Of a stretch of DNA of 64,000 nucleotides, positions 1 to 64,000 are shown piece by piece. The notes below the pieces were generated by a model. That model saw nothing but the letters and a program-made list of their open reading frames with translations, was not told where the DNA came from and ran no database searches. This DNA comes from an uncultured Candidatus Poseidoniales archaeon (lineage in GTDB: Archaea; Thermoplasmatota; Poseidoniia; Poseidoniales; Poseidoniaceae): assembly GCA_964015875.1 (NCBI GenBank), contig CAXHEV010000002.1, positions 141,307 through 205,306 of the forward strand, given 5' to 3'. How positions within the stretch are numbered: position 1 is the stretch's first letter; every line of letters begins with the position of its first letter. A program made the translations under genes and the position numbers.

Positions 1-606
1 ATAACCAAGGCGATACATTGTCACATCAAGTTCCTCGTCAATAACAAATAATTCAGCCATGAGACCACGTTTGGTCACATCCGCAGTCCATGCCTCCAAT
101 TCAAGCCAATTGACTTGATCTGTTGTCCACACCCAACGTACATGGGCGACAGGTTCCTCTTTGGAGAAGTTTTGTTCCCTGTTCCAGCGAAGGGCCCAGG
201 TGGTTTCACTAAAGGAAAATTCACGCTTTTCAGAGACATGTTCAACCGGCACAACAAGCTCTCCACCGCTTCGAGCGACATCGAATGCGACAGCACGTGC
301 GACCAAATCTGGATCTTTTTTTAGGGAATGTGAAAACCATGATTCGGACGGAAGTGGAACATGGCGATGCCAATGGCAAAAAAGAACCTCTTCTGATGTG
401 ACATAGATTCCCCCATCGCTATCGGTTTGACCAATAGCACTTTTTTGATGAAGACGGGAGGCTAAAGGCGGTTCAATGTACCATCGTCCATTTTTTTCTG
501 AAGGTGGATCAAGAGGGACACTAGGAGCTTGATTTGACGTGATTGGAACGTCAAGTGGGCGAGTGGTTCTCACCCGTGGGGTGAAGGTTCGCTTGTGTCG
601 CCCCAT
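1..606 (-). CDS. Hypothetical protein, N-terminal part only (the ORF runs off the left edge)
   Basis: Absent from the supplied ORF track because it has no stop inside the window. Hand translation of the reverse strand from ATG 606-604 gives 202 uninterrupted codons down to base 1 (MGRHKRTFTPRVRTTRPLDVPITSNQ...GIYVTSEEVLFCHWHRHVPLPSESWF...VRWVWTTDQVNWLELEAWTADVTKRGLMAELFVIDEELDVTMYRLGY). An alternative in-frame ATG lies at 630-628. No family recognised. Confidence 0.6.
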   Translation of the reverse strand, partial: MGRHKRTFTPRVRTTRPLDVPITSNQAPSVPLDPPSEKNGRWYIEPPLASRLHQKSAIGQTDSDGGIYVTSEEVLFCHWHRHVPLPSESWFSHSLKKDPDLVARAVAFDVARSGGELVVPVEHVSEKREFSFSETTWALRWNREQNFSKEEPVAHVRWVWTTDQVNWLELEAWTADVTKRGLMAELFVIDEELDVTMYRLGY

Positions 607-617
607 GAGCCTGCGTT

Positions 618-1658
618 GTGAATGCTTCATTTGAGTTCGTTGGTCAACCGATTGTCCTATGTGCTACCGGTGACGACAACCAATCGGGGAGCACAGTGGT
701 TGACGGTTATCTCGGCACCCTCACGACAGAAAAGCGTACCTTGTTGCATCTGCTCGACCATCGTCTTCCTGAGGGCGAATGGGAAGCCCCTCAAGCCGTA
801 ACTCAAGCAGGCATCTCTGCAGCCATTCATGTCCAAAGAAAGCACGTGCCGCGAACACTCAAACGATTGGAAACAAGAGGAGACCTTCAGAAATCGAAGA
901 GGCACGTTCCGGGTGGAAAACAGCGAAAGCAAGTGTATGGATTGACTCAAACTGGTAGGACCACTGCGGAAACATTACGGACCGCAATCTTGGGTCAAAA
1001 GGTCAAAAAAAATGGGGAAATGATCACGTTACTGGACTTGCGAAAAGGGGGTCAGGCAACCCTCGAATTGCTCTCCCACGTCGATGAAGGCATGGAATAC
1101 CATGAGCATCCGGTTGTATCTCCTGTGTCCAATCCAGAAGGTGTTGCGTCACTCGATGCGCAAGCTGGAGAAAACTTAGTTCGACGTTTATTTGCCCGTG
1201 CTTGGGAAGATGGAAAAATAACCAAAGACGAGCAATACCTGCTGCAAGAGGTCGTGGAATTCTTAGGTATGCATCCAGAACGAGTACGAAGATTGTCCAA
1301 CGAAGCTCGTCGGGAGCAAAAAGCACCACCGCCAGAAGAAATTTATCTCGATATGTTGAGGCAAGCCTTGATCGATGGTGAATTGGTTGATGACGAAATC
1401 CGCCTATTAGAGACTGTACGAACCGCCTTTGGATTCGACCGACTTACGCATGACAAATTACTCGAGGAGGCTAAAATGTCACCTCACCGATCAGAAAACG
1501 TCGAAACGTATCGAAGATCACTCGAAACAGCACTTATGGACGGGGTAATCACTGGTGATGAAAACGCAATGCTGAATACATTACGTGAATCACTCAGTGT
1601 CACAGAAGCTCAACATGCAACTCTCTTAGCAGAGCTGAGGGACGGCGTCAACAAATGA
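618..1658 (+). CDS. Winged-helix (MarR/ArsR-like) DNA-binding protein with three C-terminal TerB/DjlA-N-like repeats
   Basis: 346-aa ORF. The N-terminal half reads like a wHTH (LLHLLDH...AVTQAGISAAIHVQRKHVPRTLKRLETRGDLQKSKRHVPGGKQRKQVYGLTQTG). The C-terminal half has three ~55-aa repeats (DGKITKDEQYLLQEVVEFLGMHPERV / DGELVDDEIRLLETVRTAFGFDRLTH / DGVITGDENAMLNTLRESLSVTEAQH). The start is uncertain: GTG at 618, or GTG at 696 preceded by GGGGAG. Confidence 0.7.
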   Translation: MNASFEFVGQPIVLCATGDDNQSGSTVVDGYLGTLTTEKRTLLHLLDHRLPEGEWEAPQAVTQAGISAAIHVQRKHVPRTLKRLETRGDLQKSKRHVPGGKQRKQVYGLTQTGRTTAETLRTAILGQKVKKNGEMITLLDLRKGGQATLELLSHVDEGMEYHEHPVVSPVSNPEGVASLDAQAGENLVRRLFARAWEDGKITKDEQYLLQEVVEFLGMHPERVRRLSNEARREQKAPPPEEIYLDMLRQALIDGELVDDEIRLLETVRTAFGFDRLTHDKLLEEAKMSPHRSENVETYRRSLETALMDGVITGDENAMLNTLRESLSVTEAQHATLLAELRDGVNK

Positions 1659-1670
1659 GGAGGAAAAACC

Positions 1671-2732
1671 ATGGGAATGTCAGATGAAGAAGTCGAAGTT
1701 CACGATCAACTTACCAACTTGAAAAGAGAACTAAAATCAATTGACGATGCTAAAATTGTTTTGATAGGTGATGTCATCATGGATTGTTACATTCATGGCT
1801 ACGCAAACAACCTCAACTCCCGTGCACCTGTACCAGTCCTTCGTGAAACAATGCGAGAGGAGGATGTAGGAGCAGCAGCTCACGTGGCAAGAGGACTCAA
1901 TTCAATGGGGTTGCAAAGTCATCTGTTCGGGGTTGTTGGTGATGACAGGGCTGGATTAAGCATCCTCGACGCATTGGATCATGAAGGGGTTAAAACCGAT
2001 GGAATTGCTATTGTTGAGGGCCGAACAACAACCGTCAAAACCAGATTATTAGCGACACGTGAAAGTCTCGTTCAAGATGAACAATTACTGCTCCGCTGGG
2101 ATATTGAAGAAGACGATCCGGTTCCTGATGAAGCGTCGGTTAGCCTCTATGACCAAGCAATTCATGAATTGGACAAGGCCAAAGCAGTCATCCTTTCTGA
2201 CTACGGACAGGGGGTAGTGAATGATTCTGGTGCTGATCGTTTAATCAAACACGCCTTGGACAAAAAGGTCCCAATCATTGCCGATCCGAAACTCACAGGA
2301 CTCCATCGAACACATGGCGTTGATTGGATATTATTCCAGGCACAAGGACTTGAATTGATGCGTCGAAGGTTGGGTAGTGCCACTGGGGCAGATGCTGCAG
2401 AACGTTTGATAGAACAGCATAGTTGGAAGCATTTGGTGGTGTTGTCAGGCGAAGCGGGCGTCACGATCTATTCAGCACAAGAAGAAACCGTCCATGCACC
2501 ATGCACACTGGATGACTTGCGCCAAATGATTGGCCTCATCGATGCTGCCGCTGTGGCCATAGCCGTGGCTATTTCAAAATCTCTGTCTGTTCAAAATACT
2601 GCACTACTAGCCAATGCTGCTTGTGAATGTATTCTCGGTGCTGAACGCACCGAGGCCTTTTCTTTGAGCCGGAAAGATTTGGTTGATCGGATTGGTGAAA
2701 TGACCTGGAACCTTCAGATTTCCAAGCGCTGA
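1671..2732 (+). CDS. PfkB-family carbohydrate kinase homologue (RfaE/HldE domain-I-like) with degenerate catalytic motifs
   Basis: 353 aa, with GGAGG 8 nt upstream of the ATG. HldE-like blocks are present: KIVLIGDVIMDCYIHGY, SRAPVPVL, TTTVKTRLLA...QLLLRWDIEE, VILSDYGQGVV, VPIIADPK, LANAACECILGAERT. The expected DVTGAGD block reads DAAAVAI instead, and TPN reads FQAQ (see findings). Confidence 0.8.
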   Translation: MGMSDEEVEVHDQLTNLKRELKSIDDAKIVLIGDVIMDCYIHGYANNLNSRAPVPVLRETMREEDVGAAAHVARGLNSMGLQSHLFGVVGDDRAGLSILDALDHEGVKTDGIAIVEGRTTTVKTRLLATRESLVQDEQLLLRWDIEEDDPVPDEASVSLYDQAIHELDKAKAVILSDYGQGVVNDSGADRLIKHALDKKVPIIADPKLTGLHRTHGVDWILFQAQGLELMRRRLGSATGADAAERLIEQHSWKHLVVLSGEAGVTIYSAQEETVHAPCTLDDLRQMIGLIDAAAVAIAVAISKSLSVQNTALLANAACECILGAERTEAFSLSRKDLVDRIGEMTWNLQISKR

Positions 2733-2741
2733 GGTGAGCGA

Positions 2742-3236
2742 GTGAGTGCTTGGCCACGCCCGACCACCGCCGATATTGGGTTGCGGGCGTTCGCACCTTC
2801 ATTGCCACGACTCTTTGATGAGGTGACTTTAGGTATGCAAAATATTCTGATTTCGGATCAATCAGCTGTCGAAAGTGATCGCCTGATTCGGCATTCTGCT
2901 CAATGGAACGCAACCCTATCGATTGAAAAATACGATTCAGAAATGTTACTTGTCCATTGGCTCGAAGAAGTCCTTTACAGGGCAGAAGTTCATCGCCAAT
3001 GGTGTGTATCATGCAACGTCATGATTCGAGAAAAAGATGGAACATTACAAGCAGAAGGCTCTGTGTCTTGGGTGAACGCCGATGACATTCTCCAAGAAGT
3101 GGAGATCAAAGCAGTGACTACGCACGAATTACAGGTGTTTGAAGTTGAGCAGGGAAAGACTGCAGTATCGCCTTGGGAAGAGGTACCTGACTTCGAAGGA
3201 CCGGGTTGGGTTGCCGACGTTGTCTTTGACATTTAA
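2742..3236 (+). CDS. Archease (RtcB activator / RNA-modification chaperone family)
   Basis: 164 aa with a GTG start 9 nt after the upstream stop. The N-terminal TTADIGLRAFAPSLPRLFDEV matches the archease (H)TADxGxxxxG..xEeLF signature. The C-terminal IKAVTTHELQV...WVADVVFDI matches the conserved archease C-terminus. Confidence 0.8.
   Translation: MSAWPRPTTADIGLRAFAPSLPRLFDEVTLGMQNILISDQSAVESDRLIRHSAQWNATLSIEKYDSEMLLVHWLEEVLYRAEVHRQWCVSCNVMIREKDGTLQAEGSVSWVNADDILQEVEIKAVTTHELQVFEVEQGKTAVSPWEEVPDFEGPGWVADVVFDI
3209..3236 (+). repeat. Copy A of a 28-bp imperfect direct repeat (last 9 codons and stop of archease)
   Basis: ggttgccgacgttgtctttgacatttaa matches 3964-3991 (ggctgccgacgttgtccttgatatttag) at 24 of 28 positions, counted by hand. 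Confidence 0.8.
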
Positions 3237-3284
3237 CAACAGTTCTTTGGTATCAGAACAATCCATTTAGGAGGTCTTTCAGAT

Positions 3285-3887
3285 TCACAGGGGTGCTTTG
3301 GGTGGGTTCTGAAACAACCAGAGAATTGGTGCCAAACTGGCCATATAAAATCCATAACTGAGAAATGAGAATATACTTATTGATTCACTAAATACCTCGA
3401 TCGTACCGAGCACGGTTGTCAGAACAAGAATCAAGAAGTATCCTAAGTGCAAAATTCCAATGGACATGGTTCTTCTTCCGGTTGCGAGAAGCACGATGCT
3501 GACGGCCATCGTAGCAAAATAAAACACCGGTGATAATGCAAACATGAACAGTGATATGAAAAGCATCAACTCTGAAAAGCCCCCACCAAAAAATTCACCA
3601 AAATCAAGAAATTCAAATGCCAGGAAGACCAAATCAAAGGCAGAGATAGTGTAACCAATAATATTGAGATAAGGAAGGAAAAATGAAATCATGAGGAGAA
3701 TGGTGCCAATGATCGGAACAATCCTCAGTAATCCATTCTTTTGATCCAAGGATGATGGAAGATACGAGTGCATCGAATGATCTGGGCTAATTGTGCTTTG
3801 CAATGTGATTGAAACTGGTGAACTCGTTGTGTTGGGAACCCATTTTGTGCCATTCCACATCCACTGGCCATCTTCACTCGTGTGCAT
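3285..3887 (-). CDS. Hypothetical polytopic membrane protein
   Basis: 200 aa. The soluble N-terminus (MHTSEDGQWMWNGTKWVPN) is followed by about 5 hydrophobic helices. A TATA-like TTATAT lies 24-29 nt upstream of the ATG, which fits a leaderless mRNA. Confidence 0.65.
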   Translation of the reverse strand: MHTSEDGQWMWNGTKWVPNTTSSPVSITLQSTISPDHSMHSYLPSSLDQKNGLLRIVPIIGTILLMISFFLPYLNIIGYTISAFDLVFLAFEFLDFGEFFGGGFSELMLFISLFMFALSPVFYFATMAVSIVLLATGRRTMSIGILHLGYFLILVLTTVLGTIEVFSESISIFSFLSYGFYMASLAPILWLFQNPPKAPL

Positions 3888-3910
3888 ATCCTATATCAGA
3901 ATCCAATAGA

Positions 3911-3916
3911 ATATAA
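3911..3916 (-). promoter_or_regulatory. Putative TATA box for the leaderless membrane-protein gene
   Basis: The reverse strand reads ttgTTATATtct, 24-29 nt upstream of the ATG at 3887. Confidence 0.4.
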
Positions 3917-3963
3917 CAATTCACACGGCAAATATCATTGGTAAAATATAGTCGAAACAGGAT

Positions 3964-3991
3964 GGCTGCCGACGTTGTCCTTGATATTTAG
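3964..3991 (+). repeat. Copy B of the 28-bp direct repeat (relic archease 3' end, non-coding context)
   Basis: Reads as a mini-frame ATG GCT GCC GAC GTT GTC CTT GAT ATT TAG (MAADVVLDI*), compared with WVADVVFDI* in archease. It lies between the SRP RNA 3' end and the promoter of the 3285-3887 gene. Confidence 0.75.
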
Positions 3992-4004
3992 AAAAGAAAG
4001 TGGG

Positions 4005-4322
4005 AGGGCCTAAGGTGGACGCTCGTTCCTTCTGGCCAAGCCCACACACTTCCTCCATCCCGTGACCCCACAGCACTCATGGCCCCAGGTAGGGCTGCTC
4101 CGTTCCCGGCCTGACCTGTTCCCCCGGTTATCCAATTGCTGTTCCCCTCCGGGAACAGTTCTCGGCACCCGAGTCATGTGGGGGCGAGACATCAATGTCC
4201 GCGTATGGAAACCAAAAGGCCGCTTTCGCCGCCCAAAGGCGTTCGGTCCACCATAAAGTCGATTTGTGGTACAGGGTACGTCTAGCTCCCCACCTATCCC
4301 GTGCAATCCTGCAACTGGCTCT
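4005..4322 (-). ncRNA. ffs: Signal recognition particle RNA (archaeal 7S RNA); the ends are approximate
   Basis: The reverse strand contains the universal helix-8 motif ACAGGUCAGGCCG-GGAA-CGGAGCAGCCCUACC (plus-strand 4088-4120), comparable to E. coli 4.5S CAGGUCAGGUCCGGAAGGAAGCAGCC. A second GNRA-capped helix (GGCGGCGAAAGCGGCC) is present. The block is GC-rich and about 310 nt long. AT-rich TATA candidates (AATAATT, TTCAAATA) lie at 4322-4357, and an oligo-T tract (CTTTCTTTTC, 3991-4000) follows the 3' end. The ORFs predicted here on both strands look spurious. Confidence 0.8.
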
Positions 4323-4363
4323 ATTTGAACAAAACCCCTCGAAAACACCGACGAATTATTCAT

Positions 4364-5212
4364 TCAGCGTAGAGAACCGGCTACAAGGAGAAGCAAGAGT
4401 AACAAAGCAACAATGCCTACAAATATCGTCACAATGGAGGCCACTCCAACGCTTAGTCCCACAGCAGTTGCCTGTATCGCTTCGCCCAGTGGATTACCTT
4501 TTGCCTGTGGGTTGAGTTGCTGGTGCTGTACCATAACGGTTGATTCAGGAACGGATGTTGTAGGAACATTGTAGCTAACCACACCAGAGTGAACTTGGGG
4601 CGTGACCGCTGGGGTTTGAATCAAATTGTATCCATAAGTGGACAAAAAGAAACCAAAAGGCAGGAGCAGACAACACGCACTGAACATTGTTGGCAAGAAT
4701 GTGCCTTGGCCGCATCCACGTGATACATAATCGTCTCCCGACATCAAAACCATCTCACAATTGAACCAGAGTTTCCACTCCCCGAGTGCAAGCCAGATAC
4801 CAAACAGCATCACACCCACGCCGAGGATCATTATACCAATGGATAATTGTTGCTTGGTGAGTCCAAATGTGAGTTCTTCAGTAGGCTGATTGGTATTCGA
4901 TTCAGTTTGAACAGTAGCTTCAAGAGTTCCGGAGCGCAACACACTTTGCTTAGTCGAGCATGATGGACAGGAGATCATCCCCTCGTAGTCTGCAGGTACA
5001 CGAAGAATAGTTGGGCATTTGATGCACTGAATCTCGATGGTTTTTCTTTTCTGTACCGCATCACTGATGATCTGAGGTGGCGGTGTGAGTGATCTATCTG
5101 CCTCTTTGAGACGATTGATGAGAACTTTCTTTGTCCCCGAAACAGGTAGATTTCGCTCTTTGCACAAACCTTTCAATTTCAACACAGTGAAACTTTCATA
5201 ATCGTCATGCAT
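4364..5212 (-). CDS. SAP-domain / zinc-ribbon membrane protein
   Basis: 282 aa. The N-terminus FTVLKLKGLCKERNLPVSGTKKVLINRLKE is a canonical SAP motif. It is followed by CIKC-x16-CPSC (a zinc ribbon) and then several hydrophobic helices ending in LLLLLLLVAGSLR. Confidence 0.7.
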   Translation of the reverse strand: MHDDYESFTVLKLKGLCKERNLPVSGTKKVLINRLKEADRSLTPPPQIISDAVQKRKTIEIQCIKCPTILRVPADYEGMISCPSCSTKQSVLRSGTLEATVQTESNTNQPTEELTFGLTKQQLSIGIMILGVGVMLFGIWLALGEWKLWFNCEMVLMSGDDYVSRGCGQGTFLPTMFSACCLLLPFGFFLSTYGYNLIQTPAVTPQVHSGVVSYNVPTTSVPESTVMVQHQQLNPQAKGNPLGEAIQATAVGLSVGVASIVTIFVGIVALLLLLLLVAGSLR

Positions 5213-5282
5213 GCTTGTTCCAAAACAAAAGGAGCCATAAGCATTCTACCGACGAAGGAAACGACAAGATGAAAACATCGAG

Positions 5283-5678
5283 TCAATCACCGTTGGGTTC
5301 TTCTTCTTCATACTTTGAGGGGCATGAAGTTTTGATGATGTCTGCTTCAAGGACATATGCACCGTCTTCGATGCGAAGGGTACCTTGGGCATAGACGGTG
5401 CGATTATCTCCAAGTCCATTTGACACAGAAGCATCCGAATAATCAATGCTCAATTGATGTGTTTCACCATGGAGAATGAACACAAGGGTTGTGTTATCGA
5501 TGCTTCCGTCAAGCACCTCCCCTCGAACGGCTATTTCTTTGCCCACAAATGCGTCAGGGTCGTCCATCAGGTCGTCCACCGCTCGTGTTGGTTCAGGGGC
5601 CTGTAGGAGAATCACCCCCAGCAGTCCAACAGTAATCACTGCCCCAAGGATGAGGAAGCGGGTTCGCCTTGCGTACAT
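5283..5678 (-). CDS. ccmE: CcmE-like haem chaperone, CXXXY variant
   Basis: 131 aa. An N-terminal membrane anchor (RFLILGAVITVGLLGVILL) is followed by an OB-fold-like core (FVGKEIAVRGEVLDGSI...LVFILHGETHQLSIDYS...RTVYAQGTLRIEDGAYVLEADIIKTS). The C-terminal CPSKY sits where canonical CcmE has HxxxY. Confidence 0.55.
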   Translation of the reverse strand: MYARRTRFLILGAVITVGLLGVILLQAPEPTRAVDDLMDDPDAFVGKEIAVRGEVLDGSIDNTTLVFILHGETHQLSIDYSDASVSNGLGDNRTVYAQGTLRIEDGAYVLEADIIKTSCPSKYEEEEPNGD

Positions 5679-5698
5679 TCATACACCCCAATAGCCCG

Positions 5699-6844
5699 TT
5701 ATTCATCAACCCGTGGGCTTTGCTGATGAGCAAATCCGACAGCTTCGTCAAATGATTTATATGGGCTTTCTTTCAATTTCTTGACAAGTCCATTGACCAC
5801 CGATTTTGTCAGCGCAGGTCCTTCGAAAACAAAACCGCTGTAAGCCTGAAGCAGACAGGCCCCCGCTCCGATTTTCGCCCATGCATCTTCTGCGTTACTT
5901 ATTCCCCCTACCCCAATAATGGGCCAATCACCCTTTGTCAATTGGTAGATGCGGTGAATCATTTCAGTCGAGCGTTGATTCACTGGGGCACCGCTCATGC
6001 CTCCAGTTTCAGCAAAAATACGTTCATCTTTCGGCGTGTTTGGGGTTGGTCGCTCAATGGTGGTGTTTGTCGCAACAATCCCGTCACACCCTGCAGAACG
6101 GGCGGTGTTGACCACGGCGACCAACTGATCATCGCTGAGATCTGGTGCAATCTTAACGAGCAATGGTTTTGGTTTGGATTGGTGATGATCAGCCATTTTA
6201 GAATTCACGTCGTTGCATGCTTGAACAATCGCTTCAAGTGCATTATCATGTTGTAATTCGCGAAGATTTGGAGTGTTGGGTGATGAGACATTGATGACAA
6301 ACACATCGCAGTGCAGCCAAAGACGTTCCATTGTGGTCGCATAATCTGAAGCGGCTTCATCAAGTGGTGTGAGTTTAGATTTGCCAAGATTGGCCCAAAG
6401 AGGAACTTTGGGATGACCGTGTCGACTGATGTGGCGGGAAAGTTGAGCCGCAACTTTTTGTGAACCCGGATTATTGAAACCCATTCGGTTGACGAGTGCT
6501 TTTGATGTGCCCGAACGGAACATCCTCGGTTTAGGGTTACCTCCTTGTTCCATAGCGGTCACCCCACCTATTTCGATAAAACCAAGACCGAGAGATTCCC
6601 AACCTCGAATTGCTTCTGCGCGTTTGTCCATGCCAGCAGCGAGGCCGAACGGGTTTGGATACATTGTCCCAAATCGGGAAACGGGTAGGGATGCGGGAGC
6701 GTACAAGCCACGAAGCAACGTGCGTGTCACCGGATTGCTACTCATTAAACGAAGACCAAGAATCGCTCTTCCATGAGCTTTTTCTGAATCTTGAACCGCA
6801 AGGAATGGCCGACTGGCGAGCCTGTAGCCGATTCCCATGGTCAT
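5699..6844 (-). CDS. pyrD: Dihydroorotate dehydrogenase (quinone), class 2
   Basis: NPFGLAAGMDKRAEAIRGWESLGLGFIEIGGVT, GNPKPRMFR, LVNRMGFNNPG, INVSSPNTPNLRELQ and GIVATNTT all match class-2 DHODH. The open frame extends to 6910, but alignment with E. coli PyrD favours the Met at 6844 (MTMGIGYRL). Confidence 0.9.
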   Translation of the reverse strand: MTMGIGYRLASRPFLAVQDSEKAHGRAILGLRLMSSNPVTRTLLRGLYAPASLPVSRFGTMYPNPFGLAAGMDKRAEAIRGWESLGLGFIEIGGVTAMEQGGNPKPRMFRSGTSKALVNRMGFNNPGSQKVAAQLSRHISRHGHPKVPLWANLGKSKLTPLDEAASDYATTMERLWLHCDVFVINVSSPNTPNLRELQHDNALEAIVQACNDVNSKMADHHQSKPKPLLVKIAPDLSDDQLVAVVNTARSAGCDGIVATNTTIERPTPNTPKDERIFAETGGMSGAPVNQRSTEMIHRIYQLTKGDWPIIGVGGISNAEDAWAKIGAGACLLQAYSGFVFEGPALTKSVVNGLVKKLKESPYKSFDEAVGFAHQQSPRVDE

Positions 6845-6909
6845 GGCCTTGGACCGACAAACTTCAACACTTCGGCCTCCTGGAGTCAAATGTGCGGATT
6901 GAAGACCCA

Positions 6910-7326
6910 ATGTGGCCAGCGGTCAGAGAAGTGGCGCGTAGAATATTGCGCGAAGATTCCCTCGTCATTCAAGCCAGCGAATCGTACATGCAAGAACTCG
7001 ATGAGCTCATCTTGGCCATGGGCGATGCCCAGCCTGCTCGACTGGACTTCCCCACCCTGGAAGTAATGCAGTCTTCCATCATCGATATTACGCAACGGAC
7101 GACGACATCGAACCAATCTGTGCATCTAGCACGCCTCGGTAAACAAGAACCAGAGCCCGATGTATGCTGGATCCCATTAGCCACAGATGAGGCATGGAAC
7201 AGCGTATTGGAAGCATGCCGCGAACTTTTGGAGGCGGGTTATCCAGGCTGTGTAGGATGTGGGGGGCCAAACAGTGAAGACGAATGGGATGAAGCTAAAT
7301 CAAGGAAAAATTGGAGTTCCGCTTAG
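6910..7326 (+). CDS. Hypothetical acidic protein
   Basis: The track ORF 6610-7326 overlaps pyrD for about 235-300 nt, depending on which pyrD start is used. The first ATG clear of pyrD is 6910 (MWPAVREVARRIL..., 138 aa). No family recognised. Confidence 0.45.
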   Translation: MWPAVREVARRILREDSLVIQASESYMQELDELILAMGDAQPARLDFPTLEVMQSSIIDITQRTTTSNQSVHLARLGKQEPEPDVCWIPLATDEAWNSVLEACRELLEAGYPGCVGCGGPNSEDEWDEAKSRKNWSSA

Positions 7327-7437
7327 TCAGTAATCGCTGAAAAAATTCAATCAATTTTCATACAGATACTAAAGTATCTGTGAGCAAAGAGGGTCAGAGA
7401 GAGAGTTCAAGTAGCCTCGTCGATGCGGTGTAGAACG

Positions 7438-10185
7438 ATGACGATTGTAATTCTGGCCGAGAAACCAAGCGTCGCCAACGATATTGCCAATGTCCTCGGA
7501 GTAAAAGGAAAACACGAAACTCACTGGCAAGGAGACGGTATTGTCGTGACATGGGCCGTCGGTCATTTGCTGCAACTGAAGTACATGGATGATTACGATG
7601 CAGCCTTCAAGGATTGGAGGAAAACCGTTGACCGTCTACCATATGTTCCTGAGACCTTTGAGTACAAGCCAATTGGAGGACGCGGAAAAAAACAACTCAC
7701 TGCTGTTTCAAAATTGATCAAGGATAAATCCGTCACAGAAATAGTCAATGCATGTGACGCTGCTCGAGAAGGAGAATTGATTTTTCGAACCATTGTTCAG
7801 CATACGAAATCCAAAGTAAAAACATCTCGAATGTGGCTCCAATCAATGACCAAGGATGCCATTACAACTGCTTACGAAGGACGCAAAGACGGAATTGAAT
7901 ACAATGCGTTAAGGGATGCTGCATACGCTCGTTCAGAAGCCGATTGGATCATTGGCATGAATGGTTCAAGAATTGCCAACTCGTTCCTACCACGTAAGAG
8001 AAATGAACGTGCGGCGATTTCACTCGGTCGAGTTCAGACGGCTACCCTCGCAATGGTAGTCGACCACGAACTCGAGGTTCTGGGCCACAAACCACTGCCA
8101 TTTTGGCAACTTAATGCAGATTTCAAGGCTGGAGAGGCAACCTGGAACGCACGATGGGAGCGCAAAAACCACGTAGACAACCCAGACGAACCAGATTACA
8201 AAGCACACAGAATTGTAGAACAAGCAGAGCACGATCGGCTCAAACAAATCGTGGAGTCTGGTGCCCAAGCAAACGTAGACGAAACTCGGCGGGACGCCAA
8301 GGAGAAGCCACCTCTCAATTTTGATTTGACTAGCCTGCAACGTGAAGCAAATAACCTCTGGTCGTGGTCAGCAAAACGAACACTTGGCATCGCCCAGAAC
8401 CTCTATGCCGACCTCAAACTTACGACGTATCCTCGTACAGATTCTAGACACTTACCGACAGATATGAAGGAAGAAACCAACAAAATCATTCGGCAACTCG
8501 GCGCACAGAGCGATTACAATGACTACAGTTCAAAATTAATTTCTGATGGACTTCAAAACACGGGACGGAATTTCGATAACGCAAAGGTTAGCGACCACTT
8601 TGCTATTATCCCAACAGGGAAAATTCCTGATGGTTTCTCGAGCACAGATCACCAAAAATTGTACGATTTAATCGTCCGTACGTTTCTCGCTTCTTGGCAC
8701 CCACCTGCCGTTTGGGATGTGCAAAAGCGTATTGCTACGATTGAAGGGGAACGCTTCCTGAAGGAAGTCAGAACGATTAAAACGCCTGGCTGGAGAGCCG
8801 TACGACCAAAGAAGCAAGATTTACCTGAGGGTTGGAATACGCTTCCAACAAACCCCTGTAAGGCAGACATCAGTGAATTTGAATTCAAAGAAGAACGATC
8901 GAAACCAAAGGGGCGACTCAAGGAAGCTGGATTATTGCGACTTATGGAGCACGCAGGAAAACACATCGAGGATGAAGATCTTGCTGCAGCACTGAAGGAA
9001 AAGGGGTTAGGGACGCCCGCTACCCGAGCGGATACCATAGAGAAATTGGTTGACCGAGGGTACATTCTTCGTGCCCGTGGTGGAAGTATTAGCGCTGCTG
9101 CACATGGGATTCGAATTATCGATGTGCTCCGCAGAATACCCGTGGAGTGGATAACATCTCCAGAACTCACGGGAGAAATGGAGGCATCGTTGCTTCGTGT
9201 ACAACGAGGTGACGATCCCAAAGCGACCTACATGAACGCTATAGTAGAACAAACCACCTCACTGGTCGAGAGAATCAAGAACCACGACCGGGCGGAACTC
9301 TATCTCAAGGAGGAATCGGTTGGATGCTGCCCCTCATGCTCTGCTGATATCAAAGAGACAACTCTTTCTTATCAATGCGAAAAGAATGAAGGACGTGACA
9401 AAGGTTGTCCATTCGTATTTTGGAAGGACACCAGTGGTCGCTGGTTTGACAGGGTCACGGCAGCCCGCTTAATCGAAGAAAGAGAACTCAGTGATCTTCA
9501 TGGATTTTTCAGCAGGTCTGGGGAAGCCTATGTTGCTAGCGTGAAGTTAACCGACGAAGGGCGCGTTGAATTTGTTGGGGGAGGGCAATCCTCAACCGAT
9601 GAAAATGATGAAGAATTATGCCCTTGTCCAACATGCGATCATGGCACGATTCGTATTGGCCAAACCATGTATGCTTGTGACTATGCAGATTGTAAATTCC
9701 GCGGCTTGTCCAAAGAAATGTGTAAGCGGTTCATCACACCAGATGAAGCCAAGGTCATTATGACCAAAGGTAAATCAGATCTTCTGGAAGATTTCACTTC
9801 AAAACGTGGAAGGCCTTTCAAAGCCTTCCTAGTCATTGAGAACACCCGAGTAAAGTTTGATTTCCCACCACGAGAAGCGGCCGCTGATGCAAAGCGATTC
9901 CCAATCTCACCCGGCGTCGTTGCCGTCTGTCCGAACACGAAGGTGAACATCGTAGAAACCGAGACACACTACCAAGCTGAAGAAGGGTCAACAGGTTGTA
10001 AATTACAGATTGCAAGGGAGATTTCGAAGAGAGAAATCACTCGAGAAGAGGCAAAGGAATTAATTGAAAAGAGAACACTTGGCCCTTTCCATGATTGGAA
10101 GTCTAAGAAAACTGGTAAAGACTTCTCCGCATCTATTTACATCAAAAAGAACGAGAGCATTGGCTACAAGTTCGCTAAGCGCTGA
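7438..10185 (+). CDS. topA: DNA topoisomerase, type IA (archaeal TopA / topoisomerase III-like) with C-terminal zinc ribbons
   Basis: MTIVILAEKPSVANDIA (catalytic Glu context), the TOPRIM block ACDAAREGELIF, the active-site Tyr block LTTYPRTDSRHL, and the GTPATRA block. The C-terminal region has repeated CxxC...CxxC ribbons (CPSCSADI..., CPCPTCDHG...CDYADC, CPNTK...). Confidence 0.9.
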   Translation: MTIVILAEKPSVANDIANVLGVKGKHETHWQGDGIVVTWAVGHLLQLKYMDDYDAAFKDWRKTVDRLPYVPETFEYKPIGGRGKKQLTAVSKLIKDKSVTEIVNACDAAREGELIFRTIVQHTKSKVKTSRMWLQSMTKDAITTAYEGRKDGIEYNALRDAAYARSEADWIIGMNGSRIANSFLPRKRNERAAISLGRVQTATLAMVVDHELEVLGHKPLPFWQLNADFKAGEATWNARWERKNHVDNPDEPDYKAHRIVEQAEHDRLKQIVESGAQANVDETRRDAKEKPPLNFDLTSLQREANNLWSWSAKRTLGIAQNLYADLKLTTYPRTDSRHLPTDMKEETNKIIRQLGAQSDYNDYSSKLISDGLQNTGRNFDNAKVSDHFAIIPTGKIPDGFSSTDHQKLYDLIVRTFLASWHPPAVWDVQKRIATIEGERFLKEVRTIKTPGWRAVRPKKQDLPEGWNTLPTNPCKADISEFEFKEERSKPKGRLKEAGLLRLMEHAGKHIEDEDLAAALKEKGLGTPATRADTIEKLVDRGYILRARGGSISAAAHGIRIIDVLRRIPVEWITSPELTGEMEASLLRVQRGDDPKATYMNAIVEQTTSLVERIKNHDRAELYLKEESVGCCPSCSADIKETTLSYQCEKNEGRDKGCPFVFWKDTSGRWFDRVTAARLIEERELSDLHGFFSRSGEAYVASVKLTDEGRVEFVGGGQSSTDENDEELCPCPTCDHGTIRIGQTMYACDYADCKFRGLSKEMCKRFITPDEAKVIMTKGKSDLLEDFTSKRGRPFKAFLVIENTRVKFDFPPREAAADAKRFPISPGVVAVCPNTKVNIVETETHYQAEEGSTGCKLQIAREISKREITREEAKELIEKRTLGPFHDWKSKKTGKDFSASIYIKKNESIGYKFAKR

Positions 10186-10256
10186 ACACTGTAAATTGGC
10201 CTGAATACAGGCCATTGTGGGCGAAGATTGATGGGTGGGACTTCCTAGATACATGC

Positions 10257-11471
10257 ATGCTCGACCGGTCTTGGGACGTTATCATCGTCGGGGCGGGCCC
10301 AACAGGTGGGCGTGCTGCGACCCACCTTGCCTCACTTGGACACTCGGTATTGATGCTTGAAGAGCATAATGAAATCGGGCGACCATTCCAATGCGCAGGC
10401 CTGGTGACTCCAAAAGCGATGCATGAAGTGGGACTCTACGATTCTGTGCTTCAAGAGATTGATGGCGCCCGAATCCACGGGCCCGATGGGACATTGGTGC
10501 CAGTCGGGACTGAAGGTAAGTTGCGCACCTATGTGGTGTGTCGAAAGCAATTCGATCAAGGCGTGGTCCAACAAGCCATGCAAGCAGGCGCCACACTGTC
10601 ATTGAATTCCACCCCTGTTGAAGCCACAGCGACAGATGATGGTGTGGACTTACAGATCAACATCGATGGTGAAGTTGTATCCATGAACACCAGATTGCTC
10701 ATTGGTTGTGATGGTGCTCACAGCTGGACGCGCAGGAATTTTAAGATGGGGCGACCCAACGAAATGATGATTGGATTTCAAACTGAAGTTCAGGGTTATG
10801 AAGGTAAAAATCGCTGGCTTGAAATGTACAGTGGTTCGGCGATTGCTCCCGGATTTTTTGCTTGGGTGATTCCCTCCGGTTTTGGAAGCCATAGGATTGG
10901 AGTTTGGTCGACACCCGACCGCCTTGACGGAAAAAGTGTGGAACAGTGCTATGAAGACCTGTTGAATCACGAAATGTGGCACGATAGGTTCGAAAACATC
11001 ACTGAAACAGCAAGGTATTGTGGACCTATTCCGAGTGGGATGGTGAAGAAAACCGTAAGCAACCGAGTCATCCTCCTTGGCGATGCTGCAGGGATGGCCA
11101 AACCTACAACAGGTGGGGGCATTGGCCCTGGGTTCCGTCAAATAAAGGGTATTCTAAAGCCGCTGTCTGAGGCAATTAAAGCGAATGAACTCAATGAAAA
11201 GCAACTCCACAAAATTACGAATAAGCACTTCATGGCGATGAAGAAAGATCAAGACAAAGCTCGTGCGTTGCGCAACTTACTTGTTTCAGATACTTCCGAT
11301 AAGGAACTCAACAAACATTTCACCAATTTCGCGAGGGAAGATGTTCTGGAGTTAATCAACGAAATTGGTGACATTGAAAAACCAGTTCCGCTTGGCCTTG
11401 CCCTGATCAAAAAAGTTCCAGCATTCCGGCGTTTGGCACTTCGTGCAGGAACTCGATTGATGTTCCGCTAG
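10257..11471 (+). CDS. Geranylgeranyl reductase family FAD-dependent oxidoreductase (archaeal lipid saturation)
   Basis: WDVIIVGAGPTGGRAATHLASLGHSVLMLEE (FAD Rossmann fold), FQCAGLV, IGCDGAHSWTRR and LLGDAAGMAKPTTGGGI. The start is taken at MLDRSWDV; the open frame begins at 10215. Confidence 0.85.
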   Translation: MLDRSWDVIIVGAGPTGGRAATHLASLGHSVLMLEEHNEIGRPFQCAGLVTPKAMHEVGLYDSVLQEIDGARIHGPDGTLVPVGTEGKLRTYVVCRKQFDQGVVQQAMQAGATLSLNSTPVEATATDDGVDLQINIDGEVVSMNTRLLIGCDGAHSWTRRNFKMGRPNEMMIGFQTEVQGYEGKNRWLEMYSGSAIAPGFFAWVIPSGFGSHRIGVWSTPDRLDGKSVEQCYEDLLNHEMWHDRFENITETARYCGPIPSGMVKKTVSNRVILLGDAAGMAKPTTGGGIGPGFRQIKGILKPLSEAIKANELNEKQLHKITNKHFMAMKKDQDKARALRNLLVSDTSDKELNKHFTNFAREDVLELINEIGDIEKPVPLGLALIKKVPAFRRLALRAGTRLMFR

Positions 11472-11481
11472 GTGATCGTCC

Positions 11482-12630
11482 ATGGGTATAATCAAACTTG
11501 AACAACGAGTAAGATACCCGCCTTTTGAACCTAAGCGGTTCTCACCAAAATCACTGCCAATTGCAACATCAAGTGAAACGATTGCCAGAAATGTGGATGC
11601 TGTTGACATTGCAGACACGTTGACAAAATTCCCACCAAGTTTCCACCTCGGGAGTGAAGAAGATTGGCTGGTCGAACATAGGTATGTGTATGATGGAGAG
11701 ATTTACGACGATTCCAACATCAAGCGTGAACAATCATTCCTTGAGACAGGGCAAATACCTATCATCGTTAAGCGACAGCGCCGAGGATGGTACCTCACTC
11801 CAAATCCGGTGCATAGAGCAGTTCGACGGTTTTTGTCTTTTTCAGTCATGGTGCTGCTCTTGGCACTCGCATATCTGTTCATAGAGCCGTTATTGAGTTC
11901 GATGGGAATCAAGGGCATAGGGACTGGAACCGTTCGCATAGGTTTACTCGATTACCCCGCCTTAGCCATCATTGTAGTACCACTTCTCTTTGCACCATTG
12001 CTCATGAGGGTAGGCGCAAATTTTGTAGATCTTGTTTCTCAACGACGATTTTTGCAATCTGCACCAAACAACCCTGTGATTGAATGTATTCAGAGTCCAC
12101 AAGCGGGGCAGCCATTGCACGTGAATGTTCAGTTTGAAGAGAAACCAGACAACTGGGGGAAGATCGAAGTAATGTGGCGAGTGGGTATCCTTCCACCAGC
12201 GAGGGAAGAGTTGTTCAGTCGATTGGGCCGCTCCCCCGAAGCACAGCCTCCACCAGGTCTCACGACGCCGCTACCACATCATTGGGAAATTGGACTCGAT
12301 GACGGTACAGGTGGCGGCGAAGAATCACCAATGGAACATCATGAAGTGAAGGGTGGACTATTTCTCCGACCGATGAGGGTGATGGAATTTGGCGGTCGGG
12401 TGCCGTGGACTTCAGCAACAATGGAGTTGGATCCTCCACCAAATGAGTGGCCAGGGACCGTTTCTTCATCGTTAATTCGAATTCACTGGGAAATCATCAT
12501 TCGCATCGAAAGAAAAAACGCTGGTTCCCTAATGTTCGTCGAGCCACTGGCCGTCGCTCATCCCGCAAAGCCATCATCCTTCACTAGGCTGCCAACCAAT
12601 GATGGTCGAACCGAATCAGATCAATTGTGA
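11482..12630 (+). CDS. Hypothetical membrane protein
   Basis: 382 aa, 10 nt after the upstream stop. It has two or three central hydrophobic helices (FLSFSVMVLLLALAYLFIEPLL, YPALAIIVVPLLFAPLLM). No family recognised. Confidence 0.6.
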   Translation: MGIIKLEQRVRYPPFEPKRFSPKSLPIATSSETIARNVDAVDIADTLTKFPPSFHLGSEEDWLVEHRYVYDGEIYDDSNIKREQSFLETGQIPIIVKRQRRGWYLTPNPVHRAVRRFLSFSVMVLLLALAYLFIEPLLSSMGIKGIGTGTVRIGLLDYPALAIIVVPLLFAPLLMRVGANFVDLVSQRRFLQSAPNNPVIECIQSPQAGQPLHVNVQFEEKPDNWGKIEVMWRVGILPPAREELFSRLGRSPEAQPPPGLTTPLPHHWEIGLDDGTGGGEESPMEHHEVKGGLFLRPMRVMEFGGRVPWTSATMELDPPPNEWPGTVSSSLIRIHWEIIIRIERKNAGSLMFVEPLAVAHPAKPSSFTRLPTNDGRTESDQL

Positions 12631-12669
12631 ACGCGACACATTGAAAGACGGCCAAGGCTAAGCCACATC

Positions 12670-15600
12670 ATGAATCGACCGGCCTTGCCTGCACTGCTTC
12701 TCGTCGCGTTGCTCGGACTTGCTGGGTGTTTCGGTGCAGTCGAGCCTGAAGAGCCCGAAGTCATCGATCAACCCATCGTACTCGAAGAACCAACGGTCGA
12801 ATGGATTTCTCCACCGGGTACAATCGAACTCGATGGTACTCCAATCATTCTTCAAATTAAATTCCAAAGTGAAGATTGGGCATTGACTCCATCAATTGTC
12901 ACACCCGATTTCGATCAAGTATCAGCCTACGGTTGGTCACAAACTATGCAGGGTTTTTCTCTTGAGTTTCTACCATCCATGCTAGGCAACTATACCGTGA
13001 ATGTGGGTATTGAACCTGTAGAACAGGACGCAATTGCCCCAATAGTCTCATCCCTTGTGCACACTATTGAGGTTGTAGAACCTGTTGCCCAAGCTCCGGT
13101 GTTAAACGCCCCAGTGCGAGAACTACTTGAGGAACCCAACCTGCTCTGGTTTGAAGGGTCTGTGGAGCATCAAGATTTGGATACATGTGCGATGGAATAT
13201 TCGGTTTCTGATGGCAGCAGTGGTTCAATCACAATCAAGGAAGATGGCTCATGGAAGGTCCTCCTTGATTTCACAGAAATTGAAGATACGATGACGGTGA
13301 CTACAATCGCCACATGCGGAAAGTTCACTCAACTTTCTGATACAACAGGGACATTAGTCATGCTGGAGGGGGGCGGTGCGGATGCTGATGGTGACGGAAT
13401 CCAGGATACTACCGACCGTTGTCCAAATGGAATAGGTGAGGCTGAGGGATGGAAGTCAAATCAAAATACGGATAAGGACAATGATGGTTGTCGCGATGTT
13501 GACGAAGATGATGATGATGACAATGATGGCGTGTTAGACGTGCATGACCTTTGTCCAAATTCCCTCGGTTGGATTAGTTCTCCTGATGCAGATTTTGATT
13601 CTGATGGGTGTCATGATGCTGATGATGACGAAGACGATGACAATGATGGTGTTCTCGATGTTGACGATTCTTGTCAATATGGTCGGGTTGGTTGGAGTTC
13701 TACCTTGTACACCGATTGGGATGGGGATGGATGCCTCGACCTTGATGAGGACAATGATGACGATAACGATGGTGCACTTGACGAAGTGGACCTTTGTCCT
13801 AAAGGTTTCACATCATGGCTAAGAGACACAAATACTGATTTCGACAATGATGGTTGCGCAGATGCCTCAGAAGATGACGATGACGACAATGATAATGTCG
13901 AAGATGTCAATGCCACGGGTGCCCCCCTCGATCTTTGCCCTCGCACTCCCGCCAATGCCACAGACGTTGACGAATTTGGTTGTGCAGCCGTTCAAAGAGA
14001 CAGTGATTCCGATGGCGTCAATGATGCCGAGGATGTTTGTGAAGGAACACCAGAAGGTTTGATTGTCAACGAAGTTGGCTGTGCTGACATTGATGGCGAT
14101 GGAGTATCGGCGAACAACGATGTATGTCCAAATTCTCCAAACCGATGGACTATCGACGAAACTGGTTGTGCTGTCGTACAATTACCTGTGTCATGGCAAA
14201 CAGCTTCAAGCCTCAATGGGCCGCTGCAAACCGTTCCACATTTCTCACTACCAACGTTAGATGGGACGTTTTATTTCCAACAACAGTGGACCGGCTACGA
14301 CATCTACTTTTTCCTCTTCAAGTACACTGATGGTTCCGGAAACTCGAATGCTGGAACCTGGGGACAAAGCCCCGGCCCCTTCATCCGTGCTCTTCCCAAC
14401 AATGTTCACCTGTTCTATGGTTCGTTCGATACCACATACCACAACGATGTGATCAATCAAAAAGCCGCTGTTGAAAATGCGTTAAACCCTGATGAAGAGC
14501 AATTGTGGGCAGACCGTATCCACTACATCGACCAAAGAGCCGGAACCCTTAGCGGAGGTATTGGTGATATGATTACGAGTTTCAACAATCCTCGATACAT
14601 GGGAATTGATCGGTTCCAACAGGCACGAGAAACTGGCTCTCTCTATGCGTGGACGTCACAATCAAATGACCCTACGCACCTGATTCACGAACCACATCAA
14701 TGGAACGCCGAGTTCCCTGTGGAAATACGAAGAAGTGATCCCGCCATCGAGGAGGTCACACTTTGGGACTTCGATCGACACTCTGGCGGATGGGGTGGAG
14801 GTTTCACATCTGCACAATCTGCTGAATTCCCATCGAATTTAACCACATATGACACGCTGGAAGTCTACCATGAACATGCATGTGATGAGCGTTCAAACAG
14901 ATACCAAAAATCAGACGGGTCCTATGGTGGCTGTCATGAGTGGGATTACGAGGCAAATCTCAGAATTTGCGATCGTGATAACGCTTCATCGTGTGGCACA
15001 GAATTCATGCGATGGATTACAACGTACGGTCGAGAAGGGAAGTGGCTGACTGACATTTCACCATACCTCTTCATGCTTGAGAATGATGATAATAGGACGT
15101 TCAAGTATCGAGGTGCCAACAAAGGCGACCTTACCATTACCTTGTTGTTCAGTGATTGGGGTTCGAATGAACGAGGAGATGAAGCAACGTTTGCATTCAC
15201 TGGGGGGCAATTCGATGGAACATACAACGACGAATCAATCTACACGAGACAGCTCAATTTCACCGTGCCATCTTGGGCAACACGAGTTGAGATTGTCGCA
15301 ACAATTACCGGTCATGGCTTTGGACAGGATAATGCGAACTGTGCAGAATTTTGCGACCATGAACATCACTATTCTATGAATGGTTATTCGACATATGAGT
15401 GGCACCCAATTGTAAGTTCCAATGAAGGTTGTGAAAATGAAGTGTCGAATGGCGTTGTCGCCAACCAATTTGGTTCGTGGCCGTTTGGAAGAGCGGGATG
15501 GTGTGCAGGACAAGATGTCAAACAATGGACACACGATATCACATCGTGGGTTGATACTACTGGCGCTAATAACCACTTGACCTACCAAGGGTTGTTGAAC

Positions 15601-15699
15601 GGACAAGAATATGTCCCATCAGACGGCATTGGAAACGGGCAAAGAAACATTCATGCAGAAATTTGGATTGTATTCTACAATTCGACCGACATTGAATGA
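12670..15699 (+). CDS. Secreted lipoprotein with TSP3 calcium-binding repeats and a C-terminal PNGase F-like (peptide N-glycanase) domain
   Basis: 1009 aa. It has a signal peptide with a lipobox-like LLGLAGC. About 12 DxDxDGxxDxxDxCP-type repeats span 13381-14135. The C-terminal ~315 aa aligns block by block with Elizabethkingia PNGase F (CHEWDYEANL vs CDEWDRYANV; ITGHGFGQDNANCAEFC vs ISGWGHA..GCAEWC; GSWPFGRAGWCAGQDV vs GNWAPDRAGWCPGMAV). Confidence 0.85.
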   Translation: MNRPALPALLLVALLGLAGCFGAVEPEEPEVIDQPIVLEEPTVEWISPPGTIELDGTPIILQIKFQSEDWALTPSIVTPDFDQVSAYGWSQTMQGFSLEFLPSMLGNYTVNVGIEPVEQDAIAPIVSSLVHTIEVVEPVAQAPVLNAPVRELLEEPNLLWFEGSVEHQDLDTCAMEYSVSDGSSGSITIKEDGSWKVLLDFTEIEDTMTVTTIATCGKFTQLSDTTGTLVMLEGGGADADGDGIQDTTDRCPNGIGEAEGWKSNQNTDKDNDGCRDVDEDDDDDNDGVLDVHDLCPNSLGWISSPDADFDSDGCHDADDDEDDDNDGVLDVDDSCQYGRVGWSSTLYTDWDGDGCLDLDEDNDDDNDGALDEVDLCPKGFTSWLRDTNTDFDNDGCADASEDDDDDNDNVEDVNATGAPLDLCPRTPANATDVDEFGCAAVQRDSDSDGVNDAEDVCEGTPEGLIVNEVGCADIDGDGVSANNDVCPNSPNRWTIDETGCAVVQLPVSWQTASSLNGPLQTVPHFSLPTLDGTFYFQQQWTGYDIYFFLFKYTDGSGNSNAGTWGQSPGPFIRALPNNVHLFYGSFDTTYHNDVINQKAAVENALNPDEEQLWADRIHYIDQRAGTLSGGIGDMITSFNNPRYMGIDRFQQARETGSLYAWTSQSNDPTHLIHEPHQWNAEFPVEIRRSDPAIEEVTLWDFDRHSGGWGGGFTSAQSAEFPSNLTTYDTLEVYHEHACDERSNRYQKSDGSYGGCHEWDYEANLRICDRDNASSCGTEFMRWITTYGREGKWLTDISPYLFMLENDDNRTFKYRGANKGDLTITLLFSDWGSNERGDEATFAFTGGQFDGTYNDESIYTRQLNFTVPSWATRVEIVATITGHGFGQDNANCAEFCDHEHHYSMNGYSTYEWHPIVSSNEGCENEVSNGVVANQFGSWPFGRAGWCAGQDVKQWTHDITSWVDTTGANNHLTYQGLLNGQEYVPSDGIGNGQRNIHAEIWIVFYNSTDIE
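13381..14135 (+). repeat. In-frame tandem array of TSP3 / Asp-rich calcium-binding repeats
   Basis: Recurring DNA and protein units, for example DNDGCRDVDEDDDDDNDGVLDVHDLCPNS, DSDGCHDADDDEDDDNDGVLDVDDSCQYG, DGDGCLDLDEDNDDDNDGALDEVDLCPKG and DNDGCADASEDDDDDNDNVEDV. GAT/GAC-rich. Confidence 0.8.
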
Positions 15700-16884
15700 T
15701 CACGATTGTACTGGAACCGGTGAAGGTACATTCCCTTCAGCTTCATTCAGGATTGGGGTTTCTAGCAAGACGTAGTCACTGTCCCTACGTTGTGGAACAA
15801 AGCCTGCTCGTCGAATGACATGCTGAAGTTCTTTTTCACTCGCACTGAACTTCGTTGTTCCTGAAGCAGAAACGACATTTTCCTCCATCATTGTTGACCC
15901 GACATCATTGGCTCCACCAAATAAGGCCATTTGAGCGGTTTTAATTCCCATTGTAGGCCACGATGATTGGATGCTTGGAATTGAGTCTAAGAACAACCGG
16001 GAAACAGCGACATGCCGCAAGTATTCCGAAGATCCTGCTCCCAATGTGACACGGTTTGTACCCCGATTGCGCCGGCCGAAGCTGTTTGTCTCGAGTTGCA
16101 CAGGCCACGCAATGAAGGATGTAAAGCCGATTCCAAAATCCCTAAGGGATGCATCTTGGAGTGTACGTAAGCGGTGCATGTGTTCAATCCGCTGTTCATT
16201 GGATTCTCCAAAGCCGATGACATTGGTGGCGCTTGTTGTCAGATGGAGACTCTGTGCTTCTTCCATCACACGCAGCCAATTTGCAGGAAGACCTTTCTTA
16301 GGCGATACATCTTTTCTCACATCATCAACCAGCATTTCTGCACCACCTCCTGGCAGACCATGCATACCTGCTGCCTTCAGGCGGGTTAAGACCTCGAGTG
16401 TGGATAATTCGCTGACTTCAGCGATGCCCTCAATTTCAATTGGGCTAAAGCAGTCAATAGCAATGCTCGGGTGATTGGAACGAATATGGGAGAGAAGTTC
16501 CTCATACCATTCGAACGGGAGTTCGGGGTTGACTCCACCCTGCATGAGAATTCGTACGCCACCGATTTCTTCTAAAGCCTCAATTCGGCCTGAAATTTCT
16601 TCGAAAGATTGAGTGTAGGTTTCATCATGACCAGGCGGACGGTAAAATGAACAAAATTGACAATTGATAGTACATACATTGGTGTAGTTGATGTTTCGAT
16701 CTACAAGATAAGTGACTTTTGAAGGACCATGCATGGCAATTCGTCGCTGGTGGGCGGCTGTCATCAGTTGGTGTAGGGGTGCATCGTTGTAGAGGACAAG
16801 ACCCTCCTCTGGAGTCAAGCGAAGTTCATCAGCGGTTTCCCTCGACCAAAACGACTGACGTCGCAAAATGTGGTTCCACTCCAT
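15700..16884 (-). CDS. Radical SAM enzyme of the MqnE/MqnC/CofH family (probably futalosine-pathway menaquinone biosynthesis)
   Basis: 394 aa. NINYTNVCTINCQFCSFYR is the CxxxCxxC cluster in the context typical of MqnC/MqnE/CofH. Also GGVRILMQGGVNPELP, and a C-terminal GANDVGSTMMEENVV block. I cannot assign the subfamily by eye. Confidence 0.8.
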   Translation of the reverse strand: MEWNHILRRQSFWSRETADELRLTPEEGLVLYNDAPLHQLMTAAHQRRIAMHGPSKVTYLVDRNINYTNVCTINCQFCSFYRPPGHDETYTQSFEEISGRIEALEEIGGVRILMQGGVNPELPFEWYEELLSHIRSNHPSIAIDCFSPIEIEGIAEVSELSTLEVLTRLKAAGMHGLPGGGAEMLVDDVRKDVSPKKGLPANWLRVMEEAQSLHLTTSATNVIGFGESNEQRIEHMHRLRTLQDASLRDFGIGFTSFIAWPVQLETNSFGRRNRGTNRVTLGAGSSEYLRHVAVSRLFLDSIPSIQSSWPTMGIKTAQMALFGGANDVGSTMMEENVVSASGTTKFSASEKELQHVIRRAGFVPQRRDSDYVLLETPILNEAEGNVPSPVPVQS

Positions 16885-16893
16885 GCGTTTCCC

Positions 16894-18264
16894 TCAGAAT
16901 GGTGTGCCAGTAATCTGCTCAATTTCTTCAATCGTTTTTGGGCAGGATGCTGTGAGAACATCAGGGTCATTGGCTGTCACGAGAACGTCATCTTCAATTC
17001 GAATACCTAGATTTGCATATCGCTCTGGGCAATCCACATCTGGACGCCAGTCACCGAAATAGAGGCCGGGTTCGACAGTCAACACCATGCCTTCCTCGAG
17101 CAGGCGTGGTTCGCCATTTGGTTTGTAAACACCAACATCGTGGACGTCAAGACCGATCCAATGCCCAGTGTTGTGCATATACCACTTCTTGAGGTCCCCA
17201 GTTTCCATGTCCAATGCTTGTTCAAGGCTTTGCGTAATAACGCCCAGTTCAATGAGGCCTTCTGCTAAGACACGACGTGCTTCATCATGAGGTGCATTGT
17301 AAGGTAGACCAGGGCGGCACTTATCGATGGCAGCGAGTTGGGCATCGAGGACCAACTGATAGATTTCTCGTTGTGCTTCTGTGAATGTACCATTAATTGG
17401 CCACGATCGAGTGATATCTGCTGCATATCCACGGTATTCTGCGCCAGCGTCAATGAGGATGACTTCCCCGTCTTCGCACACATCGTTGTTTTGATGGTAA
17501 TGTAAGACGGTAGCGTTGTCACCACATCCAACAATGGAAGGGTAAGCCCAGCCTGAGGCACCTGCATAAACGAAGAAGCCCTCAATCGTAGCTTGTAGTT
17601 GATATTCCATTCGACCGGGTTTTGTATTTCGCATTGCAGCAACATGAGCGACGCTGCTGACATCGGATGCAAATCGCATCTGTTCAATCTCAGCAGCGGA
17701 TTTCCGAAGTCTCAGTTCTGCAATTCTTGCACTCGGGTCTTCAATGGTGACGGGGCCTGTTCCGAAGTGTTGGCGAGCACGGTCCCTTCGTTCCAACGAG
17801 CGAACAACAATTTGATCGACATCACTTCGGATTCCAGTTCGCAGCAAGACCCGTTTCGAATCAGAAAGCATTCCATTGAGTTGAACCTCGAGGTCGTCAC
17901 ACGAGTGGGCAGCATCGACAGCCCATCCATTCAACGCTCCTTCAATCCCAGGTCGACGTCCTTCCCAGATTTCCTTTAATGTGTCCTTTGGTTGTACGAA
18001 AAGGGTGCGAATCCAAGTTCCATCGACATTCTGAACAGTCAGCAGGGCATCTGGTTCATCCCAACCAACCAAGTACAGCAAATCGCTTTGTGTGCGGTAT
18101 GGATAATGGACATCATTCGAGTGAACAGCAGCTTGTGAAGCTGGTATAATTAACAAATCATCAGGGCGCAGTTGGGCGGTTAAACGGTCTACGCGTCGAC
18201 TGTATTCTTCATTGGATATTGGTTGAGGTTCTGCCCCAATGAGTTCCAACGCAGCATCGTACAT
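16894..18264 (-). CDS. pepP: Xaa-Pro aminopeptidase (aminopeptidase P, M24B)
   Basis: AMP_N block YPYRTQSDLLYLVGW. Metal and catalytic blocks VILIDAGAEYRGYAADITR, HNTGHWIGLDVHD, GMVLTVEPGLY and GIRIEDDVLVT. Confidence 0.9.
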   Translation of the reverse strand: MYDAALELIGAEPQPISNEEYSRRVDRLTAQLRPDDLLIIPASQAAVHSNDVHYPYRTQSDLLYLVGWDEPDALLTVQNVDGTWIRTLFVQPKDTLKEIWEGRRPGIEGALNGWAVDAAHSCDDLEVQLNGMLSDSKRVLLRTGIRSDVDQIVVRSLERRDRARQHFGTGPVTIEDPSARIAELRLRKSAAEIEQMRFASDVSSVAHVAAMRNTKPGRMEYQLQATIEGFFVYAGASGWAYPSIVGCGDNATVLHYHQNNDVCEDGEVILIDAGAEYRGYAADITRSWPINGTFTEAQREIYQLVLDAQLAAIDKCRPGLPYNAPHDEARRVLAEGLIELGVITQSLEQALDMETGDLKKWYMHNTGHWIGLDVHDVGVYKPNGEPRLLEEGMVLTVEPGLYFGDWRPDVDCPERYANLGIRIEDDVLVTANDPDVLTASCPKTIEEIEQITGTPF

Positions 18265-18347
18265 GGTTCTTCCAAACGGCCCACCATCTTCAATCGTTGC
18301 CCTCGGCGTGGATACAAAGGAGGGAAAATCGTATCAAACGACTGTAC

Positions 18348-19886
18348 TCAATCCTTTTTTCGTTGCCACTTTGGCAATGAAGTTTCTTGCTCTGTTGCAC
18401 CCATCCTGGCCATCAAAAAGCCAGCAATTGCAATAATAGAAACAAGCGCTATTGTGAATAGGTTGCCACCAAGCATATCTTCTGAACCTGAAACAACGTC
18501 TTGGGGCACTGTCATTGAGAACGCAATTGTGCTGTTCGCTCCATCATCATCCAAAACAATGAGCATCATCTCATAGGTTCCTGAAGCATTTATTTTTGAG
18601 GATTCGAACGTTGTGCCTCCAGTTTGAACCATCACTCCGTCAACATACCATCGGTAGAGCAGTCCATTTTGATCGTTCAGTGTATCGATTGTTTTACTTG
18701 CGTTGAGGAGCCAAGTTTCAGTGTTTGGAACAACGATGGTATCTTGGTGTTGTATCTCGAGACCGTCAAGAGCAAGATGAGCGCTGGGTGGTGAATTCTC
18801 AACCATAAAGGTGGAAGTGGTTCGAATGAGGTGTCCTGCAGAATCCCTAACGAGAAGAACAACTGTCCATTCTCCTGCCTCATCTGGCAAAAGTGAAACG
18901 CTAGATTCTGTAATGAATGATTCAGATGCAAATGCAGATTGTTGACCACTTGGATTGATCTTCGACCATGTGAGCACCTCAGATCCACCTTGATATCCAT
19001 CACTCACTTCTGCAGTAAAAAGCACTTCTTCGTGTTCATAGACTGTTCCTTCGGCGACGAGGTTCAGATCATCAGTCATTGAATGTGACTCGTCAGTAAT
19101 CGAATTGCTAAGCATAACAGATGGTGCTTGTCGATCGATTTGAACAATGAAGAAAACCTCATTCGATGCTGTAAGGGTTCTGTCCTCAAGAAGAATGGAA
19201 AACATCCAAAACCCATCGTCTAGAGGGAACGTAGTTGCGTTGAAAAGCAACTGGAGGTGATTTGAGATACTGGAATTCAGTTTTATTGGCTGTGCTTCTT
19301 TCAAGCACACCGAATTGGGGGCTTCACAGACACGAACATTGAGCACAGAATCATCGAGCGTACCCAAGGGGGATATCGCATCAATATCTACAACAAGATT
19401 GCCGGTAGTGAGAAGGAAGGTGGGTTCGCTGAGAGTTTCGCGATGATGAAGGACTGGATAGTGATTTGAATGACCAAGATACAAAACAATCGTTGCGATT
19501 GGTGTGCTACCATCCGATTCTGAAAGATACACCTCTAGCACACATGTGCAATTCATTCCACTCACATCGACAACCAGTGTCCAACTCCAGTGCTGTTCGC
19601 CTGATGGAGTCACGCTCGTAAGATAGTCACCACTCTTTAGTCCGCTCTCATTCAACCCATTACCAAAATCAACGATTTGCCACTCGACCTGTTGAAGGGC
19701 TATATTCGCAGTACCATTGAGCGATAATATTTCACTGGCATTATGACCGTTATTTTGGTAGAATTCAAATTCCGTGACACTATTCCCAGACTCAGAGGCA
19801 GATGTGATTGAGGGTGTTATGGCCACAGTGATTAGAAGGAACACGACGGAGACAAGCGATGCACGTGATGCAAAAAGCCTGCTCAT
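18348..19886 (-). CDS. Cell-surface protein with a signal peptide, Ig/PKD-like beta-rich repeats and a C-terminal TM anchor
   Basis: The start is taken at MSRLFASRASLVSVVFLLITVAITPSITSA (signal-like); the open frame extends to 19970. The C-terminus is LFTIALVSIIAIAGFLMARMG followed by a basic tail. No catalytic motifs seen. Confidence 0.65.
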   Translation of the reverse strand: MSRLFASRASLVSVVFLLITVAITPSITSASESGNSVTEFEFYQNNGHNASEILSLNGTANIALQQVEWQIVDFGNGLNESGLKSGDYLTSVTPSGEQHWSWTLVVDVSGMNCTCVLEVYLSESDGSTPIATIVLYLGHSNHYPVLHHRETLSEPTFLLTTGNLVVDIDAISPLGTLDDSVLNVRVCEAPNSVCLKEAQPIKLNSSISNHLQLLFNATTFPLDDGFWMFSILLEDRTLTASNEVFFIVQIDRQAPSVMLSNSITDESHSMTDDLNLVAEGTVYEHEEVLFTAEVSDGYQGGSEVLTWSKINPSGQQSAFASESFITESSVSLLPDEAGEWTVVLLVRDSAGHLIRTTSTFMVENSPPSAHLALDGLEIQHQDTIVVPNTETWLLNASKTIDTLNDQNGLLYRWYVDGVMVQTGGTTFESSKINASGTYEMMLIVLDDDGANSTIAFSMTVPQDVVSGSEDMLGGNLFTIALVSIIAIAGFLMARMGATEQETSLPKWQRKKD

Positions 19887-19948
19887 GGTAGACTCTCGGC
19901 TCCCTTCAGTCATGAATCTTAGGCCGATATGTTCGTCCTGATTCTTGC

Positions 19949-22900
19949 TCATTGAGCGAATGGATCGCACAATTCACCTTGGCCAGGGAAGCTGGTTGGG
20001 TCACGTGGGTTCGTATCCCACTTGTATTCACAGTAGTTCACGTGCCCATCACCATCTTGATCAACCATACGGTCCGCTGCATCGAACGGATCGAACTTGA
20101 AGTGGAATTCCCATCCAGTGGCCATACCGTCATTGTCATGGTCTTGGTAGTAGACTTCTGGACCGTCATTCCAATCATCTCCATCAGTATCGTTGCTGAT
20201 TGGGTTGGTTCCGTTTTGGAATTCTTCAAAGTTGGTGTAATTCTCAAGGTTGTCGTAAAATTTCTGTCCGTCTGGAGAATCTGGGTCGATGTTGCACTCT
20301 GAATTCGTTGTGTCATTGTATCCAGGGCAGTATTTCTTAACCAGTCCAGTGCGATTCAAACCATCGTCGTCAGGGTCTTCTAACCCGTCAAGAATACCAT
20401 CTAAGTCACTGTCTGGCATCGATGGATCAAGGACCCCACGCGCACCATAAGCACTCACAGAGGCGTTGTCAACCAGTCCTGCTTCAAGAGCAAGACCTGA
20501 GTAGTAAACCTCCCAGCCATCAGGCAGCATATCGGAATCTGTATCATCGTCCACCGGGTTTGTGTTCCACTTGTCTGGCGCTTCTGCTCCGTTTGCCAAG
20601 GAATCATTGTCGATGTCGTACGTGTCATCTTTCAGTGAATCGAGGGATGGATCTAATGCCCAGCGACCATTACATGAACAGAATGAATTTTCTGGCATGG
20701 AAAAGCCTGTGAGGTTCATTTCAGAAACTTGGTACTTCGGCTCAATCACGAAACCACCAAGGTTGTTTTGCCAGACATATCCGCCAGGATTCATGGTGCA
20801 ATCACTGGTTTGTGATGGCACACAACCGGGTCGTTCCCATGTTGATGTGGCCACCCAAAGGCTGTGAGAATTGGTGTTATCTTCAGTGGATTTGACCTGC
20901 ATCTCCCAACCGTCAAGCATCCCGTCTGCATCAGTGTCGTTGATGAGTGGGTTGGTCGGATTTTGGAACGGACGTGGCACGAAGAGAACTTCATTACCAT
21001 CGATGAGGCTATCGTTGTCTGTGTCAGAATTGTTAGCATGTGTGAGGAAATTATCCTTGCCAGCGATGACCTCTTCTCCATCTTCTAGTCCATCGTTATC
21101 GGTATCAAACATGCATGGGCTTGTGAAGTAAGCAACTCCTTCCCAAGAGAAACCTGCGAGCGCTTCTGTTTGGTCACCAAGACCGTCACCATCGGTGTCG
21201 GGGTTTGACGCATTTGAGCCGCCAGTACAGACGGTTGCGAATTCTGTGTAATCGGAAAGTCCGTCTTCATCCGTGTCAAAGAGTCCGGGATCTGATGTGA
21301 CCCACGTTCGTACAACACCGTTGTTCACAACAAGAATTTCCCAACCCATGACCTCAATACCGTCAATGAGTCCATCACCATCTGTGTCAGGATTCAGGGG
21401 GTCTGTGGAACGGCCGTCAATGATGCCGTCTCCATCCCTATCACGGGCATTGTATTCCATCAAGTTGGTGAATTGTTCCTCGGGTTCGACAATTTCCATC
21501 CATGTGAAAAGTCGTGATTCAACAGCCATTCCGAGCGAAACGTGAATCTCATAGACATAGCCAGAAACTGGAGCTACCATAGGAATGGTCTGCTTGTTTC
21601 CACCTGCAAGAGTAATTTGTGCTCTTGCCACTGTTGAATTTGCGTCAACCCATTGGTCTTCCACAACATCGATACCAATGACAACAGCTGTGAATTCAAG
21701 AGTTTCATATCGCACAGCGCCATCGCCATCTGCATCCCAGCCATCGTGATCTGGGTCGAGGTCTCCGTTTGCACCATCCCTTGGATGAAGGCCATTCGTT
21801 GATTCCCAGCCATCAGGCATGCCATCAAGGTCGGTATCCATACGCCATGGGGAAGTGAAGTTCGTGGGGCCAAAGATGTTCGCCACTTGGTATTCTTCGT
21901 AGTTGTTCATTCCATCTTCGTCCCAATCGCCGTAGCCATCAGAGGCGTTTGCTGGATTCAGGGTTTCGAGAGCGTTATTGTTCGGTTGATCGAGAACATT
22001 CGAATAGCAGAATTCGAATCCATCTGGCATTCCATCACCATCGGTATCCCAGTCAGAAGGTCCGTTGAGAAGCCCATCACCGTCCATGTCCATCATGAAC
22101 CAAGACCGGTCTTGGTCTTGGAATGGCGCTGTTCGAGTGACTGATTCAAGCAGTGGGATGTTGCAGTTTTCACCAACACCAACAAAGAGTCCCACGGATA
22201 CGTTTGACACTTCAATAATGTCGTCGATCAAGTCCATGTCCGAATCACGTGCAGTTGGGTTTGTTCCGAATGTTTCTTCCTCGAAGTTTGCAAGTCCATC
22301 GTCATCTGTGTCGAGGACCATGTCACAGGAATGTGCTCCAAGTGAATTGGCAAGATCATCCCAATCTGCAACATCACCTTCGCCATTGAATCGTGTCGAA
22401 AGGGTGTCCTCCATAGCCTGATCGAGGAGCAAGCAATCCCAGTTTCCGTTGAGTGGGTCGAAGAGGGTCACATCGCCGCCAGGAGTTTGAACGGTCATGG
22501 TGTAAAGTGACTCCCAGCGGTCGTTGAGCCCATCATTATCAGTGTCAGAGCGTTGAGGGTCAGTACCAAGTTCTTCCTCAATTTTGTTGATCAAACCATC
22601 ACGGTCAGGATCTCCATTTGGCCCTTGGCTTGGGTCTGGCCAGGAATCTGTTTCGTTGGCGATGTTGGCGTCTTCGGTGTCAGCTTCGCCCGGATCTTGG
22701 AGTAAGTCCTCAGATTCGCCATTGTCCAGAGGATTCAGGCCGTGGTCTACTTCCCAACCATCACTCATGCCATCTTTATCGGTGTCCGGATCTTCTGGAT
22801 CTGTTCCATATTGAGTGTTTTCAAGAACGTCTGACAGACCATCGCCATCAGTATCGATTGCGGTTCCTAACGCAGTGCCGCTACCAAACAAGTCGTCTTC

Positions 22901-23047
22901 TGCAGCGCTCTCATAACCACCGATGCCCTCACTGGTTTGGAAGTATCCAGAAAGACCAACGAAAATGGAACCGAAAATCAAAGTCGAAACAATAGCAGCG
23001 TAGGCCATTTGGTTGTGATTTAGCGACATGAAGAACACCCAGCACAT
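19949..23047 (-). CDS. Giant extracellular TSP3/calcium-binding repeat protein (N-terminally anchored)
   Basis: 1032 aa. An N-terminal hydrophobic anchor (AYAAIVSTLIFGSIFVGLSG) is followed by dozens of D-x-D-x-D-G-(L/M)-x-D-G-W-E units (DTDGDGLSD, DTDKDGMSDGWE, DTDNDGLNDRWE, DMDGDGLLNG, DTDLDGMPDGWE, DSDLDGILDG ...). Confidence 0.8.
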   Translation of the reverse strand: MCWVFFMSLNHNQMAYAAIVSTLIFGSIFVGLSGYFQTSEGIGGYESAAEDDLFGSGTALGTAIDTDGDGLSDVLENTQYGTDPEDPDTDKDGMSDGWEVDHGLNPLDNGESEDLLQDPGEADTEDANIANETDSWPDPSQGPNGDPDRDGLINKIEEELGTDPQRSDTDNDGLNDRWESLYTMTVQTPGGDVTLFDPLNGNWDCLLLDQAMEDTLSTRFNGEGDVADWDDLANSLGAHSCDMVLDTDDDGLANFEEETFGTNPTARDSDMDLIDDIIEVSNVSVGLFVGVGENCNIPLLESVTRTAPFQDQDRSWFMMDMDGDGLLNGPSDWDTDGDGMPDGFEFCYSNVLDQPNNNALETLNPANASDGYGDWDEDGMNNYEEYQVANIFGPTNFTSPWRMDTDLDGMPDGWESTNGLHPRDGANGDLDPDHDGWDADGDGAVRYETLEFTAVVIGIDVVEDQWVDANSTVARAQITLAGGNKQTIPMVAPVSGYVYEIHVSLGMAVESRLFTWMEIVEPEEQFTNLMEYNARDRDGDGIIDGRSTDPLNPDTDGDGLIDGIEVMGWEILVVNNGVVRTWVTSDPGLFDTDEDGLSDYTEFATVCTGGSNASNPDTDGDGLGDQTEALAGFSWEGVAYFTSPCMFDTDNDGLEDGEEVIAGKDNFLTHANNSDTDNDSLIDGNEVLFVPRPFQNPTNPLINDTDADGMLDGWEMQVKSTEDNTNSHSLWVATSTWERPGCVPSQTSDCTMNPGGYVWQNNLGGFVIEPKYQVSEMNLTGFSMPENSFCSCNGRWALDPSLDSLKDDTYDIDNDSLANGAEAPDKWNTNPVDDDTDSDMLPDGWEVYYSGLALEAGLVDNASVSAYGARGVLDPSMPDSDLDGILDGLEDPDDDGLNRTGLVKKYCPGYNDTTNSECNIDPDSPDGQKFYDNLENYTNFEEFQNGTNPISNDTDGDDWNDGPEVYYQDHDNDGMATGWEFHFKFDPFDAADRMVDQDGDGHVNYCEYKWDTNPRDPTSFPGQGELCDPFAQ

Positions 23048-23137
23048 CTGTGCAAGTTTCTCGACTCCATGTCGTGGTTATAGTCCTTAACCATAAATGG
23101 GCAGAATTGTGCTATGAACCTGTCGAGATTCGTACCA

Positions 23138-24211
23138 CTAATCTTCAATGTAGTCCAGCCTAGAATCAACTTCCAATACCCATGAATCAGTTGGTTTTGT
23201 TAAATTGAATTTGGACGTCCGGCCGTGACCTCGCTCCCACATTGCAACAAGCCATCCGGTTAGAAAGGGAAGAACTGGGGAATCTTCGAGTTCAAAGCGA
23301 ACCCCATGCTCTGAGTCTAGAGAATCAATTGAGATTGGTGTGCCCCAGCCAGATGGTTTGAGGTAATGATTGGCAAGTGATGACCAGCTGGCCGTATTTT
23401 CGATGTAGATTGGTTGTTCGCTCCCGTTAACGAGATGCGACATCGACGCCGATATCATGAGAAACACCGTTCGATCACCCGAAGTGAAATCAGGAGTTGA
23501 CCACGCGGCAACCCTCTCGGATGTCAATGAATGCTGATAAGCACGGCAGGTGTGAAAAAGCCTCGAGAAGGCATCCATCGGTAGCAAACATACGGATTCT
23601 CCAGAAATCGTCCAACCTTCATTTGACCATGTGAAGTCGGAAAATAAGTCGACTTGGTCTAATGCCAGTGTGTGTGTTGACCCCCAGGGCAGGGAAGGAA
23701 CCTCGGGTGCCGGTGGTAATGTTGAAGCATCTTCAGTCCAATCGAACTGGATTAGACGTTGGCCAGTTTGTCTCCATTCCATCTTATACCGCTGACCGCT
23801 GATTTGCTCCTTTGTTGCAAGAGCAAATCCGGATATAATCGGGGCAAACACCAAGGAATTCGCAGTTTGTAATTTCAAATCAACAACGCCCCAGCCATAT
23901 CGTTTCCAACGGCCATCAATCACGCCTTTTTGCCGTCTTTTCTTCAGAAACCGTCCACGTGAAAGCGCACCAGAGAGGCGCAAAAGATATTCTTCATGAT
24001 CAGCACAAGCATTCATTAATTTTCTTCCTAATGGAGTTTGACAAGTTGATTCAAAAGCGTGCCACCATGCATAAAGATCGGTCGTTTTCCACACAACCCA
24101 CGATCTGCCGTAGGCATCGAGAATCCGGCCATTGACCATATGAAATTCATCTTTGAGATCAGTGACCAGTGCATTATCGCTTTGGTTTGACCCAGTATCC
24201 ATTGGACTCAC
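23138..24211 (-). CDS. Hypothetical protein, directly abutting glyA
   Basis: 357 aa. A GTG start follows the glyA TGA immediately, or ATG 9 nt later (MDTGSNQ). Trp-rich with no TM segments. No family recognised. Confidence 0.6.
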   Translation of the reverse strand: MSPMDTGSNQSDNALVTDLKDEFHMVNGRILDAYGRSWVVWKTTDLYAWWHAFESTCQTPLGRKLMNACADHEEYLLRLSGALSRGRFLKKRRQKGVIDGRWKRYGWGVVDLKLQTANSLVFAPIISGFALATKEQISGQRYKMEWRQTGQRLIQFDWTEDASTLPPAPEVPSLPWGSTHTLALDQVDLFSDFTWSNEGWTISGESVCLLPMDAFSRLFHTCRAYQHSLTSERVAAWSTPDFTSGDRTVFLMISASMSHLVNGSEQPIYIENTASWSSLANHYLKPSGWGTPISIDSLDSEHGVRFELEDSPVLPFLTGWLVAMWERGHGRTSKFNLTKPTDSWVLEVDSRLDYIED

Positions 24212-25540
24212 TCAAAACGGGTATCCAGTGTTCTCATCTTCGTTGAAACAATAACGAATAACTTGATGATTGGATTTGAGTGTTTTCACATCAGCCTTCA
24301 CTAATTGAGGGTCCTCGTTCTTGATGAGAACACGAGCATACAGCTGTGCCACTTCTTCCATTTCTCTTGGACCCATTCCGACTCGAGTTAACTCTTGAAC
24401 ACCAAGACGTAATCCAGAAGGTGTCATAGCTTTGGTGTCACCAGGTAGCATATTCATATTCGTGATAATACCAGCATCTTCAAGCAGTCTCGCAGCCTTA
24501 GCACCAGCACCGGAATCAGTTGATCCATGTCGTGTCAAAACTTGGTGTGAGGCGGTGTAACCACGGCTTTCCGCAAGCACATCGAATCCTTCTGCGGCGA
24601 GGGCACTTGCAAAATGTTTGGCGTTTGTTACGATGTCTTTCGCATAAGCAGCCCCATATTCTTCGAACTCAGCCAATGCGATGACTTTTCCAGCAACGTG
24701 GTGCAAGTGGTACGAAGAGCAAACACCTGGGAAAATTGCGTTGTTGAGACGCTTTTGGAAGGCTGGGTCTTCACTGCTGGAGAGCAGGAATCCTCCTTGA
24801 GGGCCAGGGAAAGTTTTGTGTGATGAACCGGTCATGACATCTGCACCTTCTCGCAAAGGGTCTTGAAACATACCACCTGCAATCAGACCAAGAACATGCG
24901 CTCCATCGTACATCACCTTCGCCTCAACTTCATGAGCAGCGTCAGCAATTTCTTTCAAAGGCGTAGGGAACAAAAAGACAGATTGACCGATAAGGGCGAC
25001 CTTGGGTTCCAGTTCACGAATGAGAGCACAAGCACCATCAATGTCGGGTTCCATCCGGTCTTCATTCCATGGATACGTCGATAAATTGAGATCACGAAGT
25101 CCAACTGCCCCCATTCGAGCGTGCGAAATGTGTCCACCATCTGCCGTTGAAACAGCCGTTATGGCATCGCCAGGCTTTGCTAAAACTTTGAGCGCAGCAA
25201 TGTTAGAAACGGTACCTGATGTGGATTGTATATTTGCAAATGGGGCGTTGAAAACAGATTTTGCAAGGTCAATTCCGATGCTTTCGATGGTATCAAAATC
25301 ATCGCACCCTTGGTAGTATCGCTTACCAGGTAATCCTTCTGCGTATCGTCCATGAAGATCGCTTGCAACAATTTTCTGCACCATGGGGGATACAATATTT
25401 TCAGAAGCGATCATACCAAGCCCATGACGATACAGTTCACCACTGTCTGCGGTTGCTTGCATGACTGCATTCGCCTTTGAAAGGGTAGACTCACCGGGGG
25501 ACCACGAACCACGTGCGTTGCTCATGAGGAGTTCTTTCAT
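24212..25540 (-). CDS. glyA: Serine hydroxymethyltransferase
   Basis: LGMIASENIVSP, RYYQGC, QSTSGTVSNIAAL and the PLP-lysine block VMTGSSHKTFPGPQGG. Confidence 0.95.
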   Translation of the reverse strand: MKELLMSNARGSWSPGESTLSKANAVMQATADSGELYRHGLGMIASENIVSPMVQKIVASDLHGRYAEGLPGKRYYQGCDDFDTIESIGIDLAKSVFNAPFANIQSTSGTVSNIAALKVLAKPGDAITAVSTADGGHISHARMGAVGLRDLNLSTYPWNEDRMEPDIDGACALIRELEPKVALIGQSVFLFPTPLKEIADAAHEVEAKVMYDGAHVLGLIAGGMFQDPLREGADVMTGSSHKTFPGPQGGFLLSSSEDPAFQKRLNNAIFPGVCSSYHLHHVAGKVIALAEFEEYGAAYAKDIVTNAKHFASALAAEGFDVLAESRGYTASHQVLTRHGSTDSGAGAKAARLLEDAGIITNMNMLPGDTKAMTPSGLRLGVQELTRVGMGPREMEEVAQLYARVLIKNEDPQLVKADVKTLKSNHQVIRYCFNEDENTGYPF

Positions 25541-25584
25541 TGGCCGGTCTTTGAACCCATTGCCGTGATAGGTTTGTCCTTCAC

Positions 25585-28500
25585 TCAGCTAAAATCAACG
25601 GAATCGTCAGATTTTGTAGGCTCAGGGCGAACATTTGGCCCCGTTCTTTTGCTACCCACCACGACGTTACTTGTCGAAGGCCGAGATTGAACTCGTTCAG
25701 AGACACGAGTGTTTGTTGGAATACCTCGGTTGCCGAGATTAACATCAGTCACTGTACGAGGATTTTGGCGTGAGGAACCGACGCGTTTTGGAGCGGTTGA
25801 AGAACTCTTCTTAGCACGTTTTTGTTGCCTTCCTCGGTATGCTGGTTGTCCGATGAGGCGCTCGAGAGCGGGTGTGTCTGCACCTTCTTCTTTTGGTCGC
25901 TTGAGCCACCAGCCCTCACCAAGGGGTTGAAGACGCGGAGGGCGTGACTTCTGAATGGATTTCGATTGGCGCTTGAGGCGGGCTTTCACTGCCTTGTCTG
26001 TGTCTTTAGGTAAGCGAACGGTGAGCCAGGCAGGAAGGCCAAGGTCCAATACTACACCGTTCACTGTAACGAGCATTCCCGATAATAAAAGGTGGGTGCC
26101 AACTGGAATATTACCACGCTCGGGTTTCACCTTGAATCGCTTCATCCGCTTGGCATAAGCAACCATCCCTTTCTGATCACGGTGCCTGATCATTCGACGT
26201 TGCTGACGAGCAAAGCGTCGTGAAGCAATATGCAAAAGGAAGAGAGTGACCAAAACTAAGATTCCAGATAGTTGTCCTTGCTGGCCGTAAACAAATATGG
26301 CAAGTACAATCCAAGATGGAATCAGTACCAAGAAATTGAACACCAAGTTGAGCCAACCAAAACTGAATTTGGGAGGCATGCCTCGACGTGTAGCTTCATG
26401 GGCAGCAATCAACACATTGGCGTTGATGGCTTCATCCATGCCACCCTTGACCACGAGACCTGCAACTGGATTGACCGGTGCATCGTTGATCCATTGACGG
26501 GCTTTCTTGCCTCCCCCGACAGCCAAAGCCACTTCCATATCTTGAGTATCAACTGTTTGACCGAGGATTGCAGCAAGAGCAAGGACACGAGGGTCGTGAC
26601 CATCACTAGCCTTGAGTTCTGATAGAATCGAGCGGGCACTGTGCCAATCACCTTTGTCGATTAAACACAGTGCAGCTGCAATCCGGGGACGAACGCCAAG
26701 CGGTTCTGCACGGATAAGTTGCAGCGAAAGATCGAGAGCATCGTCGTGCTTACGCTGTGCCCGCATCAGGCTGATCATAGAAAGTTGAGCGACGCGAGTC
26801 AGTCGATCGGTGTGAATGGTTTGGTCAGTGGGTGAGGGTTGCCACCCACGAAGCATTCGCATTAGGACTTGAAGATGGTCGATGCAAGAGTTGTTTTCCC
26901 AATCCCAGAAATCATCTTCCTGTGCATTTCCCTGCCAAGGGTCCAGCCATTCACAAACGAAGGCGAGTAATTCTGGTTCATCGTAGCCTTCCGGTTGTTG
27001 TAGTCCGTGGAGAGCTTCTCTTGCAGCATCCAAACGCCTCGAAGCCATATGACCCACGGCGACAATCATGCGGCAGATATCATCGTCTCCCCCAGATTGA
27101 GCAAGCACCTTCTTCGCTTCTTCAATCGCACTGGGCCAAAGTCCACGAATCGCCATCTCCCACATTCGGGCCCTTGCTTTCTCGTGACGAACGAGAGATG
27201 GATCTCCATCTATTGAGCGCCTTTGGAATTGAATCAGTGCATCAAGGTCTTCAGCGATGGCTGCGTCTTCAACGAGATTTCGCATCCAGTCCCCTTGCGC
27301 AAAAGTCACTGCGCCTTCACGACGTTCATCTGGATTCAGATCGAAACGCAATGATCGTAATGATTTGAATCGGATGATAGAAAGGGCCCAGGTGAACAGG
27401 AAAACTGCTTGCCCTAAAGCAATGAACATCCATGTTGCTTCGAGCCTTGCTCGCTCATCGAAACCAAATCGATCTGCTTCTAGGATATCTGTAAAAGGCA
27501 TCAAAGCTCCGAATTCTTTGTAGCAAACCAAGATAAGGAGAAGAACTGTATACCCTGAAAAACCTGCAAACGCAAACATCAATTGGCGGGATTGCGCCTC
27601 GACCTCAGTTCTTATTTCTCGAGGCGTGTCCAGAGTCACCCCAAACAATCCACCGAAAGTTTGTCCACCAAGCACCAAGTTTCGAGTCAACTCAAAGATG
27701 AACGCCAAACCGACAATGGCGATGTTCATTGAAAGGTACAATGAGAGGAATTGTGGTAGTTCTTTGATAAATTGCCATTCAAATAAAATCTGGGCGATAA
27801 TATCAACTCGCTCAAAGACCATGTAGCCTAGAACGCCACCGTAATTGAGGATATCAAAAGCCCGTTGTTCTGGTACATCGTTGAATAAGATGTGATAGAC
27901 AGTAATGATTCCATTCAGGGCAGTGATGGGCATCGTTAACAAGAAAACAACCAACAGAAGCGAGAATAGCCGGTTGACAAATTTCGGCTTATCTGGGTCA
28001 ATTGGATTTGGCTTTCCGTTTGCAGTACGCCATTTGTTGATGAGAATCATGTTCCAAGATGCACCCATGATTCGACCGTATGCAAAAATGGTCGGTGCCA
28101 TAAATGTCAGCATTGCCGCTGCCACCCATATTGGACGAATTGCGGCAGCCCCATCACTTTGTGAACTTCCGTATAGAACAACTGCAAACGTTGCTCCCGA
28201 CAAGATAAGCAATGTCGTTAACCTGCGTACGAATTTGACGTACCCCTTTGATTTTCCACTCGAAGATCGGGTTCCAACAAGTTGGGCATTCAACGTCTCC
28301 CAAGGGGATATGAATACAGGTATTAAGATCAAAACACCAATCAAAAAGAGATTCGGAAGGAAATACACCTCAGGGTTAAACAAAAGTTCAGTGATCAGCA
28401 GAAGCACACCAGTCATCCCCATGACATAGAGACCAACGCCGAAAGCTGTCCCCCCTTCCTTCAACAACGCCCTTGCATCATCCACATTGCGGGTGATGCG

Positions 28501-28740
28501 GTGAACTTCATACAGGTCGTCATCGATCTCAAAAGCAACTTGAAGATTAGCAAGTTGCTTGGGGATGAACCATCGCCAGACGGGGATGGCAATAGCAAAA
28601 GCCACGATAGCGGGGTAAAAATATTCTAATTTGAAGTCACTGACATCTGTGACTGTTGCTGCTGATGCCTGGGGAAGCAATTGAAGCAGGAGAAGGGAGC
28701 CAAGTAAGGCCAGCCTTACCCTCCCTACCCTCGCTTTCAT
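25585..28740 (-). CDS. Large polytopic membrane protein with a TPR-like soluble insert and a basic, disordered C-terminal tail
   Basis: 1051 aa. It has a signal-like N-terminus (LALLGSLLLLQLLPQASA), about 12 hydrophobic helices, an alpha-helical repeat region of about 300 aa, two further helices, and a tail of about 170 aa rich in Lys, Arg, Ser and Pro. No family recognised. Confidence 0.7.
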   Translation of the reverse strand: MKARVGRVRLALLGSLLLLQLLPQASAATVTDVSDFKLEYFYPAIVAFAIAIPVWRWFIPKQLANLQVAFEIDDDLYEVHRITRNVDDARALLKEGGTAFGVGLYVMGMTGVLLLITELLFNPEVYFLPNLFLIGVLILIPVFISPWETLNAQLVGTRSSSGKSKGYVKFVRRLTTLLILSGATFAVVLYGSSQSDGAAAIRPIWVAAAMLTFMAPTIFAYGRIMGASWNMILINKWRTANGKPNPIDPDKPKFVNRLFSLLLVVFLLTMPITALNGIITVYHILFNDVPEQRAFDILNYGGVLGYMVFERVDIIAQILFEWQFIKELPQFLSLYLSMNIAIVGLAFIFELTRNLVLGGQTFGGLFGVTLDTPREIRTEVEAQSRQLMFAFAGFSGYTVLLLILVCYKEFGALMPFTDILEADRFGFDERARLEATWMFIALGQAVFLFTWALSIIRFKSLRSLRFDLNPDERREGAVTFAQGDWMRNLVEDAAIAEDLDALIQFQRRSIDGDPSLVRHEKARARMWEMAIRGLWPSAIEEAKKVLAQSGGDDDICRMIVAVGHMASRRLDAAREALHGLQQPEGYDEPELLAFVCEWLDPWQGNAQEDDFWDWENNSCIDHLQVLMRMLRGWQPSPTDQTIHTDRLTRVAQLSMISLMRAQRKHDDALDLSLQLIRAEPLGVRPRIAAALCLIDKGDWHSARSILSELKASDGHDPRVLALAAILGQTVDTQDMEVALAVGGGKKARQWINDAPVNPVAGLVVKGGMDEAINANVLIAAHEATRRGMPPKFSFGWLNLVFNFLVLIPSWIVLAIFVYGQQGQLSGILVLVTLFLLHIASRRFARQQRRMIRHRDQKGMVAYAKRMKRFKVKPERGNIPVGTHLLLSGMLVTVNGVVLDLGLPAWLTVRLPKDTDKAVKARLKRQSKSIQKSRPPRLQPLGEGWWLKRPKEEGADTPALERLIGQPAYRGRQQKRAKKSSSTAPKRVGSSRQNPRTVTDVNLGNRGIPTNTRVSERVQSRPSTSNVVVGSKRTGPNVRPEPTKSDDSVDFS

Positions 28741-28787
28741 GACATGGCCTCACAACAATCCACCATCAATACATCGGCGACGTGACA

Positions 28788-29999
28788 TCAGCGATGTCGA
28801 ATTAAGAACCTCTCGATGCGGTCGAACGCTTCGTGGAGCACTGAAACTTCTGGAAGATAGACAATACGGAAATGCCCCCGTCCTAATTCGGGTGAAAAAC
28901 CACTGCCGTGAACCACCAATACGTGTTCTTCATGAAGCAGATCGAGTACAAATTGTTTGTCATCTTCGGCCCATTTAGGATCAGTGAGTTTGACGAACAT
29001 GTAGAAGGCACCTCCCGAAGATTGTACCTCCAAACCTTCGATGTCGCTGATCCGACTCACACAAACATCCCGTTGTGCTACAACTTTCTGTGAATATACA
29101 TCCATCCAGGCTCGATCGGATTCCAATCCGGCTAAGTATCCAAGTTGTGCTGGCGTGGAGGCACAAAGGCGGGACCGGAGCATGCGTTCAATTCCATCCC
29201 GAACCAAATGCATCCGTTGTGTCGGGTCGTGAATAGCCATGTAGCCGATTCGCCAACCTGGAGCATAGTAAACTTTGGAAACACCATTAAGGGAGATGAC
29301 AGGGACATCCTTCGAACATTTAGCGACACTAACTTGTTCTCCTGTGAAGTCTAACCCGTCGTATATTTCATCCGCCACCACGATGCAATTAGGGTATGCT
29401 TTTGCGATGCTTAGGACCTCTTCGATTTCAGCTGCATTAGCAACACTGCCACAAGGATTGTTAGGATTAATGAGGACAAGCAGTCGCACTGAATCATCCA
29501 TTTTGGCCTTGATGTCATCAAGATCGAGACGCCATCCATCATCCGGCTTGAGCATGTATTCGACTGTTGTTGCACCATACATTTGGGGGTAAGCCATGTA
29601 AGGAGGGTAGTGGGGTCCAGGTGCGAGCACCTTATCCCCATCACAAAGCACAGATGCGAACAAAATCTGCAACGCTTCAGTCACGCCGTGGCAGACATAG
29701 ACGTCCTCAGCTTGTGCGTTCCAGCCTTTTTGTCGCTCATCTTTTGCAATCGCTTCTCGTAGCGCTGGTAAACCATAGGATGGCGAATAACCATTATGCC
29801 CTTGTTGAAGTGCTTCTGAATATGCATCCACCATATGTTGAGGCGTTGGAAGGCCAGGATATGCGATGGGATCACCGATGTTGAGTTTGAGAATGGTGTG
29901 ACCTTCTTGCTCAAGTTGTGTGGCAGGAACAACGACGTCCCGAATCGCATACTCAATGTTCGATGCTCGAGGAGCGACAGGAATCTGTTCTGTTGACAT
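28788..29999 (-). CDS. PLP-dependent aminotransferase, class I/II (alanine/aspartate aminotransferase-like)
   Basis: LNIGDP, GYSPSYGLPALREAIA, LINPNNPCGSV and the PLP-lysine block SLNGVSKVYYAPGWRIGY. Confidence 0.9.
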   Translation of the reverse strand: MSTEQIPVAPRASNIEYAIRDVVVPATQLEQEGHTILKLNIGDPIAYPGLPTPQHMVDAYSEALQQGHNGYSPSYGLPALREAIAKDERQKGWNAQAEDVYVCHGVTEALQILFASVLCDGDKVLAPGPHYPPYMAYPQMYGATTVEYMLKPDDGWRLDLDDIKAKMDDSVRLLVLINPNNPCGSVANAAEIEEVLSIAKAYPNCIVVADEIYDGLDFTGEQVSVAKCSKDVPVISLNGVSKVYYAPGWRIGYMAIHDPTQRMHLVRDGIERMLRSRLCASTPAQLGYLAGLESDRAWMDVYSQKVVAQRDVCVSRISDIEGLEVQSSGGAFYMFVKLTDPKWAEDDKQFVLDLLHEEHVLVVHGSGFSPELGRGHFRIVYLPEVSVLHEAFDRIERFLIRHR

Positions 30000-30044
30000 T
30001 GCCTCACCGTTTCTTCCTCGCTTAATACACTCATGAAGGTTGAG

Positions 30045-30521
30045 TTAGAGGTCCTTCCTTGTTATTCCGCTCATTGAGAGGATTGTGTCAAAATCAGTGT
30101 TTTCAACCGGTTGAATAGAAAGCCGTTGGCCTCTTCGAATCAGCAACATATTTTCGCAAGCGGGGTTGTCACGCACCGATTGAAGTGGCACGGTGTTTGG
30201 CAATTCAATCACGGGTTCGATATCAACCATGAACCATCGAGGTGATTCTGGTGTGGACTTTGGATCATGGTAATTGCTTGTCGCATCCCAACTGGTGTGG
30301 TCAGGATATCCCTCCTTGCAGACCCGTGCCACACCCGCGACGTGAGGAGGTTTGCAGTTGGAATGATAGAACAGGACGAGGTCGCCAATTTTCATTACGT
30401 CACGCATCATATTGCGGGCTTGGTAATTACGAACCCCGTCCCAGTGAGTCGAGCCATCTGCGACAAGTTGTGCGTAGGGGTAAACATCAAGTTCAGATTT
30501 CATCAACCAACAGTTGACCAT
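30045..30521 (-). CDS. EVE (PUA-like, DUF55) domain protein
   Basis: NCWLMKSELDVYPY..., WDGVRNYQARNMMRDVMKIGDLVLFYHSNCKPPHVAGVARV and HDPKSTPESPRWFMVDI are typical of EVE/THYN1-like proteins. Confidence 0.8.
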   Translation of the reverse strand: MVNCWLMKSELDVYPYAQLVADGSTHWDGVRNYQARNMMRDVMKIGDLVLFYHSNCKPPHVAGVARVCKEGYPDHTSWDATSNYHDPKSTPESPRWFMVDIEPVIELPNTVPLQSVRDNPACENMLLIRRGQRLSIQPVENTDFDTILSMSGITRKDL

Positions 30522-30557
30522 GCTTCACCCAGCAGTCGGGCTTCTATGAACTGTTCC

Positions 30558-33500
30558 TCACCAGGCGTCGACAACTTCGTCGACCAATGCGGCATCAAGA
30601 ACATCGATATCGACTGGTTTCGCCCCGCCAAGACCAAGGCGTTTCGCCATGGAAGAGCGACCACCAACAGCCCCAAGACCTGCTTTTTCGAGGGTGACGA
30701 AGATGGCTGGTAAAAGAATCAACGCACTTGCGGCCGCAACCCATAACAAAATTAGAATGACAGTTACGAACGGCTTTATTTCTGGAATTGGAATTTGATA
30801 GGCTGTAAGCATACCGAGGGTCGTTACGACGGCTGCTTCGAACAAAGACATTCCAGTACCAATGGCTGCGCTTCTAATAGCATCGATGCCACCACCCAAT
30901 TCACGAATACGATTGGCAATGTGGATCGAAAAGTCGACTCCAACACCGACCAAAATGGATCCAATCATGACCGTTACAAGTGACAGAGGGACATCCATTT
31001 GCCACATGACAAGCCATTGCATTGCCACTGTCGCAATAACAGGAGATGTTGTCCACATTGAGTACTTGACATCCCTAAACACCACAGCGAGGGTAATCAA
31101 CGTCAATATGACAGCAAAGCCAAGTGAAGTCCATTGGGATCCGACAATCATTTCATTGACTTCTATTGCTGTTGAAGCAACGCCCGCAAGGTCGTTTGCC
31201 TTGTCACCTTGGTAGGGAGTGGAGAAGCCTTGGGCAAAGCCATTCACGTCGTCTACCATTGCGCTTGTCGCAGCGACTGGAAGGTAAGGCATATCCACAT
31301 AAATCAAATTCCGACTGAAATCCTTACTGATGAAAATTTCACGTGTTTCGTCTGTAATCGATGCGTAAAACACGTTGAGGAGGAAAATTTCACTCTCAGG
31401 GCCACCAGGGAGGCCAAAGTCGTCAGGGGCCATCAACAGGTCCCAAAACGAAGCGTCTTGTGTCACAGAATTATCCAAGAGAACCGCTGCGGTTTCTTTG
31501 ACGTCAGGAGGTATGAGTGGATTTGCTTGGACTATTTCGTTCAAACCAGTTCCCGAAACAGTTGGTGCAATACCCGTAGATTTCATCAAAAAGACAATTG
31601 AAACAGCAGTCGTGTCATCGACAGTATTGAGCAATCCTTCCAGTTCATCGATCGCTTGGAGATTCGCCGCGGGATCGTCATTGGACTGATCATTGTCATT
31701 GGTGTTGCCCGAAATATTAGATTCAATAAGGACCATTCCAATTTGACCTGAACTGAATTCTTTACTGTACTGCTTCATCTTGACAACCGGCAATTCTCCT
31801 TCAGGTGCCATACCGAGCAGATCGATGTTCTCTTCCACATTGGCTTGTCCGACAGTGGCTGAAAACAGAATTAACAAAACAAACACTGCAATGACGCCAA
31901 CGTTTCGTTTGACAGGGACTTCGACCAACACTTCGAATGCCCGAAGCGGAGGATGTTTTGGTTTTCGAAGATCGAGAAGCAGCGTAAGATTGGGTACCAT
32001 GAACATGGTGAGCACGTAAACAACAACAATACCCCCTGAGAGAGCGATTCCCACAGTTTGAATCGGTGCCATCGGCGTAAACACAAGTGAAATGAAACCA
32101 ATGACTGTCGTCACTGCGGACAAAAAGACAGCCTTACCCGTGGAAGACAATGACGCCTTCATTTTCTCAGATTTTGTCCCGCCTTCTTCGGCATATCGAT
32201 TGGTGATGTGCAATCCATACGATACCCCAAGCGCAAGTAAAATTGGTCCAACAATGATGACCGTCATCGTCACCTCATAACCTGTCCACCCAATAATTCC
32301 AAGCGTCCAGAAAACGGCACATAGGGTTGGCAGGCCTGAGATGATGACGACTTTGATTCCCTGTATCGGTCGTATTCCCGTGATGCCAGCTTGAAGTAAA
32401 TCTGAGTGGAATACAAACAAACCAATGGCGACAAGGACGACCGCAGATGGGAAAATTTGCCAGAAGAGTTTGAATGAAAATTCTGTCACTGAATTTGTGA
32501 TTGGAACTGGGCCAGTAAGCGTCATGGTCAAACCTAAATCGTCCCACGTGCATTCGCCTCCGGGTGCAGCAGTGCCATCGGCGTTGAATTCACAGGGTCT
32601 TGGGGTGACGCTGATATTATCGAGAAGAGTCTGTGTGTTTTCGATGATCTCTTTCGCTGGTTTATTTTCAGTGACTGCAATCGCCATGATGGCCCGGTCC
32701 AGTGTACCATCAGGTTCGTCAACAGCACCATCGCTAATATCCCGTGCCAGTTTATCCAGCCCTGGTGTCGGAGTTCCATCATCTTCATACATTTCCCCTA
32801 TCACCAAGTCAATGGTTTGCTGAGATGGAATTTCGTAGCCACCCTCGAGTTGTGAAGTCGTGTCGTCAAGAACGCTGTTTAGTGCATCTGTAAAGCTCGA
32901 AGACGCACAATCATTGTCATCATTATTTTGAGCACTGCAACCCAGTTGTCCGATTTGATCGATAAACGCCTTCCTCACACGGGGTGCACTGGAATTGACT
33001 TCCTTCAAGACGGTCGAAATGGATAGGATGTAGATGACGTCATCGCTTGGATCAGAGAGTTCTGGATTAAGTTTATTTTCGACATAACTGATCTCTTGAA
33101 GAACACGCTGGTCAGTGATGTTCCGAGTCTCACTTTCGATGTAAACGACCATTACATTGGTGGTCCAATCTTCTTCGACTTTACTCAATAATTCTGCAAT
33201 TTTAGAACCATCAGGCAGGTACACCTCTAAATCGCCGTTCACATTGAGGGCTGGATTATCAGGGTCGTCATCGAAACGAGTGTTATCGAGAAAACCCGAT
33301 TGGGTGACGAAAAAGGCTGTCATCATCAAGAACACAATCACAGTAGCAAGAGGAAAGCGAGTAATGGCACCTGTTGCTCCATTTTTCTGCCACTCCCGTT
33401 TGAAACGGTCTGGTGCTTCCAAAACAGCATCCAGAGCATCTTTCGGTTTGAATTCCTTGACTCGAGCACTCAAATCCACGGCACCAGATTGGAGACGTGA

Positions 33501-33587
33501 GCGACTGTAGTCAGCAAGGTTGGACATTCGCTCAACAACGCTTTCCGACGACTTATTGGGGGATTTTGATGCTTCATCATCTACCAT
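30558..33587 (-). CDS. RND-superfamily exporter (MMPL/HpnN-like), 12 TM with two large extracytoplasmic loops
   Basis: About 1010 aa with duplicated architecture: TM1, a large loop, then 5 TM; then TM7, a large loop, then 5 TM. The TM bundles are MMPL-like (LSAVTTVIGFISLVF...; GVGVDFSIHIANR). The start is taken at MVDDEASKS; the open frame extends to 33623. Confidence 0.8.
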   Translation of the reverse strand: MVDDEASKSPNKSSESVVERMSNLADYSRSRLQSGAVDLSARVKEFKPKDALDAVLEAPDRFKREWQKNGATGAITRFPLATVIVFLMMTAFFVTQSGFLDNTRFDDDPDNPALNVNGDLEVYLPDGSKIAELLSKVEEDWTTNVMVVYIESETRNITDQRVLQEISYVENKLNPELSDPSDDVIYILSISTVLKEVNSSAPRVRKAFIDQIGQLGCSAQNNDDNDCASSSFTDALNSVLDDTTSQLEGGYEIPSQQTIDLVIGEMYEDDGTPTPGLDKLARDISDGAVDEPDGTLDRAIMAIAVTENKPAKEIIENTQTLLDNISVTPRPCEFNADGTAAPGGECTWDDLGLTMTLTGPVPITNSVTEFSFKLFWQIFPSAVVLVAIGLFVFHSDLLQAGITGIRPIQGIKVVIISGLPTLCAVFWTLGIIGWTGYEVTMTVIIVGPILLALGVSYGLHITNRYAEEGGTKSEKMKASLSSTGKAVFLSAVTTVIGFISLVFTPMAPIQTVGIALSGGIVVVYVLTMFMVPNLTLLLDLRKPKHPPLRAFEVLVEVPVKRNVGVIAVFVLLILFSATVGQANVEENIDLLGMAPEGELPVVKMKQYSKEFSSGQIGMVLIESNISGNTNDNDQSNDDPAANLQAIDELEGLLNTVDDTTAVSIVFLMKSTGIAPTVSGTGLNEIVQANPLIPPDVKETAAVLLDNSVTQDASFWDLLMAPDDFGLPGGPESEIFLLNVFYASITDETREIFISKDFSRNLIYVDMPYLPVAATSAMVDDVNGFAQGFSTPYQGDKANDLAGVASTAIEVNEMIVGSQWTSLGFAVILTLITLAVVFRDVKYSMWTTSPVIATVAMQWLVMWQMDVPLSLVTVMIGSILVGVGVDFSIHIANRIRELGGGIDAIRSAAIGTGMSLFEAAVVTTLGMLTAYQIPIPEIKPFVTVILILLWVAAASALILLPAIFVTLEKAGLGAVGGRSSMAKRLGLGGAKPVDIDVLDAALVDEVVDAW

Positions 33588-33774
33588 AGCGAACCCCCTT
33601 GTATGTAGTGTGGAGAGACACACTTCAAAGCCCTACCTACGAATTGACCTTTCAAATTTGAATTCTAAAGAGACCACATCAAGACCATTCACCGTACCCG
33701 TTGGTTTGAAAGGTGAGTCCTGTCAGCGTCAAACGGACCCGCACCATTGATGCGTGTGGGGCCAGGTGAGGCAC

Positions 33775-36267
33775 ATGCCAGCCCCGACGCTAAGTGACAA
33801 AAGATGGTCGATTGACCTTGAAAAGCGAATTCAAGAAGCACATGCGGAAGACCCACAAGTCTATGCTCGCCGTTATGCATTTAATCCAGACAGCGGAAAA
33901 GAGATGTTTGTCATCGACACTCCACCGCCTTACCCATCAGGAACATGGCACATCGGAGCTGTCGCCCAATACTCAATGATCGATGTCATTGCTCGTTCTC
34001 AGAGATTGCTTGGAAAAGAAGTATACTTTCCATGGGGCGTTGACAGGAATGGAATCAACATTGAATTCACTGTGGAAAAGAATACCAAGCGTAAAATGAA
34101 AACCTACGACCGAGCCGAATTTTTGGAACTGTGCAAAACCACGATTGAAGAATTCACTCAAGCTATGCGAAAGACGGCCCGCCGTGTTGGGCTATCATGT
34201 GACTTCGACCGTGAGTACCTTACAGATTCCCCAGAATACAGAACAGTGACACAGTCGATTTTCATTGAATTGTTCAAAAGTGGTGCGATTATCGAAGATT
34301 TGCGGCCCAACATCTACGACCCAGTTGAGGGTACAACAATTGCCGATGCCGAAGTTGAGAGATTACCGCGTCGAACCAAACTTGTTGATGTTGAATGGAC
34401 ATGTGAAGACGGTACAAATATCGTCATTTCCACCACTCGTCCTGAATTGATTTGTGCTTGTGGTGTCGTCGTCGTGCATCCAGACGATGATCGGTACACT
34501 CATCTGGTCGGTCAACGAATTAAGCTACCAATGCCAGTTAATGGTAGAGAAACAAGCGTTGAGATTCAAACTCATTCGTCCGTAAAGTCGGACTTTGGTA
34601 GTGGTGTCCTCATGGTCTGTTCCTTTGGTGACCAGAACGACGTGGCCGTGTTCCGAGAACTCGGGCTCACCCCGTTCCAAGCCATTAATCTTGAAGGGCG
34701 AATGACAGAACTTGCAGGACCATTCGCTGGACAAACTGTTCTTGAAGCACGAAAGGCTGCAATTGAACACCTTGAGGAGCAAGGAAAACTCGTCCAAGTT
34801 GTCGAACGTGAACAGGAAATTCCAGTCTCTGAGCGAGGTAAAAACCCGGTTGAAATCATTCTGCTGAAGGAATGGTATGTGCGCCAAACTCATGCTCAAG
34901 AGAGGATTAGAGAACATGCAGCATCTATTGAATTCCATCCTAAGAGGAATAAGCAATTTCTCCTCGATTGGATGGACAACATCAGCATTGACTGGCCAAT
35001 CTCAAGACGCCGTTGGTACCATACCGAAATACCCATTTGGTACTGCGATGACGAAGAAAAAATCATTGTTCCACCTACCGGTGTGTATGTTCAACCATGG
35101 TGCCAATCACCACCAGATGGCAGTGAGGTTCTTGACCGAAATACTCGCCAATCTCTCGGCTCGTTCAGCGAGATGAAGGAAACTCTCGGCACCATTACCG
35201 GAGAGCAAAAAGTGTTTGATACCTGGATGGATTCTTCAAATTCTAATCTCTTTGTGAGCGGTTATCTCAACCAACCAGAAGTCTTCGAAAAGGCATTCCC
35301 GACCGCCCTGAGACCACAAGGCAAGGAAATTGTTCGAACGTGGTTATACTATACCCTTCTCAAATCCACTCTTCTGCTTGATCAACCCGGGTTTAAACAT
35401 GTCTGGATTGATGGACTTGGAATGGATCCTTGGGGTCGTAAAATGAGCAAATCCCTGGGCAATGGAATCGACGCTGATTCCGTGTTAGAATGTGGTGCAG
35501 GCGGCCGAACAGGTTCATGGAAAGTCAAGGGACCGGACAAAACCGTAAGCCTGCGTGCCAACAAAATTGGTAGTGAATGTTTTCGCCTTTGGAAAGCATG
35601 CGATGCACAGGTAGGTGATGATTTTCATATCAATCCTGAAGAAATTGAAAAGAAATACTTTGGTGTATTGACCAAGTTGTTCAATGTGGCAAGATTTGCC
35701 TCCCAATTCGAAGTCCCTGTGGACCTTGATACCCGACCAGATGGACTCGCTATCGAAGACGAATGGATCTTGGCAGAATTCCAAACAACAATGAATACTG
35801 TAGAACAAGCATGGTCTAATCTTGATATTTACACTGCAACTCAAGCGCTCAAAACATTTGGAACCGGTGTCTTACCGAGCCACTACCTAGAAATGGTCAA
35901 ATCACGCCTCTATGATGAAGACAAACAAGCAGCATGGACCCTCCACCGTGTGGTGCGTGACTTCATGTCTGCGTTCACACCAGTCTGTCCGTTCTTTACT
36001 CACCATGTGTCGTCAACAATCTATGGCCAATCCTCAGTGGATGTCGATGCGTTTCCTGAAGCACCCCATCCAGAAACTGGCGTTGGTACTGAACATGGTG
36101 ATGCTTTGCGTGCCATTTCATCCAGTTTACAGACGTTTAACAGCGACACTTGGGGGTACAAGAAGGAACAAGGCATCTCCTTGAACCAACCAGTGAGTGG
36201 CGTGGTTATTCCTGAGGAATTGAAAGCGTTCACCGCCATACTGACCCGCATGCATTCACTTGAATGA
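33775..36267 (+). CDS. valS: Valyl-tRNA synthetase (archaeal type)
   Basis: FVIDTPPPYPSGTWHIGAV (HIGH region), the editing-domain block ISTTRPELICACGVVVVHPDDDRY, and KMSKSLGN. The start is taken at ATG 33775, preceded by GGTGAGG; the open frame begins with GTG at 33754. Confidence 0.85.
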   Translation: MPAPTLSDKRWSIDLEKRIQEAHAEDPQVYARRYAFNPDSGKEMFVIDTPPPYPSGTWHIGAVAQYSMIDVIARSQRLLGKEVYFPWGVDRNGINIEFTVEKNTKRKMKTYDRAEFLELCKTTIEEFTQAMRKTARRVGLSCDFDREYLTDSPEYRTVTQSIFIELFKSGAIIEDLRPNIYDPVEGTTIADAEVERLPRRTKLVDVEWTCEDGTNIVISTTRPELICACGVVVVHPDDDRYTHLVGQRIKLPMPVNGRETSVEIQTHSSVKSDFGSGVLMVCSFGDQNDVAVFRELGLTPFQAINLEGRMTELAGPFAGQTVLEARKAAIEHLEEQGKLVQVVEREQEIPVSERGKNPVEIILLKEWYVRQTHAQERIREHAASIEFHPKRNKQFLLDWMDNISIDWPISRRRWYHTEIPIWYCDDEEKIIVPPTGVYVQPWCQSPPDGSEVLDRNTRQSLGSFSEMKETLGTITGEQKVFDTWMDSSNSNLFVSGYLNQPEVFEKAFPTALRPQGKEIVRTWLYYTLLKSTLLLDQPGFKHVWIDGLGMDPWGRKMSKSLGNGIDADSVLECGAGGRTGSWKVKGPDKTVSLRANKIGSECFRLWKACDAQVGDDFHINPEEIEKKYFGVLTKLFNVARFASQFEVPVDLDTRPDGLAIEDEWILAEFQTTMNTVEQAWSNLDIYTATQALKTFGTGVLPSHYLEMVKSRLYDEDKQAAWTLHRVVRDFMSAFTPVCPFFTHHVSSTIYGQSSVDVDAFPEAPHPETGVGTEHGDALRAISSSLQTFNSDTWGYKKEQGISLNQPVSGVVIPEELKAFTAILTRMHSLE

Positions 36268-36270
36268 GGT

Positions 36271-37404
36271 TCATTCCTCTTCGAGCAGCAGTTTAGCTTG
36301 CCGTGTCGTAGGCATTGCAAGTTGGCCAAGCCTGAAACCAATCAAACGTACGGAACGCTTGTGATCAACGTTCAGCGCGAAGAGGCGCTCTGCAAGTCTT
36401 GCAAACACATCCACATCATCCATAGCAACCGGAATCGAGCGGCCGTGGGTATGAGTTTCAAACCCGGTGTATCTCACTTTAACCTCACACAGGCGTCCCG
36501 CAACACCGATCGATTTCGCCTTCGTCATTACCCGTTCGACGAGTGAATGAAGATGCTTGAGGACCTTCTCCTTATCCGATTGGTCTGTCCTAAAAGTTTG
36601 TTCTTTACCGATTGATTTACGACTTCTCAAAGGACTTACTTCCTTGCTGGTAGCACCGTCAACCACTCGAATTAACCATGAGGCAAAGCGTTCGCCTGCA
36701 ATTCGACCGAGGGCCAACTCGCCGAGTTCATATGCTTCGTCTACGGTGTTGAAGCCCCATTCGGCCAGCTGAGTCGCCCTTTTTGGTCCAATACCAGGCA
36801 CGTCCCGCAGAGAACGGCCGACAAAGAAATCTAATGTTTCATCCGGAAGCATTCGAAAGATACCGTTTGGCTTGTTGATTTCACTCGACATCTTTGCGAG
36901 GATTCGGGTAGGTGCTATGCCAAATGAGGCGGTTAAACCGAGTTCCTCTACGATTTGACGTTGCAAATCCCTGCACATTGCATAAGCCGCATCCCAGTCG
37001 CCATTCACTGCTTGTGTAATGTCAAGGTAGGCCTCATCGATGCCTGCTTTCTCAAAATGCTCAGCTGGCTCTTTCAAGATGGCCATAACCTTGCGTGAAG
37101 CACGACTGTACAATCCACGCGTCCCTCCAATGTAATGACCGGGACCAAAGGGGGAGCCTGGACATCGCCTCCAAGCCTCTCCGATCGGCATCGCAGAGCG
37201 AATTCCGTAAGCCCTCGCTGCGTAATTACAAGTCGAAACAATACCCCGTCCTCTGCCCCCTTGGGGGTCAGAACCGATGATTAACGGACGCTCAGGATCT
37301 AAGTCGCGATGTAGAATTTCGACCGCAGCAAAAAAAGCGTCCAGATCACAGTGAACGAGAATACGTTCGCTCTCTTGCAAGGACTCTGCCGAATCCTCCC
37401 TCAT
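36271..37404 (-). CDS. dinB: Y-family DNA polymerase IV (DinB/Dpo4-like) with catalytic residues intact
   Basis: ILVHCDLDAFFAAVE, GIVSTCNYAARAYGIRSAMP, AGIDEAYLDIT and the HhH block VPGIGPKRATQLAEWG. The start is taken at MREDSAES; the open frame extends to 37509. Confidence 0.9.
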   Translation of the reverse strand: MREDSAESLQESERILVHCDLDAFFAAVEILHRDLDPERPLIIGSDPQGGRGRGIVSTCNYAARAYGIRSAMPIGEAWRRCPGSPFGPGHYIGGTRGLYSRASRKVMAILKEPAEHFEKAGIDEAYLDITQAVNGDWDAAYAMCRDLQRQIVEELGLTASFGIAPTRILAKMSSEINKPNGIFRMLPDETLDFFVGRSLRDVPGIGPKRATQLAEWGFNTVDEAYELGELALGRIAGERFASWLIRVVDGATSKEVSPLRSRKSIGKEQTFRTDQSDKEKVLKHLHSLVERVMTKAKSIGVAGRLCEVKVRYTGFETHTHGRSIPVAMDDVDVFARLAERLFALNVDHKRSVRLIGFRLGQLAMPTTRQAKLLLEEE

Positions 37405-37522
37405 ACCACGTGTCCAGTGTCCACGGTGTTTCAAGTTGATGACAAGATCCACACGACTACATTCACTTTTTTCGCAAGGGTGGGGGGAAGGAAAGAGAGC
37501 CCCCTTCACAACCTTCCGAGGT

Positions 37523-38212
37523 ATGGCAACAAATGCATCAATTCAACGGTTTGAACGGCCCCTTGACTTCTCAGTCATTGCCCCGAAAAGAGGGCACATC
37601 TACCAACTTCGCGGGCACGGGCATGCTGGGCGTACGATGCGAAAATACGCTGAAACATGGGCGGCTTCTGCACTCTTGCGAGGGGAATGTGTGCATTGGA
37701 TTGATGGTGCATCGCGAATGAACCCTACTCGTATCCTTCGTCGGTTCCCCAGAAGCGAAGCCTCAGCTCGAGATCATCTGCATCGATTGTATGTTGGGCG
37801 TGGATTCACAGTCCACCAACTGGCAACACTGATTCAACGCTTGGAATGTGAAGTGTCGATTACGGCGGCACCACTGGTCATTATTGATGCGCCACTTGCC
37901 ATGCACCTTGACCGACAGGTTGGTGACCATGAGGCGCGTTGCCTGATGCGCCAACTCATCCAACACTTGCAGTCTGTTGCCGTGCTCAACAACGTTGCTG
38001 TTCTCATCATCACAGAGCATATGCCAACGTCGAAACGACACCAACACTTACTCACGATGGTCGAACGAAATTCATCTCATCAGCTGATTGAGCATGTAAG
38101 GGGTCGAGGACGAAATACCCGGCGATGGCTATCACATGAGCCAAGTGGAAGCACTGGTCAGTGGCCACAAAACCAGAATGTATTGAGGCGGTACATCGAG
38201 CCAAACCAGTAA
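37523..38212 (+). CDS. RecA-superfamily (RadB/ImuA/KaiC-like) protein with a degenerate Walker A
   Basis: About 229 aa. GHIYQLRGHGHAGRTMRKYAETWAASALLRGECVHWIDGASRMNP sits where a P-loop and beta-strand are expected. Also LYVGRGFTVHQLATLIQRLE, APLVIIDAPLAM (Walker-B-like hhhhD) and LMRQLIQHLQSVAVLNNVAVLIITEH. The fold assignment is by pattern only. Confidence 0.6.
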   Translation: MATNASIQRFERPLDFSVIAPKRGHIYQLRGHGHAGRTMRKYAETWAASALLRGECVHWIDGASRMNPTRILRRFPRSEASARDHLHRLYVGRGFTVHQLATLIQRLECEVSITAAPLVIIDAPLAMHLDRQVGDHEARCLMRQLIQHLQSVAVLNNVAVLIITEHMPTSKRHQHLLTMVERNSSHQLIEHVRGRGRNTRRWLSHEPSGSTGQWPQNQNVLRRYIEPNQ

Positions 38213-38220
38213 AGTGAACC

Positions 38221-40674
38221 TCAATTCGCTGGACTTAATGATGATTCATCTTGACCTTTGAACGATTCAAGAGTAATGCGTTTTTGCCCCATAGAAACCT
38301 CTTCCTCATCCCATCCAAATGGAGCAAGAATTGCCCAAATAGCACGAATGGCAAGAGCAGTATAATGCCCAATATCTGGCCGACCAGAAGGAGGATTGGG
38401 CCCGGTCAGTTCTTCGACCAAGAGAACGCGTTCGTGCTGGACGGTTCCCTTCGAAGCAATCACTGCAAATCGAACCTTTCCACCGGGAGGCACTGTGACG
38501 CCCTGAAGTCGTCCTCGAAGCAAAGCAGCGTGCGCCAATGTAGCCACATCAAAATCTCCAAGTTCACGATTAATTCGGCGGGCAACCACGAGATCGAGTA
38601 AGCTGACATCATCCTTCTCAAGGGCATTCAGATGCTGTCGTAACAATCGAGCTACAGCCACCTGACCATCGAATGTGGGGATACCCTGTTGGTCATCAGA
38701 ATGTTCGATCAACAACTGGAGTGCTTGGCGTTGCAAATGCGCAACCCATCCACAGGTGGAATGTTGACGCTCTTCGATCCCCCGGACCTTGAGTCCGTGC
38801 TGTCCATAGGCCCAGTACTTGGTCAAGGAACCAGCACCATGAACACGACTTGGAACAAAGCCGATGAAACGGTAAAGGTCTTCATATTCAAGCGGGATAC
38901 CAACGCGCTGTGAAACTCGCTGTGCAAAAGCGTGGGCATCATGAACTCGTTGCTCCGGAGTTCGTTGTCCTCGGTCTTGAATCCAAACACAGTCAACGAT
39001 GGCATGAAGCACTACCCAACCATCTTCCTCAGCCATCTGAATGGTTTCCAGAAGAATGTCCCTCGCCCATGCGCAAATCGCTTCATGCGCTTCAATGCGT
39101 CCAAAGCGGGCGTTTTTGTAGCCAGTGTAGCCAAAGCAGGTGACAAGCAACCATTTGAGGGCGTTTTGTTGTTGATCGAAACAATCCCCTTTGGATTTCA
39201 CCTTCGTTTTCAAAAACCTACGGCGTTCGATAAGAGGCGCTACAATACGTCCAAGGAATCCATGAACTCGGGCACATGTGTGTGAGGATAAACCCGGCAC
39301 TGGGAGAGCTTGTGCTGAGCGAACTGGAAACAAACCTGCGCCCAGGTGCCTTCGAGTATGGCGTTCGCTGAACGTTCGTTCTGCTTCATCAGGATGAAGG
39401 GGTACAAAGGCGGCTGCAGATGGTGCTTTATCGGCTTGACAACAGGGGCAGTTGAGCGTTTCAGTGGATATGTTTCGCGTGGCGATAATGCTTGGAAAAA
39501 GGCTCGCAAAATCAAGTTCGATGACGTGCTCGTAGACACCAGGTTGGCTATCGAGGTAAAGACCTCCTCGATCTGCATGCAGCAACGACCAAGCAGTTTT
39601 GGTATCTTCGGGACGGTTCTTTTTCCAAGGCACGAGAACGCCGTCTTCCATGGCTGTACGCATTTGTATGGCACTGATAACAGAACCAGGTGAGAGCCGG
39701 GAGATGTCTTGAGGCGATTGTTGGGAGTGTCTGGCAAGTTCAAACAAACCTTGGAGCCCACCCTCTCGAACGATGAAGCTGCCAACTCGGTCAATGTGCA
39801 AGCGTCCATACAATGGGATGTAGCCGTCCTTATGCATGGTTTGACCGTACGAATGAATCGTACGTGCAGAAGTTCTGGCCTCCAGAGGTCGTCCATCTCG
39901 ACTTAGCGAAAAGGGCATTGCGCACTTCGCAGCCATACGGATCAGAGCCGGGAGGTGTAAACCATCGCCTCCATGCGTAACAACAACGTCTGGATCGAGT
40001 TTTTCCATGGTCTGTTCAAGACGTTGTAAAAAATGCGATGCGCAAGTGTTGTGATCCCGAACCAAAGTGACGGAGGGTGTGCTCGAGGTATCGCATGTAC
40101 CGTCTGGTGAACAAGTGCGGAATTCAATTCGTTCTATTTCGGCTTCATCACTATGAAATCCATTCGCTGTCTGGTAGGCAAACCCCAAGTGAACGATGGT
40201 CAGATTGGGGAAGAGATCTTCGTCATGGGGTTCTGAATGAAACACATGACCATCCCAACGAACTTTTTGAAAGGGCTTGATACGATGTTCAAGGAGGAAT
40301 CGTTGAGCGAGGTGTGCATCGACAGAATAGAGGGTATAATGCTTATACTGACCTCTCGATTCAATATGCGTTGCCACTTTTTTTAACTGCCAGCAGTTGT
40401 GAACATCTATTTCGAGGACCTCATCGACTTCAGATGCATCAAGGGACAACCGGGAGCGATGCATACGCATGAGGCCGAGACCAAAACGGTCTCGAATTTC
40501 GGGTTGTTCCAGCCACGACCAGAGGTGTTGCAGGCGTTGACGATTGGCATGAACGTGAAGTGAAGGGCACCACGGAATATTGAGTTTCATCGACCCGTTA
40601 GTCTCTCCAACTAACCACACATCCAAGGAAGTCCCATTCGGCGCTGCTTGGACATCAAGAATTGTTCCGATCAT
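38221..40674 (-). CDS. polB: Family-B DNA polymerase with degenerate 3'-5' exonuclease motifs (PolB2-like?)
   Basis: Motif A is IELDFASLFPSIIATRN, the motif-B region is NALKWLLVTCFGYTGYKNARFG, and the motif-C region is GWVVLHAIVDCVWIQD. The N-terminus MIGTILDV resembles archaeal PolB starts; the open frame extends to 40710. Exo I and II positions read VHLGFAYQT and VTHGGDGLHLPALI. No intein-sized insertion. Confidence 0.85.
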   Translation of the reverse strand: MIGTILDVQAAPNGTSLDVWLVGETNGSMKLNIPWCPSLHVHANRQRLQHLWSWLEQPEIRDRFGLGLMRMHRSRLSLDASEVDEVLEIDVHNCWQLKKVATHIESRGQYKHYTLYSVDAHLAQRFLLEHRIKPFQKVRWDGHVFHSEPHDEDLFPNLTIVHLGFAYQTANGFHSDEAEIERIEFRTCSPDGTCDTSSTPSVTLVRDHNTCASHFLQRLEQTMEKLDPDVVVTHGGDGLHLPALIRMAAKCAMPFSLSRDGRPLEARTSARTIHSYGQTMHKDGYIPLYGRLHIDRVGSFIVREGGLQGLFELARHSQQSPQDISRLSPGSVISAIQMRTAMEDGVLVPWKKNRPEDTKTAWSLLHADRGGLYLDSQPGVYEHVIELDFASLFPSIIATRNISTETLNCPCCQADKAPSAAAFVPLHPDEAERTFSERHTRRHLGAGLFPVRSAQALPVPGLSSHTCARVHGFLGRIVAPLIERRRFLKTKVKSKGDCFDQQQNALKWLLVTCFGYTGYKNARFGRIEAHEAICAWARDILLETIQMAEEDGWVVLHAIVDCVWIQDRGQRTPEQRVHDAHAFAQRVSQRVGIPLEYEDLYRFIGFVPSRVHGAGSLTKYWAYGQHGLKVRGIEERQHSTCGWVAHLQRQALQLLIEHSDDQQGIPTFDGQVAVARLLRQHLNALEKDDVSLLDLVVARRINRELGDFDVATLAHAALLRGRLQGVTVPPGGKVRFAVIASKGTVQHERVLLVEELTGPNPPSGRPDIGHYTALAIRAIWAILAPFGWDEEEVSMGQKRITLESFKGQDESSLSPAN

Positions 40675-40951
40675 CCGTCTCCATCCTCGCTGCTTCCAGC
40701 CGTTCCACACGTTGCTGCAATCGCATGTTTTGTGATGTCAATTCGAGCATCATGGACAACAGCATTGGCTTCCAAACCTCATGCGAAGGAAGCATACCAC
40801 CAGCTGTTCTTCGCTGACGAACGCCGTTGAGGAGTTCGTCGAACATTTGTTTTTCGGCAAATGGAAGCGCACGGCGAAACGGCTCCAATGTACCGAGTTC
40901 ATCTTCAATTCGCATCCGCCATGTTGGTACTGTTCGACCCATACCTTGCAC
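40655..40951 (-). CDS. Small helical protein, overlapping the polB start
   Basis: 98 aa (…EPFRRALPFAEKQMFDELLNGVRQRR…WKPMLLSMMLELTSQNMRLQQRVERLEAAR). Its stop overlaps the polB start by 20 nt, or 56 nt with the longer polB frame. It lies 57 nt downstream of the serA-like stop, on the same strand. Confidence 0.5.
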   Translation of the reverse strand: MQGMGRTVPTWRMRIEDELGTLEPFRRALPFAEKQMFDELLNGVRQRRTAGGMLPSHEVWKPMLLSMMLELTSQNMRLQQRVERLEAARMETDDRNNS

Positions 40952-41008
40952 AACGACTCGATGAGGACCATCTTTGGCATGACCCTCGCTGATGCAAGTG
41001 AAAGTGAA

Positions 41009-41995
41009 TCATCCAAGCAGATGGCTATTGACCGTCGTTTCACAGACGCCTCCATCAAGCACCTTCATGATGGCAAGAGCGATATCTCGGCCGACACGCG
41101 CTTGAGCTTCCATTGTTGCGGCTCCGATATGGGGGGTACCATGGAAGTGTGGATGCTGCAAAAGGGGTGCACTGGCAGGCACCGGCTCGATTTCGAAGAC
41201 ATCGAGTGCTGCGGAGGAAAGAGTCCCCTTCTCGAGTGCCGCAAGCATAGCATCTTCATCGATGATTCCACCTCGGGCACAATTCACGATGTGATTCCCA
41301 CAGGCAATACCATCATTTGAGCGCCCAGGCATAAGTTTGAGGCGCTCTGCATTCACTAAATGGTGGGTTTCATCATTCAGGTTGCAGTGAATGGATATGT
41401 GCGTGCAGTTTCCAAAAAGTGTGTCGACATTTTTGTGAAGTGTTGTGTTTTGGGCTTTTGCCACCTTCGGAGGGAGGTAGGGATCATAGGTATGAACGAT
41501 CATTCCAAGTGCTTGGGCAATAGCTCCAACACCTTGAGCAATTCTTCCAAACCCAATCAAGCCGAGGTTTTTCCCAGACAATTCTGTCCCTTTCATTGCC
41601 TTCTTTTCCCAACGACCATCCCGTAAACTACGGTCAGAACGTGGAATGTGTCGCAGGGATGCCAGAAGATGTCCAATGGTCAATTCGACGACTGATTGAG
41701 TCGAGGCACGAGGCGCATTGACAACAGGAATGCCTGCTTTAGCAGCAGCAATAATGTCAATATTGTCAACACCAACACCCGCTCGTCCAATTACGGAAAG
41801 ACGGTCACCGGAGGCTGCAATCACCTCGGCCGGAAGTTTTGTGGCACTGCGAACAACTATCGCATCGAATTCTGAAAGAGCGCCTTGAACTAAATCGCCT
41901 TTAGAAATCGTACCGAGGACGACTTCATGACCTGATTGCTCGAGGAGGGATACCGCGTCTTTAGCCATACCATCTGTCACAGCGATCCTCGCCAT
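41009..41995 (-). CDS. D-isomer-specific 2-hydroxyacid dehydrogenase (D-3-phosphoglycerate dehydrogenase-like, no ACT domain)
   Basis: MARIAVTDGMAKDAV..., NAD-binding block GKNLGLIGFGRIAQ, NCARGGIIDE and the catalytic His block TPHIGAAT. The start is taken at MARIAV; the open frame extends to 42076. Confidence 0.85.
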   Translation of the reverse strand: MARIAVTDGMAKDAVSLLEQSGHEVVLGTISKGDLVQGALSEFDAIVVRSATKLPAEVIAASGDRLSVIGRAGVGVDNIDIIAAAKAGIPVVNAPRASTQSVVELTIGHLLASLRHIPRSDRSLRDGRWEKKAMKGTELSGKNLGLIGFGRIAQGVGAIAQALGMIVHTYDPYLPPKVAKAQNTTLHKNVDTLFGNCTHISIHCNLNDETHHLVNAERLKLMPGRSNDGIACGNHIVNCARGGIIDEDAMLAALEKGTLSSAALDVFEIEPVPASAPLLQHPHFHGTPHIGAATMEAQARVGRDIALAIMKVLDGGVCETTVNSHLLG

Positions 41996-42096
41996 GTTGG
42001 CCGTCCAACCGAGAAGGGTCATGAATCTTAGGCCATGTTGGAACAAAGCCCCAATGTTTGAAACGGTCATTCGCATGCGGTAAGGTGAGGGGTCCT

Positions 42097-43242
42097 ATGG
42101 CAGAAGTCGATGTCAATGCGTTGTTGTGGGCCCTTGGTTTGCTTTCAATACCACTCTTTCTTGCCCTTCCAATGAGAATTGCATGGCAATTGTTTACCGG
42201 CAGAGGTCATGAAGAATCCCAATATCGAAACACTGTTCTTCAAATCATTGACGCCGGAAGGCAGGTCGCTCCATTTCGGGCAACGCTTGATGATGTTGCA
42301 CGAAGCCTCCACATACAGCCAAGCAAACAGCGTTTGATTGAAGCAGATTTGTTTCACCCACTGACCCTGTCACATTTTCTCCTTCTTCCTACCATTATCA
42401 TTTTCCCTCTTGCAGCAGTGATGGCGCTCCCGGTCATCATCCTAGGTTTGCCAATGCTGATCTTGATTGAAACATTGTTGATTCGACAACGATTGCTGGT
42501 GAAAGGGCTCACGGCAATTGAGAAATTAATGCACTGGCAAATTATTCACATTCCTAAACCACACCGTGGCATCACTGAAACCAGCACTAAAATGAATGAA
42601 TTTTCACACCACGTCACTCACTTTAACCACGTCCCTCAAGGAGCTTTTTTGGGGCTGTTTGCATGGTTGATTATCCACTGGACATTCAACCTCGACAATT
42701 GGGCTATTGAGTTGGCGGTGGCCACAGGTCTGTACATTGTCTTGCTTGGGGCGTTAAGCGTCATGAACACTGCGTTTGAATCAGACTTGGTGTTTGTCGA
42801 CCCAGCAAAGGGACGGTTGGTTCCTGTCGACCAGTGGCTCGAGAGTATTTTGAAACCGCTTGTCGGTATTGGATTGGTCTTCCTCATAGGGCGAAACCTT
42901 CTCGATGAATCAAGGTCAGGGAATGCTGTATTGTTTGCAACGTCGATCCTGATGCTTCTTTATGGTGCGGCTGTTGTAGGTATTGCCTTCCGCTGGGGAT
43001 ACTCGCTATGGCGAGGGACACGAGTCAAGGATGATTTTGAACAGCAAATTATTGAAGCGGTCAACCCGCTTTCTTACGACCTTACAAGAACCAAAGGGCG
43101 AATTGAATTCCACGTTCGAATGGAGATGAAAGAACGCTTAACAACACTGAATGAAGCACCGCCTGATCAGCTCACATTTGCTGATCTTCAGGCACTACCT
43201 GCTTCTGAATTCAAGGGTACAATTCCGGATAATCCGTTGTGA
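42097..43242 (+). CDS. Hypothetical polytopic membrane protein
   Basis: ATG 42097 is preceded by GGTGAGG, whereas the track start 42058 is TTG. About 8 hydrophobic helices. No family recognised. Confidence 0.6.
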   Translation: MAEVDVNALLWALGLLSIPLFLALPMRIAWQLFTGRGHEESQYRNTVLQIIDAGRQVAPFRATLDDVARSLHIQPSKQRLIEADLFHPLTLSHFLLLPTIIIFPLAAVMALPVIILGLPMLILIETLLIRQRLLVKGLTAIEKLMHWQIIHIPKPHRGITETSTKMNEFSHHVTHFNHVPQGAFLGLFAWLIIHWTFNLDNWAIELAVATGLYIVLLGALSVMNTAFESDLVFVDPAKGRLVPVDQWLESILKPLVGIGLVFLIGRNLLDESRSGNAVLFATSILMLLYGAAVVGIAFRWGYSLWRGTRVKDDFEQQIIEAVNPLSYDLTRTKGRIEFHVRMEMKERLTTLNEAPPDQLTFADLQALPASEFKGTIPDNPL

Positions 43243-43243
43243 T

Positions 43244-45763
43244 TCAATCTTCAAGGTCAGCATCAATCGCATCGTCAATGACGAGCACCAGTGGTGTATC
43301 TTCACGTGAATTACGAAGTGTATATCCAACGCCAAGTGCGACCAGTAATGCGAACACTCCGAACACCATTGATGCCCCAGTAAATTCTGCAAAGACCTCA
43401 CCAAGAGCGCTAAAGAAGCTCCGTTCTTCTTCCTCAATCATGACCTTTGGCTGAATCATTTGCATGAGTGCTGATTGATTGTAGACTGGGCGTGTGAAGG
43501 TTAACTGTCCTTCATAGGAGTCATCCCAGTTGTCGGAACGAGTTGTTGGGTCGAGATCTGAATAGAAATCTGGGCGCTGGGGGATCGAGATATCTACTGG
43601 TGTGGCGAGATCGAGTGTGAGGACGACATCGACAGTGTAAGGAATACTAGCTTCGAAGAATTCTGCATCTTCAAACAGACCGAGGAAGGCCATTGCTTGG
43701 CCAGTCACGTCAAATTCTGCCCATGCACCCCAATGAGATGAGTCGACATCCAAGTCATAAATCCAAGTGTCAGAAACACGGGTACCTTGACCTTGTGCAT
43801 CATTGGAACCGTCTTCACCGAGATCAATTTCCATTTGCAAATTACCAATTTGCGCCGTTTCAACATCGACCTCTGTAGGAGTGAATTGCACCATCATGTT
43901 GTAGGTTCCATTGGGGATCCAAACATAGTGGGCATCTTCGGTGTAATAGACCAATCCATCTTGACCATTGTTGAAATTATTCCAATCACCCTTCCAAGCA
44001 TGACGAACCCGATCGGTGTCAACGTTGAGCGATTCCTCAGTACGAAGAGCATCGTAAATTTCGAAAGCATCCCAGACCGTGTATTCTGGGTTGTCAACAA
44101 TTCCGTCGTCGTTTTGATCCCGCATGAGTTGTAGCGTGCGAGCAAGTGCTACCGCAGCATCAACATCGGTAAGACCATGTCCAACACGCCAGTCATGACA
44201 GCGTCCTGTGGCGGAGAGATAACAATCTGCAGGAATGTCACTACAAGCATCATCGGCATTGCCATCTTCACAAGAATTCGCCATGCCATCATACTTAGCA
44301 GTCAATTCCAAGATCAATTCAAGTTCATGAACTCGAGAATAATTGGCAGTATCCCAATCATCGAATTGTCCGTAAGCGGCAGTGCCTTCGCCACCGACAA
44401 GAGAATCGCCCTCATCGTGATCTTCACGATGGTAATCTGCGACGGTAAGCGATGGTGCTACGTTGAGCATTAGACCTGCCATTCCACCGACGTGTGGTGT
44501 CGCCATACTGGTTCCTGAAATGGACATGTAGTACAGATCACCTTGAGTCTTGGTCGAGGCGTCAATAGCTGTACCGCGAGGAGCTGTTGCCCAAATATCT
44601 CGACCTGGAGCTCCGACATCTGGCCATGTATGCATTTGGTTCATGCACCCTCGACTGGAAAAAGAAGTAACGGCTGTGCCATCGTGAGTAAGGGCTGCAA
44701 CTGAGATTGCTGAAGGCGTATTTGCATAGACATTGGTCTTCAATCCACCACCACACTCACCACCGTTGCCGCCTGAGTTCGACGCAGCGAAGATGACGGC
44801 AACACCATTCTCGTAGGTGAGCATGTCAGTGAGTTGAGCGATGACTCCGTTTGGATCATAATCACCATCTGTGCCCCAGGAATTCGAAACGACCCTGATA
44901 TGGTACTCATTTTGGCCTGGCATCGAATGCTGATACGTCCATTCTAATCCTTGTTCAGCAGCAAATATCGAAGCACCATCACCGGTACCAAGTGCTACCA
45001 ACTGGCCACCTTTGGCGACACCAGCACGACGACCGGCGCTTGCATCACCATTTCCAGCGATGGTACCACCAACGTGAGTCCCGTGGCCAGAAGATGTATC
45101 TGAGTTGCGTGTTTCAGTCCATACACCATCCCACTTTGCTGAGTACAATGTTTTCTCACCTGTCCACGGGCCGAGATAATCATAATCTGGGTGCCCGGCA
45201 TCGACTCCTGTGTCGAGATCGACGATTGCGGTTCCATCTCCATCCCATTCGCTAAAGGCCATGTCTGTGTCGAAGGCCATCGTTCCGTCGGTGTTGATAA
45301 TGGCACGATGCCACGAGGTTGTTGCATTGACCACATGAGTTGTCTCATGCATCATGACACCCGGGAGAGGTTCCCCTCCCCATTCTGAAGGGAGGTAGAA
45401 AAATTCCAATTCTCGGTTGAGTTCGAGATATTCCGTTCTCGACCATTCTGATATGACACGGACATTGGTGGCTGAAGCTTCCAACAAACCGCCATCGACC
45501 AGTGGAGCCTCGCCAAGAAGTTCTGCTCCGTGGTCTTCAAGCCACTCTCGATCTTCAGAAGTCACTTCGCTGTTCAGTTGGTACACAACTGATAATGTCG
45601 CATCAAATGGGGAAGTTTCCAATGCTTCTTCCAAAGCTTCATCCATTCGCTCAAAATCACCGGCTGGATTCATTGAGGACATGAGTGGTGCTGCTGAGGC
45701 ACCGACCATGAGCAATTGAAGGCCCAAAACAATCAAGATGCATCGTGCAGAAGAGGAGCGCAT
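43244..45763 (-). CDS. Secreted, membrane-anchored subtilisin-like serine protease (S8)
   Basis: Signal peptide (ILIVLGLQLLMVGASA). Catalytic triad blocks AIVDLDTGVD, SGHGTHVGGTIAG and SGTSMATPHVGGMAGL. A long C-terminal beta-rich extension ends in a TM anchor (MVFGVFALLVALGVGYTL). Confidence 0.9.
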   Translation of the reverse strand: MRSSSARCILIVLGLQLLMVGASAAPLMSSMNPAGDFERMDEALEEALETSPFDATLSVVYQLNSEVTSEDREWLEDHGAELLGEAPLVDGGLLEASATNVRVISEWSRTEYLELNRELEFFYLPSEWGGEPLPGVMMHETTHVVNATTSWHRAIINTDGTMAFDTDMAFSEWDGDGTAIVDLDTGVDAGHPDYDYLGPWTGEKTLYSAKWDGVWTETRNSDTSSGHGTHVGGTIAGNGDASAGRRAGVAKGGQLVALGTGDGASIFAAEQGLEWTYQHSMPGQNEYHIRVVSNSWGTDGDYDPNGVIAQLTDMLTYENGVAVIFAASNSGGNGGECGGGLKTNVYANTPSAISVAALTHDGTAVTSFSSRGCMNQMHTWPDVGAPGRDIWATAPRGTAIDASTKTQGDLYYMSISGTSMATPHVGGMAGLMLNVAPSLTVADYHREDHDEGDSLVGGEGTAAYGQFDDWDTANYSRVHELELILELTAKYDGMANSCEDGNADDACSDIPADCYLSATGRCHDWRVGHGLTDVDAAVALARTLQLMRDQNDDGIVDNPEYTVWDAFEIYDALRTEESLNVDTDRVRHAWKGDWNNFNNGQDGLVYYTEDAHYVWIPNGTYNMMVQFTPTEVDVETAQIGNLQMEIDLGEDGSNDAQGQGTRVSDTWIYDLDVDSSHWGAWAEFDVTGQAMAFLGLFEDAEFFEASIPYTVDVVLTLDLATPVDISIPQRPDFYSDLDPTTRSDNWDDSYEGQLTFTRPVYNQSALMQMIQPKVMIEEEERSFFSALGEVFAEFTGASMVFGVFALLVALGVGYTLRNSREDTPLVLVIDDAIDADLED

Positions 45764-45817
45764 GATTCTGCGCCACAGTGACCCTTGAAAGGGATTCGCA
45801 TCCGATGTTCATCAATT

Positions 45818-46528
45818 TTAGTCGAGCCAAGGAATATTTTCTGGAATTTCGGCAAACAAATTTGCAGGAACTGCCGTTTTGATTTTTGATACGGACCCTA
45901 AACCAGCACTGACCTCGATTTGCCATGCCTCATATTCATTGTATGAATTCATGTTCAGTACTGGATTATGTTCACGATTCCAGTCCAAAGTTTGCATTTC
46001 TGTACCGGGGGGGTCATGGCCTGTGCAGACAAGAAGATGACCTTCCAATCGATCAAGAACGTCCAATGCGTCCCAATGAACACGTATACGGCCACTGGGC
46101 AAGTCGTCACGACCTACGCCTCCAGAGCCAGTGAATAGGAAATCACCCGTCATGACATAATCACCCGTTTCAATCAGCATACTGTCGTTGGTATGACCGG
46201 GAGCGTGATGGAATTTGAAAACTGTTTCACCCATCTTGATGGTTTCACCATCATTAACGTATTTTGATACACCAAGGCAGGCTGTCGAATGCCACATAAC
46301 ATATTCGCAATCAAATTGCTCTCGTAAGGAAAAGCATGCAGTGATGTGGTCGGCATGAGTGTGGGTTGCCATTGCAAACGCCAAAGTAAGGTTCATCTCA
46401 TCGAGAACGCCAACATAGTGGTCCATGAAGTCGTACACCGGATCAATCAGAGTGGCCTGATTTGTTGAATCATCCCAAACGAGGTAGGTCATTGCCCAGC
46501 CTGTTGAATTAAGTTGCTTGAATCCCAT
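45818..46528 (-). CDS. MBL-fold metallo-hydrolase (glyoxalase II / persulfide dioxygenase-like)
   Basis: ATLIDPV, ATHTHADHITA (HxHxDH), HAPGHTNDS and TGDFLF. Confidence 0.85.
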   Translation of the reverse strand: MGFKQLNSTGWAMTYLVWDDSTNQATLIDPVYDFMDHYVGVLDEMNLTLAFAMATHTHADHITACFSLREQFDCEYVMWHSTACLGVSKYVNDGETIKMGETVFKFHHAPGHTNDSMLIETGDYVMTGDFLFTGSGGVGRDDLPSGRIRVHWDALDVLDRLEGHLLVCTGHDPPGTEMQTLDWNREHNPVLNMNSYNEYEAWQIEVSAGLGSVSKIKTAVPANLFAEIPENIPWLD

Positions 46529-46637
46529 GGTTGTCCCGAAATCACACCGGTACTTGAATGATGAGTCGAGTGGAACGAATCAAAAGCCTAAGCGTCAGGA
46601 TACGAGCATTCATTTGTCACGGTGGCAGCCTAGGCTC

Positions 46638-47354
46638 ATGCACCCGACGGAAGTGGTCCACCTTGAGCACGATGGGAGGGTGCTCTTGGTCGATGAGTCG
46701 GGTCATGGTCCAATGCTTCCTACACCTGGACGAACTCGACTGGATACGACCTTACGCCTGCCCACAAAAGGTGAAATCGATGCTATGGAAATTCCGTGGC
46801 TGGAATTTAGACCGACTCGCATAAGATTCGGCGACCAAGTGTGCATGGTGATCAAAGGTTATCCAAAAATAGATTGGCCAAGCCACTGGGCATTGAAGGA
46901 TGACCTCATCAGCGATAATGCGGTTCACCCAATCGCTCGCGAGGCAATTTACAGATCGCTGCATCGACTTGTTTCCAAGGTCATGATATCCAACGATAGG
47001 GGCCAAGTATTACTGGGTCGTGTTGAACGTGGACACTTTCGTGGATTCTGGACCCTACCAGGAGGGTACATGGATCACGATGAGCATCCAGCAGAAGGTT
47101 GTGTTCGAGAAACAAAGGAAGAATTAGGTCTTGAAATCACCTTGCTCAATGATGAACCAGTGGTGACACAAAACATATTTTCCGACGAGGGGATATCATT
47201 CGTCTCCTTCACATACAGAGCCGTATGGAATGGTGACCCAAGCACCCTTCAAGTCCAGACTGAAGAAATCGCTGAGGTCAAGTGGTTTGATTTTGCAGAG
47301 GCCCAACAAATTGCAGTGTCACACTTCGATCGTGAAGCACTTCGGTCTCTTTAG
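46638..47354 (+). CDS. NUDIX hydrolase
   Basis: Nudix box GGYMDHDEHPAEGCVRETKEELGLE. The start is taken at MHPTEVV, where TTCATTTG lies 24-31 nt upstream. The open frame begins at TTG 46518 / ATG 46527. Confidence 0.8.
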   Translation: MHPTEVVHLEHDGRVLLVDESGHGPMLPTPGRTRLDTTLRLPTKGEIDAMEIPWLEFRPTRIRFGDQVCMVIKGYPKIDWPSHWALKDDLISDNAVHPIAREAIYRSLHRLVSKVMISNDRGQVLLGRVERGHFRGFWTLPGGYMDHDEHPAEGCVRETKEELGLEITLLNDEPVVTQNIFSDEGISFVSFTYRAVWNGDPSTLQVQTEEIAEVKWFDFAEAQQIAVSHFDREALRSL

Positions 47355-47356
47355 GA

Positions 47357-50206
47357 TTAGAGACCGACTGAGGTTCGGGCTGCAGCTAATGCCTCATCGA
47401 GTCCTTCAGCATGAGAACCTCCACCCTGTGCTAGCGTGGGGCGACCGCCGCCGCCACCTCGAATATGAGGGGCGATTTCTCGAAGCAGGGCAACAGCATC
47501 GTAACGCTCCGCTGCGACTGTGTTCTCGGTCACTGCAATCATGAGTTTACCACCGCCCTCCTTTGAACCGAGGACTGCAAGTGTTGGTTGGTCTGCATCG
47601 AGGGTCAGTTCCTTGAGCATCTTCGTCATCTTCTTTAGATTACCATGAGCTTCCATGATGACAATCCGTACACCGTCGAGTTCCTGTGAATCCGACCCAC
47701 CACCTGAGGTTCGAAGGCGCACAATTTCAGCTTCGAGTGATTCTATTCGCTTGCGTTGTTCTTTCCATTCATGGTAAAATCGTTCGGAAGTGCGTGGTAA
47801 ATCGGCGTTTGGAACACCATACATTTCGCTAATTTGACGAAGAATTTGATCTTGATCACTTGCGTACTTCAGGGCAGCTTGGCCGGCGACAATGTGCAAT
47901 CGTTCGACACCGTCTTGAACGGCCGAAGAGCGAACAATCCGGATTGAACCAATTTGCCCTGGCTCGTCGTGGTGGGTGCCTCCACATGCTTGAATGTCAT
48001 GGTCTGCGATCCTCAAGATTCGAATTGAACTGCCTTTAGGAGCCCCCCCTTGATACAAATCAAAGCCATATTTTTTGTCAGCATCCTTTCGATTCAATTC
48101 TGTCTTCTCCGTACGTTGTACCTGTACCAAGACATCATTAGCAAGGGCTTCAATTGCATCCAAATCAACTCGTGTAAGTCGATTGTAATGGGTAATATCC
48201 AATCGTGCCATCTCTGTTGATTTGTTAGCACCAGCCTGATAGATATGAGGACCGAGAACTTGACGTGCCGCCCCACCAACGATGTGGACTGCCGTATGGT
48301 GATCCATCAATTGTTTACGACGCTTCCAATCAATGCTACCATGGACCAAATCGCCGGTTTCAAAGGTACCATCAACAAGATGCAAAACGTGATCACCGAC
48401 TTTACGCGTATCGATCACATTGCACTGATTTGAATCAGTCTTCAGGGCACCATGGTCCCCTTCTTGGCCACCACCTTCAGGGTAAAAGCATGATTTGTCG
48501 AGGATAATTCCGTGCGTTGCTCCTTCTGGAAGGTCATCGCCAATCAATGGCATGCATGCAAGAACTGAAGCATCAAACTCTTGCTGCTGAACGTCATCGT
48601 AATAGAGGAGTTGAGTTGATGGCAACGAAGGTACATGTTCAACGAGGGGCTTTACTTCTACAGATTGGGCTGCTTTTTTTGCCATCTTGGCATGGCGTTC
48701 TGCCATTTCGGCTGCAAACCCTGTTCGAACAGATACCGACGACCAGCCCGCCTCTCGAGCCAAATTTACCGCCATGTCTGGTGCCAATCCGTGTGAATCA
48801 TTCATGTTGAATAATATTTCATCAGGGATTCGCTCGGCGTTCTTATCCAGTTGTTTGAGCTGCGTATTGATGACATTGCCACCTTTTCTAAGCATCTCAC
48901 CGTATCGGGATTCTTCTAACTCAAGAATTCCAAGCAAACCATCGTGGGTCTGCTTCATCATTGCACCACCGAGGTTCACTTCGATGTGGTGACGTGCCAA
49001 CTCAGCAAGGGAGACTGAAAGGTTGAGTTCATCCCTCAAGCGTAAGGTCCTGCGGGCAAGCATTCGAGCGAGGTATCCAGCCTTTGCGTTTGAAGGAACT
49101 AAACCATCACCTAACATATTGCATAGGGCGTGCAGGTGATCTGGAATGGCGTATATTTTGGCCAATGGCTCTGTAACAGCCGAAAATTGTTGAGCAGAAA
49201 CCTCGACCCCACGTTCGGATAGTCGACGTAGGAAGGTTGCTCGAAGTTCATCGGCATCGACGCCCGGTTCAATGTTCATGATGCCGTTAAGTCGACTCAT
49301 TTCTCCTAGAAGTGCATCGAGGTCAAGATTGGGCCATTGCTTCGTAATGTTGGAAAATTCTGCGAGATCTTTCAACCACGCTGTTGTTTCGGGGTAAATT
49401 GATTCATAGATGGTTGGCGTGCCTGCAGCAGCCCAACAAAATCGCTCCAATCCATATCCGGTATCGATGATTTGCAATGGCATCTCCCGGTATGTATCGC
49501 CCTTGAGTTCAACATCCCCATCAGGATGCTCTTCCATATTCATGAATACGAGGGTGGCAAGTTCTAACCCACCAACGATCACTTCAACCGCAGCGCCAGC
49601 ATTTCCCCCACCGCACCAAGGATTTTCGACATAGGTAATCTCCTTAGCATCAATACCAAGTGCCTCTGTCATCAATTCATGGCAATATCGAACACATTCC
49701 TCCATCCAGTAAAACATTCTCCCTTCATCCGGACGATTGAAGACATGGTGTGCCATCATCTCAAACGTGGTCAAGTGTCGCCCAGAGCGGCCGACAGCAT
49801 CAACATCTGTTAAGCGAATACAGGGTTGGGAAATTGTCAATGGGTTTGCAGGTGGCTCGACCTCACCAGAGGTGACATGAGGTTGGAAATCTGCTATCGA
49901 AGCAATCGTCAGGTGAATGTCATCTCGCCAACGAGCCAGCACCGGATAGGGTTCTACGCGGGTGTGCTGTTTTTTCTCAAAGAAATTCAGGAACGTTTCC
50001 CTCATGGCATCTTTGAGGGCTTTACCGCGCATTGGATAGCCTTGAATCAATGGAGCGCCAATGAAAGAATATTCGTCTTCTGTCGTGTCGCCACATGTTT
50101 CTCGTGCTTCATCAGTGGTCCAAAACCACAACCCAGTGATGGTGCACTGTTTGCGAAGAAAACCGTTCTCATGGAAGACGGCTAAATCGATTGGTGGCAA
50201 ACTCAT
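47357..50206 (-). CDS. alaS: Alanyl-tRNA synthetase (archaeal type)
   Basis: The N-terminus MSLPP...FHENGFLRKQC...WFWT...CGD...YSFIG is typical of archaeal AlaRS. The editing-domain blocks HTAVHIVGGA and CGGTH are present, with a C-terminal DHHA1-like GGGGGRP..AQGG. The open frame extends to 50293. Confidence 0.9.
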   Translation of the reverse strand: MSLPPIDLAVFHENGFLRKQCTITGLWFWTTDEARETCGDTTEDEYSFIGAPLIQGYPMRGKALKDAMRETFLNFFEKKQHTRVEPYPVLARWRDDIHLTIASIADFQPHVTSGEVEPPANPLTISQPCIRLTDVDAVGRSGRHLTTFEMMAHHVFNRPDEGRMFYWMEECVRYCHELMTEALGIDAKEITYVENPWCGGGNAGAAVEVIVGGLELATLVFMNMEEHPDGDVELKGDTYREMPLQIIDTGYGLERFCWAAAGTPTIYESIYPETTAWLKDLAEFSNITKQWPNLDLDALLGEMSRLNGIMNIEPGVDADELRATFLRRLSERGVEVSAQQFSAVTEPLAKIYAIPDHLHALCNMLGDGLVPSNAKAGYLARMLARRTLRLRDELNLSVSLAELARHHIEVNLGGAMMKQTHDGLLGILELEESRYGEMLRKGGNVINTQLKQLDKNAERIPDEILFNMNDSHGLAPDMAVNLAREAGWSSVSVRTGFAAEMAERHAKMAKKAAQSVEVKPLVEHVPSLPSTQLLYYDDVQQQEFDASVLACMPLIGDDLPEGATHGIILDKSCFYPEGGGQEGDHGALKTDSNQCNVIDTRKVGDHVLHLVDGTFETGDLVHGSIDWKRRKQLMDHHTAVHIVGGAARQVLGPHIYQAGANKSTEMARLDITHYNRLTRVDLDAIEALANDVLVQVQRTEKTELNRKDADKKYGFDLYQGGAPKGSSIRILRIADHDIQACGGTHHDEPGQIGSIRIVRSSAVQDGVERLHIVAGQAALKYASDQDQILRQISEMYGVPNADLPRTSERFYHEWKEQRKRIESLEAEIVRLRTSGGGSDSQELDGVRIVIMEAHGNLKKMTKMLKELTLDADQPTLAVLGSKEGGGKLMIAVTENTVAAERYDAVALLREIAPHIRGGGGGRPTLAQGGGSHAEGLDEALAAARTSVGL

Positions 50207-50324
50207 AGCATCACGCCCTTGGAGGAACGCCTCTCCCAGCAAAGCCTCCCCCTTGAAACCTGTGCTGTGTATTGTCCAATTTGCTTTGAACAACCCTCAA
50301 AGAGGATTTACCCGTGGCAAGACC

Positions 50325-51800
50325 ATGGCCGAAGATTGGCGCAACTATCTCACCGACGAAGGTGATGGTACAATGCGGATTAAGGCTCATGGAAACATGA
50401 ATGTTGATGCGAGGCTTGTCACCAATGCCCAGCACTTACAGGACCATGCGGATGATCGCGGGCCTGAACAGCTAGTAAATGCAGCATCCCTTCCCGGCAT
50501 CGTAGGAGAAGCGTGGGCCATGGCTGACTGGCATTTCGGATATGGCTTGCCAATCGGAGGCGTCGTTGCTACAGACACCGAAGCTGGAGAGCAAGGGGGC
50601 GCAATATCACCGGGAGGGGTCGGTTTTGACATCAATTGTGGCGTGCGAATGCTTGCACTCGATGCCACTGAAGACGACATTCCTAACTTGAAGAAACTAG
50701 CAGGAAGGCTTGCAGGAAGAATCCCCGCTGGTGCGTCTGGGAAAGGTGGCCTTGAGATCAACCCTCGGCAGTTGGACAATTTGATTCAAGGCGGAGCCGC
50801 TGCAGCTGTTGAGCTCGGCTTTGGTTACGACGAAGATCTTGCTCATATCGAATCTAATGGCGTCCTTCATACCGAAGAGGCTTCGATTTCCAACCGTGCA
50901 CGGGAACGTGGCCTCCGAGCGCTAGGTACCTTGGGAAGCGGAAATCATTTCTTAGAATTGCAGACTGTTGGAAAGACTGTTGATCACGAAACAGCAGAAA
51001 AATGGGGTCTTTTCGAAGGACAACTCGTTGCCATGATTCATTCCGGATCCCGGGGCCTTGGCCACCAAGTATGCAGTGACCATGTTCGTGCTCTCGAAGC
51101 GCGATATACCTCTCGTGACGGCATGTGGGTTGATGATGAATGGGATTATGTCTTACCAGATCGTCAATTGGCGGCAGCACCGTTCCACAGCAAAGAGGGG
51201 CAATCCTACTTTGATGCAATGAACGCTGCGGCGAATTTTGCCTTTGCCAACCGAAGCGCCTTGGCTCATCGTCTTCGCGAGGTCCTCAAATTGGAATTAG
51301 GTGTCGATGGTGATGCTCGATTGTTGTATGACGTAGCCCACAACATTGCAAAGGTAGAGAAGCATCACATCGATGGTGTCGAATGCACTTGCTGCGTGCA
51401 CAGAAAGGGAGCAACACGAGCTTTTGCTGGAAATCATAGCGAAATTTCGCAGGGTTATGCTGATAGCGGCCAACCAGTGTTGGTCCCCGGGGATATGGGG
51501 ACCGGTTCATGGCTGTTGTCGGGACCCAAACAGGGCACAAATCAGGCGTTTGGTTCATCTTGCCACGGAGCAGGTCGAGCCCTGTCGAGAACAAAGGCGA
51601 AAAAGACAATCGATGGAAAGGCGCTCAAACTCGAATTAGAAGCGAGAGGTATTCGCATACATGCATCAACGCCAAACGTTCTCGCAGAGGAAGCACCAGA
51701 TGCATACAAGGACGTCGATGAGGTCATTGCCTTAACCGACCAGGCCAACCTGGCTCGGCCTGTTGCACGCCTGAATCCACTGGCAGTGATCAAAGGCTGA
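50325..51800 (+). CDS. rtcB: RNA-splicing ligase RtcB
   Basis: GGVGFDINCGVR, GTLGSGNHFLE, IHSGSRGLGHQ and SSCHGAGR. The start is taken at MAEDWRNYL; the track ORF starts at 50061 inside alaS. Normal length with no intein. Confidence 0.95.
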   Translation: MAEDWRNYLTDEGDGTMRIKAHGNMNVDARLVTNAQHLQDHADDRGPEQLVNAASLPGIVGEAWAMADWHFGYGLPIGGVVATDTEAGEQGGAISPGGVGFDINCGVRMLALDATEDDIPNLKKLAGRLAGRIPAGASGKGGLEINPRQLDNLIQGGAAAAVELGFGYDEDLAHIESNGVLHTEEASISNRARERGLRALGTLGSGNHFLELQTVGKTVDHETAEKWGLFEGQLVAMIHSGSRGLGHQVCSDHVRALEARYTSRDGMWVDDEWDYVLPDRQLAAAPFHSKEGQSYFDAMNAAANFAFANRSALAHRLREVLKLELGVDGDARLLYDVAHNIAKVEKHHIDGVECTCCVHRKGATRAFAGNHSEISQGYADSGQPVLVPGDMGTGSWLLSGPKQGTNQAFGSSCHGAGRALSRTKAKKTIDGKALKLELEARGIRIHASTPNVLAEEAPDAYKDVDEVIALTDQANLARPVARLNPLAVIKG

Positions 51801-51802
51801 TG

Positions 51803-52030
51803 TCACATGCAGTAGTTATTTGCTGGCTGGCCGGGAATGGTCGGTGCTGCTCCACTATGCACCCCATCCGGCTCCTCACAAATCACACTCAAGAGTGTGT
51901 TCACAAGGTCTTTTAGTTCATCTACCTGGCTCTGAAGATCACGCACGCGTTGGCGCATCTCCGTTTTTGTTTCAAGCTCTCGCTCCATTCTCAATCCCAT
52001 CCAGAGAAGTTGCCTTCTCCAAGAAAACAT
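51803..52030 (-). CDS. Possible small coiled-coil protein
   Basis: 75-aa ORF (MERELETKTEMRQRVRDLQSQVDELKDLVNTLL...). It occupies an otherwise empty interval between rtcB and tRNA-Thr. No homology recognised. Confidence 0.3.
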   Translation of the reverse strand: MFSWRRQLLWMGLRMERELETKTEMRQRVRDLQSQVDELKDLVNTLLSVICEEPDGVHSGAAPTIPGQPANNYCM

Positions 52031-52113
52031 TCGTTAAAATCACCTTATAGCCTTTGAGGACTTCACCTGGCTAACCACTTCGATTTGGAGAGGTTCAGAT
52101 GGACGCGAAGCGG

Positions 52114-52120
52114 TTATATT
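52114..52120 (+). promoter_or_regulatory. TATA box of tRNA-Thr
   Basis: TTATATT is centred about 29 nt upstream of the first tRNA nucleotide (52146). Confidence 0.55.
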
Positions 52121-52145
52121 GGTCCGGTAAGTCGCCACGACTACT

Positions 52146-52220
52146 GCCACCGTGGCTTAGCGGTATAGCACCTCATTGGTAATGAGGAGGTCGCGAGTTC
52201 AATTCTCGCCGGTGGCTCCA
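52146..52220 (+). tRNA. tRNA-Thr (anticodon GGU), CCA encoded
   Basis: Hand-folded. Acceptor GCCACCG/CGGTGGC. D-arm GCTT..TAGC with a GG loop. Anticodon stem CCTCA/TGAGG with loop TT-GGT-AA. T-arm GCGAG-TTCAATT-CTCGC. Discriminator T, then genomic CCA. Confidence 0.9.
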
Positions 52221-52321
52221 ATGAATGACTGTACAATCGAGCAGCAATTCAAATTCTGATCTAGAATCTGAACGAGGCGTTGTGCCAAATACGCAACATT
52301 CACGCACATTGAGTACTAATG

Positions 52322-52407
52322 TGGCGCCGAGAGAGAGATTTGAACTCCCGAGGGACGGGCCCACGCGATTTCCAGTCGCGCGCACTACCAGGCTATGCGA
52401 TCTCGGC
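52322..52407 (-). tRNA. tRNA-Ser (anticodon GGA), long variable arm, CCA encoded
   Basis: Reverse strand: acceptor GCCGAGA/TCTCGGC. D-arm GCAT-AGCCTGGTA-GTGC. Anticodon stem CGCGA/TCGCG with loop CT-GGA-AA. 14-nt variable arm TGGGCCCGTCCCTC. T-arm GGGAG-TTCAAAT-CTCTC. Discriminator G, then CCA. Confidence 0.9.
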
Positions 52408-52434
52408 TTGTAACCCGGCCACTTAGCATCTCCG

Positions 52435-52440
52435 TTTAAT
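52435..52440 (-). promoter_or_regulatory. TATA-like element of tRNA-Ser
   Basis: The reverse strand reads gcATTAAAcgg, 28-33 nt upstream of the tRNA 5' end (52407). Confidence 0.45.
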
Positions 52441-52517
52441 GCTCACGGAATAAATTTCAAGAAAAAATGGAGAAGAGCAGTGCGAAAGAACTCATATGTT
52501 GACCCCTTGGCCAATGC

Positions 52518-53681
52518 ATGAGCGAGGAAGCCGGCCCGGACTCTGTCGTTCTCTCACAAGCGAGTGAGGACGCTGAAATCGAACACGGTGACATGCCATT
52601 TCGACTGCGAGATTTTTCACCACTGTTCTCTTTTTCGCAACTTCATGAACTCCTTGGCCCGATTGACCGAATTCAGTGTGAAATCCAGTTTCAAAGCAAA
52701 CTCGCGATTTACGAATGGGATAGGAAGCACTGGATTACCATGGCACTAGGCGCCGTAGCCTTCCTGCTCGGGGCCCTCTCTGCAGAAGTTATGAGCGGTG
52801 GGGATCCGATGAAGATCGGTGCCGAAGGCATCCAGTCTGTTTCTAGTGCTGTGTTCTTACAAATGATGCTTTCAATCATCCTCTGGTTTTGGTTTGCTGT
52901 ACAAATCTGGACCATGTTCCCCATTATGAGAACACACGCTATCTCTTTGCTTGTGTTTTGGAACCTATTTGTGATTGCCCAAATCCTCTATCATGAACAA
53001 AACCCAACGTTCCCAACTGGGTTCAGCCCATCAGAAATGATGATGGGGACATTGATTGTCCTTGTCGTTCTCTTCTTCATCTACTTCTTCTGGAAAGCAG
53101 TCACTGAAACTCGAGACCTCCACATAGAAGAATATCACCTTCACGAAGATGTGCGTTTGATGGAAATGGAAATGGCAGAACATTCTCTGGCTGGTTGGGG
53201 GCTCATGTTGGCCACATGGAGTGGAACAACCATGCTCTCAGCATGGGCTGGTGCTCATTTCATTGCAGACCAAGTTGTAGGCAGCATGGCCACGCTAAGC
53301 GTCCATGTCCTTTTTGGACTTGCTTCGATTCCCGTGTTCATGATGGTCATATGGTATCCACAGCGTATGCTCGGTCAAGGAGCAATTGTCAAAACCAGGG
53401 CAGCTATTGCCGCTGACGCAGAACTCTCGGATCAGGAACCATCTCAGAGCCAAAACAAGAGCGTATCTGTTTGTCCAGAGTGCGACGCTGAAGTGAACAT
53501 ATCTCGAAACAAGCAAGGGGGCATTGAACTGCCTTGCCCCTCACAAGGCTGTGCAACGATGGTTGTCATCGGCAGTACGTGCTCAAGTTGTAAAGCCGTC
53601 GCACCCACGCGATATGACTGCCCATCCTGCGGAATCAATGCACCTGTCCTTGATTTCTTATCTGATGTGGAGGCCTGGTGA
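52518..53681 (+). CDS. Polytopic membrane protein with C-terminal double zinc ribbon
   Basis: 387 aa with about 7 hydrophobic helices. The C-terminus is CPEC-x18-CPSQGC followed by CSSC-x9-CPSC. Its stop overlaps the next start (ATGA). Confidence 0.65.
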   Translation: MSEEAGPDSVVLSQASEDAEIEHGDMPFRLRDFSPLFSFSQLHELLGPIDRIQCEIQFQSKLAIYEWDRKHWITMALGAVAFLLGALSAEVMSGGDPMKIGAEGIQSVSSAVFLQMMLSIILWFWFAVQIWTMFPIMRTHAISLLVFWNLFVIAQILYHEQNPTFPTGFSPSEMMMGTLIVLVVLFFIYFFWKAVTETRDLHIEEYHLHEDVRLMEMEMAEHSLAGWGLMLATWSGTTMLSAWAGAHFIADQVVGSMATLSVHVLFGLASIPVFMMVIWYPQRMLGQGAIVKTRAAIAADAELSDQEPSQSQNKSVSVCPECDAEVNISRNKQGGIELPCPSQGCATMVVIGSTCSSCKAVAPTRYDCPSCGINAPVLDFLSDVEAW

Positions 53682-54898
53682 TGAATTTCAAAAAACTAAG
53701 AGAAGATTTCCCTACACTTCGTGCTGATCCTGATTTGGCCTATCTTGACAACGCTTGTGTCACACTCAAGCCTGATTCAGTCGTTGATGCAATTCATGAT
53801 TACTACACCACAAGTCCTGGTTGCGGTGGTCGATCTGTGCACAGGTATGGAACAAAAATCTCCCAACACACAGCAGCAGCCCGAGCGAAGTTAACGCGGT
53901 TCATCAATGCCGGCGATAAGAACGAAGTTGTATTCACACGCAATGCTACACAGTCCCTCAATCAGGTCGCTCATGGTATGCAGTGGAATGAAGGCGATGT
54001 TGTCTTAACCACCGACCGAGAACACAACTCCAACCTTGTACCTTGGTTGCAACTCGAACGGGAACAAGGAATTGACCACCGGGTTGTCGCCTCGAATGCA
54101 GACAACACGTTTGACATCGAGGCATTTGAGGCAGCTTGCGCTGATGCTGGTTCAAAGCTCAAATTGGTCTCAGTGAGTCATGTCGGTAATTTAGACGGTG
54201 TCAGCCTTCCAGTCAAAGAGATTGCAAAAATAGTTCACGATCATGATGCCCTAATTTGCGTTGATGGAGCGCAATCTACACCTCATATGAACGTCGATGT
54301 CCAAGATTTGGATATTGATTTCCTCGCCTTCTCGATTCACAAAATGTGCGGACCATCGGGGATGGGTGGATTGTGGGGTCGCTACGAACTCTTAGACAAC
54401 CTCCGAACGATTCAAGCAGGCGGGCAAACCGTACAGACCTCGACCTACGATTCAATTGAGTGGGCAGCTCCACCTGCACGGTTCGAGGGTGGTCTCGGGC
54501 ATTTCTCAGGGATGGTTGCAACAGGAGCGGCAATCGATTATCTCTCTGGTTTGGACATGACTGCTGTGAAGGAGCATGAAATCAAATTGAACCGGATCAT
54601 GAGCACCACCGTGAGTGGTCTCTCAGGTGTCGATATTATTGGCCCTGCTGATCCGTCCTTGCGAGGTGGTATTTGCTCTATCCTCATGCACGACTTACCC
54701 GCACATGACATCGCTCTACTGCTTGATGAAGCAGCGGGTGTCATGGTGCGAAGCGGCCAACACTGCGTGCATTCATGGTTCAACAGCAAAGGGCATGAAA
54801 ATGGTTCGCTGAGGGCTTCAGCATATTTCTACAACACCGAAGAGGAAGCAAAATTGTTTGCTGATACCCTAGAAGAAGCAGTTCAAGCATTTAGTTGA
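53678..54898 (+). CDS. sufS: Cysteine desulfurase (SufS/CsdA-like, class V aminotransferase)
   Basis: YLDNACVTLKP, FTRNATQSLN, the PLP-lysine block FSIHKMCGPSGMGGLWG and the active-site Cys block RSGQHCVHSW. Confidence 0.9.
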   Translation: MMNFKKLREDFPTLRADPDLAYLDNACVTLKPDSVVDAIHDYYTTSPGCGGRSVHRYGTKISQHTAAARAKLTRFINAGDKNEVVFTRNATQSLNQVAHGMQWNEGDVVLTTDREHNSNLVPWLQLEREQGIDHRVVASNADNTFDIEAFEAACADAGSKLKLVSVSHVGNLDGVSLPVKEIAKIVHDHDALICVDGAQSTPHMNVDVQDLDIDFLAFSIHKMCGPSGMGGLWGRYELLDNLRTIQAGGQTVQTSTYDSIEWAAPPARFEGGLGHFSGMVATGAAIDYLSGLDMTAVKEHEIKLNRIMSTTVSGLSGVDIIGPADPSLRGGICSILMHDLPAHDIALLLDEAAGVMVRSGQHCVHSWFNSKGHENGSLRASAYFYNTEEEAKLFADTLEEAVQAFS

Positions 54899-54903
54899 TT
54901 ACA

Positions 54904-56148
54904 ATGGATAAAACAGATTTTTGGGAAGATGCTGAACATCAGCATCAACCGCTAAGTGAGGTTGTTCCACAACCATTGCCTCCAATCCCACCACTCAATC
55001 AAGGCCAGGTGCAAGAAGCAAACCTCCATCCAAACACTATGCAACCTCAACTCGATGAGGACATTCAAACGGCCAAGAAAATTGTGAGCTTCTCAATTAC
55101 ATTGATTATGATTGTCAGCCTTGCATACACTGGTTTCATTCTTTTTGACGGTGATGCCCTTACTGGCTACCGGCCTGGAGATGCGGCTTTAGATTCACAA
55201 GAGGTCTACCGTGATTTGATTCAAGCCGATGAGGTTAACCTTGATGGTACAGGTGTCACCGTGTGCATCGTTGACTCAGGACTCAACCCCGACCACCAAG
55301 ATTTGGATGGACTGACGATTTCCAAGTGGCAAGATTTTGTTGGCGGAGCGAACAACCCGTACGACGATCATGGTCACGGTACAAGCATGGCTGGCATCCT
55401 CGTTGCAGACGGGTGGATGAAGGGAATTGCACCGAAAGTCGAATTACTCGTCGCTAAAGCGCTTGCAGAAAACGGTACAGGTGACGATACGGTTGTCGCT
55501 GAAGCCATTGACTGGTGTGCTGATAATGGAGCACATATCATCTCCTTGTCGCTTGGCGGGGCACCAGGAATCTTACCTTTCAATTTTGGAACTGGCAGGT
55601 CATCTGCACAAGCAGCAGAAGACGCAATGGAATCTGGAATCTTTGTAATCGCTGCAGCCGGAAATGACGGAGGTGCTGATGATGACGGTGATGTTGCTAC
55701 GCCTTGCAGTGAAACGGCTGTCATTTGTGTCGGTGGTGTGACTCAATCAGGTTCGCACTGGGAAGGGTCCTCCATTGGTGATAATAATGGCCGAATCTGG
55801 CCGCTTCCAATCATTACGCCTCGTTCCGACCCGCACAAAAAACCAGAACTTGTCGCACCGGCGGAATCCGTGGCAGTGATCAACAAAGAAGGAACATGGT
55901 CGCTGAGCGATGGAACAAGTGCTGCAACAGTGTACGTCACAGGCGCCATTGCATTGTTATTGCAAAACAATCCCGAGCTTGCGGCAAATGGGACTCAGGA
56001 CAACATTGCCAACATCAATCAAGTCAAGGAATGGATTGAACAAACAGCCCTTCCAAGGCCAACTCAAGAAGGTCATGATGACGAGTATGGTTATGGGCTC
56101 TTGCAAATCAAAGCACTCATTGATGCGGCGAACCCTGAGGAATCATGA
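54904..56148 (+). CDS. Membrane-anchored subtilisin-like serine protease (S8)
   Basis: One N-terminal TM (IVSFSITLIMIVSLAYTGFILF). Triad blocks VCIVDSGLNPDHQDL, HGHGTSMAGIL and SDGTSAATVYVTGAIALL. The track start, TTG 54895, overlaps the sufS stop. Confidence 0.85.
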   Translation: MDKTDFWEDAEHQHQPLSEVVPQPLPPIPPLNQGQVQEANLHPNTMQPQLDEDIQTAKKIVSFSITLIMIVSLAYTGFILFDGDALTGYRPGDAALDSQEVYRDLIQADEVNLDGTGVTVCIVDSGLNPDHQDLDGLTISKWQDFVGGANNPYDDHGHGTSMAGILVADGWMKGIAPKVELLVAKALAENGTGDDTVVAEAIDWCADNGAHIISLSLGGAPGILPFNFGTGRSSAQAAEDAMESGIFVIAAAGNDGGADDDGDVATPCSETAVICVGGVTQSGSHWEGSSIGDNNGRIWPLPIITPRSDPHKKPELVAPAESVAVINKEGTWSLSDGTSAATVYVTGAIALLLQNNPELAANGTQDNIANINQVKEWIEQTALPRPTQEGHDDEYGYGLLQIKALIDAANPEES

Positions 56149-56892
56149 TCACTTTTTCACCATCGCCACAAGGGTGCCACCAAAGAGAGGCATGAAACCA
56201 ATGTGATGTGTTTCATTGCACGATTGAATTAACTCAATCCATGCATTGAATCCCTCGACTAAAGCCATTCCATCTTCATCCTCTTCCTCAACATCACCAA
56301 CGGGCATATCCGGTTCGAGCGTGAACAGAACCCCACCGTTGGCCAAGAATGGGAGCATCAACTCGACATTCTTTGCCCGTAATGGAGAAATTCCGTCAAC
56401 AATGATGGCATCAGCCTCTGGTTGAATCGGCGCATTTCCCACCTCTAAACCGGTCGATGAAGCCGCCTTCCAAGCGAGTGTTTCACCAACAAGAGCATCG
56501 AGAACGCCGACGACAATCTTGGTGTATGATTCTGCTTCATAACGGGTCATAAGTCGATGAAGAATGACAGCAAACTTAGCACCGTTTTCTATAATGTCAT
56601 ACCGCTCTGGAGTGAATCCATCAACAGTGAATAAGTCGTAAATCCATGCTGAACGGTGACCGATTCCGCCGCCAACTTCAATCAATCGGTTTGGCTTGAG
56701 CCGACCAAGTGCATCCCTAAGTCTTCGCTGAATAGAGATCGGCCATGTGGACAGTCCCATGTGTTGGAGTTGTGAACCAATATTGGCAGCAATTTCAGGT
56801 TCGTCTTTGCTTCGCTCTGCGTCAGCACTAAGCAATTGAGCAAGTGCTTCTGTCTTGTCGACCTTCACACCCACTTCGCCGCCACTGGACAT
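56149..56892 (-). CDS. SAM-dependent (O-)methyltransferase, class I
   Basis: 247 aa. The motif-I-like block is LIEVGGGIGHRSAWI, followed by an acidic loop DIIENG and DAIIVDG, in a Rossmann-like pattern. Subfamily not assignable. Confidence 0.7.
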   Translation of the reverse strand: MSSGGEVGVKVDKTEALAQLLSADAERSKDEPEIAANIGSQLQHMGLSTWPISIQRRLRDALGRLKPNRLIEVGGGIGHRSAWIYDLFTVDGFTPERYDIIENGAKFAVILHRLMTRYEAESYTKIVVGVLDALVGETLAWKAASSTGLEVGNAPIQPEADAIIVDGISPLRAKNVELMLPFLANGGVLFTLEPDMPVGDVEEEDEDGMALVEGFNAWIELIQSCNETHHIGFMPLFGGTLVAMVKK

Positions 56893-56995
56893 GAATTGGC
56901 CTCATGAGGCACCCCCTTGAAGCCTCGCATTCGCACATATCATTGGCCGGTGACTTCAAACGAGAGGGATTCCGCGCTCTGCATGGGGAGTCACA

Positions 56996-57772
56996 GTGGA
57001 GGAAACCGAACCTATGGATGATTTTTTTGAGGAGGAGGAGGTCTTTCTCGAAAACGCCGTCCATTGCCCAATGTGTGATGAACTAACAGGCCATGAAATT
57101 CTCAAAGAGAAAGCAAAAGGGACCGGAAGGGATTATCTCCTGAAATGTATTGATTGCAGCAAGGTTCACACAATCCATCTGCGCCCACCACCCGTTGTTG
57201 AGATTCCTTTCATTTTGACCGAAGGACCGACCTCGAGCACCTCAGTTATTGAAATCGATGCGGATGAAATAATCGAACTTGAAGATGTCTTCAAAGAAGG
57301 AGAAAAGCTCTGGAGGATTAACCAGATCGAACTTAAAACTGGTAAATTTGCCAAGCGTGCGGAAGCCAGCCTCATTGTACGTGCATCAGCACTACGCTCT
57401 GACATGGTCAGGGTGAAGCTCACAATGACGCGAGGAGAAGACTCTGAAGCAGATGTCTTGGTTGTCCCTGAAGAGACGAAATACACGGCGGGTCACCTTA
57501 TCGATATCGAAGGAAAGACGTGGAGAATCCGTGCTATTCACACCGGAAGAGGAAGGACACTGCGTGGAACTGTTGATGCACCTGACATCAAGCGGATGTA
57601 TTTGCATGAGCCTCCAAATCCAGAACACTTTGCACCAAGGACACCAAGGGAGCGTCGACAGGCTTGGAAGGAAGGACGCCTCGGATACAATCCCAATCCT
57701 GTGCTTCCAAAAGAAATTATCAAGAAAGGTGTCAAACCTAACAATCGAAGGAAAAAACAACCTCGGCGATGA
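56996..57772 (+). CDS. Zinc-ribbon protein with a beta-rich body and a basic C-terminal tail (conserved archaeal Zn-finger type)
   Basis: CPMC-x24-CIDC near the N-terminus, and a C-terminal KKGVKPNNRRKKQPRR. The start is GTG 56996 or ATG 57014. Confidence 0.6.
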   Translation: MEETEPMDDFFEEEEVFLENAVHCPMCDELTGHEILKEKAKGTGRDYLLKCIDCSKVHTIHLRPPPVVEIPFILTEGPTSSTSVIEIDADEIIELEDVFKEGEKLWRINQIELKTGKFAKRAEASLIVRASALRSDMVRVKLTMTRGEDSEADVLVVPEETKYTAGHLIDIEGKTWRIRAIHTGRGRTLRGTVDAPDIKRMYLHEPPNPEHFAPRTPRERRQAWKEGRLGYNPNPVLPKEIIKKGVKPNNRRKKQPRR

Positions 57773-58825
57773 TTACGGCCTGTTGGTCCAAGGCATCAAG
57801 AAGGCTTTTGCGACTTGAGCTCCAACGGTAGGGTTTTCTTTCAACCTGCGAATGCTGTATTCATACCACTTTTCTCCGTACGGGATGTAGACGCGAGTTC
57901 GATGCCCGGCGGCTGCCAACTTACGTCGCAAGGGCCCCCTCACACCGAGCAGCATTTGAAATTCATACCCAGGGCCCTTGAACTCTCTTTTTGGGCCTGC
58001 ATTTTCACGCGGGTCTTCAATTCCAGGTCCCATTCCGTATGCAGCCAGTGCAGATTTTGCATGCTCAATCACAGGAAGATCATGACTCGCAATGGAGCAA
58101 TATGCTCCTGCTTCCAACATGCGATCAATTGAGGCATTGGTTGCATCCACAATGTCTTGGTACTTCGTGTAGGATATTTCTTCAGGTTCGAGATAGATCC
58201 CCTTACAGATCCTGTAATCTGCAGCAGGCCCAAGTTCTGTCTCGAGATGATGGATGTCGTCAAGTGTTCGAAACAACCGACCTTGGAGAACTGTCCCTAC
58301 ATTGGTTAATCCCCTGCTATGGAGGTCGAGAACAACTTGTATGGTGTCGGTGGTCACGCGGTGGTCTTCCATATCTAGGCGAACAAACATGTCGTTTTCA
58401 TCTGCCATCTTGACGAGTTTTTCGATGTTCTCCATTCCTTTCTCTTTATCAATAAGTAGACCAAAGGCTGTTGGTTTGATCGATAAATTCGCATCAAGGC
58501 CCGAAGTGCGAATCGCTTCGAGGACTCGAACATATTCATCAAGAAAGAATTGTGCTTCATCCATTGTTGAAATCTCTTCACCGAGGACATCAACAGTAAA
58601 ACAAGCGCCTTCCTTACTGAGGCGTTTCATGATTCGCACCGCATCATCAACGGTTGAGCCAGCGACATAGCGACGAGAAACCCAACCTACGAACCATTTC
58701 GGCATCCGGACAGTGGCGGCGACCACGGTTCGAGAAAACAGACCGACCATGAGTTCACCTATACCTCTGTCAGTGTAGGAGATTCTTGAGGCTTGTTGCT
58801 GTGAGGCTTGAAACAAACAGTTCAT
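57773..58825 (-). CDS. Proline dehydrogenase
   Basis: FTVDVLGEE, VRLDMEDH, TVLQGRL, RICKGIYLEPE, SIASHD, EFQMLLGVR and RVYIPYGEKWYEYSIRRLKENP. The ATG overlaps the upstream dtdA stop (ATGA). Confidence 0.85.
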   Translation of the reverse strand: MNCLFQASQQQASRISYTDRGIGELMVGLFSRTVVAATVRMPKWFVGWVSRRYVAGSTVDDAVRIMKRLSKEGACFTVDVLGEEISTMDEAQFFLDEYVRVLEAIRTSGLDANLSIKPTAFGLLIDKEKGMENIEKLVKMADENDMFVRLDMEDHRVTTDTIQVVLDLHSRGLTNVGTVLQGRLFRTLDDIHHLETELGPAADYRICKGIYLEPEEISYTKYQDIVDATNASIDRMLEAGAYCSIASHDLPVIEHAKSALAAYGMGPGIEDPRENAGPKREFKGPGYEFQMLLGVRGPLRRKLAAAGHRTRVYIPYGEKWYEYSIRRLKENPTVGAQVAKAFLMPWTNRP

Positions 58826-59784
58826 TCAATCAAGTCAAGAACGCCTTGACGTTTCAGGAGGGGGGCACCCAAAGCCTCCAAATGAGCTCGTATGGCTTGC
58901 CTTTGCCAGCCCTTGAATGCTTTCTTATCCATCGAGAATACAATATTTCCACCTGGAAAGGCTTTCTTTGTGGAGGTAAAGGCTGCATCGATTGATTGTC
59001 GCCAAAGACCTTCGGCGATTTCTCCCGTTTCCGGAGGTTCCCCAAACGGTAAGGCATAGGTTGCCAGCATGTGCCCCAACCAAATCCCCTCTGTTGAGGC
59101 GGTCATGTTCCCTCGTGGTGCATAGTGGCCACCACCAAGAGTAATCAAAACAGGTTCTCCTTGATTCGTGGATTCATCCCAGGAACCAATCCCAGTGCTG
59201 CCGTCGAGACCAAGCCCTTGATGAATCAATGTCCCAAGAAGTTTGGCGGCTCCTTCATGACCCCATGTATCAGAAGTTGAACCAACTTCAATGAATAAAC
59301 AAGGGACATCGAGCCAAGGGCCATGGTGAGTCACTTCCAATGAAACATCAAAGTGTTCACCCAAATCCGCACCCTCAGCTCGTTCAAGCAAGGAACGCCA
59401 CCAAGCGGCTAAGCGTGGTGAAGGAGGGGGGGCGTCTCCGGCTTTGCCACCATACGGGGGCACACTTTGTGGATCCAATTGCATCACACCAATGGGATGG
59501 AGAGTCAAGCATGCACGGCCGCTTTCAGCCACGTGCCTTGAGGGAAAGATGACCTCAGTAACAACCTCGCCGGTGACCGACTCCCATCGATGATTGATGT
59601 TGTCTTCGCGAAGTACACCATTCGGGAAAACCCACATTCGAATGTTTCCACACTCATATGATGGTTGGCCTTCAACGTCCGAACGTTGGGTCCAAGGGCC
59701 AAGGTTGCGCACAACATCGGCCTGGTTTGTTGAAGCAACATCGCTCCCGCTCACCGCAATGAGAACCACACTGAGCGCTTCCAT
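58822..59784 (-). CDS. dtdA: D-aminoacyl-tRNA deacylase, archaeal DTD2 type
   Basis: VVLIAVSGSDVAS, SLEVTHHGPWLDVPCLFIEVGST and ITLGGGHYAPRGN match the DTD2 signature blocks (..D.AS.., E(A/V)THHGP, F(I/V)E(I/V)GS, GGGHYAP). The start is taken at MEALSVV; the open frame extends to 59862. Confidence 0.8.
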   Translation of the reverse strand: MEALSVVLIAVSGSDVASTNQADVVRNLGPWTQRSDVEGQPSYECGNIRMWVFPNGVLREDNINHRWESVTGEVVTEVIFPSRHVAESGRACLTLHPIGVMQLDPQSVPPYGGKAGDAPPPSPRLAAWWRSLLERAEGADLGEHFDVSLEVTHHGPWLDVPCLFIEVGSTSDTWGHEGAAKLLGTLIHQGLGLDGSTGIGSWDESTNQGEPVLITLGGGHYAPRGNMTASTEGIWLGHMLATYALPFGEPPETGEIAEGLWRQSIDAAFTSTKKAFPGGNIVFSMDKKAFKGWQRQAIRAHLEALGAPLLKRQGVLDLIE

Positions 59785-59860
59785 GGCCTTACCATACTTG
59801 GGCTCTCTTTTCATTGTGTTGCGTGGTAGCATTGACAAACCTTGCCGCTGAGCACACACC

Positions 59861-60805
59861 ATGACGGGTGGACTCCCTCCAGTGATCCCGTTCCACGCTC
59901 AATCTATTGTTCCACACTCAGAAGGCTATCTTGCCGTAGGGATTGATGGGGAGTTTCAACAACTGGACGGCCACCTTGCTCCAACAGATGAGGTGCGAAA
60001 GCCATTCCCAATGGGCGTACGGCACACATGCATGACCAATGATGTCATGGTGGCAACTTGGATTGATCACGAATTGCTGATGGCAAGAATGGCAGCATAT
60101 GATTGTAGTCAACCTGTCAAGGACGGACCAGAGCGTGGTGATTTGCGCACGCGCAGAAACATAGACGCCGCACTTCACCCCGTCGGATCACTTTGGTCAC
60201 ATGTGCTTGACGCCGAACCCCTTGCCTTGTGTGGGCATGAAAATGGGTTTGCATTTGTCCTCTACAACAAAGGAATCTATGCAATGGGCAAAGATGCTGG
60301 TGAGCATTGGCGTGTTGAATTACCAACGTGGGCGGAACTAAAAAAACTACCACGAGCAAACGACATCGTCTCAATCACTCACCGGAAAGGGCAGTTGAAA
60401 GTGTGGTCACGAGGAGGTGGCACACAATCCTATGATTATTCGTCGGGTGATTTGATTGCCACGAATGTGTTTCAGTATGATGGCGTTCTGCAGCAAGTCT
60501 ACGCCGATGGTTCACATGAACTGCTCGTTTACGATGATGGTTCCATTGTTTGGCTTGACGATGGCACAACAATCGTTGAAGGAAAATTAGGAGGACCCGT
60601 ACAACATGCATTCTGGAATGTCGGTGAAAATGCATGGCGAGTAGCTGGATGGAGAGAAGAATTGCTTCTTTCTACTCGAGGAGTAGAACGAATTTCAATG
60701 GAAGAAATTCCTGTTCACATTATGTGGAAAGAGCAACGTGCAATTCTCCTGCTCAATAACGGAAAGTGGATTGAATCTGCATTTGATCCCCTTACAAGCG
60801 AATAG
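59861..60805 (+). CDS. Hypothetical beta-rich protein
   Basis: 314 aa, divergent from dtdA. It has repeated hydrophobic-Gly/Asp beta-strand-like segments (LLVYDDGSIVWLDDGTTIV, AILLLNNGKWI). No family recognised. Confidence 0.55.
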   Translation: MTGGLPPVIPFHAQSIVPHSEGYLAVGIDGEFQQLDGHLAPTDEVRKPFPMGVRHTCMTNDVMVATWIDHELLMARMAAYDCSQPVKDGPERGDLRTRRNIDAALHPVGSLWSHVLDAEPLALCGHENGFAFVLYNKGIYAMGKDAGEHWRVELPTWAELKKLPRANDIVSITHRKGQLKVWSRGGGTQSYDYSSGDLIATNVFQYDGVLQQVYADGSHELLVYDDGSIVWLDDGTTIVEGKLGGPVQHAFWNVGENAWRVAGWREELLLSTRGVERISMEEIPVHIMWKEQRAILLLNNGKWIESAFDPLTSE

Positions 60806-60828
60806 TGCGGGCGCCGCCCAACAGAAAC

Positions 60829-61011
60829 TCACTCGTTTTTTACAGTGTATCCACATCGACCACAAGACTTGCGATCTTTGTGAATGGCCAGGAATATTCC
60901 AGGGCCGCATGTAGGATCCGGGCAGAACTCCGCATTTCGTGTCAAAGTTCCGTCTTCGTTGACGGTGTACTTGGACCACTTTGCGCCGGGTTTTGGACCG
61001 TCGCCCATCAC
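60829..61011 (-). CDS. rps27ae: 30S ribosomal protein S27ae (eS31)
   Basis: 60 aa. [27 protein letters not shown] is the eS31 zinc-ribbon signature. It overlaps the rps24e stop by 4 nt. Confidence 0.9.
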
Positions 61012-61364
61012 TCGTCACCTCCTTCAGAGGATTCTTCAGTTGCTTCTTCTGCGACTTCTTCTGTTGAAGCTTTTGAACTCCAGAATTGTTCATGTCGCTT
61101 GTGAATGTATTCTGGTTCAACATTCATTGAAGATTCGTCGTTGTAGATGAAGGCCATGCCTGTGGTCAAAGGTTGTCCAAATCTTGTGTTGCAGTCTTTG
61201 ACGACAATACAATCAGGGTTGGACCCCGGTTCTAGGGTGCGAACCAAGTCCATGACTTCTTTTCGGGATGGTGTAGCCATACCAAGGTGTTGCCAGCGGA
61301 AACTGATCTCCACACGGTTGAGTAGTTTGTTTTCGATTCTGTTTACGATTTGCATACTGTTCAT
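61008..61364 (-). CDS. rps24e: 30S ribosomal protein S24e (eS24)
   Basis: [17 protein letters not shown]...[12 protein letters not shown]...[26 protein letters not shown]...EPEYIHKRH, followed by an acidic C-terminal tail. Confidence 0.9.
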
Positions 61365-61368
61365 CTCC

Positions 61369-61572
61369 TTATCGGTTGCTTACTTTGAGTGCGTATTTTC
61401 CGGGTAGTTCAACACCAAGTCGCTTTGCAATTTCTGAGCGAGCAGGGTTCATGATAATCACATAGCCTTGGTGATCTGTGGAAACTTGTGCTGATGGGTT
61501 GCGGGGGCATTGGTCAACACCGTCCTCGAGAACAAGGTGGCATTCTGCGCATGCAAAAGGAATCTTAGCCAT
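61369..61572 (-). CDS. spt4: Transcription elongation factor Spt4 (RpoE'')
   Basis: 67 aa. ACAEC...QCP...GYVIIMNPARSEIAKRLGVELPGKYALKV matches archaeal Spt4 and holds the conserved position after rpo7. Confidence 0.85.
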   Translation of the reverse strand: MAKIPFACAECHLVLEDGVDQCPRNPSAQVSTDHQGYVIIMNPARSEIAKRLGVELPGKYALKVSNR

Positions 61573-61583
61573 ACATAATCACC

Positions 61584-62135
61584 TCATTCATTATCCTCGT
61601 CGAGCCATTCGTGGCAGCCAAGTCCTGGCTGCTTGCTAGTGAGACCAATCTTTGAGCGTCGAGGGTCAGATGTGTCAGGAGAGAGCGAAACAATTCGAGC
61701 TCGAACTGAGTTTCCGACACCAATGCGTCGACCGGTTTGGCGTCCTTCAATCCAGCCCATGCCAACGTTGGCATCGACCATGTCTTCCATGATTTGTGAC
61801 TTGTGGAGAAGTGCTTCCATTGGACCAATTCGTACAAACGCCCCGAATTCGTTGACTTCGGAAACTGCGCCCTCAACCACTTCATAGTCTTCCATGCAGA
61901 AGAGAACGGCGTCAAAACGAACACGCTGGTAGATGGCGCCGTCACCGTGAATGATTCTTCCACGACCGAGAGGTTCGTGGTTTGTCGTAAGCAGGATAAA
62001 TCGGTTTTCTTCATCGAAACGACCTTCAAAGGCTGTCATCGAAAGACGGTCGATGTGATCGTTGAGGGATGCCCCTTTACGCATATACTCTGCAGGAATG
62101 CGGATTGTGTCTTCCCTTGATACAATTTTGTACAT
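61584..62135 (-). CDS. rpoE: DNA-directed RNA polymerase subunit E' (Rpo7)
   Basis: MYKIVSREDTIRIPAEYM... forms the N-terminal Rpb7-like domain, followed by an S1 domain (EGAVSEVNEFGAFVRIGPMEALLHKSQI). GAGGTGA lies 5 nt upstream of the ATG. Confidence 0.9.
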   Translation of the reverse strand: MYKIVSREDTIRIPAEYMRKGASLNDHIDRLSMTAFEGRFDEENRFILLTTNHEPLGRGRIIHGDGAIYQRVRFDAVLFCMEDYEVVEGAVSEVNEFGAFVRIGPMEALLHKSQIMEDMVDANVGMGWIEGRQTGRRIGVGNSVRARIVSLSPDTSDPRRSKIGLTSKQPGLGCHEWLDEDNE

Positions 62136-62416
62136 TTTTTCACCTCTGCGGAGGACCGCTCAGAGATGCGATGTGAAGAGGAGTGGGGAACCCATTCCGT
62201 CCTTCACCGGCACTCGCCTCTGGAGAGAAGTCGACCGTAGTCATTCTCGCCACCGACGGCCTCTATTTAATCCACACGCCTCTTTCTAAGGAAGTCACGG
62301 TGTCAAAAACCCATTTCATCACCTTGTTTTGGTTGTGATTTGGGGGTCTGATAATCATCAATTTTGGAGGCATACCGCCATAACCCATAACAACCCCCGG
62401 AACCTGCTGTATATTC

Positions 62417-64000
62417 ATGACCGGCAAAATGCAGGACAGCGGGCGAAAATTCGCTCCAGCACTGCTCCCGGTTTTGATGTTCATTCTAGCATCGTTTTCA
62501 CCCATGCTGATAGGGGCCCAAAATGGGAATATCGAATTAGAAGAACCATCCCCGGTCATGCCAACAAATTCTGGGGAACCATGGACTGGACTCGATCAAC
62601 CGTGGGGACAATTTGCACGGACTCCAACACACAACGCCACCATGCCCGCACATGGTCCGAATGGCGGACCTGGCACTGGTTCGGTCGAGAATCTCAGCGT
62701 CCTTGGAACCATTGAGAAGCCAGGCGTGAACTGGGAGGCCTTGGACGATGGCAGTGACCTCTATGGGTCGATTATTGCCGACTTTTCAAACAGCATCACT
62801 GCGACTGAAGCTGCTATTGAACGATGTGCAGAGGGAGATCTATTTGCTGTCCTTGTGCACGGAGATGCATCAAGCACATACCTGAGCCTGGCGGCGGGAG
62901 ATGACGCAAAAATTGCATGGGAAGTCGACATTGGCCAAACTCGTGATGTTCGATCAACTCCTATTGTGGTGGATGTGGACCAAGACGGGAAGCCTGAGAT
63001 TCTCCTCGTGTACGATACCGATAACGCGTTGAATATTGAATTGTGGTCTCCAGAGTTGGAATGTAGTGAATCCGGATGGCAAAAATCAGGACATGAAAAT
63101 GAGCAGGTTTGGAGTTATACCGATGTCGACTACAAGATTGGAATCCAAAGCCCACACACGCCCACTTCTCAAAGCAACCACCGCTCTGTGACTCAACCTC
63201 TGGTCGCTGACCTTGCTTTGGATGGTTTGCCTGAATTGGTTTTAGCGGTGGTCGATGAATCAACCAACGATCCCACTGTACTCTCATTTGATTTGACGAC
63301 AAGTGTTCCAACCGAAGCGGAGTGGGAAGTAACACTCGACAGAGGGACGCACCCCTCCTCTCCAGCCTGGGCTGCTCTAGATTCAACCACTACCGCAATT
63401 GTCCTGACAACAATCGATTCGAATGGAGGCTCTATGTGGATTTGGCGAATCGATGGGGCTTCCGGTTCTTTGGATTGGGAACGGGTCGCAATCCAAGGTA
63501 CTGATTCGGATTCTGATGCGCCACGTCTGAGGCTTCCCGGCCCAGTCATAGCTCAACTCGACAACGACGATGCACCAGAAATGATCCTGACAGTCCCAAC
63601 TGATGCCAATGGGCGAACATCTGGCCTTGGCGCAAGATACATTGGGATGGAAATGACATCAACTACCGAGATCTTCAATTTCCGAGCCCCAAATGGTTAC
63701 GCTGATGCAGAACCATTGGTCGTTGACACCACTGGAGATGGACTCCATGATCGCTTGTGCTGGGTTACTTGGTACTCTGAATCACAGTTTTCATTCAATC
63801 GCCAAGGTTTGGCTGGATGCCATGACATCAGTGATGATACACCACTCAAGGAATGGTCAAGAGATTTGCAACGAGGCGCAGGAAACGACAACGATGAGAT
63901 TGCAGTCGCCTCCCCTATGTGGTTGGACATCGATGGCAATGGAGCACCAGAGGTGGTTGTTCCATTCGGCATGAGGCTCTATGGATTTGACGGTGACACT
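62417..64000 (+). CDS. Secreted FG-GAP/VCBS-type repeat protein, N-terminal 528 codons (runs off the right edge)
   Basis: Absent from the ORF track because it has no stop in the window. I translated it codon by codon from ATG 62417 to 64000 and found no stop; the in-frame TAA at 62381 closes the frame upstream. It has a signal-like FAPALLPVLMFILASFSPMLIGA and repeated propeller-blade motifs (VVDVDQDGKPEILLV, ADLALDGLPELVLAV, AQLDNDDAPEMILTV, VVDTTGDGLHDRL, WLDIDGNGAPEVVVP). Confidence 0.75.
   Translation, partial: MTGKMQDSGRKFAPALLPVLMFILASFSPMLIGAQNGNIELEEPSPVMPTNSGEPWTGLDQPWGQFARTPTHNATMPAHGPNGGPGTGSVENLSVLGTIEKPGVNWEALDDGSDLYGSIIADFSNSITATEAAIERCAEGDLFAVLVHGDASSTYLSLAAGDDAKIAWEVDIGQTRDVRSTPIVVDVDQDGKPEILLVYDTDNALNIELWSPELECSESGWQKSGHENEQVWSYTDVDYKIGIQSPHTPTSQSNHRSVTQPLVADLALDGLPELVLAVVDESTNDPTVLSFDLTTSVPTEAEWEVTLDRGTHPSSPAWAALDSTTTAIVLTTIDSNGGSMWIWRIDGASGSLDWERVAIQGTDSDSDAPRLRLPGPVIAQLDNDDAPEMILTVPTDANGRTSGLGARYIGMEMTSTTEIFNFRAPNGYADAEPLVVDTTGDGLHDRLCWVTWYSESQFSFNRQGLAGCHDISDDTPLKEWSRDLQRGAGNDNDEIAVASPMWLDIDGNGAPEVVVPFGMRLYGFDGDT

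Follow-up and report, generated by a model that had tools for sequence, protein, structure and literature searches.

A peptide:N-glycanase F-type domain in a predicted surface lipoprotein of Marine Group IIa archaea

A single open reading frame on the plus strand (12670–15699) of the window, which is the whole 64,000-nucleotide stretch of DNA analysed here, encodes a protein of 1009 residues from a Poseidoniaceae (Marine Group IIa) archaeon, and profile searches and structure modelling confirm its C-terminal part as a PNGase F-type double jelly-roll domain. From N- to C-terminus the protein is laid out as a lipobox signal, two Ig-like domains, cysteine-rich repeats resembling Ca-binding thrombospondin type 3 (TSP3) repeats, a thioredoxin-like domain, and the PNGase domain, followed by a TGA stop codon (15697–15699). 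An earlier, sequence-only reading of this DNA had flagged 14750–15696, which corresponds to residues 694–1009. From the homology, fold, and catalytic residues described below we infer an activity, a substrate, and a nutritional role: the protein is probably a surface enzyme that removes N-glycans from exogenous glycoproteins, tethered by its lipobox, extended by its stalk, and built on a catalytic module of old bacterial origin.

The PNGase Domain

The double jelly roll spans residues 691–1009 (14740–15696, plus strand). Pfam family N-glycanase_C (PF09113) matches residues 853–972 with an E-value of 1.5e-19 and 70.6 bits (cut-off 25), and scores 74.7 bits in a whole-genome scan. N-glycanase_N (PF09112) is not among the two Pfam families listed for the protein at E ≤ 1. 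Because 19 of 20 homologues scanned miss PF09112 likewise (the sole exception, P0246, scores 25.2 bits), its absence reflects the subfamily or the Pfam model. Despite this miss, the N-terminal jelly roll is present both by family profile and by fold. A profile built from 47 homologues matches PNGase F chains 3pms, 1pgs, and 1pnf with E-values of 2.8e-19 to 1.2e-18, covering chain residues 4–279 and so both jelly rolls. The four blocks that the sequence-only reading had aligned with the Elizabethkingia enzyme (C.EWD..AN, ..ITxY.., I(S/T)G(W/H)G...CAE(W/F)C, and G.W...RAGWC.G) pair in this profile alignment exactly as written, and Elizabethkingia PNGase F was not retrieved by single-sequence phmmer at E ≤ 10.

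Among solved structures the nearest relative is zebrafish Ngly2 (si:dkey-256h2.1; PDB 9LWG), a lysosomal acid peptide:N-glycanase (Honda et al., J Biol Chem 2025; PMC12753239). An AlphaFold model of residues 511–1009 (pLDDT 89.1, pTM 0.88) aligns with Ngly2 (9lwg_A) at Z 38.1 across 458 residues, with 28% identity, and with PNGase F at Z 25.2–25.7 (277–281 of 310–314 residues aligned, rmsd 2.7–3.1). Foldseek gives the same ranking, with E 3.6e-36 for 9lwg_A and about 1e-14 for PNGase F (TM 0.69–0.71 normalised to PNGase F). Sequence searches also reach Ngly2, by phmmer (E 5.4e-43; 141.9 bits for residues 691–989) and by the 47-homologue profile (E 3.1e-93). PNGase F of Elizabethkingia meningoseptica (1PNF, 1PNG, 1PGS, 3PMS) is only about 18% identical to the archaeal domain and lacks both the thioredoxin-like domain and the stalk. 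By cysteine position the archaeal domain has counterparts of the three disulfides of PNGase F, and it has in addition an extra cysteine pair (C767/C775) and a longer C738–C755 loop. PNGase F-II and other Bacteroidota PNGases (4R4X/4R4Z, 7ZGN, 9VLA, 3KS7) share the same catalytic fold at Z 12–21, are more distant than PNGase F (profile E 5e-4 to 0.3), and carry other N-terminal accessory domains.

Active Site

Residue D759 (codon 14944–14946, plus strand) aligns with PNGase F D60 and Ngly2 D421, and E893 (codon 15346–15348, plus strand) with PNGase F E206 and Ngly2 E555; both are invariant in 47/47 aligned homologues. The acidic residues of the DEWD and CAE(W/F)C blocks had been described as retained, which is correct for the catalytic Asp and Glu but not for the first Asp of the PNGase F DEWD, which is His here (HEWD). 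Around them W758, H882, R941, W944, and eight cysteines are likewise invariant or nearly so among the homologues. W758 corresponds to PNGase F W59, which is thus kept, and to Ngly2 W420, while Y786, R941, and W944 align with PNGase F Y85, R248, and W251, which we take to be active-site positions. A catalytic domain with eight cysteines is consistent with an oxidising, extracellular setting. Alanine mutants of Ngly2 D421/E555 and of PNGase F D60/E206 are reported to be inactive (PMC12753239).

Several glycan-contacting positions differ. W59, R61, and W191 are the reported chitobiose-contacting residues of PNGase F (PMC12753239), and the archaeal protein differs from PNGase F at R61 (Y760), W191 (H882), and W207 (Phe). 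The change at W191 is the same as in Ngly2, where the position is H546. Since Ngly2 is active despite its own changes, the chitobiose-contacting positions do not settle whether a protein belongs to the PNGase F family. Ngly2 H422 is also replaced by Tyr. The region around PNGase F E118/W120 and Ngly2 W480 gives no convincing alignment to the archaeal protein, leaving W480 without a clear counterpart, and a W480A substitution nearly abolishes Ngly2 activity (PMC12753239). Together with the changed glycan contacts this means that the glycan specificity, and even the substrate class, could differ. The Ngly2 authors also tie the His at the W191 position to an acid optimum (PMC12753239); an acid optimum linked to this residue would be odd in seawater.

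These differences are the basis for supposing an amidase of the same fold that acts on another substrate, such as a different glycosylamide or a modified peptide unrelated to GlcNAc2-Asn glycans. The invariant D647, R653, and E681 of the thioredoxin-like domain would suit such an activity, as would the precedent of the sister fold family PHM, which acts on peptides rather than glycans (PMC8812541). However, every characterised protein above Z 12 is a PNGase (the remaining matches being two uncharacterised 'putative PNGase F'-type Bacteroides entries, 3ks7 and 4qhb), and Ngly2, with its His at the W191 position and a changed R61, has proven PNGase activity and tolerates a broad range of glycans (PMC12753239). 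We regard another substrate class as improbable, at roughly one chance in ten, and favor a peptide:N-glycanase.

Thioredoxin-Like Domain

The sequence-only reading had placed the homologous unit in the last ~315 residues. This is too short: the conserved unit is ~500 residues long and begins ~180 residues before the flagged part, since a thioredoxin-like domain (residues 511–690, with a linker helix; 14200–14739, plus strand) precedes the jelly rolls, as in Ngly2. The family profile aligns residues ~511–690 to the Ngly2 thioredoxin-like domain with 34.4 bits, the alignment of the model to 9lwg_A starts at model residue 2, and peroxiredoxin/Bcp folds match model residues 1–171 at Z of about 7–8. 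As in Ngly2 the domain lacks a CxxC motif, and with no cysteine at all in residues 506–690 it is redox-dead. D647, R653, G656, and E681 are nevertheless invariant in 47/47 homologues.

Unlike Ngly2, the archaeal protein has no PA domain inserted in the thioredoxin-like domain. In Ngly2 the substrate cleft is walled on one side by the PA domain, which also contributes to the dimer interface (PMC12753239). Since Pfam PF02225 has no match in the archaeal protein, the gap between the two Ngly2-aligned stretches is about 70 residues here as against about 208 in Ngly2, and a PA domain occurs in only 3 of 20 homologues scanned, the protein is a PA-less prokaryotic form rather than an Ngly2 orthologue. 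Nor is it the branch nearest to Ngly2: PA-bearing homologues form a separate clade in the tree described below and score 232 bits against 9lwg, compared with 151 for the archaeal protein.

The same PA-less module is found in bacterial 'peptide-N-glycosidase F-related proteins', including those of Myxococcota (Vulgatibacter, Sandaracinus), T9SS-tailed forms, and a Deinococcus radiodurans homologue. They are 33–39% identical over 96–98% of the 499-residue query and carry the same invariant residues. These proteins are mostly 530–700 residues long, with a plain signal, EGF-like modules, or a T9SS sorting tail. In one unnamed protein of 1280 residues (P0252) strong TSP_3 repeats follow the module, unlike the archaeal stalk, which stands before it. 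The archaeal protein itself already bears the NCBI name "peptide-N-glycosidase F-related protein".

Lipobox, Ig-Like Domains, and Stalk

The signal peptide (12670–12729, plus strand), as read from the sequence, ends in a lipobox, L17-A18-G19-C20, that follows a hydrophobic stretch (Cys codon 12727–12729). It satisfies the archaeal motif [L/V/I][A/S/T/V/I][G/A/S]C (PMC12462473). Among 29 aligned Poseidoniaceae orthologues the Gly-Cys pair hardly varies, and a signal with an xxGC motif also occurs in orthologues from four families of the class. In a crude scan of the genome 31 of 1580 non-overlapping ORFs have lipobox-like N-termini, mostly L(A/S)GC. The lipobox proposed by the sequence-only reading is thus borne out, and the protein is probably lipid-anchored through C20. 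An extracellular location, also proposed there, is suggested by the conserved lipobox signal and the cysteine-rich catalytic domain, and would set the protein apart from the lysosomal Ngly2, as does a stalk of 490 residues.

A short linker and two tandem Ig-like β-sandwich domains follow (residues 21–235; 12730–13374, plus strand). No Pfam family matches this region. Its AlphaFold model is all-β (pLDDT 93.2), and Foldseek returns generic tandem-Ig matches with E-values of about 1e-7, to titin Z1Z2, NCAM, S-layer, and adhesin domains. No other part of the protein evolves as fast: identity to the remoter family members is 16–39%, against high conservation of the C-terminal module. The stalk (residues 236–510; 13375–14199, plus strand) is assigned from motifs, cysteines, and sub-cut-off Pfam matches to cysteine-rich, TSP3-like Ca-binding repeats. 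Residues 236–505 hold 10 DxDxD..D motifs and 14 cysteines, and 31% of them are Asp or Glu, which agrees with the TSP3 stalk of the sequence-only reading even though Pfam TSP_3 reaches only 23.8 bits in three stretches (cut-off 25). NCBIfam has no specific model for the protein, giving a weak, far-sub-threshold match to the TSP3-type protein MtsC and signal matches. Orthologues in four families have 7–11 such motifs each, some with a precomputed PF02412 match. Among 20 proteins scanned, the combination of a lipobox, two Ig-like domains, and a TSP3 stalk upstream of the module is confined to the archaeal clade.

This architecture invites comparison with adhesins. On that view the module would be mainly a lectin or adhesin for N-glycans or chitobiose carried by particles or algal cells, the stalk would be there for attachment, and catalysis would be secondary or lost; Ig-like domains with Ca repeats resemble adhesin architecture, jelly rolls are common carbohydrate-binding folds (PMC8812541), and Poseidoniales 'thrombospondin genes' have been read as adhesion factors (Rinke et al., 2019; PMC6461757). 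The conservation of the active site speaks against this. All 47 archaeal and bacterial homologues keep the catalytic Asp and Glu, together with the W, H, R, and W around them, unchanged, a pattern expected from purifying selection on catalysis, and EWD and CAEFC are kept in orthologues across four families. We therefore give adhesion as the main role very little weight, less than any other reading considered here, and retain the catalytic one.

Host, Distribution, and Origin

An archaeal SRP RNA in the window (3998–4304, minus strand; 139.4 bits) supports the archaeal host. The genome is 93.6% complete and holds a single copy of the PNGase gene. Of the sampled Poseidoniaceae genomes 88 of 99 have the gene, which was also found in some genera of the Thalassarchaeaceae and in a sister family within the class, and intact ORFs of about 1000–1100 residues were found in 115 of 201 Poseidoniales genomes. 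It was not found in several MGIIb genera (0/13, 0/15, 0/14, and 0/12 genomes). Within the phylum PF09113 was found in three families only (f1, 41/47; f3, 8/23; f4, 3/8), and in none of 222 genomes from 43 other Thermoplasmatota families.

The wider family comprises 1086 clusters at 50% identity (E ≤ 0.001). The sequence-only reading had called PNGase F essentially a Bacteroidota enzyme, which fails for this subfamily: its closest structure is Ngly2, and among the listed matches 10/10 named non-archaeal relatives carry Myxococcota-type or Pseudomonadota labels. A search of genome contigs found 487 relatives, and the 80 listed have archaeal titles except for one 'Verrucomicrobiales' record (L059). 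In an unrooted tree, which leaves most bacterial rows without a name and in which the 'Poseidoniia' labels were in part assigned from similarity and architecture, the archaeal rows fall together in a single clade (SH-aLRT 100) within a group holding Vulgatibacter, Myxococcales, and Myxococcota rows; FastTree agrees. Myxococcota are the nearest relatives that carry a name, which makes the horizontal transfer suggested earlier, from a bacterium, plausible, but any such transfer would be old, given a class-wide gene, a conserved gene order, and ordinary GC. Recent transfer was rejected on the unremarkable GC (0.473 for the gene, 0.499 for the genome) and on the sharing of the gene across the class. 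The module was probably gained once, long ago, from Myxococcota-related bacteria, and later probably lost in several streamlined MGIIb genera.

Gene Neighborhood and Expression

The flanking genes are housekeeping genes, and the PNGase gene lies outside any glycan- or peptide-utilisation cluster. Gene order around it is conserved. The one peptidase close by, an M24 aminopeptidase, has no signal peptide, and the two S8 subtilases are 28 and 39 kb distant, one secreted S8 subtilase being inside the window. A 'neighbouring peptidase-rich metabolism', as the region had been described, is therefore an overstatement. GH20, GH92, GH38, and GH18 were not found in the 93.6%-complete genome. An upstream gene with two transmembrane segments adjoins the PNGase gene wherever both occur. 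It is found in 180 of 201 genomes, including those of PNGase-less genera (g5, 11/13; g7, 15/15; g23, 12/12), and co-dependence of the two genes was rejected on this ground.

Six marine libraries, five of them recorded as RNA, contained 5–8% of the sampled sequence words of the gene, and three libraries of the same study almost none. In four of the six only short contigs were recovered (31–375 nt, depth about 2–4, 92–100% identity), and a high-depth pile-up at 13500–13528 is a low-complexity Asp-codon repeat common to other organisms. These matches were not accepted as proof of transcription.

The genomic setting could also suit a role at the cell's own surface, in which the enzyme trims or recycles N-glycans on S-layer or surface glycoproteins of the producer or its neighbours, for turnover, remodelling, or release from aggregates. 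N-glycosylation is common among archaeal surface proteins, the protein itself has 8 N-x-S/T sequons, its lipobox would tether it to the producer's own surface, its gene sits among housekeeping genes, and the glycan-catabolic hydrolases named above were not found. Against this, a stalk of about 490 residues puts the active site far from the membrane, archaeal N-glycan linkages often differ from GlcNAc-Asn, and many MGIIb genera, which presumably still glycosylate their surface, do without the gene. We consider an own-surface role unlikely, although of the alternatives it deserves the most attention.

Proposed Function and Significance

We hypothesize instead that the protein acts on exogenous glycoproteins. 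A Sec-type signal and the lipobox cysteine would tether it to the membrane, and two Ig-like domains with a rigid, Ca-loaded, disulfide-rich TSP3-like stalk may, judging by the types of domain, hold the catalytic module off the cell. The module, a redox-dead thioredoxin-like domain fused to a double jelly roll of the PNGase F/Ngly2 type, would split the amide bond that joins Asn to the core GlcNAc of N-glycans, on exogenous glycoproteins or glycopeptides such as those of phytoplankton, which would free the glycan and convert Asn to Asp. The deglycosylated polypeptide would then be open to secreted peptidases and peptide uptake. Peptide rather than glycan may be the prize, because the GH20, GH92, GH38, and GH18 families were not found, a secreted S8 subtilase is encoded, and peptide degradation is among the reported MGII traits (Rinke et al., 2019; PMC6461757).

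The catalytic family is well known, the gene is already labelled publicly, and its mechanism does not appear to be new. Among the open-access papers searched, no account of a PNGase in Poseidoniales or Marine Group II was found (MGII supplementary gene tables may list the gene), and for PF09113, N-glycanase_C, or 'peptide-N-glycosidase F-related' only the Ngly2 paper was found. It is a tentative proposal, somewhat short of an even chance, that this is the first archaeal peptide:N-glycanase, near-core in the sunlit ocean's most abundant archaea, that MGII archaea, if the enzyme acts on eukaryotic-type N-glycans, deglycosylate algal glycoproteins at large scale, and that the bacterial and archaeal module is the stock of animal Ngly2. 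As a single module with known catalytic residues it is a simple recombinant target, and a PNGase whose glycan or pH preferences differ could be of practical value.

Marine Group II consists of uncultured, very abundant archaea whose role has been deduced largely from their peptidase and transporter genes. To this picture a PNGase that is conserved and displayed at the surface would add a concrete step, in which removal of N-glycans makes glycoproteins digestible. If the enzyme is active on eukaryotic-type N-glycans, free N-glycans would enter seawater, Asn would become Asp, and glycoprotein nitrogen would be opened to proteolysis, a step in the turnover of marine dissolved and particulate organic matter to which no organism is currently assigned.

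A PNGase F-type domain in an archaeal protein

The flagged region (14750-15696, residues 694-1009) lies within a single open reading frame (ORF) of 1009 residues on the forward strand (12670-15699). The window also carries an archaeal SRP RNA (3998-4304, reverse strand, 139.4 bits) and is thus archaeal. A public protein with 97% identity is named 'MAG: peptide-N-glycosidase F-related protein [Candidatus Poseidoniaceae archaeon]', and the best 80 related genome loci are titled Poseidoniales, Poseidoniaceae, Thalassarchaeaceae or the older 'Euryarchaeota', with one exception. That locus (L059), in a record titled 'Verrucomicrobiales bacterium isolate ARS100', has a copy of the archaeal module with 70% identity, alongside 79 archaeal-titled loci; mis-binning of an archaeal contig into a bacterial MAG is the most likely explanation.

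A PNGase F-like domain had been proposed from the sequence-only reading, and Pfam, profile and structural matches now agree in confirming it, at the level of sequence and predicted structure. Of the two Pfam models named as a check, N-glycanase_C (PF09113) matched residues 853-972 with 70.6 bits (cut-off 25; E 1.5e-19), whereas N-glycanase_N (PF09112) had no match in the ORF at E <= 1. Because PF09112 was reached by only one of 20 homologues scanned, the missing match reflects model sensitivity. With residues 511-1009 as a single sequence, the sole phmmer match among all PDB sequences was zebrafish Ngly2 (9lwg_A, E 5.4e-43), and PNGase F was not found at E <= 10. A profile of the family, derived from alignment A1 of 47 homologues, matched Ngly2 (E 3.1e-93) and three sequences of PNGase F (E 2.8e-19 to 1.2e-18), the latter over chain residues 4-279, which span both jelly rolls; in this profile alignment the four sequence blocks originally set against PNGase F pair exactly as claimed.

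Structure prediction, also suggested as a check, gave the same answer. Residues 511-1009 were modelled with AlphaFold (pLDDT 89.1, pTM 0.88); queried with this model, Foldseek retrieved 9lwg_A (E 3.6e-36) and PNGase F (E about 1e-14; TM 0.69-0.71 on PNGase F length). VIA-align superposed the model on 9lwg_A with Z 38.1 (458 residues, rmsd 2.5) and on PNGase F with Z 25.2-25.7 (277-281 of 310-314 residues); other PNGases scored Z 12-21 and PHM about 8.

Domain anatomy and probable surface tether

The protein begins with a hydrophobic signal ending in L-A-G-C (residues 1-20), followed by two tandem Ig-like sandwiches (residues 21-235; model pLDDT 93.2, with generic tandem-Ig matches) and a TSP3-like stretch (residues 236-510). 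Ten DxDxD..D motifs and 14 cysteines in this stretch speak for the TSP3 repeats initially described, although Pfam TSP_3 falls just under its threshold. The remainder comprises a thioredoxin-like domain (residues 511-690), recognized from the family profile and structural alignment and containing no cysteine, and the PNGase double jelly roll (residues 691-1009). The conserved unit is therefore an Ngly2-type module of about 500 residues, rather than the last ~315 residues first delimited. Within the thioredoxin-like domain, D647, R653, G656 and E681 (the 'IDRFQ..RE' stretch, residues 647-681, ~14608-14712) are invariant in archaeal and bacterial homologues; they may serve the fold, a dimer contact or the binding of substrate. 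The thioredoxin-like domain of Ngly2 is interrupted by a PA domain that makes up one wall of the substrate cleft and contributes to the dimer interface (PMC12753239). This PA domain is absent from the archaeal protein, so its active site could be more open.

The lipobox assignment held: the Gly-Cys pair is nearly invariant among 29 Poseidoniaceae orthologues, and the orthologues examined in four families of the class each carry a signal with xxGC, 7-11 TSP3-like motifs, EWD and CAEFC. In a crude scan of the window's own genome, 31 proteins among 1580 non-overlapping ORFs (100 residues or longer) began with a hydrophobic stretch ending in a lipobox-like motif; most read L(A/S)GC, with small or acidic residues after it, and lipobox tethering therefore seems to be a general route of export in this archaeon. 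Archaeal lipobox proteins and their AliA/AliB enzymes have been described in Haloferax (PMC12462473). A second large surface-type protein (19949-23047, reverse strand, 1032 residues) matches the bacterial TSP3 repeat PF18884 at 37.4 bits, and the adjoining 540-residue protein (18348-19970, reverse strand) has a hydrophobic segment at its N-terminus and matches no Pfam family; the two are possible additional Ca-repeat proteins on the surface of the same cell.

Catalytic and substrate-facing residues

The catalytic pair of Ngly2, D421/E555, corresponds to PNGase F D60/E206, and alanine mutants are inactive; W420, H422, H546 and W480 are named as substrate-facing (PMC12753239). The PDB chain index equals these numbers plus 25. 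In the archaeal protein the catalytic positions are occupied by D759 (codon 14944-14946) and E893 (15346-15348), each invariant in all 47 sequences, which upholds the claimed retention of acidic residues for the catalytic pair. W758, H882, R941, W944 and most cysteines are likewise invariant (47/47). Relative to PNGase F, R61 is replaced by Y760, W191 by H882 and W207 by F894, and the histidine at the W191 position is a change shared with Ngly2. The stretch holding PNGase F E118/W120 and Ngly2 W480 has no convincing alignment in the archaeal protein. For PNGase F Y85, R248 and W251, we take the roles, and the disulfide pairs, to be those of the PNGase F structural literature.

Distribution

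Among Poseidoniales genomes, PF09113 was found in 115 of 201 (39 of the 61 that are at least 90% complete): 88/99 in Poseidoniaceae, 2/2 in a second family (f2) and 24/99 in a third (f3). The window's genome (2.0 Mb, 88 contigs, 93.6% complete) has one copy. Across the phylum the domain occurred in 53 of 301 genomes, with 41/47 in Poseidoniaceae, 8/23 in f3, 3/8 in a family of the same class (f4) and 0/222 in 43 other families. Presence in f3 consistently follows genera (8/8, 8/10 and 3/3 genomes in those with the domain; 0/13, 0/15, 0/14, 0/12 and 0/9 in small-genome genera without it), and absence from incomplete genomes is no proof. Two same-genus orthologues (G011:C78:4753-6237 and G019:C3:193393-194877) are each interrupted by a single in-frame stop (TAA and TGA, respectively), and in a one-contig genome (G041, C1:1320852-1321214) the domain lies in an open frame of only 560 residues, against ~1020 elsewhere; pseudogene formation, decay within strains or errors of assembly may account for these copies.

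Outside archaea the family is large, with 1086 clusters (50% identity) at E <= 0.001 and 223 at E <= 1e-30. Searched as a stand-alone protein, the 499-residue module had 808 matches of 274-874 residues. After Poseidoniales fragments, the best matches share 33-39% identity across 96-98% of the query; a few bear T9SS tails, and those with names are Myxococcota, Myxococcales, Vulgatibacter, Sandaracinus, 'Deltaproteobacteria' and Pseudomonadota. The family is thus better described by its Ngly2-type module than as essentially a Bacteroidota enzyme. Only Deinococcus radiodurans carried the domain among 14 control genomes. Architectures among 20 homologues included PA (3), EGF-like (4), TSP_3 (3), T9SS tail (1) and LamG (1). 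In P0252 (1280 residues, outside the archaeal clade), the module comes first (residues 180-648) and strong TSP_3 repeats follow (100.2 bits), so the PNGase and TSP3 combination either evolved repeatedly or was shuffled.

Origin and relation to Ngly2

Two unrooted trees were determined, in both of which the majority of rows are nameless and some archaeal labels were assigned from similarity and architecture. In the FastTree tree (186 rows, reduced from 345 at 75% identity), 19 archaeal-type rows formed one clade (support 100, stem length 0.51), as did 12 archaeal rows in a quick IQ-TREE tree of 48 chosen rows (SH-aLRT 100). In the latter, the archaeal clade is nested within a starred 25-row group whose named rows are Vulgatibacter, Myxococcales and Myxococcota, and PA-bearing rows form a separate clade (98). 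Against Ngly2, the PA-bearing P0279 scores 232 bits, the archaeal protein 151 and the Myxococcota protein P0153 134. Judged by these scores, Ngly2 is simply the one member with a solved structure in a wider thioredoxin-like and PNGase group, and is not specifically sister to the archaeal enzyme.

Horizontal transfer had been proposed, and a bacterial origin fits the data. A recent transfer does not agree with the phyletic pattern, with gene order around the upstream gene, conserved in Poseidoniaceae and f3, or with the ordinary GC content (0.473 versus 0.499 for the genome), all of which fit a single old acquisition from bacteria, followed by losses.

Genomic context and proposed function

The flanking genes are housekeeping genes (topoisomerase I, a geranylgeranyl-reductase-like flavoprotein, a CofH/Mqn-type radical SAM enzyme, SHMT and an M24 Xaa-Pro aminopeptidase without signal peptide), and the suggested peptidase-rich neighbourhood is overstated. 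Immediately upstream (39 bp) and co-oriented lies a gene for a 382-residue protein (11482-12630, forward strand) that has two predicted TM segments and matches no Pfam family; the gene adjoins the PNGase gene where both occur. Its presence in 180 of 201 Poseidoniales genomes, among them genera without the PNGase gene, rules it out as a dedicated partner. Two S8 subtilases (43244-45763, reverse strand, and 54895-56148, forward strand), 28 and 39 kb from the PNGase gene and unlinked to it, are candidate partners in extracellular protein degradation; one, of 839 residues, has a clear signal peptide.

GH20, GH92, GH38 and GH18 were not found in the window's genome (93.6% complete), so there is no sign of released N-glycans being consumed. 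Marine RNA libraries contained only 5-8% of the gene's sampled words, in short low-depth contigs and low-complexity pile-up, too little to show expression. The open-access literature searched yielded no link between Marine Group II or Poseidoniales and PNGase; Rinke et al. (2019) treat Poseidoniales 'thrombospondin genes' as adhesion factors, and the passages concerned mention no glycanase (PMC6461757). We favour the reading that the predicted deglycosylation would render foreign glycoproteins digestible; deglycosylation ahead of proteolysis is also what the authors of the Ngly2 study suggest for that enzyme (PMC12753239). The sequence-only interpretation is thus largely right, with corrections to family, extent (~500 residues), transfer age and genomic context, and the protein would represent a new putative member, with an archaeal-specific tether, of a known enzyme family.

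What the first reader, a model, noticed from the sequence alone, without database searches (positions are those of the whole stretch)
36271..40951. Candidate archaeal damage-tolerance module: DinB, a P-loop-degenerate RecA-fold protein, and an exonuclease-degenerate PolB with an overlapping small ORF
Four adjacent genes share a DNA-damage-tolerance flavour.
- An apparently catalytically intact Y-family polymerase lies at 36271-37404 (-).
- A RecA-superfamily protein whose Walker A lacks the invariant Lys is transcribed divergently from it, 118 nt away (37523-38212, +).
- A family-B polymerase converges on that gene with an 8-nt gap (38221-40674, -). Its Exo I/II motifs are substituted while the polymerase motif-A Asp is kept.
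- A 98-aa helical ORF (40655-40951) overlaps the polB start.

In bacteria, the ImuA (RecA/SulA-like, non-canonical P-loop) - ImuB (Y-family) - DnaE2 cassette forms an SOS mutasome. In Sulfolobales, the motif-degenerate PolB2 (Dpo2) has been reported to be damage-inducible and to perform translesion synthesis.

A combination of Y-family polymerase, ImuA-like protein and exo-minus PolB is not, to my knowledge, a described archaeal system. It would be a functional analogue built from different parts. The genes sit on both strands, so co-regulation is not guaranteed.
Basis: partly seen in the sequence, partly recalled or inferred. Interest (0 to 1): 0.8.

Follow-up and report, generated by a model that had tools for sequence, protein, structure and literature searches.

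The report
Known PolB2 mutasome cassette beside DinB
Three of the four genes are the already described archaeal PolB2 translesion-polymerase operon (PolB2, its small partner PPB2 and an inactive RadA), here in a marine Poseidoniales archaeon. The DinB polymerase next to it is a neighbour in one lineage only, not a conserved part of the system.

Summary

**The system is published.** Makarova 2014 and Timinskas 2025 describe it.
- The 98-aa ORF is PPB2 (arCOG07300). Its true start is the ATG at 40942, giving 95 aa and the hallmark N-terminal MGRTVPTWR.
- The "P-loop-degenerate RecA-fold protein" is iRadA. Its fold is Rad51/RadA, not RecA or ImuA.
- The polymerase is a PolB2: exonuclease-dead, with motif C reading IVD instead of DTD.
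- The Timinskas supplement lists Poseidoniales operons with this gene order as group 3b. It tabulates Y-family neighbours in 46 of 95 of them.

**DinB is a neighbour, not a component.** It is intact and resembles bacterial Pol IV.
- I examined 98 related loci. PPB2>PolB2><iRadA is found wherever the DNA reaches.
- DinB is adjacent in only one of at least 7 genomic contexts. That context is a clade-wide block that also holds ValRS and a 2-hydroxyacid dehydrogenase.
- A more distant relative has dehydrogenase>DinB directly adjacent with no cassette, so the cassette is an insertion or deletion there.

**Apparently new:** tandem TTTCAC hexamers lie about 50-60 nt upstream of both PPB2 and iRadA in nearly all loci.

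**Verdict:** already known, low interest.

The parts
40655..40942 (-). PPB2 ('Partner of PolB2', arCOG07300; Pfam DUF8156), 95 aa. It has an N-terminal MGRT arm with Arg3 and Arg9. Its last 20 nt overlap the polB2 start.
   Evidence: The first nine residues, MGRTVPTWR, are invariant in 20 aligned homologues. Of 67 homologues, 66 carry a precomputed PF26485 hit. BLASTP against published PPB2 sequences gives E 5e-14 and E 3e-15 at 36-39% identity. The AF2 model has a free N-terminal arm and three helices, the last one long (54-94).
38221..40674 (-). PolB2: a family-B DNA polymerase with a dead exonuclease site and a non-canonical motif C. It is the predicted catalytic subunit of the translesion 'mutasome'.
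   Evidence: PF00136 matches at 2.8e-22. The NCBIfam models NF004418 and NF004416 score about 375 bits, against 77 bits or less for the models named DNA polymerase I and DNA polymerase II. Its exonuclease-to-palm region scores 110 bits against a published haloarchaeal PolB2, versus 14 + 43 bits against a Thermococcus PolB.
38992..39000 (-). PolB2 motif C, residues 559-561, reads I-V-D where canonical enzymes have D-T-D. The first catalytic Asp is lost, as in S. islandicus Dpo2 (IID).
   Evidence: From the alignment to the Thermococcus PolB. HAIVDC is invariant in 121 sequences. The Dpo2 IID state is cited in the paper.
39490..39516 (-). PolB2 motif A, LDFASLFPS (residues 387-395), with the catalytic Asp388 retained.
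   Evidence: L, D, S, L, F and P are invariant in 121 sequences.
39949..39978 (-). Degenerate Exo II region, THGGDGLHLP. It corresponds to canonical YNGDNFDF, with the catalytic Asp replaced by His.
   Evidence: The Exo I region (residues 159-167) is variable and has no conserved acidic residues.
38257..38280 (-). C-terminal RITLESFK in PolB2, a candidate PCNA-binding (PIP-like) motif.
   Evidence: A [ST]-L-x-x-F motif is conserved at the C-terminus of Poseidoniales PolB2. Several homologues have canonical Q-x-x-L-x-x-F. It resembles the motifs the paper predicts, ATSLSAFE and VTRLSSFL. This is an inference and was not tested.
37523..38212 (+). iRadA: a RadA/Rad51-fold protein without the N-terminal domain and with a degenerate P-loop. 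It converges on polB2. In this window it is shortened by 14 residues by a TAA at 38210-38212.
   Evidence: The AF2 model has pLDDT 85 and pTM 0.85. Foldseek matches RadA, Rad51 and DMC1 ATPase cores at E about 3e-10 and TM 0.63-0.70. It matches TIGR02237 RadB at E 1e-6 and PF08423 at 7e-4, both below cutoff. hhalign against a published iRadA gives probability 75% and E 2.5e-5. The truncation is shown.
37613..37636 (+). Degenerate Walker A of iRadA, GHGHAGRT, with the Lys replaced by Arg.
   Evidence: This position is R, K, Q, S or H across 23 homologues, so it is not under selection for ATP binding.
40996..41009 (-). Tandem hexamer element ATTCACTTTCACTT. It ends 55 nt upstream of the PPB2 ATG and begins on the last base of the dehydrogenase stop codon. 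It is a candidate regulatory site.
   Evidence: The element sits 46-67 nt upstream of PPB2 in nearly all of about 90 loci.
37461..37473 (+). A weaker copy of the same element, ATTCACTTTTTTC. It lies 50 nt upstream of the iRadA ATG, oriented toward iRadA, in the middle of the 118-nt iRadA/dinB intergenic region.
   Evidence: Relatives have TTCACTTTCAT at the same position. The distance to the iRadA ATG is mostly 47-66 nt, while the distance to dinB varies.
36271..37404 (-). DinB (Pol IV-type Y-family polymerase), catalytically intact. It is a lineage-specific neighbour and possibly an inserter partner, but not a conserved component of the cassette.
   Evidence: Searches give its identity. Searches give the distribution of the adjacency.
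41009..42076 (-). 2-hydroxyacid dehydrogenase, the upstream flank of the cassette. In a more distant relative its homologue is followed directly by dinB.
   Evidence: One search identifies it. Searches show the L016-L018 arrangement.

Best explanation
The locus is the Poseidoniales (Marine Group II) version of the known archaeal PolB2 translesion-synthesis cassette.

**Proposed mechanism**
- PPB2 and PolB2 are co-transcribed and probably translationally coupled, because they overlap by 20 nt.
- iRadA is a separate, convergent transcription unit.
- Both units carry the same oriented upstream element, two or three TTTCAC hexamers about 50-60 nt before the ATG. This would keep them co-regulated despite lying on opposite strands.
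- By homology with the published models, the products assemble into a PolB2-iRadA-(PPB2)3 complex. The PPB2 MGRT arm inserts between PolB2 and iRadA.
- The complex lacks proofreading. It is expected to extend mismatched or lesion-containing primer ends, as shown for S. islandicus Dpo2, and is probably tethered to PCNA through a C-terminal PIP-like motif.

**DinB.** It is an independent, intact Pol IV-type enzyme. It sits next to the cassette only in the clade where the cassette lies between a 2-hydroxyacid dehydrogenase gene and dinB. It may cooperate as the lesion inserter, but it is not part of the conserved module.

**Shown here:** gene identities, motif states, folds, gene order and its distribution, and motif conservation.

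**Inferred:** complex formation, polymerase activity, damage induction, PCNA binding, and the regulatory role of the motif.
For: **Component identity**
- *PPB2:* the MGRTVPTWR arm is invariant and matches the published definition. BLASTP to published PPB2 gives E 3e-15 and 5e-14. The model has three helices.
- *iRadA:* Rad51/RadA core fold with no N-terminal domain. Its Walker A is degenerate and variable. It matches a published iRadA.
- *PolB2:* the exonuclease site is dead and motif C reads IVD, while motifs A, B and C are invariant in 121 homologues. It is closer to a published PolB2 than to PolB3 over the exonuclease-palm region.

**Literature**
- The operon and its damage induction in Sulfolobales are described.
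- Poseidoniales are listed as group 3b.

**Gene order**
- PPB2>PolB2><iRadA is present in every one of about 98 loci that covers it.

**The motif**
- It scores at least 9/12, usually 10-12/12, at 46-67 nt upstream of PPB2 and mostly 47-66 nt upstream of iRadA.
- 93 of 109 genome-wide matches in 1.12 Mb lie at these two promoters.

**DinB is not integral**
- It is adjacent in 21 of 53 informative loci, all in one flank context out of at least 7.
- The paper's Table S1 shows IMS rising and falling with 2-Hacid_dh and tRNA-synt_1 in group 3b (46, 45 and 42 of 95). IMS occurs near only 10 of 1728 other operons.
- L016-L018 have the dehydrogenase followed directly by dinB with no cassette, in a syntenic region.
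- The motif keeps a constant distance and orientation relative to iRadA, not dinB.
Against: - No formal PolB1/PolB2/PolB3 phylogeny was built.
- Complex formation could not be modelled, because only single chains can be predicted here.
- The conserved D(K/R) motif of PolB2 described in the paper is not recognisable in Poseidoniales sequences.
- The PPB2 monomer model is mediocre (pTM 0.43) and found no structural match.
- The local Pfam copy lacks DUF8156, so the window protein itself gave no Pfam hit.
- There are no expression data for any Poseidoniales.
- Against dismissing DinB:
  - The adjacency has survived a deep divergence within the clade (PolB2 45%, iRadA 34%, DinB 68% identity in L015).
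  - dinB shares the motif-bearing intergenic region.
  - Two other contexts also place a DNA-repair gene beside the cassette, a photolyase-domain gene and an MGMT-domain gene.
Confidence: 0.82

Rival explanations
1. In this Poseidoniales clade the four genes form one co-regulated damage-tolerance island. The cassette landed between the dehydrogenase and dinB, which cut dinB off from its former operon promoter. dinB is now transcribed from the bidirectional, motif-bearing region it shares with iRadA. DinB inserts opposite lesions and PolB2 extends.
For: - The adjacency is kept across the whole clade, down to PolB2 45% and iRadA 34% identity.
- In L016-L018 dinB follows the dehydrogenase at a 4-nt gap. 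An operon like this would be split by the cassette.
- The single motif copy lies mid-way in the 118-nt divergent region.
- In the L010-type context an MGMT-domain gene is likewise divergent from a motif-bearing PPB2 promoter. In the L044-type context a photolyase-domain gene abuts PPB2.
- A search listing (title and abstract only, not read in full) indicates Dpo4-to-Dpo2 polymerase switching at abasic sites in Sulfolobus (PMC8721586).
Against: - The conserved block also contains housekeeping genes (ValRS, the dehydrogenase, peptidase S8) at the same frequency, so the pattern is ordinary synteny.
- At least 6 other contexts lack DinB.
- The motif is oriented toward iRadA and spaced relative to it. 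Its distance to dinB varies, and there is no dinB-oriented copy.
- dinB in L016-L018 has no tandem motif upstream.
- IMS is not enriched near PolB2 outside group 3b: 10 of 1728 operons.
Confidence: 0.2
2. PolB2 is a catalytically inactive polymerase homologue. Under this view it acts with iRadA and PPB2 as a structural or regulatory factor at stalled forks or origins, not as a translesion polymerase. This was the 2014 interpretation.
For: - The first Asp of motif C and the exonuclease catalytic residues are lost.
- Makarova et al. 2014 proposed inactivation and a regulatory role.
Against: - S. islandicus Dpo2 has the same kind of substitution (IID), yet it is an active polymerase and is required for targeted mutagenesis (literature).
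- Motifs A, B and the variant motif C are absolutely invariant across 121 Poseidoniales sequences at 51-91% overall identity. This fits selection on an active site.
Confidence: 0.07
3. The module is an archaeal analogue or member of the bacterial ImuA-ImuB-DnaE2 mutasome. Under this view the 229-aa protein plays ImuA and DinB plays ImuB.
For: - Both are multi-protein error-prone polymerase systems that include a RecA-superfamily protein with a non-canonical P-loop.
- Both contain a Y-family protein.
Against: - The polymerase is family B, not C.
- DinB has all its catalytic residues, unlike ImuB.
- The RecA-fold protein is of Rad51/RadA type and belongs to the published iRadA family.
- DinB is not a conserved partner.
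- The published comparison is with Pol V, not ImuABC.
Confidence: 0.03

Closest known systems
PolB2 operon group 3b (PPB2-PolB2-iRadA) of Poseidoniales and other archaea, as catalogued by Timinskas, Timinskas & Venclovas 2025 (PMC11791011)
   Same: - The same three genes in the same order.
- The same taxon.
- The PPB2 MGRT arm.
- iRadA without an N-terminal domain or ATPase residues.
- PolB2 without the first Asp of DxD.
- The same flanking Pfam families: IMS, 2-Hacid_dh_C, tRNA-synt_1 and Lactamase_B.
   Different: Nothing essential differs. This window's iRadA has a private premature stop. Three features seen here are not mentioned in the parts of the paper that I read: the convergent orientation of iRadA, the TTTCAC element, and the cassette's insertion or deletion next to dinB.
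Sulfolobus/Saccharolobus islandicus Dpo2 (PolB2) operon, group 3a
   Same: - The same order, PPB2-PolB2-iRadA.
- Motif C is IID there and IVD here.
- The exonuclease is inactive.
- It is experimentally damage-inducible, and it acts as a mismatch and lesion extender.
   Different: - It belongs to a different phylum.
- Poseidoniales PolB2 is longer and has an extra loop of about 42 aa after motif A.
- Regulation there is by Orc1-2 through the A(N)TTTC element. No orc1/cdc6 gene neighbours group 3b operons.
- Nothing here has been tested experimentally.
E. coli Pol V mutasome (UmuD'2C-RecA-ATP)
   Same: - It is a translesion polymerase with a recombinase-family subunit and a small oligomeric accessory protein.
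- The architectural parallel is drawn in PMC11791011.
   Different: - The catalytic subunit is Y-family there, not B-family.
- RecA is the active cellular recombinase there. Here the subunit is a dedicated inactive paralogue.
- Pol V is under LexA control.
Bacterial ImuA-ImuB-DnaE2 cassette
   Same: It is an error-prone, multi-protein polymerase system with a degenerate RecA-superfamily component.
   Different: - It uses a C-family polymerase.
- ImuB is a catalytically dead Y-family hub, whereas this DinB is intact.
- ImuA is RecA/SulA-like, not Rad51/RadA-like.
- No defining feature of that cassette is met here.
Two-polymerase inserter/extender translesion synthesis (eukaryotic Y-family polymerases with B-family Pol zeta; Sulfolobus Dpo4 with Dpo2)
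   Same: A Y-family polymerase and an exonuclease-deficient B-family polymerase are encoded side by side.
   Different: Cooperation between the two is only a hypothesis here, and the adjacency is confined to one clade.
Sulfolobales DNA-damage-responsive element 5'-A(N)TTTC-3', bound by Orc1-2
   Same: - Both are non-palindromic and oriented.
- Both lie just upstream of the core promoter of polB2-type genes.
- The Poseidoniales repeat contains ACTTTC.
   Different: - Here there are 2-3 phased hexamers (TTTCAC).
- The resemblance rests on 5 specified bases.
- The binding protein is unknown.

Membership tests
PolB2 mutasome operon (PolB2 + PPB2 + iRadA) | A family-B polymerase whose 3'-5' exonuclease active site is lost | tested here: met
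   Exo I FDIET has become VHLGF and is variable in relatives. Exo II NGDNFD has become GGDGLH.
PolB2 mutasome operon (PolB2 + PPB2 + iRadA) | First Asp of the polymerase DxD (motif C) substituted, as in most PolB2, with the rest of the palm conserved | tested here: met
   Motif C reads HAIVDC and is invariant in 121 sequences. The motif A Asp and the motif B Lys are kept.
PolB2 mutasome operon (PolB2 + PPB2 + iRadA) | An adjacent PPB2: about 90 aa, three helices, a conserved N-terminal MGRT arm, and Arg at positions 3 and 9 | tested here: met
   The protein begins MGRTVPTWR. The model has three helices. It is 36-39% identical to published PPB2, E 1e-14 or lower.
PolB2 mutasome operon (PolB2 + PPB2 + iRadA) | An adjacent RadA/Rad51 homologue lacking the N-terminal domain and the ATPase residues | tested here: met
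   The fold matches RadA C-terminal ATPase domains over the whole 229 aa. The Walker A Lys position is variable. It matches a published iRadA. Other ATPase residues were not checked one by one.
PolB2 mutasome operon (PolB2 + PPB2 + iRadA) | The three genes contiguous and conserved as a unit | tested here: met
   All loci that cover the region have PPB2>PolB2><iRadA. One sub-lineage has 2.3 kb inserted before iRadA.
PolB2 mutasome operon (PolB2 + PPB2 + iRadA) | Phylogenetic placement in the PolB2 clade rather than PolB1, PolB3 or casposon PolB | tested here: inconclusive
   No tree was built. Similarity favours PolB2. The exonuclease-palm region scores 110 bits against a published PolB2 and 14 + 43 bits against a Thermococcus PolB. 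NCBIfam models NF004418 and NF004416 score about 375 bits, against 77 bits or less for the models named DNA polymerase I and DNA polymerase II.
PolB2 mutasome operon (PolB2 + PPB2 + iRadA) | Conserved D(K/R) loop motif and a preceding beta-alpha motif that binds iRadA | tested here: inconclusive
   The aligned position reads C-A/G-R-x-H-G-F, with no conserved Asp. The preceding loop is about 42 aa longer and has an invariant F449-P450, with consensus F-P-x-A.
PolB2 mutasome operon (PolB2 + PPB2 + iRadA) | Forms a PolB2-iRadA-(PPB2)3 heteropentamer | not testable with these tools
   Only single-chain prediction is available.
PolB2 mutasome operon (PolB2 + PPB2 + iRadA) | DNA-damage-inducible expression and lesion or mismatch extension activity | not testable with these tools
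   This is known only for Sulfolobales.
Y-family DNA polymerase IV (DinB) | IMS palm/fingers plus the little-finger domain, catalytic Asp/Asp/Glu, and a steric gate | tested here: met
   PF00817 and PF11799 both match. NF002677 scores 259.2 bits against a cutoff of 256. D20, D123, E124 and F24/F25 align with E. coli Pol IV.
ImuA-ImuB-DnaE2 mutasome | A C-family DnaE2 polymerase | tested here: not met
   The only polymerases in the module are family B and family Y. No other polymerase was found among the window ORFs of at least 200 aa.
ImuA-ImuB-DnaE2 mutasome | ImuB, a Y-family homologue lacking the catalytic residues | tested here: not met
   The catalytic residues of DinB are intact.
ImuA-ImuB-DnaE2 mutasome | ImuA, a RecA/SulA-like protein | tested here: not met
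   No ImuA or SulA family hit was found in Pfam or NCBIfam. The fold ranks Rad51/RadA well ahead of RecA.
Sulfolobales-type DNA-damage-responsive promoter element | An oriented A(N)TTTC hexamer immediately upstream of BRE/TATA | tested here: inconclusive
   ACTTTC occurs within the conserved TTTCAC repeats, 46-67 nt from the ATG. Transcription start sites are unknown, and a match of this length is weak evidence.
Sulfolobales-type DNA-damage-responsive promoter element | Bound by an Orc1/Cdc6 paralogue and required for damage induction | not testable with these tools
   No orc1/cdc6 gene was found among the window ORFs of at least 200 aa scanned with Pfam, and none lies near group 3b operons.

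The most novel reading that the evidence does not exclude
In Poseidoniales the PolB2 cassette is a movable three-gene unit. It carries its own damage-responsive operator, (TTTCAC)2-3, on both transcription units. This operator would be the euryarchaeal counterpart of the Sulfolobales Orc1-2 element. The cassette tends to settle beside other DNA-damage genes: dinB, a photolyase-domain gene, and an MGMT-domain gene. In the window's clade its insertion into a dehydrogenase-dinB operon would have placed dinB under the bidirectional iRadA promoter, creating a co-induced inserter-extender island.
Probability: 0.15. Interest if true: 0.55.

Novelty: already known. Interest (0 to 1): 0.25.

Why it matters
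The core finding adds nothing new. The PolB2-PPB2-iRadA mutasome was predicted in 2013-2014 and modelled in 2025, with Poseidoniales operons included.

Two by-products may be useful.

1. **A regulatory lead.** A sharply defined, oriented tandem-hexamer element marks both promoters of the cassette in an abundant, uncultivated group of marine archaea. This gives a concrete handle on DNA-damage regulation outside Sulfolobales. In sunlit surface waters, UV damage is a daily stress.

2. **Cassette behaviour.** The cassette behaves as a discrete insertion or deletion, and it repeatedly neighbours other repair genes. This supports treating the three genes as the functional unit. It also offers a natural comparison for testing inserter/extender cooperation, using lineages with and without dinB beside the cassette.

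Tried and rejected

3. **Local Pfam and NCBIfam scans of the 98-aa ORF.** There was no hit, because the local Pfam copy evidently lacks PF26485. The family link came from precomputed hits on homologues.

4. **Matching NCBI accessions of Poseidoniales homologues to the paper's supplementary tables.** No match was found. The stored tables are truncated.

5. **Searching the paper for a statement on the convergent orientation of iRadA in group 3b.** None was found, so I do not know whether 3a and 3b differ by orientation.

6. **Enrichment of the 10-mer TTCACTTTCA with one mismatch in the window.** It was not enriched: 6 matches against 8.7 expected. The signal comes from positional conservation across lineages, not from counts within the window.

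7. **Searching for further members of a motif regulon.** In 1.12 Mb of loci, the 16 matches outside the two promoters include one PPB2 site the classifier missed. Only one of the rest precedes an ORF start at the right spacing.

8. **Locating the paper's D(K/R) motif in the window PolB2.** The DK at residues 415-416 is not conserved, and the aligned position has no Asp.

9. **Considered and rejected: a mobile-element context.** The window holds ordinary chromosomal genes, including topoisomerase I, AlaRS, ValRS, RtcB and SHMT.

10. **Considered and rejected: an N-terminally extended DinB from the GTG at 37509.** Relatives have in-frame stops there, by manual reading of the sequences. Gene callers mostly use the ATG.

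Full report
**Observation**

The four ORFs are present as described:
- DinB at 36271-37404 (-).
- A 229-aa gene at 37523-38212 (+), 118 nt away and divergent from DinB.
- An 817-aa family-B polymerase at 38221-40674 (-), converging on the 229-aa gene with an 8-nt gap.
- A small ORF at 40655-40951 (-), overlapping the polymerase start.

Pfam and NCBIfam confirm the broad identities.
- DinB has IMS and IMS_C domains. It passes the Pol IV equivalog cutoff, 259.2 against 256 bits.
- The 229-aa protein gives only sub-threshold Rad51 and RadB hits.
- The polymerase hits DNA_pol_B.
- The small ORF hits nothing in the local libraries.

G+C is unremarkable across the window. The neighbours are ordinary chromosomal genes: ValRS, a 2-hydroxyacid dehydrogenase, peptidase S8, AlaRS, RtcB, topoisomerase I and others. 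Homologue names place the window in Candidatus Poseidoniales, also called Marine Group II.

**What it is**

A literature search found that this three-gene combination is a described system.
- Makarova, Krupovic and Koonin (2014, PMC4104785) reported that PolB2 genes sit in a predicted operon with an inactivated RadA-family ATPase and a small alpha-helical protein of about 90 aa, arCOG07300.
- Timinskas et al. (2025, PMC11791011) renamed the partners iRadA and PPB2. They modelled a PolB2-iRadA-(PPB2)3 complex and catalogued 1823 operons.

Each defining feature was tested here.

*PPB2.*
- The paper defines it by a conserved N-terminal 'MGRT' arm with Arg3 and Arg9.
- The window ORF reads MQG-MGRTVPTWR. 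The ATG at 40942 gives a 95-aa protein beginning MGRTVPTWR.
- These nine residues are invariant in 20 aligned homologues.
- Of 67 homologues, 66 carry a precomputed PF26485 (DUF8156) hit.
- BLASTP against PPB2 sequences printed in the paper's supplement gives E 5e-14 and 3e-15.
- An AF2 model shows a free N-terminal arm and three helices, the last one long.

*iRadA.*
- An AF2 model (pLDDT 85, pTM 0.85) matches RadA, Rad51 and DMC1 ATPase cores over its full length.
- E is about 3e-10 and TM 0.63-0.70. The first RecA appears at rank 50.
- It has no N-terminal domain.
- The Walker A Lys position is R, K, Q, S or H in relatives.
- Its profile aligns to a published haloarchaeal iRadA (E 2.5e-5). 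The two share a signature around GRGFTVHQLATLVE.

*PolB2.*
- Aligned to Thermococcus PolB, the Exo I and Exo II catalytic residues are gone.
- The motif A Asp and the motif B Lys are kept.
- Motif C reads IVD instead of DTD. This is the same kind of change as IID in S. islandicus Dpo2.
- In 121 Poseidoniales homologues at 51-91% identity, motifs A, B and C are invariant while Exo I is variable.
- Over the exonuclease-palm region it scores 110 bits against a published haloarchaeal PolB2, versus 14 + 43 bits against the Thermococcus enzyme.
- I did not build a tree, so formal clade placement remains open.

The paper's supplement lists Poseidoniales operons as 'group 3b (PPB2-PolB2-iRadA)'. Sulfolobales are group 3a with the same order.

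**Is DinB part of it?**

I gathered 98 related loci and mapped the six window proteins onto them.

- Every locus that covers the region has PPB2>PolB2><iRadA, so the convergent iRadA is the rule in this order.
- DinB is adjacent in 21 of 53 loci that extend at least 1.5 kb beyond iRadA.
- All 21 belong to one flank context. That context also contains ValRS on one side and the dehydrogenase, a 381-aa gene and peptidase S8 on the other.
- At least six other right-flank contexts and at least seven other left-flank contexts lack DinB.

This agrees with the paper's Supplementary Table S1.
- In group 3b, IMS is near 46 of 95 operons.
- 2-Hacid_dh_C is near 45 of 95 and tRNA-synt_1 near 42 of 95.
- In all other groups together, IMS is near 10 of 1728.

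So DinB travels with a synteny block and not with the cassette.

The block is old. In L015, ValRS is 75%, DinB 68% and the dehydrogenase 67% identical to the window, while PolB2 is only 45% and iRadA 34%.

L016-L018 come from a more distant relative (DinB 49%, dehydrogenase 51%).
- RtcB (60%) and a homologue of the 394-aa membrane protein lie in corresponding positions.
- The dehydrogenase there is followed after 4 nt by dinB, with no cassette between them.

The three genes therefore behave as one insertion or deletion at this site.

**DinB itself**

- It is intact.
- It resembles bacterial Pol IV more than archaeal Dbh or Dpo4: 157 against 134 and 122 bits in PDB, and the top NCBIfam models are named DNA polymerase IV.
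- It has few close relatives. Only two full-length 50% clusters exceed 42% identity.

**A conserved cis-element**

Aligning upstream regions across lineages whose flanks are otherwise unalignable revealed two or three phased TTTCAC hexamers.
- In the window, ATTCACTTTCACTT lies at 40996-41009 (-) and ends 55 nt before the PPB2 ATG.
- A weaker copy, ATTCACTTTTTTC, lies at 37461-37473 (+), 50 nt before the iRadA ATG.

Across about 90 loci, the best match to TTTCACTTTCAC is usually 10-12 of 12.
- It lies 46-67 nt upstream of PPB2 and mostly 47-66 nt upstream of iRadA.
- It always points toward the downstream gene.
- A score of at least 10 has a background probability of 0.019 per 160-nt window.

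A stricter pattern occurs 109 times in 1.12 Mb, and 93 of those are at these two promoters.

The exact 10-mer is not over-represented in the window as a whole. The evidence is positional conservation.

The element explains how two convergent transcription units could be co-regulated.
- It contains ACTTTC, which fits the Sulfolobales damage-responsive hexamer A(N)TTTC.
- That hexamer is bound by Orc1-2 and lies just upstream of BRE/TATA.
- A five-base resemblance is only a lead, and no orc1/cdc6 gene neighbours group 3b operons.

With respect to dinB:
- The window copy lies in the middle of the shared 118-nt region but is oriented toward iRadA.
- Its distance to iRadA is roughly constant, while its distance to dinB varies; the whole intergenic region is only 73 nt in L015.
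- There is no dinB-oriented copy, and dinB in L016-L018 has no tandem motif.

**Points in favour of a looser 'damage island' idea**

- In the L010-type context, a 98-aa MGMT DNA-binding-domain gene is divergent from PPB2 and shares its motif-bearing region.
- In the L044-type context, a 657-aa photolyase-domain gene ends 75 nt before PPB2.
- Three DNA-damage neighbours in at least 7 contexts is more than I would expect by chance. This is a post-hoc count on few independent events.
- By its title and abstract in the search listing, a Sulfolobus study reports enzymatic switching between Dpo4 and Dpo2 at abasic sites (PMC8721586; not read in full). An inserter-extender partnership is therefore biochemically plausible.
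- I put the four-gene co-regulated model at about 0.2.

**Mechanism proposed**

*Shown here:* identities, motif states, folds, gene order, the 20-nt PPB2/PolB2 overlap (conserved in L001), and the shared promoter element.

*Inferred from the published models and the Sulfolobus experiments:*
- assembly into a PolB2-iRadA-(PPB2)3 complex, with the PPB2 arm wedged between the two large subunits;
- proofreading-free extension from mismatched or damaged termini;
- damage-induced expression.

*Also inferred:* PCNA tethering through the C-terminal RITLESFK of PolB2.
- This belongs to an [ST]-L-x-x-F motif conserved in Poseidoniales. Several homologues have canonical Q-x-x-L-x-x-F.
- It resembles the motifs the paper predicts in haloarchaeal PolB2.

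**Comparison and novelty**

- The locus meets all the sequence-testable defining features of the PolB2 operon.
- It meets none of the defining features of ImuA-ImuB-DnaE2.
- The published analogy is with Pol V.
- The system, its presence in Poseidoniales, and even the Y-family neighbour counts are already in the literature. The finding is therefore already known.
- The TTTCAC element, the cassette insertion or deletion next to dinB, and the recurrent repair-gene neighbours are small additions that I did not see reported in the parts of the papers I read.

**Limits**

- There is no phylogeny, no multimer modelling and no expression data.
- Whether the genome also encodes PolB3 and PolD cannot be answered from this 64-kb window. 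No other polymerase was found among its ORFs of at least 200 aa.

Noticed in passing
window 40996-41009 (-) and 37461-37473 (+); same positions in L001-L098: Two or three phased TTTCAC hexamers lie about 50-60 nt upstream of both PPB2 and iRadA in nearly all Poseidoniales loci, always pointing toward the gene. Of 109 matches in 1.12 Mb, 93 are at these two promoters. The repeat contains ACTTTC, which fits the Sulfolobales A(N)TTTC damage element. In the window's own sub-clade the iRadA copy is degraded, with its second hexamer reading TTTTTC.
   Followed up: yes
window 38210-38212: The window's iRadA ends at a TAA where all close relatives have CAA (L019, L007, P0121 and others). This removes 14 poorly conserved C-terminal residues. 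The ancestral stop is at 38252-38254 and would overlap the polB2 3' end. It is either a private nonsense change or a sequencing error.
   Followed up: yes
L016-L018, about 7037-9125: In a more distant relative, homologues of the dehydrogenase (51%) and DinB (49%) are adjacent on one strand with a 4-nt gap, and no PolB2 cassette lies between them. RtcB and a homologue of the 394-aa membrane protein are nearby, so the region is syntenic with the window. A sodN-sodX pair sits just upstream.
   Followed up: partly
L044 3406-5379 (and 15 similar loci); L010/L011 5556-5852 (and similar loci): Other lineages place different DNA-damage genes beside the cassette. A 657-aa photolyase-domain gene ends 75 nt before PPB2. 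A 98-aa MGMT DNA-binding-domain gene, possibly alkyltransferase-like, is divergent from PPB2.
   Followed up: partly
L033 about 7980-10265; L035 12690-15033: One sub-lineage has about 2.3 kb, with two membrane-protein ORFs (353 and 294 aa), inserted between polB2 and iRadA. This is consistent with iRadA being an independent transcription unit.
   Followed up: no
window 36271-37404 (-): This DinB resembles bacterial Pol IV more than archaeal Dbh or Dpo4. It has very few close relatives in a library of 1.8 billion proteins. Its C-terminal QAKLLL fits the Q-x-x-L-x-L pattern of the E. coli Pol IV beta-clamp motif (recalled from memory). Horizontal acquisition from bacteria is possible.
   Followed up: partly
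window about 39295-39420 (-), PolB2 residues about 418-459: Poseidoniales PolB2 has an extra loop of about 42 aa after motif A, compared with haloarchaeal PolB2 and Thermococcus PolB. It has invariant F449-P450 and a consensus F-P-x-A, which resembles the Rad51 FxxA oligomerisation motif. It lies in the loop that the 2025 paper says binds iRadA. The window itself reads FPVR.
   Followed up: partly
L015, L096 versus window: Within the syntenic clade the cassette genes diverge much faster than their neighbours. PolB2 is 45% and iRadA 34% identical, against DinB 68%, the dehydrogenase 67% and ValRS 75%. This indicates either rapid evolution in place or replacement of the cassette at the same site.
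   Followed up: no
window 4364-5212 (-): A 282-aa protein has an N-terminal SAP domain (PF02037, E 1e-12). As far as I recall, this DNA-binding motif is better known from eukaryotes.
   Followed up: no
L046-type loci, left flank of PPB2: A protein of about 540 aa with weak Tudor and Agenet domain hits lies upstream of the cassette in about 11 loci.
   Followed up: no

What the first reader, a model, noticed from the sequence alone, without database searches (positions are those of the whole stretch)
38221..40674. Family-B polymerase with substituted exonuclease motifs and a non-canonical motif C
The comparisons below use the archaeal PolB consensus as I remember it.
- Exo I, normally FDIET, reads LGFAYQT here (D to A, E to Q).
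- Exo II, normally NxxxFDxxYL, falls in VTHGGDGLHLPALI, with no Asn or Asp at the expected spots.
- Motif A keeps the metal-binding Asp (DFASLFPSII).
- Motif B, normally KxxxNSxYG, reads KWLLVTCFG (NS to VT).
- Motif C, normally Y(A/G)DTD(S/G), reads HAIVDC. Only the second Asp is retained.

This pattern predicts a proofreading-deficient polymerase that may still be active, which is the signature of a specialised or translesion enzyme rather than a replicase.
Basis: partly seen in the sequence, partly recalled or inferred. Interest (0 to 1): 0.65.

Follow-up and report, generated by a model that had tools for sequence, protein, structure and literature searches.

The report
Archaeal PolB2 translesion polymerase operon
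The gene encodes a PolB2-type family-B DNA polymerase of a marine Poseidoniales archaeon, a known kind of proofreading-dead but active damage-tolerance polymerase, and it sits with its two known partner genes and a Y-family polymerase, so the finding is real but already explained.

Summary
ORF 38221..40674 (-) is an intact 817-aa family-B polymerase. All three exonuclease motifs are lost. Motif A Asp, the second motif C Asp (IVD) and the triphosphate-binding R485/K489/K507 are kept. These are family signatures, not private decay: in 130 diverse relatives D388 and D561 are invariant and KWLLV(T)CFGY / H(G/A)I(V/T)DS are near-invariant.

The protein is a PolB2. Sulfolobus Dpo2, of the same group and with the same kind of substitutions, is experimentally an exonuclease-free, active translesion "extender". 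The locus is a complete PolB2 mutasome cassette:
- PPB2 (40655..40942, N-terminal MGRTVPTWR arm), overlapping polB2 by 20 nt.
- iRadA (37523..38212), on the opposite strand.
- An intact dinB (36271..37404).

Order and neighbours match the published operon group "3b (PPB2-PolB2-iRadA)" of Poseidoniales (PMC11791011). All three genes show dN/dS of about 0.1.

Side observations that may be new:
- A conserved ACTTTC box upstream of PolB2 operons in several archaeal lineages, resembling the Sulfolobales ANTTTC damage-response element.
- A Walker-A-like P-loop in many Poseidoniaceae iRadA.
- A clade-specific 43-aa insertion and a Phe-to-Thr change in the presumed iRadA-docking motif.

The parts
38221..40674 (-). 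polB2: 817-aa exonuclease-dead family-B DNA polymerase, the catalytic subunit of the PolB2 mutasome
   Evidence: - Pfam PF00136, E 3e-22.
- NCBIfam NF004418 / NF004416 at about 1e-112, but below their cutoffs.
- hhalign against KOD PolB: probability 100.
- AlphaFold2 pLDDT 91.5. Foldseek top hits are 9N/KOD/Pab PolB, E 1e-42, TM about 0.7.
- dN/dS 0.097.
40168..40188 (-). Exo I remnant LGFAYQT (residues 163-169). KOD D141 corresponds to G164 and E143 to A166.
   Evidence: hhalign; family column counts.
39940..39981 (-). Exo II remnant VTHGGDGLHLPALI (residues 232-245). KOD N210 corresponds to G235 and D215 to H240.
   Evidence: phmmer alignments to KOD/Pfu PolB, hhalign, family columns.
39562..39603 (-). 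Loop T358-K-T-A ... D368-R369-G-G. It holds the family's invariant D(K/R)GG motif, which contacts the PPB2 arm in the published models. Just before it lies the FK(T/S)A (FxxA-like) motif, presumed to dock iRadA. In this clade the Phe is replaced by Thr.
   Evidence: Column counts: D 118/118 and R/K 113/118 in non-MGII relatives. Position 358 is F in 77/118 non-MGII relatives, but T/C/V/L in 12/12 MGII sequences. The role of the motif is taken from PMC11791011.
39484..39513 (-). Motif A DFASLFPSII (residues 388-397). The metal-ligand D388 is kept. The steric-gate Tyr is replaced by F393.
   Evidence: D is found in 130/130 relatives. F393 is found in 12/12 MGII sequences, against Y in 110/118 elsewhere.
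39310..39438 (-). Poseidoniales-specific 43-aa insertion (residues 413-455) inside the conserved CxCC...C loop. It is modelled as a short strand plus helix 428-445.
   Evidence: Loop comparison across 70 relatives; AlphaFold2 secondary structure; the Cys residues C409/C411/C412/C467 are conserved.
39130..39156 (-). Motif B KWLLVTCFG (residues 507-515). K507 is kept, while N, S and Y become V, T and F.
   Evidence: Counts: K 129/130, V 126/130, F 128/130, so this is a family signature.
38989..39006 (-). Motif C HAIVDC (residues 557-562). The first Asp of DTD is replaced by I559. The metal-ligand D561 is kept.
   Evidence: D561 is found in 130/130 relatives. No relative has Asp at position 559.
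38257..38280 (-). C-terminal RITLESFK (residues 799-806), a degenerate PCNA-interacting (PIP-like) motif
   Evidence: hhalign places it on the KOD PIP box QVGLSAWL. Clade relatives read QPTLLSFM and QPSLLDFI. It is modelled as a short helix before a disordered tail.
40655..40942 (-). PPB2 (arCOG07300 / Pfam DUF8156): a 95-aa helical partner of PolB2 with the N-terminal arm MGRTVPTWR (Arg3, Arg9). Its last 20 nt overlap the polB2 start.
   Evidence: - The motif is as described in PMC11791011.
- Orthologues carry a precomputed PF26485 hit.
- An HMM seeded from this protein finds the PolB2-adjacent small ORF in 78 of 86 loci, including bacterial ones.
- AlphaFold2: free arm 1-7 and helices 8-25, 28-43 and 54-93.
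- dN/dS 0.11.
37523..38212 (+). iRadA: a 229-aa RadA/Rad51 core homologue without the N-terminal domain. It lies on the opposite strand, convergent with polB2. Features: P-loop-like GHGHAGRT (37613..37636), WIDGAS in place of RadA IDTE (37697..37714), Walker-B-like LVIIDA, and a C-terminal PIP-like QNVLRRYI (38174..38197).
   Evidence: - Weak hits to Pfam Rad51, TIGR RadB and PDB RadA.
- Same position and strand in about 40 Poseidoniales loci.
- P-loop and tail comparison.
- dN/dS 0.10.
36271..37404 (-). dinB: an intact 377-aa Y-family DNA polymerase IV, divergent from iRadA. It is the likely inserter partner.
   Evidence: - Pfam IMS 1.5e-36 and IMS_C 1e-20.
- NCBIfam NF002677 at 258.8 bits, above its cutoff of 256.
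- DLDAFFAAVE and IDEAYLD are present.
- Adjacent in 21 Poseidoniales loci and in no non-MGII locus.
40995..41008 (-). Tandem box TTCACTTTCACTTG (two copies of ACTTTC), 53-66 nt upstream of the PPB2 ATG. It is a candidate damage-responsive promoter element.
   Evidence: The exact 11-mer occurs once in the 64-kb window. 27 of 34 non-identical Poseidoniales loci have ACTTT[CT]A at -57..-73. It resembles the ANTTTC element of PMC6061795.
37462..37474 (+). Related box TTCACTTTTTTCG in the 118-bp iRadA/dinB divergent intergenic region. It lies 61 nt upstream of the iRadA ATG and about 58 nt upstream of the dinB ATG.
   Evidence: Orthologous positions in L001, L006, L007, L011, L015, L029 and L034 carry TTCACTTTCA-type boxes.

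Best explanation
The ORF is the catalytic subunit (PolB2) of the archaeal PolB2 mutasome, in a chromosomal locus of a Poseidoniaceae (Marine Group II) archaeon.

What is shown here:
- It has the full family-B polymerase fold with a dead, partly deleted 3'-5' exonuclease domain.
- It keeps the two metal-ligand aspartates (D388, D561) and the triphosphate-binding R485, K489 and K507.
- It is co-encoded with PPB2 (overlapping reading frames) and with iRadA.
- It is linked to an intact Y-family dinB.
- All three cassette genes are under strong purifying selection.

What is inferred from published work on the family:
- The protein is an active but non-proofreading DNA polymerase.
- It works as a translesion "extender": the Y-family polymerase or another polymerase inserts a base opposite a lesion, and PolB2 then elongates the mispaired or distorted primer end.
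- It acts as a PolB2:(PPB2)3:iRadA heteropentamer. The PPB2 MGRT arm reaches into the cleft near the DNA and the D368-R369 loop.
- The complex is tethered to PCNA through the PIP-like C-termini of iRadA (QNVLRRYI), of PolB2 (RITLESFK), or of both.

What is hypothesis:
- Expression is probably damage-inducible through the conserved ACTTTC box upstream of both transcription units.
For: Family-B fold and motif mapping.

PolB2 signatures are shared with 130 diverse relatives from archaea and bacteria:
- I/L/V-x-D in motif C, with D561 in 130/130
- KW(L)LV(T)(C)FGY in motif B
- the invariant D(R/K)GG loop
- CxCC...C

Partner genes:
- PPB2 has the published MGRT arm with Arg3 and Arg9, is helical with a free N-terminal arm, and is found next to PolB2 in 78 loci.
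- iRadA is weakly but specifically RadA-like. It lacks the catalytic Glu (WIDGAS) and carries a C-terminal PIP-like motif.

Published operon group: gene order and neighbours (2-Hacid_dh, IMS, tRNA-synt_1, Lactamase_B) match group "3b (PPB2-PolB2-iRadA)", which is assigned to Poseidoniales in the supplement of PMC11791011.

Experimental basis for the activity claim: Dpo2 of S. islandicus and S. solfataricus is active, exonuclease-free and a mismatch/lesion extender (PMC8764526). It is damage-induced and required for targeted mutagenesis.

Selection: dN/dS is 0.097, 0.11 and 0.10 for polB2, PPB2 and iRadA.

Transcription: low-depth matches in marine RNA libraries.
Against: - No biochemical data exist for any Poseidoniales PolB2.
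- NCBIfam PolB2-like models are hit below their curated cutoffs.
- This clade departs from the family consensus at positions that may matter. The Phe of the FxxA-like iRadA-docking motif is Thr. There is a 43-aa insertion. The steric-gate Tyr is Phe.
- iRadA is on the opposite strand, so the three genes are not one operon.
- The complex, PCNA binding and damage induction are all inferred.
- The RNA evidence comes from unstranded contigs of oligo-dT libraries that may contain DNA.
Confidence: 0.82

Rival explanations
1. Catalytically dead pseudo-polymerase. The protein only binds DNA or partners and has a structural or regulatory role. This was the original prediction for PolB2.
For: The first Asp of DTD, the Asn/Ser/Tyr of motif B and all exonuclease residues are substituted. 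This was the published inference before 2020 (PMC4104785).
Against: - Sulfolobus Dpo2 enzymes, which carry the same kind of motif C substitution (IID in S. islandicus), are robust polymerases (PMC8764526).
- The residues that ligate metals and bind the triphosphate (D388, D561, K507, R485, K489) are invariant or nearly so across 130 relatives. That is hard to explain for a non-enzyme.
Confidence: 0.08
2. A main or alternative replicative polymerase of Poseidoniales.
For: It is a full-length family-B polymerase with a PIP-like C-terminus. No other polymerase except dinB is encoded in the 64-kb window.
Against: - It has no proofreading site.
- It is co-encoded with mutasome partners and dinB.
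- Dpo2 is distributive and non-essential.
- According to PMC4104785, PolD occurs in all archaea except Crenarchaeota and PolB3 in all except Thaumarchaeota. The presence of PolD and PolB3 in this genome was not checked here.
Confidence: 0.03
3. A polymerase of a virus or mobile element (magrovirus, casposon or a pPolB-type element) rather than a cellular repair gene.
For: Marine Group II viruses and casposons are known to carry family-B polymerases (own knowledge; casposons are in PMC4104785).
Against: - The neighbourhood is housekeeping and syntenic across about 40 Poseidoniales genomes: ValRS, 2-hydroxyacid dehydrogenase, AlaRS, topoisomerase I, RtcB, SHMT.
- GC content is flat.
- No cas1, terminal protein or capsid genes were seen.
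- The closest relatives are cellular PolB2.
Confidence: 0.02
4. A decaying pseudogene whose motif losses are recent damage.
For: Many canonical motifs are substituted.
Against: - The ORF is uninterrupted for 817 aa.
- The same substitutions are shared by the whole family.
- dN/dS is 0.097.
- The fold is predicted with high confidence.
Confidence: 0.01

Closest known systems
Sulfolobales Dpo2 / PolB2 mutasome (PolB2 + PPB2/arCOG07300 + iRadA): PMC8764526, PMC7390963, PMC11791011
   Same: - Exonuclease site lost.
- First Asp of DxD replaced by a hydrophobic residue (IID in S. islandicus, IVD here).
- D(K/R) loop motif.
- Co-encoded PPB2 with an MGRT arm and a RadA homologue lacking the N-terminal domain.
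- Expected role as a damage-tolerance extender polymerase.
   Different: - Different phylum (Thermoplasmatota rather than Crenarchaeota).
- Much longer protein, with a structurally fuller N-terminal / exonuclease-like region (817 aa; motif C Asp at 561, against 403 in S. islandicus).
- iRadA is on the opposite strand.
- dinB is adjacent.
- No orc1/cdc6 neighbour.
- No biochemistry for this clade.
Published PolB2 operon group 3b (PPB2-PolB2-iRadA), Poseidoniales: supplement of PMC11791011
   Same: The gene order is the same. The enriched neighbours are the same (IMS 46, 2-Hacid_dh_C 45, tRNA-synt_1 42 and Lactamase_B 32, out of 95 loci), and there are no orc1/cdc6 neighbours. The window is an instance of this group.
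   Different: In the text available here, the paper does not discuss the following: the inverted strand of iRadA, the dinB linkage, the P-loop in Poseidoniaceae iRadA, the Phe-to-Thr change with the insertion, or any promoter element.
Thermococcales PolB (KOD, 9N, Tgo, Pfu), the closest solved structures
   Same: Same overall fold (Foldseek E 1e-42, TM about 0.7). Motif A Asp, second motif C Asp, R460/K464/K487 equivalents and the position of the C-terminal PIP box are shared.
   Different: Those enzymes have intact Exo I-III, DTD and KxxxNSxYG, and are single-subunit high-fidelity polymerases. The window protein has about 18-19% identity to them, a deletion of the Exo III region and a 43-aa insertion.
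Eukaryotic Pol zeta (Rev3 with Rev7 and accessory subunits)
   Same: It works alike: a B-family, exonuclease-inactive, multisubunit, damage-linked extender that acts after a Y-family inserter (analogy drawn in PMC11791011, and PMC8764526).
   Different: Not a member. The accessory subunits are different, the DTD motif is canonical, and it is eukaryotic.
E. coli Pol V mutasome (UmuD'2C-RecA) and bacterial ImuA-ImuB-DnaE2 cassettes
   Same: The architecture is analogous: an error-prone polymerase, a small oligomeric subunit with an N-terminal arm, and a RecA/Rad51-family protein. For ImuA-ImuB-DnaE2, the comparison rests on own knowledge.
   Different: The catalytic subunit belongs to family Y or C rather than B. 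The components are not homologous, apart from the RecA-fold protein.

Membership tests
Family B DNA polymerase (PF00136) | Palm, fingers and thumb polymerase domain recognisable by profile and by fold | tested here: met
   PF00136 at E 3e-22; hhalign against KOD with probability 100 over 689 columns; AlphaFold2 pLDDT 91.5 and Foldseek E 1e-42 to PolB structures.
Family B DNA polymerase (PF00136) | Catalytic metal ligands: the motif A Asp and the second Asp of motif C | tested here: met
   D388 and D561 align with KOD D404 and D542. Both are invariant in 130 relatives.
Proofreading replicative PolB (PolB1 / PolB3 type) | Exo I DxE, Exo II NxxxFD and Exo III YxxxD catalytic residues | tested here: not met
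   D141/E143 correspond to G164/A166, and N210/D215 to G235/H240. The Exo III segment is deleted. The PF03104 hit is below its cutoff.
Proofreading replicative PolB (PolB1 / PolB3 type) | Canonical motif C Y-x-DTD and motif B KxxxNSxYG | tested here: not met
   The window reads HAIVDC and KWLLVTCFG.
PolB2 group | First Asp of DxD replaced (true of most members), with the second Asp kept | tested here: met
   559-IVD-561, compared with S. islandicus 401-IID-403.
PolB2 group | Exonuclease domain present but without an active site, with a variable degree of decay | tested here: met
   None of the 130 relatives keeps the Exo I D/E together with the Exo II D.
PolB2 group | Conserved D(K/R) loop motif upstream of motif A | tested here: met
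   D368-R369-G-G. In non-MGII relatives D is found in 118/118 and R/K in 113/118. The motif is described in PMC11791011.
PolB2 group | Rad51-like beta-alpha oligomerisation motif that docks iRadA | tested here: inconclusive
   The loop and its helix 361-366 are present. The FK(T/S)A Phe, found in 77/118 other relatives, is Thr358 here and in the whole clade. No multimer modelling tool was available.
PolB2 group | Adjacent PPB2 (arCOG07300): a small helical protein of about 90 aa with an N-terminal MGRT arm and Arg3/Arg9 | tested here: met
   MGRTVPTWR. Orthologues carry PF26485. The family HMM finds the equivalent ORF in 78 loci. The model is a free arm followed by helices.
PolB2 group | Adjacent inactivated RadA homologue lacking the N-terminal domain | tested here: met
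   The protein is 229 aa with only the RadA core. The catalytic Glu is replaced (WIDGAS). Caveats: a P-loop-like GHGHAGRT remains, and the gene is on the opposite strand.
PolB2 group | Phylogenetic placement inside the PolB2 clade relative to PolB3 | not tested
Indirect support: the best NCBIfam hits, signatures shared with 130 relatives, and Poseidoniales entries listed as PolB2 group 3b in the published supplement.
PolB2 group | Polymerase activity without exonuclease activity, and mismatch or lesion extension | not testable with these tools
   Known only for Sulfolobus Dpo2.
PolB2 group | DNA-damage-inducible expression | not testable with these tools
   Only indirect evidence: a conserved ACTTTC box upstream, and low-depth RNA contigs.
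E. coli Pol II-type bacterial TLS PolB | Single subunit with an active exonuclease | tested here: not met
   The exonuclease residues are lost. The match to Pol II is only local.

The most novel reading that the evidence does not exclude
The ACTTTC(A/G) box upstream of this cassette is a damage-response operator conserved far beyond Sulfolobales.

- It lies a fixed 24-29 nt upstream of a TATA-like element in PolB2 operon promoters of Methanomassiliicoccales and other Thermoplasmata. Exact or relaxed ACTTTC boxes also lie upstream of the operon in Halobacteriota and Hadarchaeota loci.
- In Poseidoniales it is duplicated in tandem upstream of PPB2-polB2, and a related box lies in the iRadA/dinB divergent promoter.
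- This would imply an Orc1-2-like ANTTTC regulon that is ancestral in archaea and that co-regulates an inserter (DinB) and an extender (PolB2 mutasome) in surface-ocean archaea.

In addition, the Poseidoniaceae mutasome may be a rewired variant: an iRadA that still binds nucleotide (GxxxxGK[ST] kept, catalytic Glu lost), and a new docking element (the 43-aa strand-helix insertion) that replaces the lost Phe of the FxxA-like motif.
Probability: 0.3. Interest if true: 0.6.

Novelty: already known. Interest (0 to 1): 0.3.

Why it matters
For the finding itself, it matters little. It is a correct by-eye rediscovery of PolB2, a family whose odd motifs, partners and translesion role are published, including the Poseidoniales operon type.

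It is useful as an annotation. Public records call these proteins "DNA polymerase I", "DNA polymerase elongation subunit" or "hypothetical protein". PPB2 is always "hypothetical" in those records.

Marine Group II archaea live in sunlit surface water. A linked DinB plus PolB2-mutasome cluster is therefore a plausible major route of UV-damage tolerance and mutagenesis in one of the most abundant archaeal groups in the ocean.

If the conserved ACTTTC box is a real damage-response operator shared with Sulfolobales, it would give a handle on a DNA-damage regulon in uncultured archaea. That question is still open outside Sulfolobales.

Tried and rejected
- **Pfam scan of PPB2.** Scanning the 95-aa ORF and its orthologues with the local Pfam copy gave nothing useful. 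That copy apparently lacks PF26485. The assignment rests instead on precomputed hits for orthologues, the MGRT motif and a locus-wide HMM.
- **iRadA HMM.** The first iRadA HMM alignment was trimmed and excluded the P-loop. The analysis was redone on full ORFs.
- **DK motif candidate.** I first took QADK (residues 413-416) as the published "DK" motif. This was rejected. It lies in a clade-specific insertion, and the true invariant motif is D368-R369 before GG.
- **Accession look-up.** I looked for NCBI accessions of close homologues in the paper's supplement and found none. The stored file is truncated, so this shows nothing either way. Poseidoniales rows labelled 3b are present.
- **Regulator in the window.** I looked for an orc1/cdc6 gene in the window and found none. 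This is consistent with group 3b having none nearby.
- **Box elsewhere in the window.** Matches to the box with up to 2 mismatches occur at chance level across the window (28 found, 27 expected). It is therefore not a general promoter motif.
- **dinB upstream element.** I tested whether the conserved element upstream of dinB is an N-terminal coding extension. It is in frame in some loci, and out of frame or cut by a stop in others, so it is probably a DNA-level element. The idea of an ATC start codon was not pursued.
- **RNA evidence.** Only short unstranded contigs at depth 2-9 from oligo-dT libraries were found. This is too weak for transcription start sites or induction.
- **Rejected readings.** Mobile-element or viral polymerase, pseudogene and replicase readings were considered and rejected (see the rival explanations).

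Full report
**1. The object**

The region holds one long ORF on the minus strand, 38221..40710 (829 aa from a GTG). An ATG at 40674 gives 817 aa. I use the ATG for three reasons:
- The profile alignment to KOD PolB begins at residue 4 of that form.
- Orthologues are 800-830 aa long.
- The ATG overlaps the end of the upstream small ORF by 20 nt, exactly as in orthologous loci.

GC content is flat across the window. The surrounding genes are housekeeping: ValRS, a 2-hydroxyacid dehydrogenase, AlaRS, topoisomerase I, RtcB, SHMT and subtilases. Homologues at 51-91% identity are abundant in marine metagenomes. Where named, they come from Poseidoniales (Marine Group II) / Thermoplasmatota. The DNA itself is found in many marine metagenome runs.

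**2. Checking the motifs**

Pfam finds the polymerase domain (PF00136, 3e-22). The exonuclease domain gives only a sub-threshold trace.

I used two alignments. One is phmmer against solved structures. The other is hhalign of a 130-sequence family alignment against KOD PolB (probability 100, E 1.3e-89). Both give the same mapping:

| Motif | KOD PolB | Window protein |
|---|---|---|
| Exo I | D141 / E143 | G164 / A166 |
| Exo II | N210 / D215 | G235 / H240 |
| Exo III | residues about 263-318 | deleted |
| Motif A | D404 | D388 (kept) |
| Steric gate | Y409 | F393 |
| Fingers | R460 / K464 | R485 / K489 (kept) |
| Motif B | K487 | K507 (kept) |
| Motif B | N491 / S492 / Y494 | V511 / T512 / F514 |
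| Motif C | D540-T-D542 | I559-V-D561 |

No canonical motif is found elsewhere.

The AlphaFold2 model is confident (pLDDT 91.5, pTM 0.91). Its best structural matches are Thermococcales PolB (E 1e-42, TM about 0.7).

**3. These are family signatures**

A full HMMER scan of 1.84 billion representatives found 2316 relatives. I analysed 130 full-length relatives from many archaeal lineages:
- D388 and D561 are invariant.
- K507 is found in 129/130.
- Motif B reads KW(L)LV(T)(C)FGY almost everywhere.
- Motif C reads H(G/A)(I/L)(V/T)DS.
- No member has Asp at the first DxD position.
- No member keeps the Exo I and Exo II acidic residues together.
- An invariant D(R/K)GG lies 20 residues before motif A.

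**4. What it is**

The literature names this family PolB2.
- Makarova et al. (PMC4104785) described it as apparently inactivated and linked to arCOG07300 and an inactivated RadA.
- Feng et al. showed that Sulfolobus Dpo2 is a robust polymerase without exonuclease. It extends mismatched and lesion-paired termini (PMC8764526) and drives damage-induced mutagenesis.
- Timinskas et al. (PMC11791011) modelled a PolB2:(PPB2)3:iRadA heteropentamer. They defined the PPB2 N-terminal "MGRT" arm with Arg3/Arg9, the D(K/R) loop, a Rad51-like docking motif, and PIP motifs that sit on either iRadA or PolB2.

The window contains all of these.
- **PPB2.** The 98-aa ORF 40655..40951 has an internal ATG at 40942 and then reads MGRTVPTWR. 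Its orthologues carry Pfam DUF8156. An HMM seeded from it finds the PolB2-adjacent small ORF in 78 of 86 loci, including bacterial ones. Its model is a free arm followed by helices 8-25, 28-43 and 54-93.
- **iRadA.** ORF 37523..38212 (+) is a RadA-core homologue without the N-terminal domain. It has WIDGAS where RadA has IDTE and a C-terminal QNVLRRYI that fits QxxLxx[FYW]h.
- **PolB2 C-terminus.** RITLESFK aligns with the KOD PIP box.
- **dinB.** An intact dinB (36271..37404) lies divergent from iRadA.

**5. Synteny**

I compared 86 loci.
- All non-Poseidoniales loci (Methanomassiliicoccales, other Thermoplasmata, Bathyarchaeia, Hadarchaeota, Halobacteriota and several bacteria) have iRadA-PPB2-PolB2 on one strand.
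- About 40 Poseidoniales loci have PPB2-PolB2 followed by iRadA on the opposite strand.
- 21 of those also have dinB divergent from iRadA.

This is the published operon group "3b (PPB2-PolB2-iRadA)". Rows for Poseidoniales carry that label. Supplementary Table S1 lists, for the 95 loci of 3b, IMS 46, 2-Hacid_dh_C 45, tRNA-synt_1 42, Lactamase_B 32 and orc1/cdc6 0. That is the neighbourhood seen here. The finding is therefore already known.

**6. Function and selection**

Against the 91%-identical orthologue (L086), dN/dS is 0.097 for polB2, 0.11 for PPB2 and 0.10 for iRadA. Short contigs from marine RNA libraries match all three genes at 95-99% identity. They are unstranded, of low depth, and could include DNA.

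The most likely mechanism is that of the family: an exonuclease-free extender that works after an inserter, which here is plausibly the adjacent DinB. It would act as a PPB2/iRadA-bound complex recruited to PCNA. The following steps are inferred, not shown: activity of this protein, complex formation, PCNA binding and induction by damage.

**7. Things seen beyond the finding**

(a) *A conserved promoter box.*
- TTCACTTTCACTTG (two copies of ACTTTC) lies 53-66 nt upstream of the PPB2 ATG.
- 27 of 34 non-identical Poseidoniales loci have ACTTT[CT]A at -57..-73, although the upstream gene differs among them. The background rate is 1.6% per window, giving a binomial P of about 2e-42, not corrected for relatedness.
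- A related box lies about 60 nt upstream of iRadA in many loci and in the window (37462..37474). In the window it sits midway in the 118-bp iRadA/dinB intergenic region.
- In 33 non-Poseidoniales archaeal loci, 14 have an exact ACTTTC at -100..-40 of the first operon gene (background 1.25%, P about 1.6e-18). In 14 of the 16 loci with an exact ACTTTC anywhere in the 120 nt upstream, it sits 24-29 nt upstream of a TATA-like hexamer. High-GC Thermoplasmata show cGTTTCAAC plus TTTAGA. Bacterial loci lack the box.
- ACTTTC fits the Sulfolobales damage-response element 5'-ANTTTC-3', which is bound by Orc1-2 (PMC6061795). All archaeal papers in the library that mention that motif concern Sulfolobales.
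- The link to Orc1-2 is a hypothesis. A 6-mer with one free position is a weak match on its own.

(b) *iRadA P-loop.* Many Poseidoniaceae iRadA keep a canonical Walker A (GPGHSGKS, GPGRAGKS, GQGYAGKS). Others, including the window (GHGHAGRT) and its closest relative (GHGYAGRT), have the Lys replaced. A deeper-branching subset of the Poseidoniales loci (L027-L035, L042; one is labelled Thalassarchaeaceae) and all other lineages have no P-loop.

(c) *Changes in the whole Poseidoniales PolB2 clade.* Thr (or C/V/L) replaces the Phe of the FK(T/S)A motif that I equate with the Rad51-like FxxA docking motif. There is a 43-aa strand-helix insertion in the CxCC...C loop. The steric-gate Tyr is Phe.

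(d) *A second conserved element.* GGTGTTT(C/G)AA(G/C)TTGATG (37425..37441) accompanies dinB. It is not consistently in frame with dinB.

**8. Verdict**

The object is an already described system (PolB2 mutasome, operon group 3b). Interest in the finding as given is low to moderate. The promoter box and the clade-specific features of iRadA and PolB2 are the only parts that might be new.

Noticed in passing
window 40995..41008 (-) and 37462..37474 (+); loci L001-L085: An ACTTTC-type box is conserved upstream of PolB2 operons.
- In Poseidoniales it is in tandem upstream of PPB2 (27 of 34 loci at -57..-73), with a related box upstream of iRadA/dinB.
- In other archaeal lineages a single box lies 24-29 nt upstream of a TATA-like hexamer (exact ACTTTC in 14 of 33 loci).
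- It resembles the Sulfolobales Orc1-2 element ANTTTC.
- The exact 11-mer occurs once in the 64-kb window.
   Followed up: partly
window 37613..37636 (+); iRadA of L003, L004, L009, L010, L014, L017, L019, L022, L025, L026, L038, L040: Many Poseidoniaceae "inactive" RadA partners keep a canonical Walker A GxxxxGK[ST]. The window and its closest relative (L086) have Lys replaced by Arg (GHGHAGRT and GHGYAGRT). Loci L027-L035 and L042, and all other lineages, have no P-loop. The catalytic Glu is lost in all four Poseidoniales iRadA aligned (WIDGA-type). This suggests nucleotide binding without hydrolysis.
   Followed up: partly
window 39592..39603 and 39310..39438 (-): In the whole Poseidoniales PolB2 clade, the Phe of the FK(T/S)A (FxxA-like, presumed iRadA-docking) motif is Thr/Cys/Val/Leu. 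A 43-aa strand-helix insertion also sits in the conserved CxCC...C loop. The PolB2-iRadA interface may be rewired.
   Followed up: partly
window 39496..39498 (-), residue F393: The steric-gate Tyr of motif A (KOD Y409) is Phe in 12 of 12 Poseidoniales PolB2, against Tyr in 110 of 118 other PolB2. The effect on sugar discrimination is unknown.
   Followed up: partly
window 36271..37404 (-) and 37405..37522: An intact dinB is divergent from iRadA in 21 Poseidoniales loci and in none of the non-Poseidoniales loci. This puts an inserter and an extender gene side by side. The linkage is tabulated (IMS, 46 of 95) but not discussed in the published supplement.
   Followed up: yes
window 37425..37441: A second conserved element, GGTGTTT(C/G)AA(G/C)TTGATG, lies upstream of dinB and is present only where dinB is adjacent. 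It is in frame with dinB in some loci (I-N-L-K-H) but out of frame or cut by a stop in others, so it is probably a DNA-level signal. In three loci an ATG sits at its first codon, and in some others an ATC.
   Followed up: partly
window 40655..40674 (-): The PPB2 stop and the polB2 start overlap by 20 nt, with GGAG 4 nt upstream of the polB2 ATG. The same overlap is seen in orthologous loci, which suggests translational coupling.
   Followed up: yes
window 39439..39453 and about 39274..39276 (-): residues C409, C411, C412, C467: Four conserved Cys residues (CxCC ... C) are found across PolB2. KOD PolB has two of them, which form the C428-C442 disulfide (own knowledge). The four could be a metal site or a disulfide cluster.
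   Followed up: no
window 38211..38218 (-): A third copy of the 8-mer TTCACTTT lies in the 8-nt gap between the convergent stop codons of polB2 and iRadA. Three of the five copies in the 64-kb window lie in this 3.6-kb locus. This copy may be chance.
   Followed up: no
public records of homologues: Public annotation is uninformative. The polymerase is named "DNA polymerase I", "DNA polymerase elongation subunit (family B)", "DNA polymerase domain-containing protein" or "hypothetical". PPB2 is always "hypothetical protein".
   Followed up: yes
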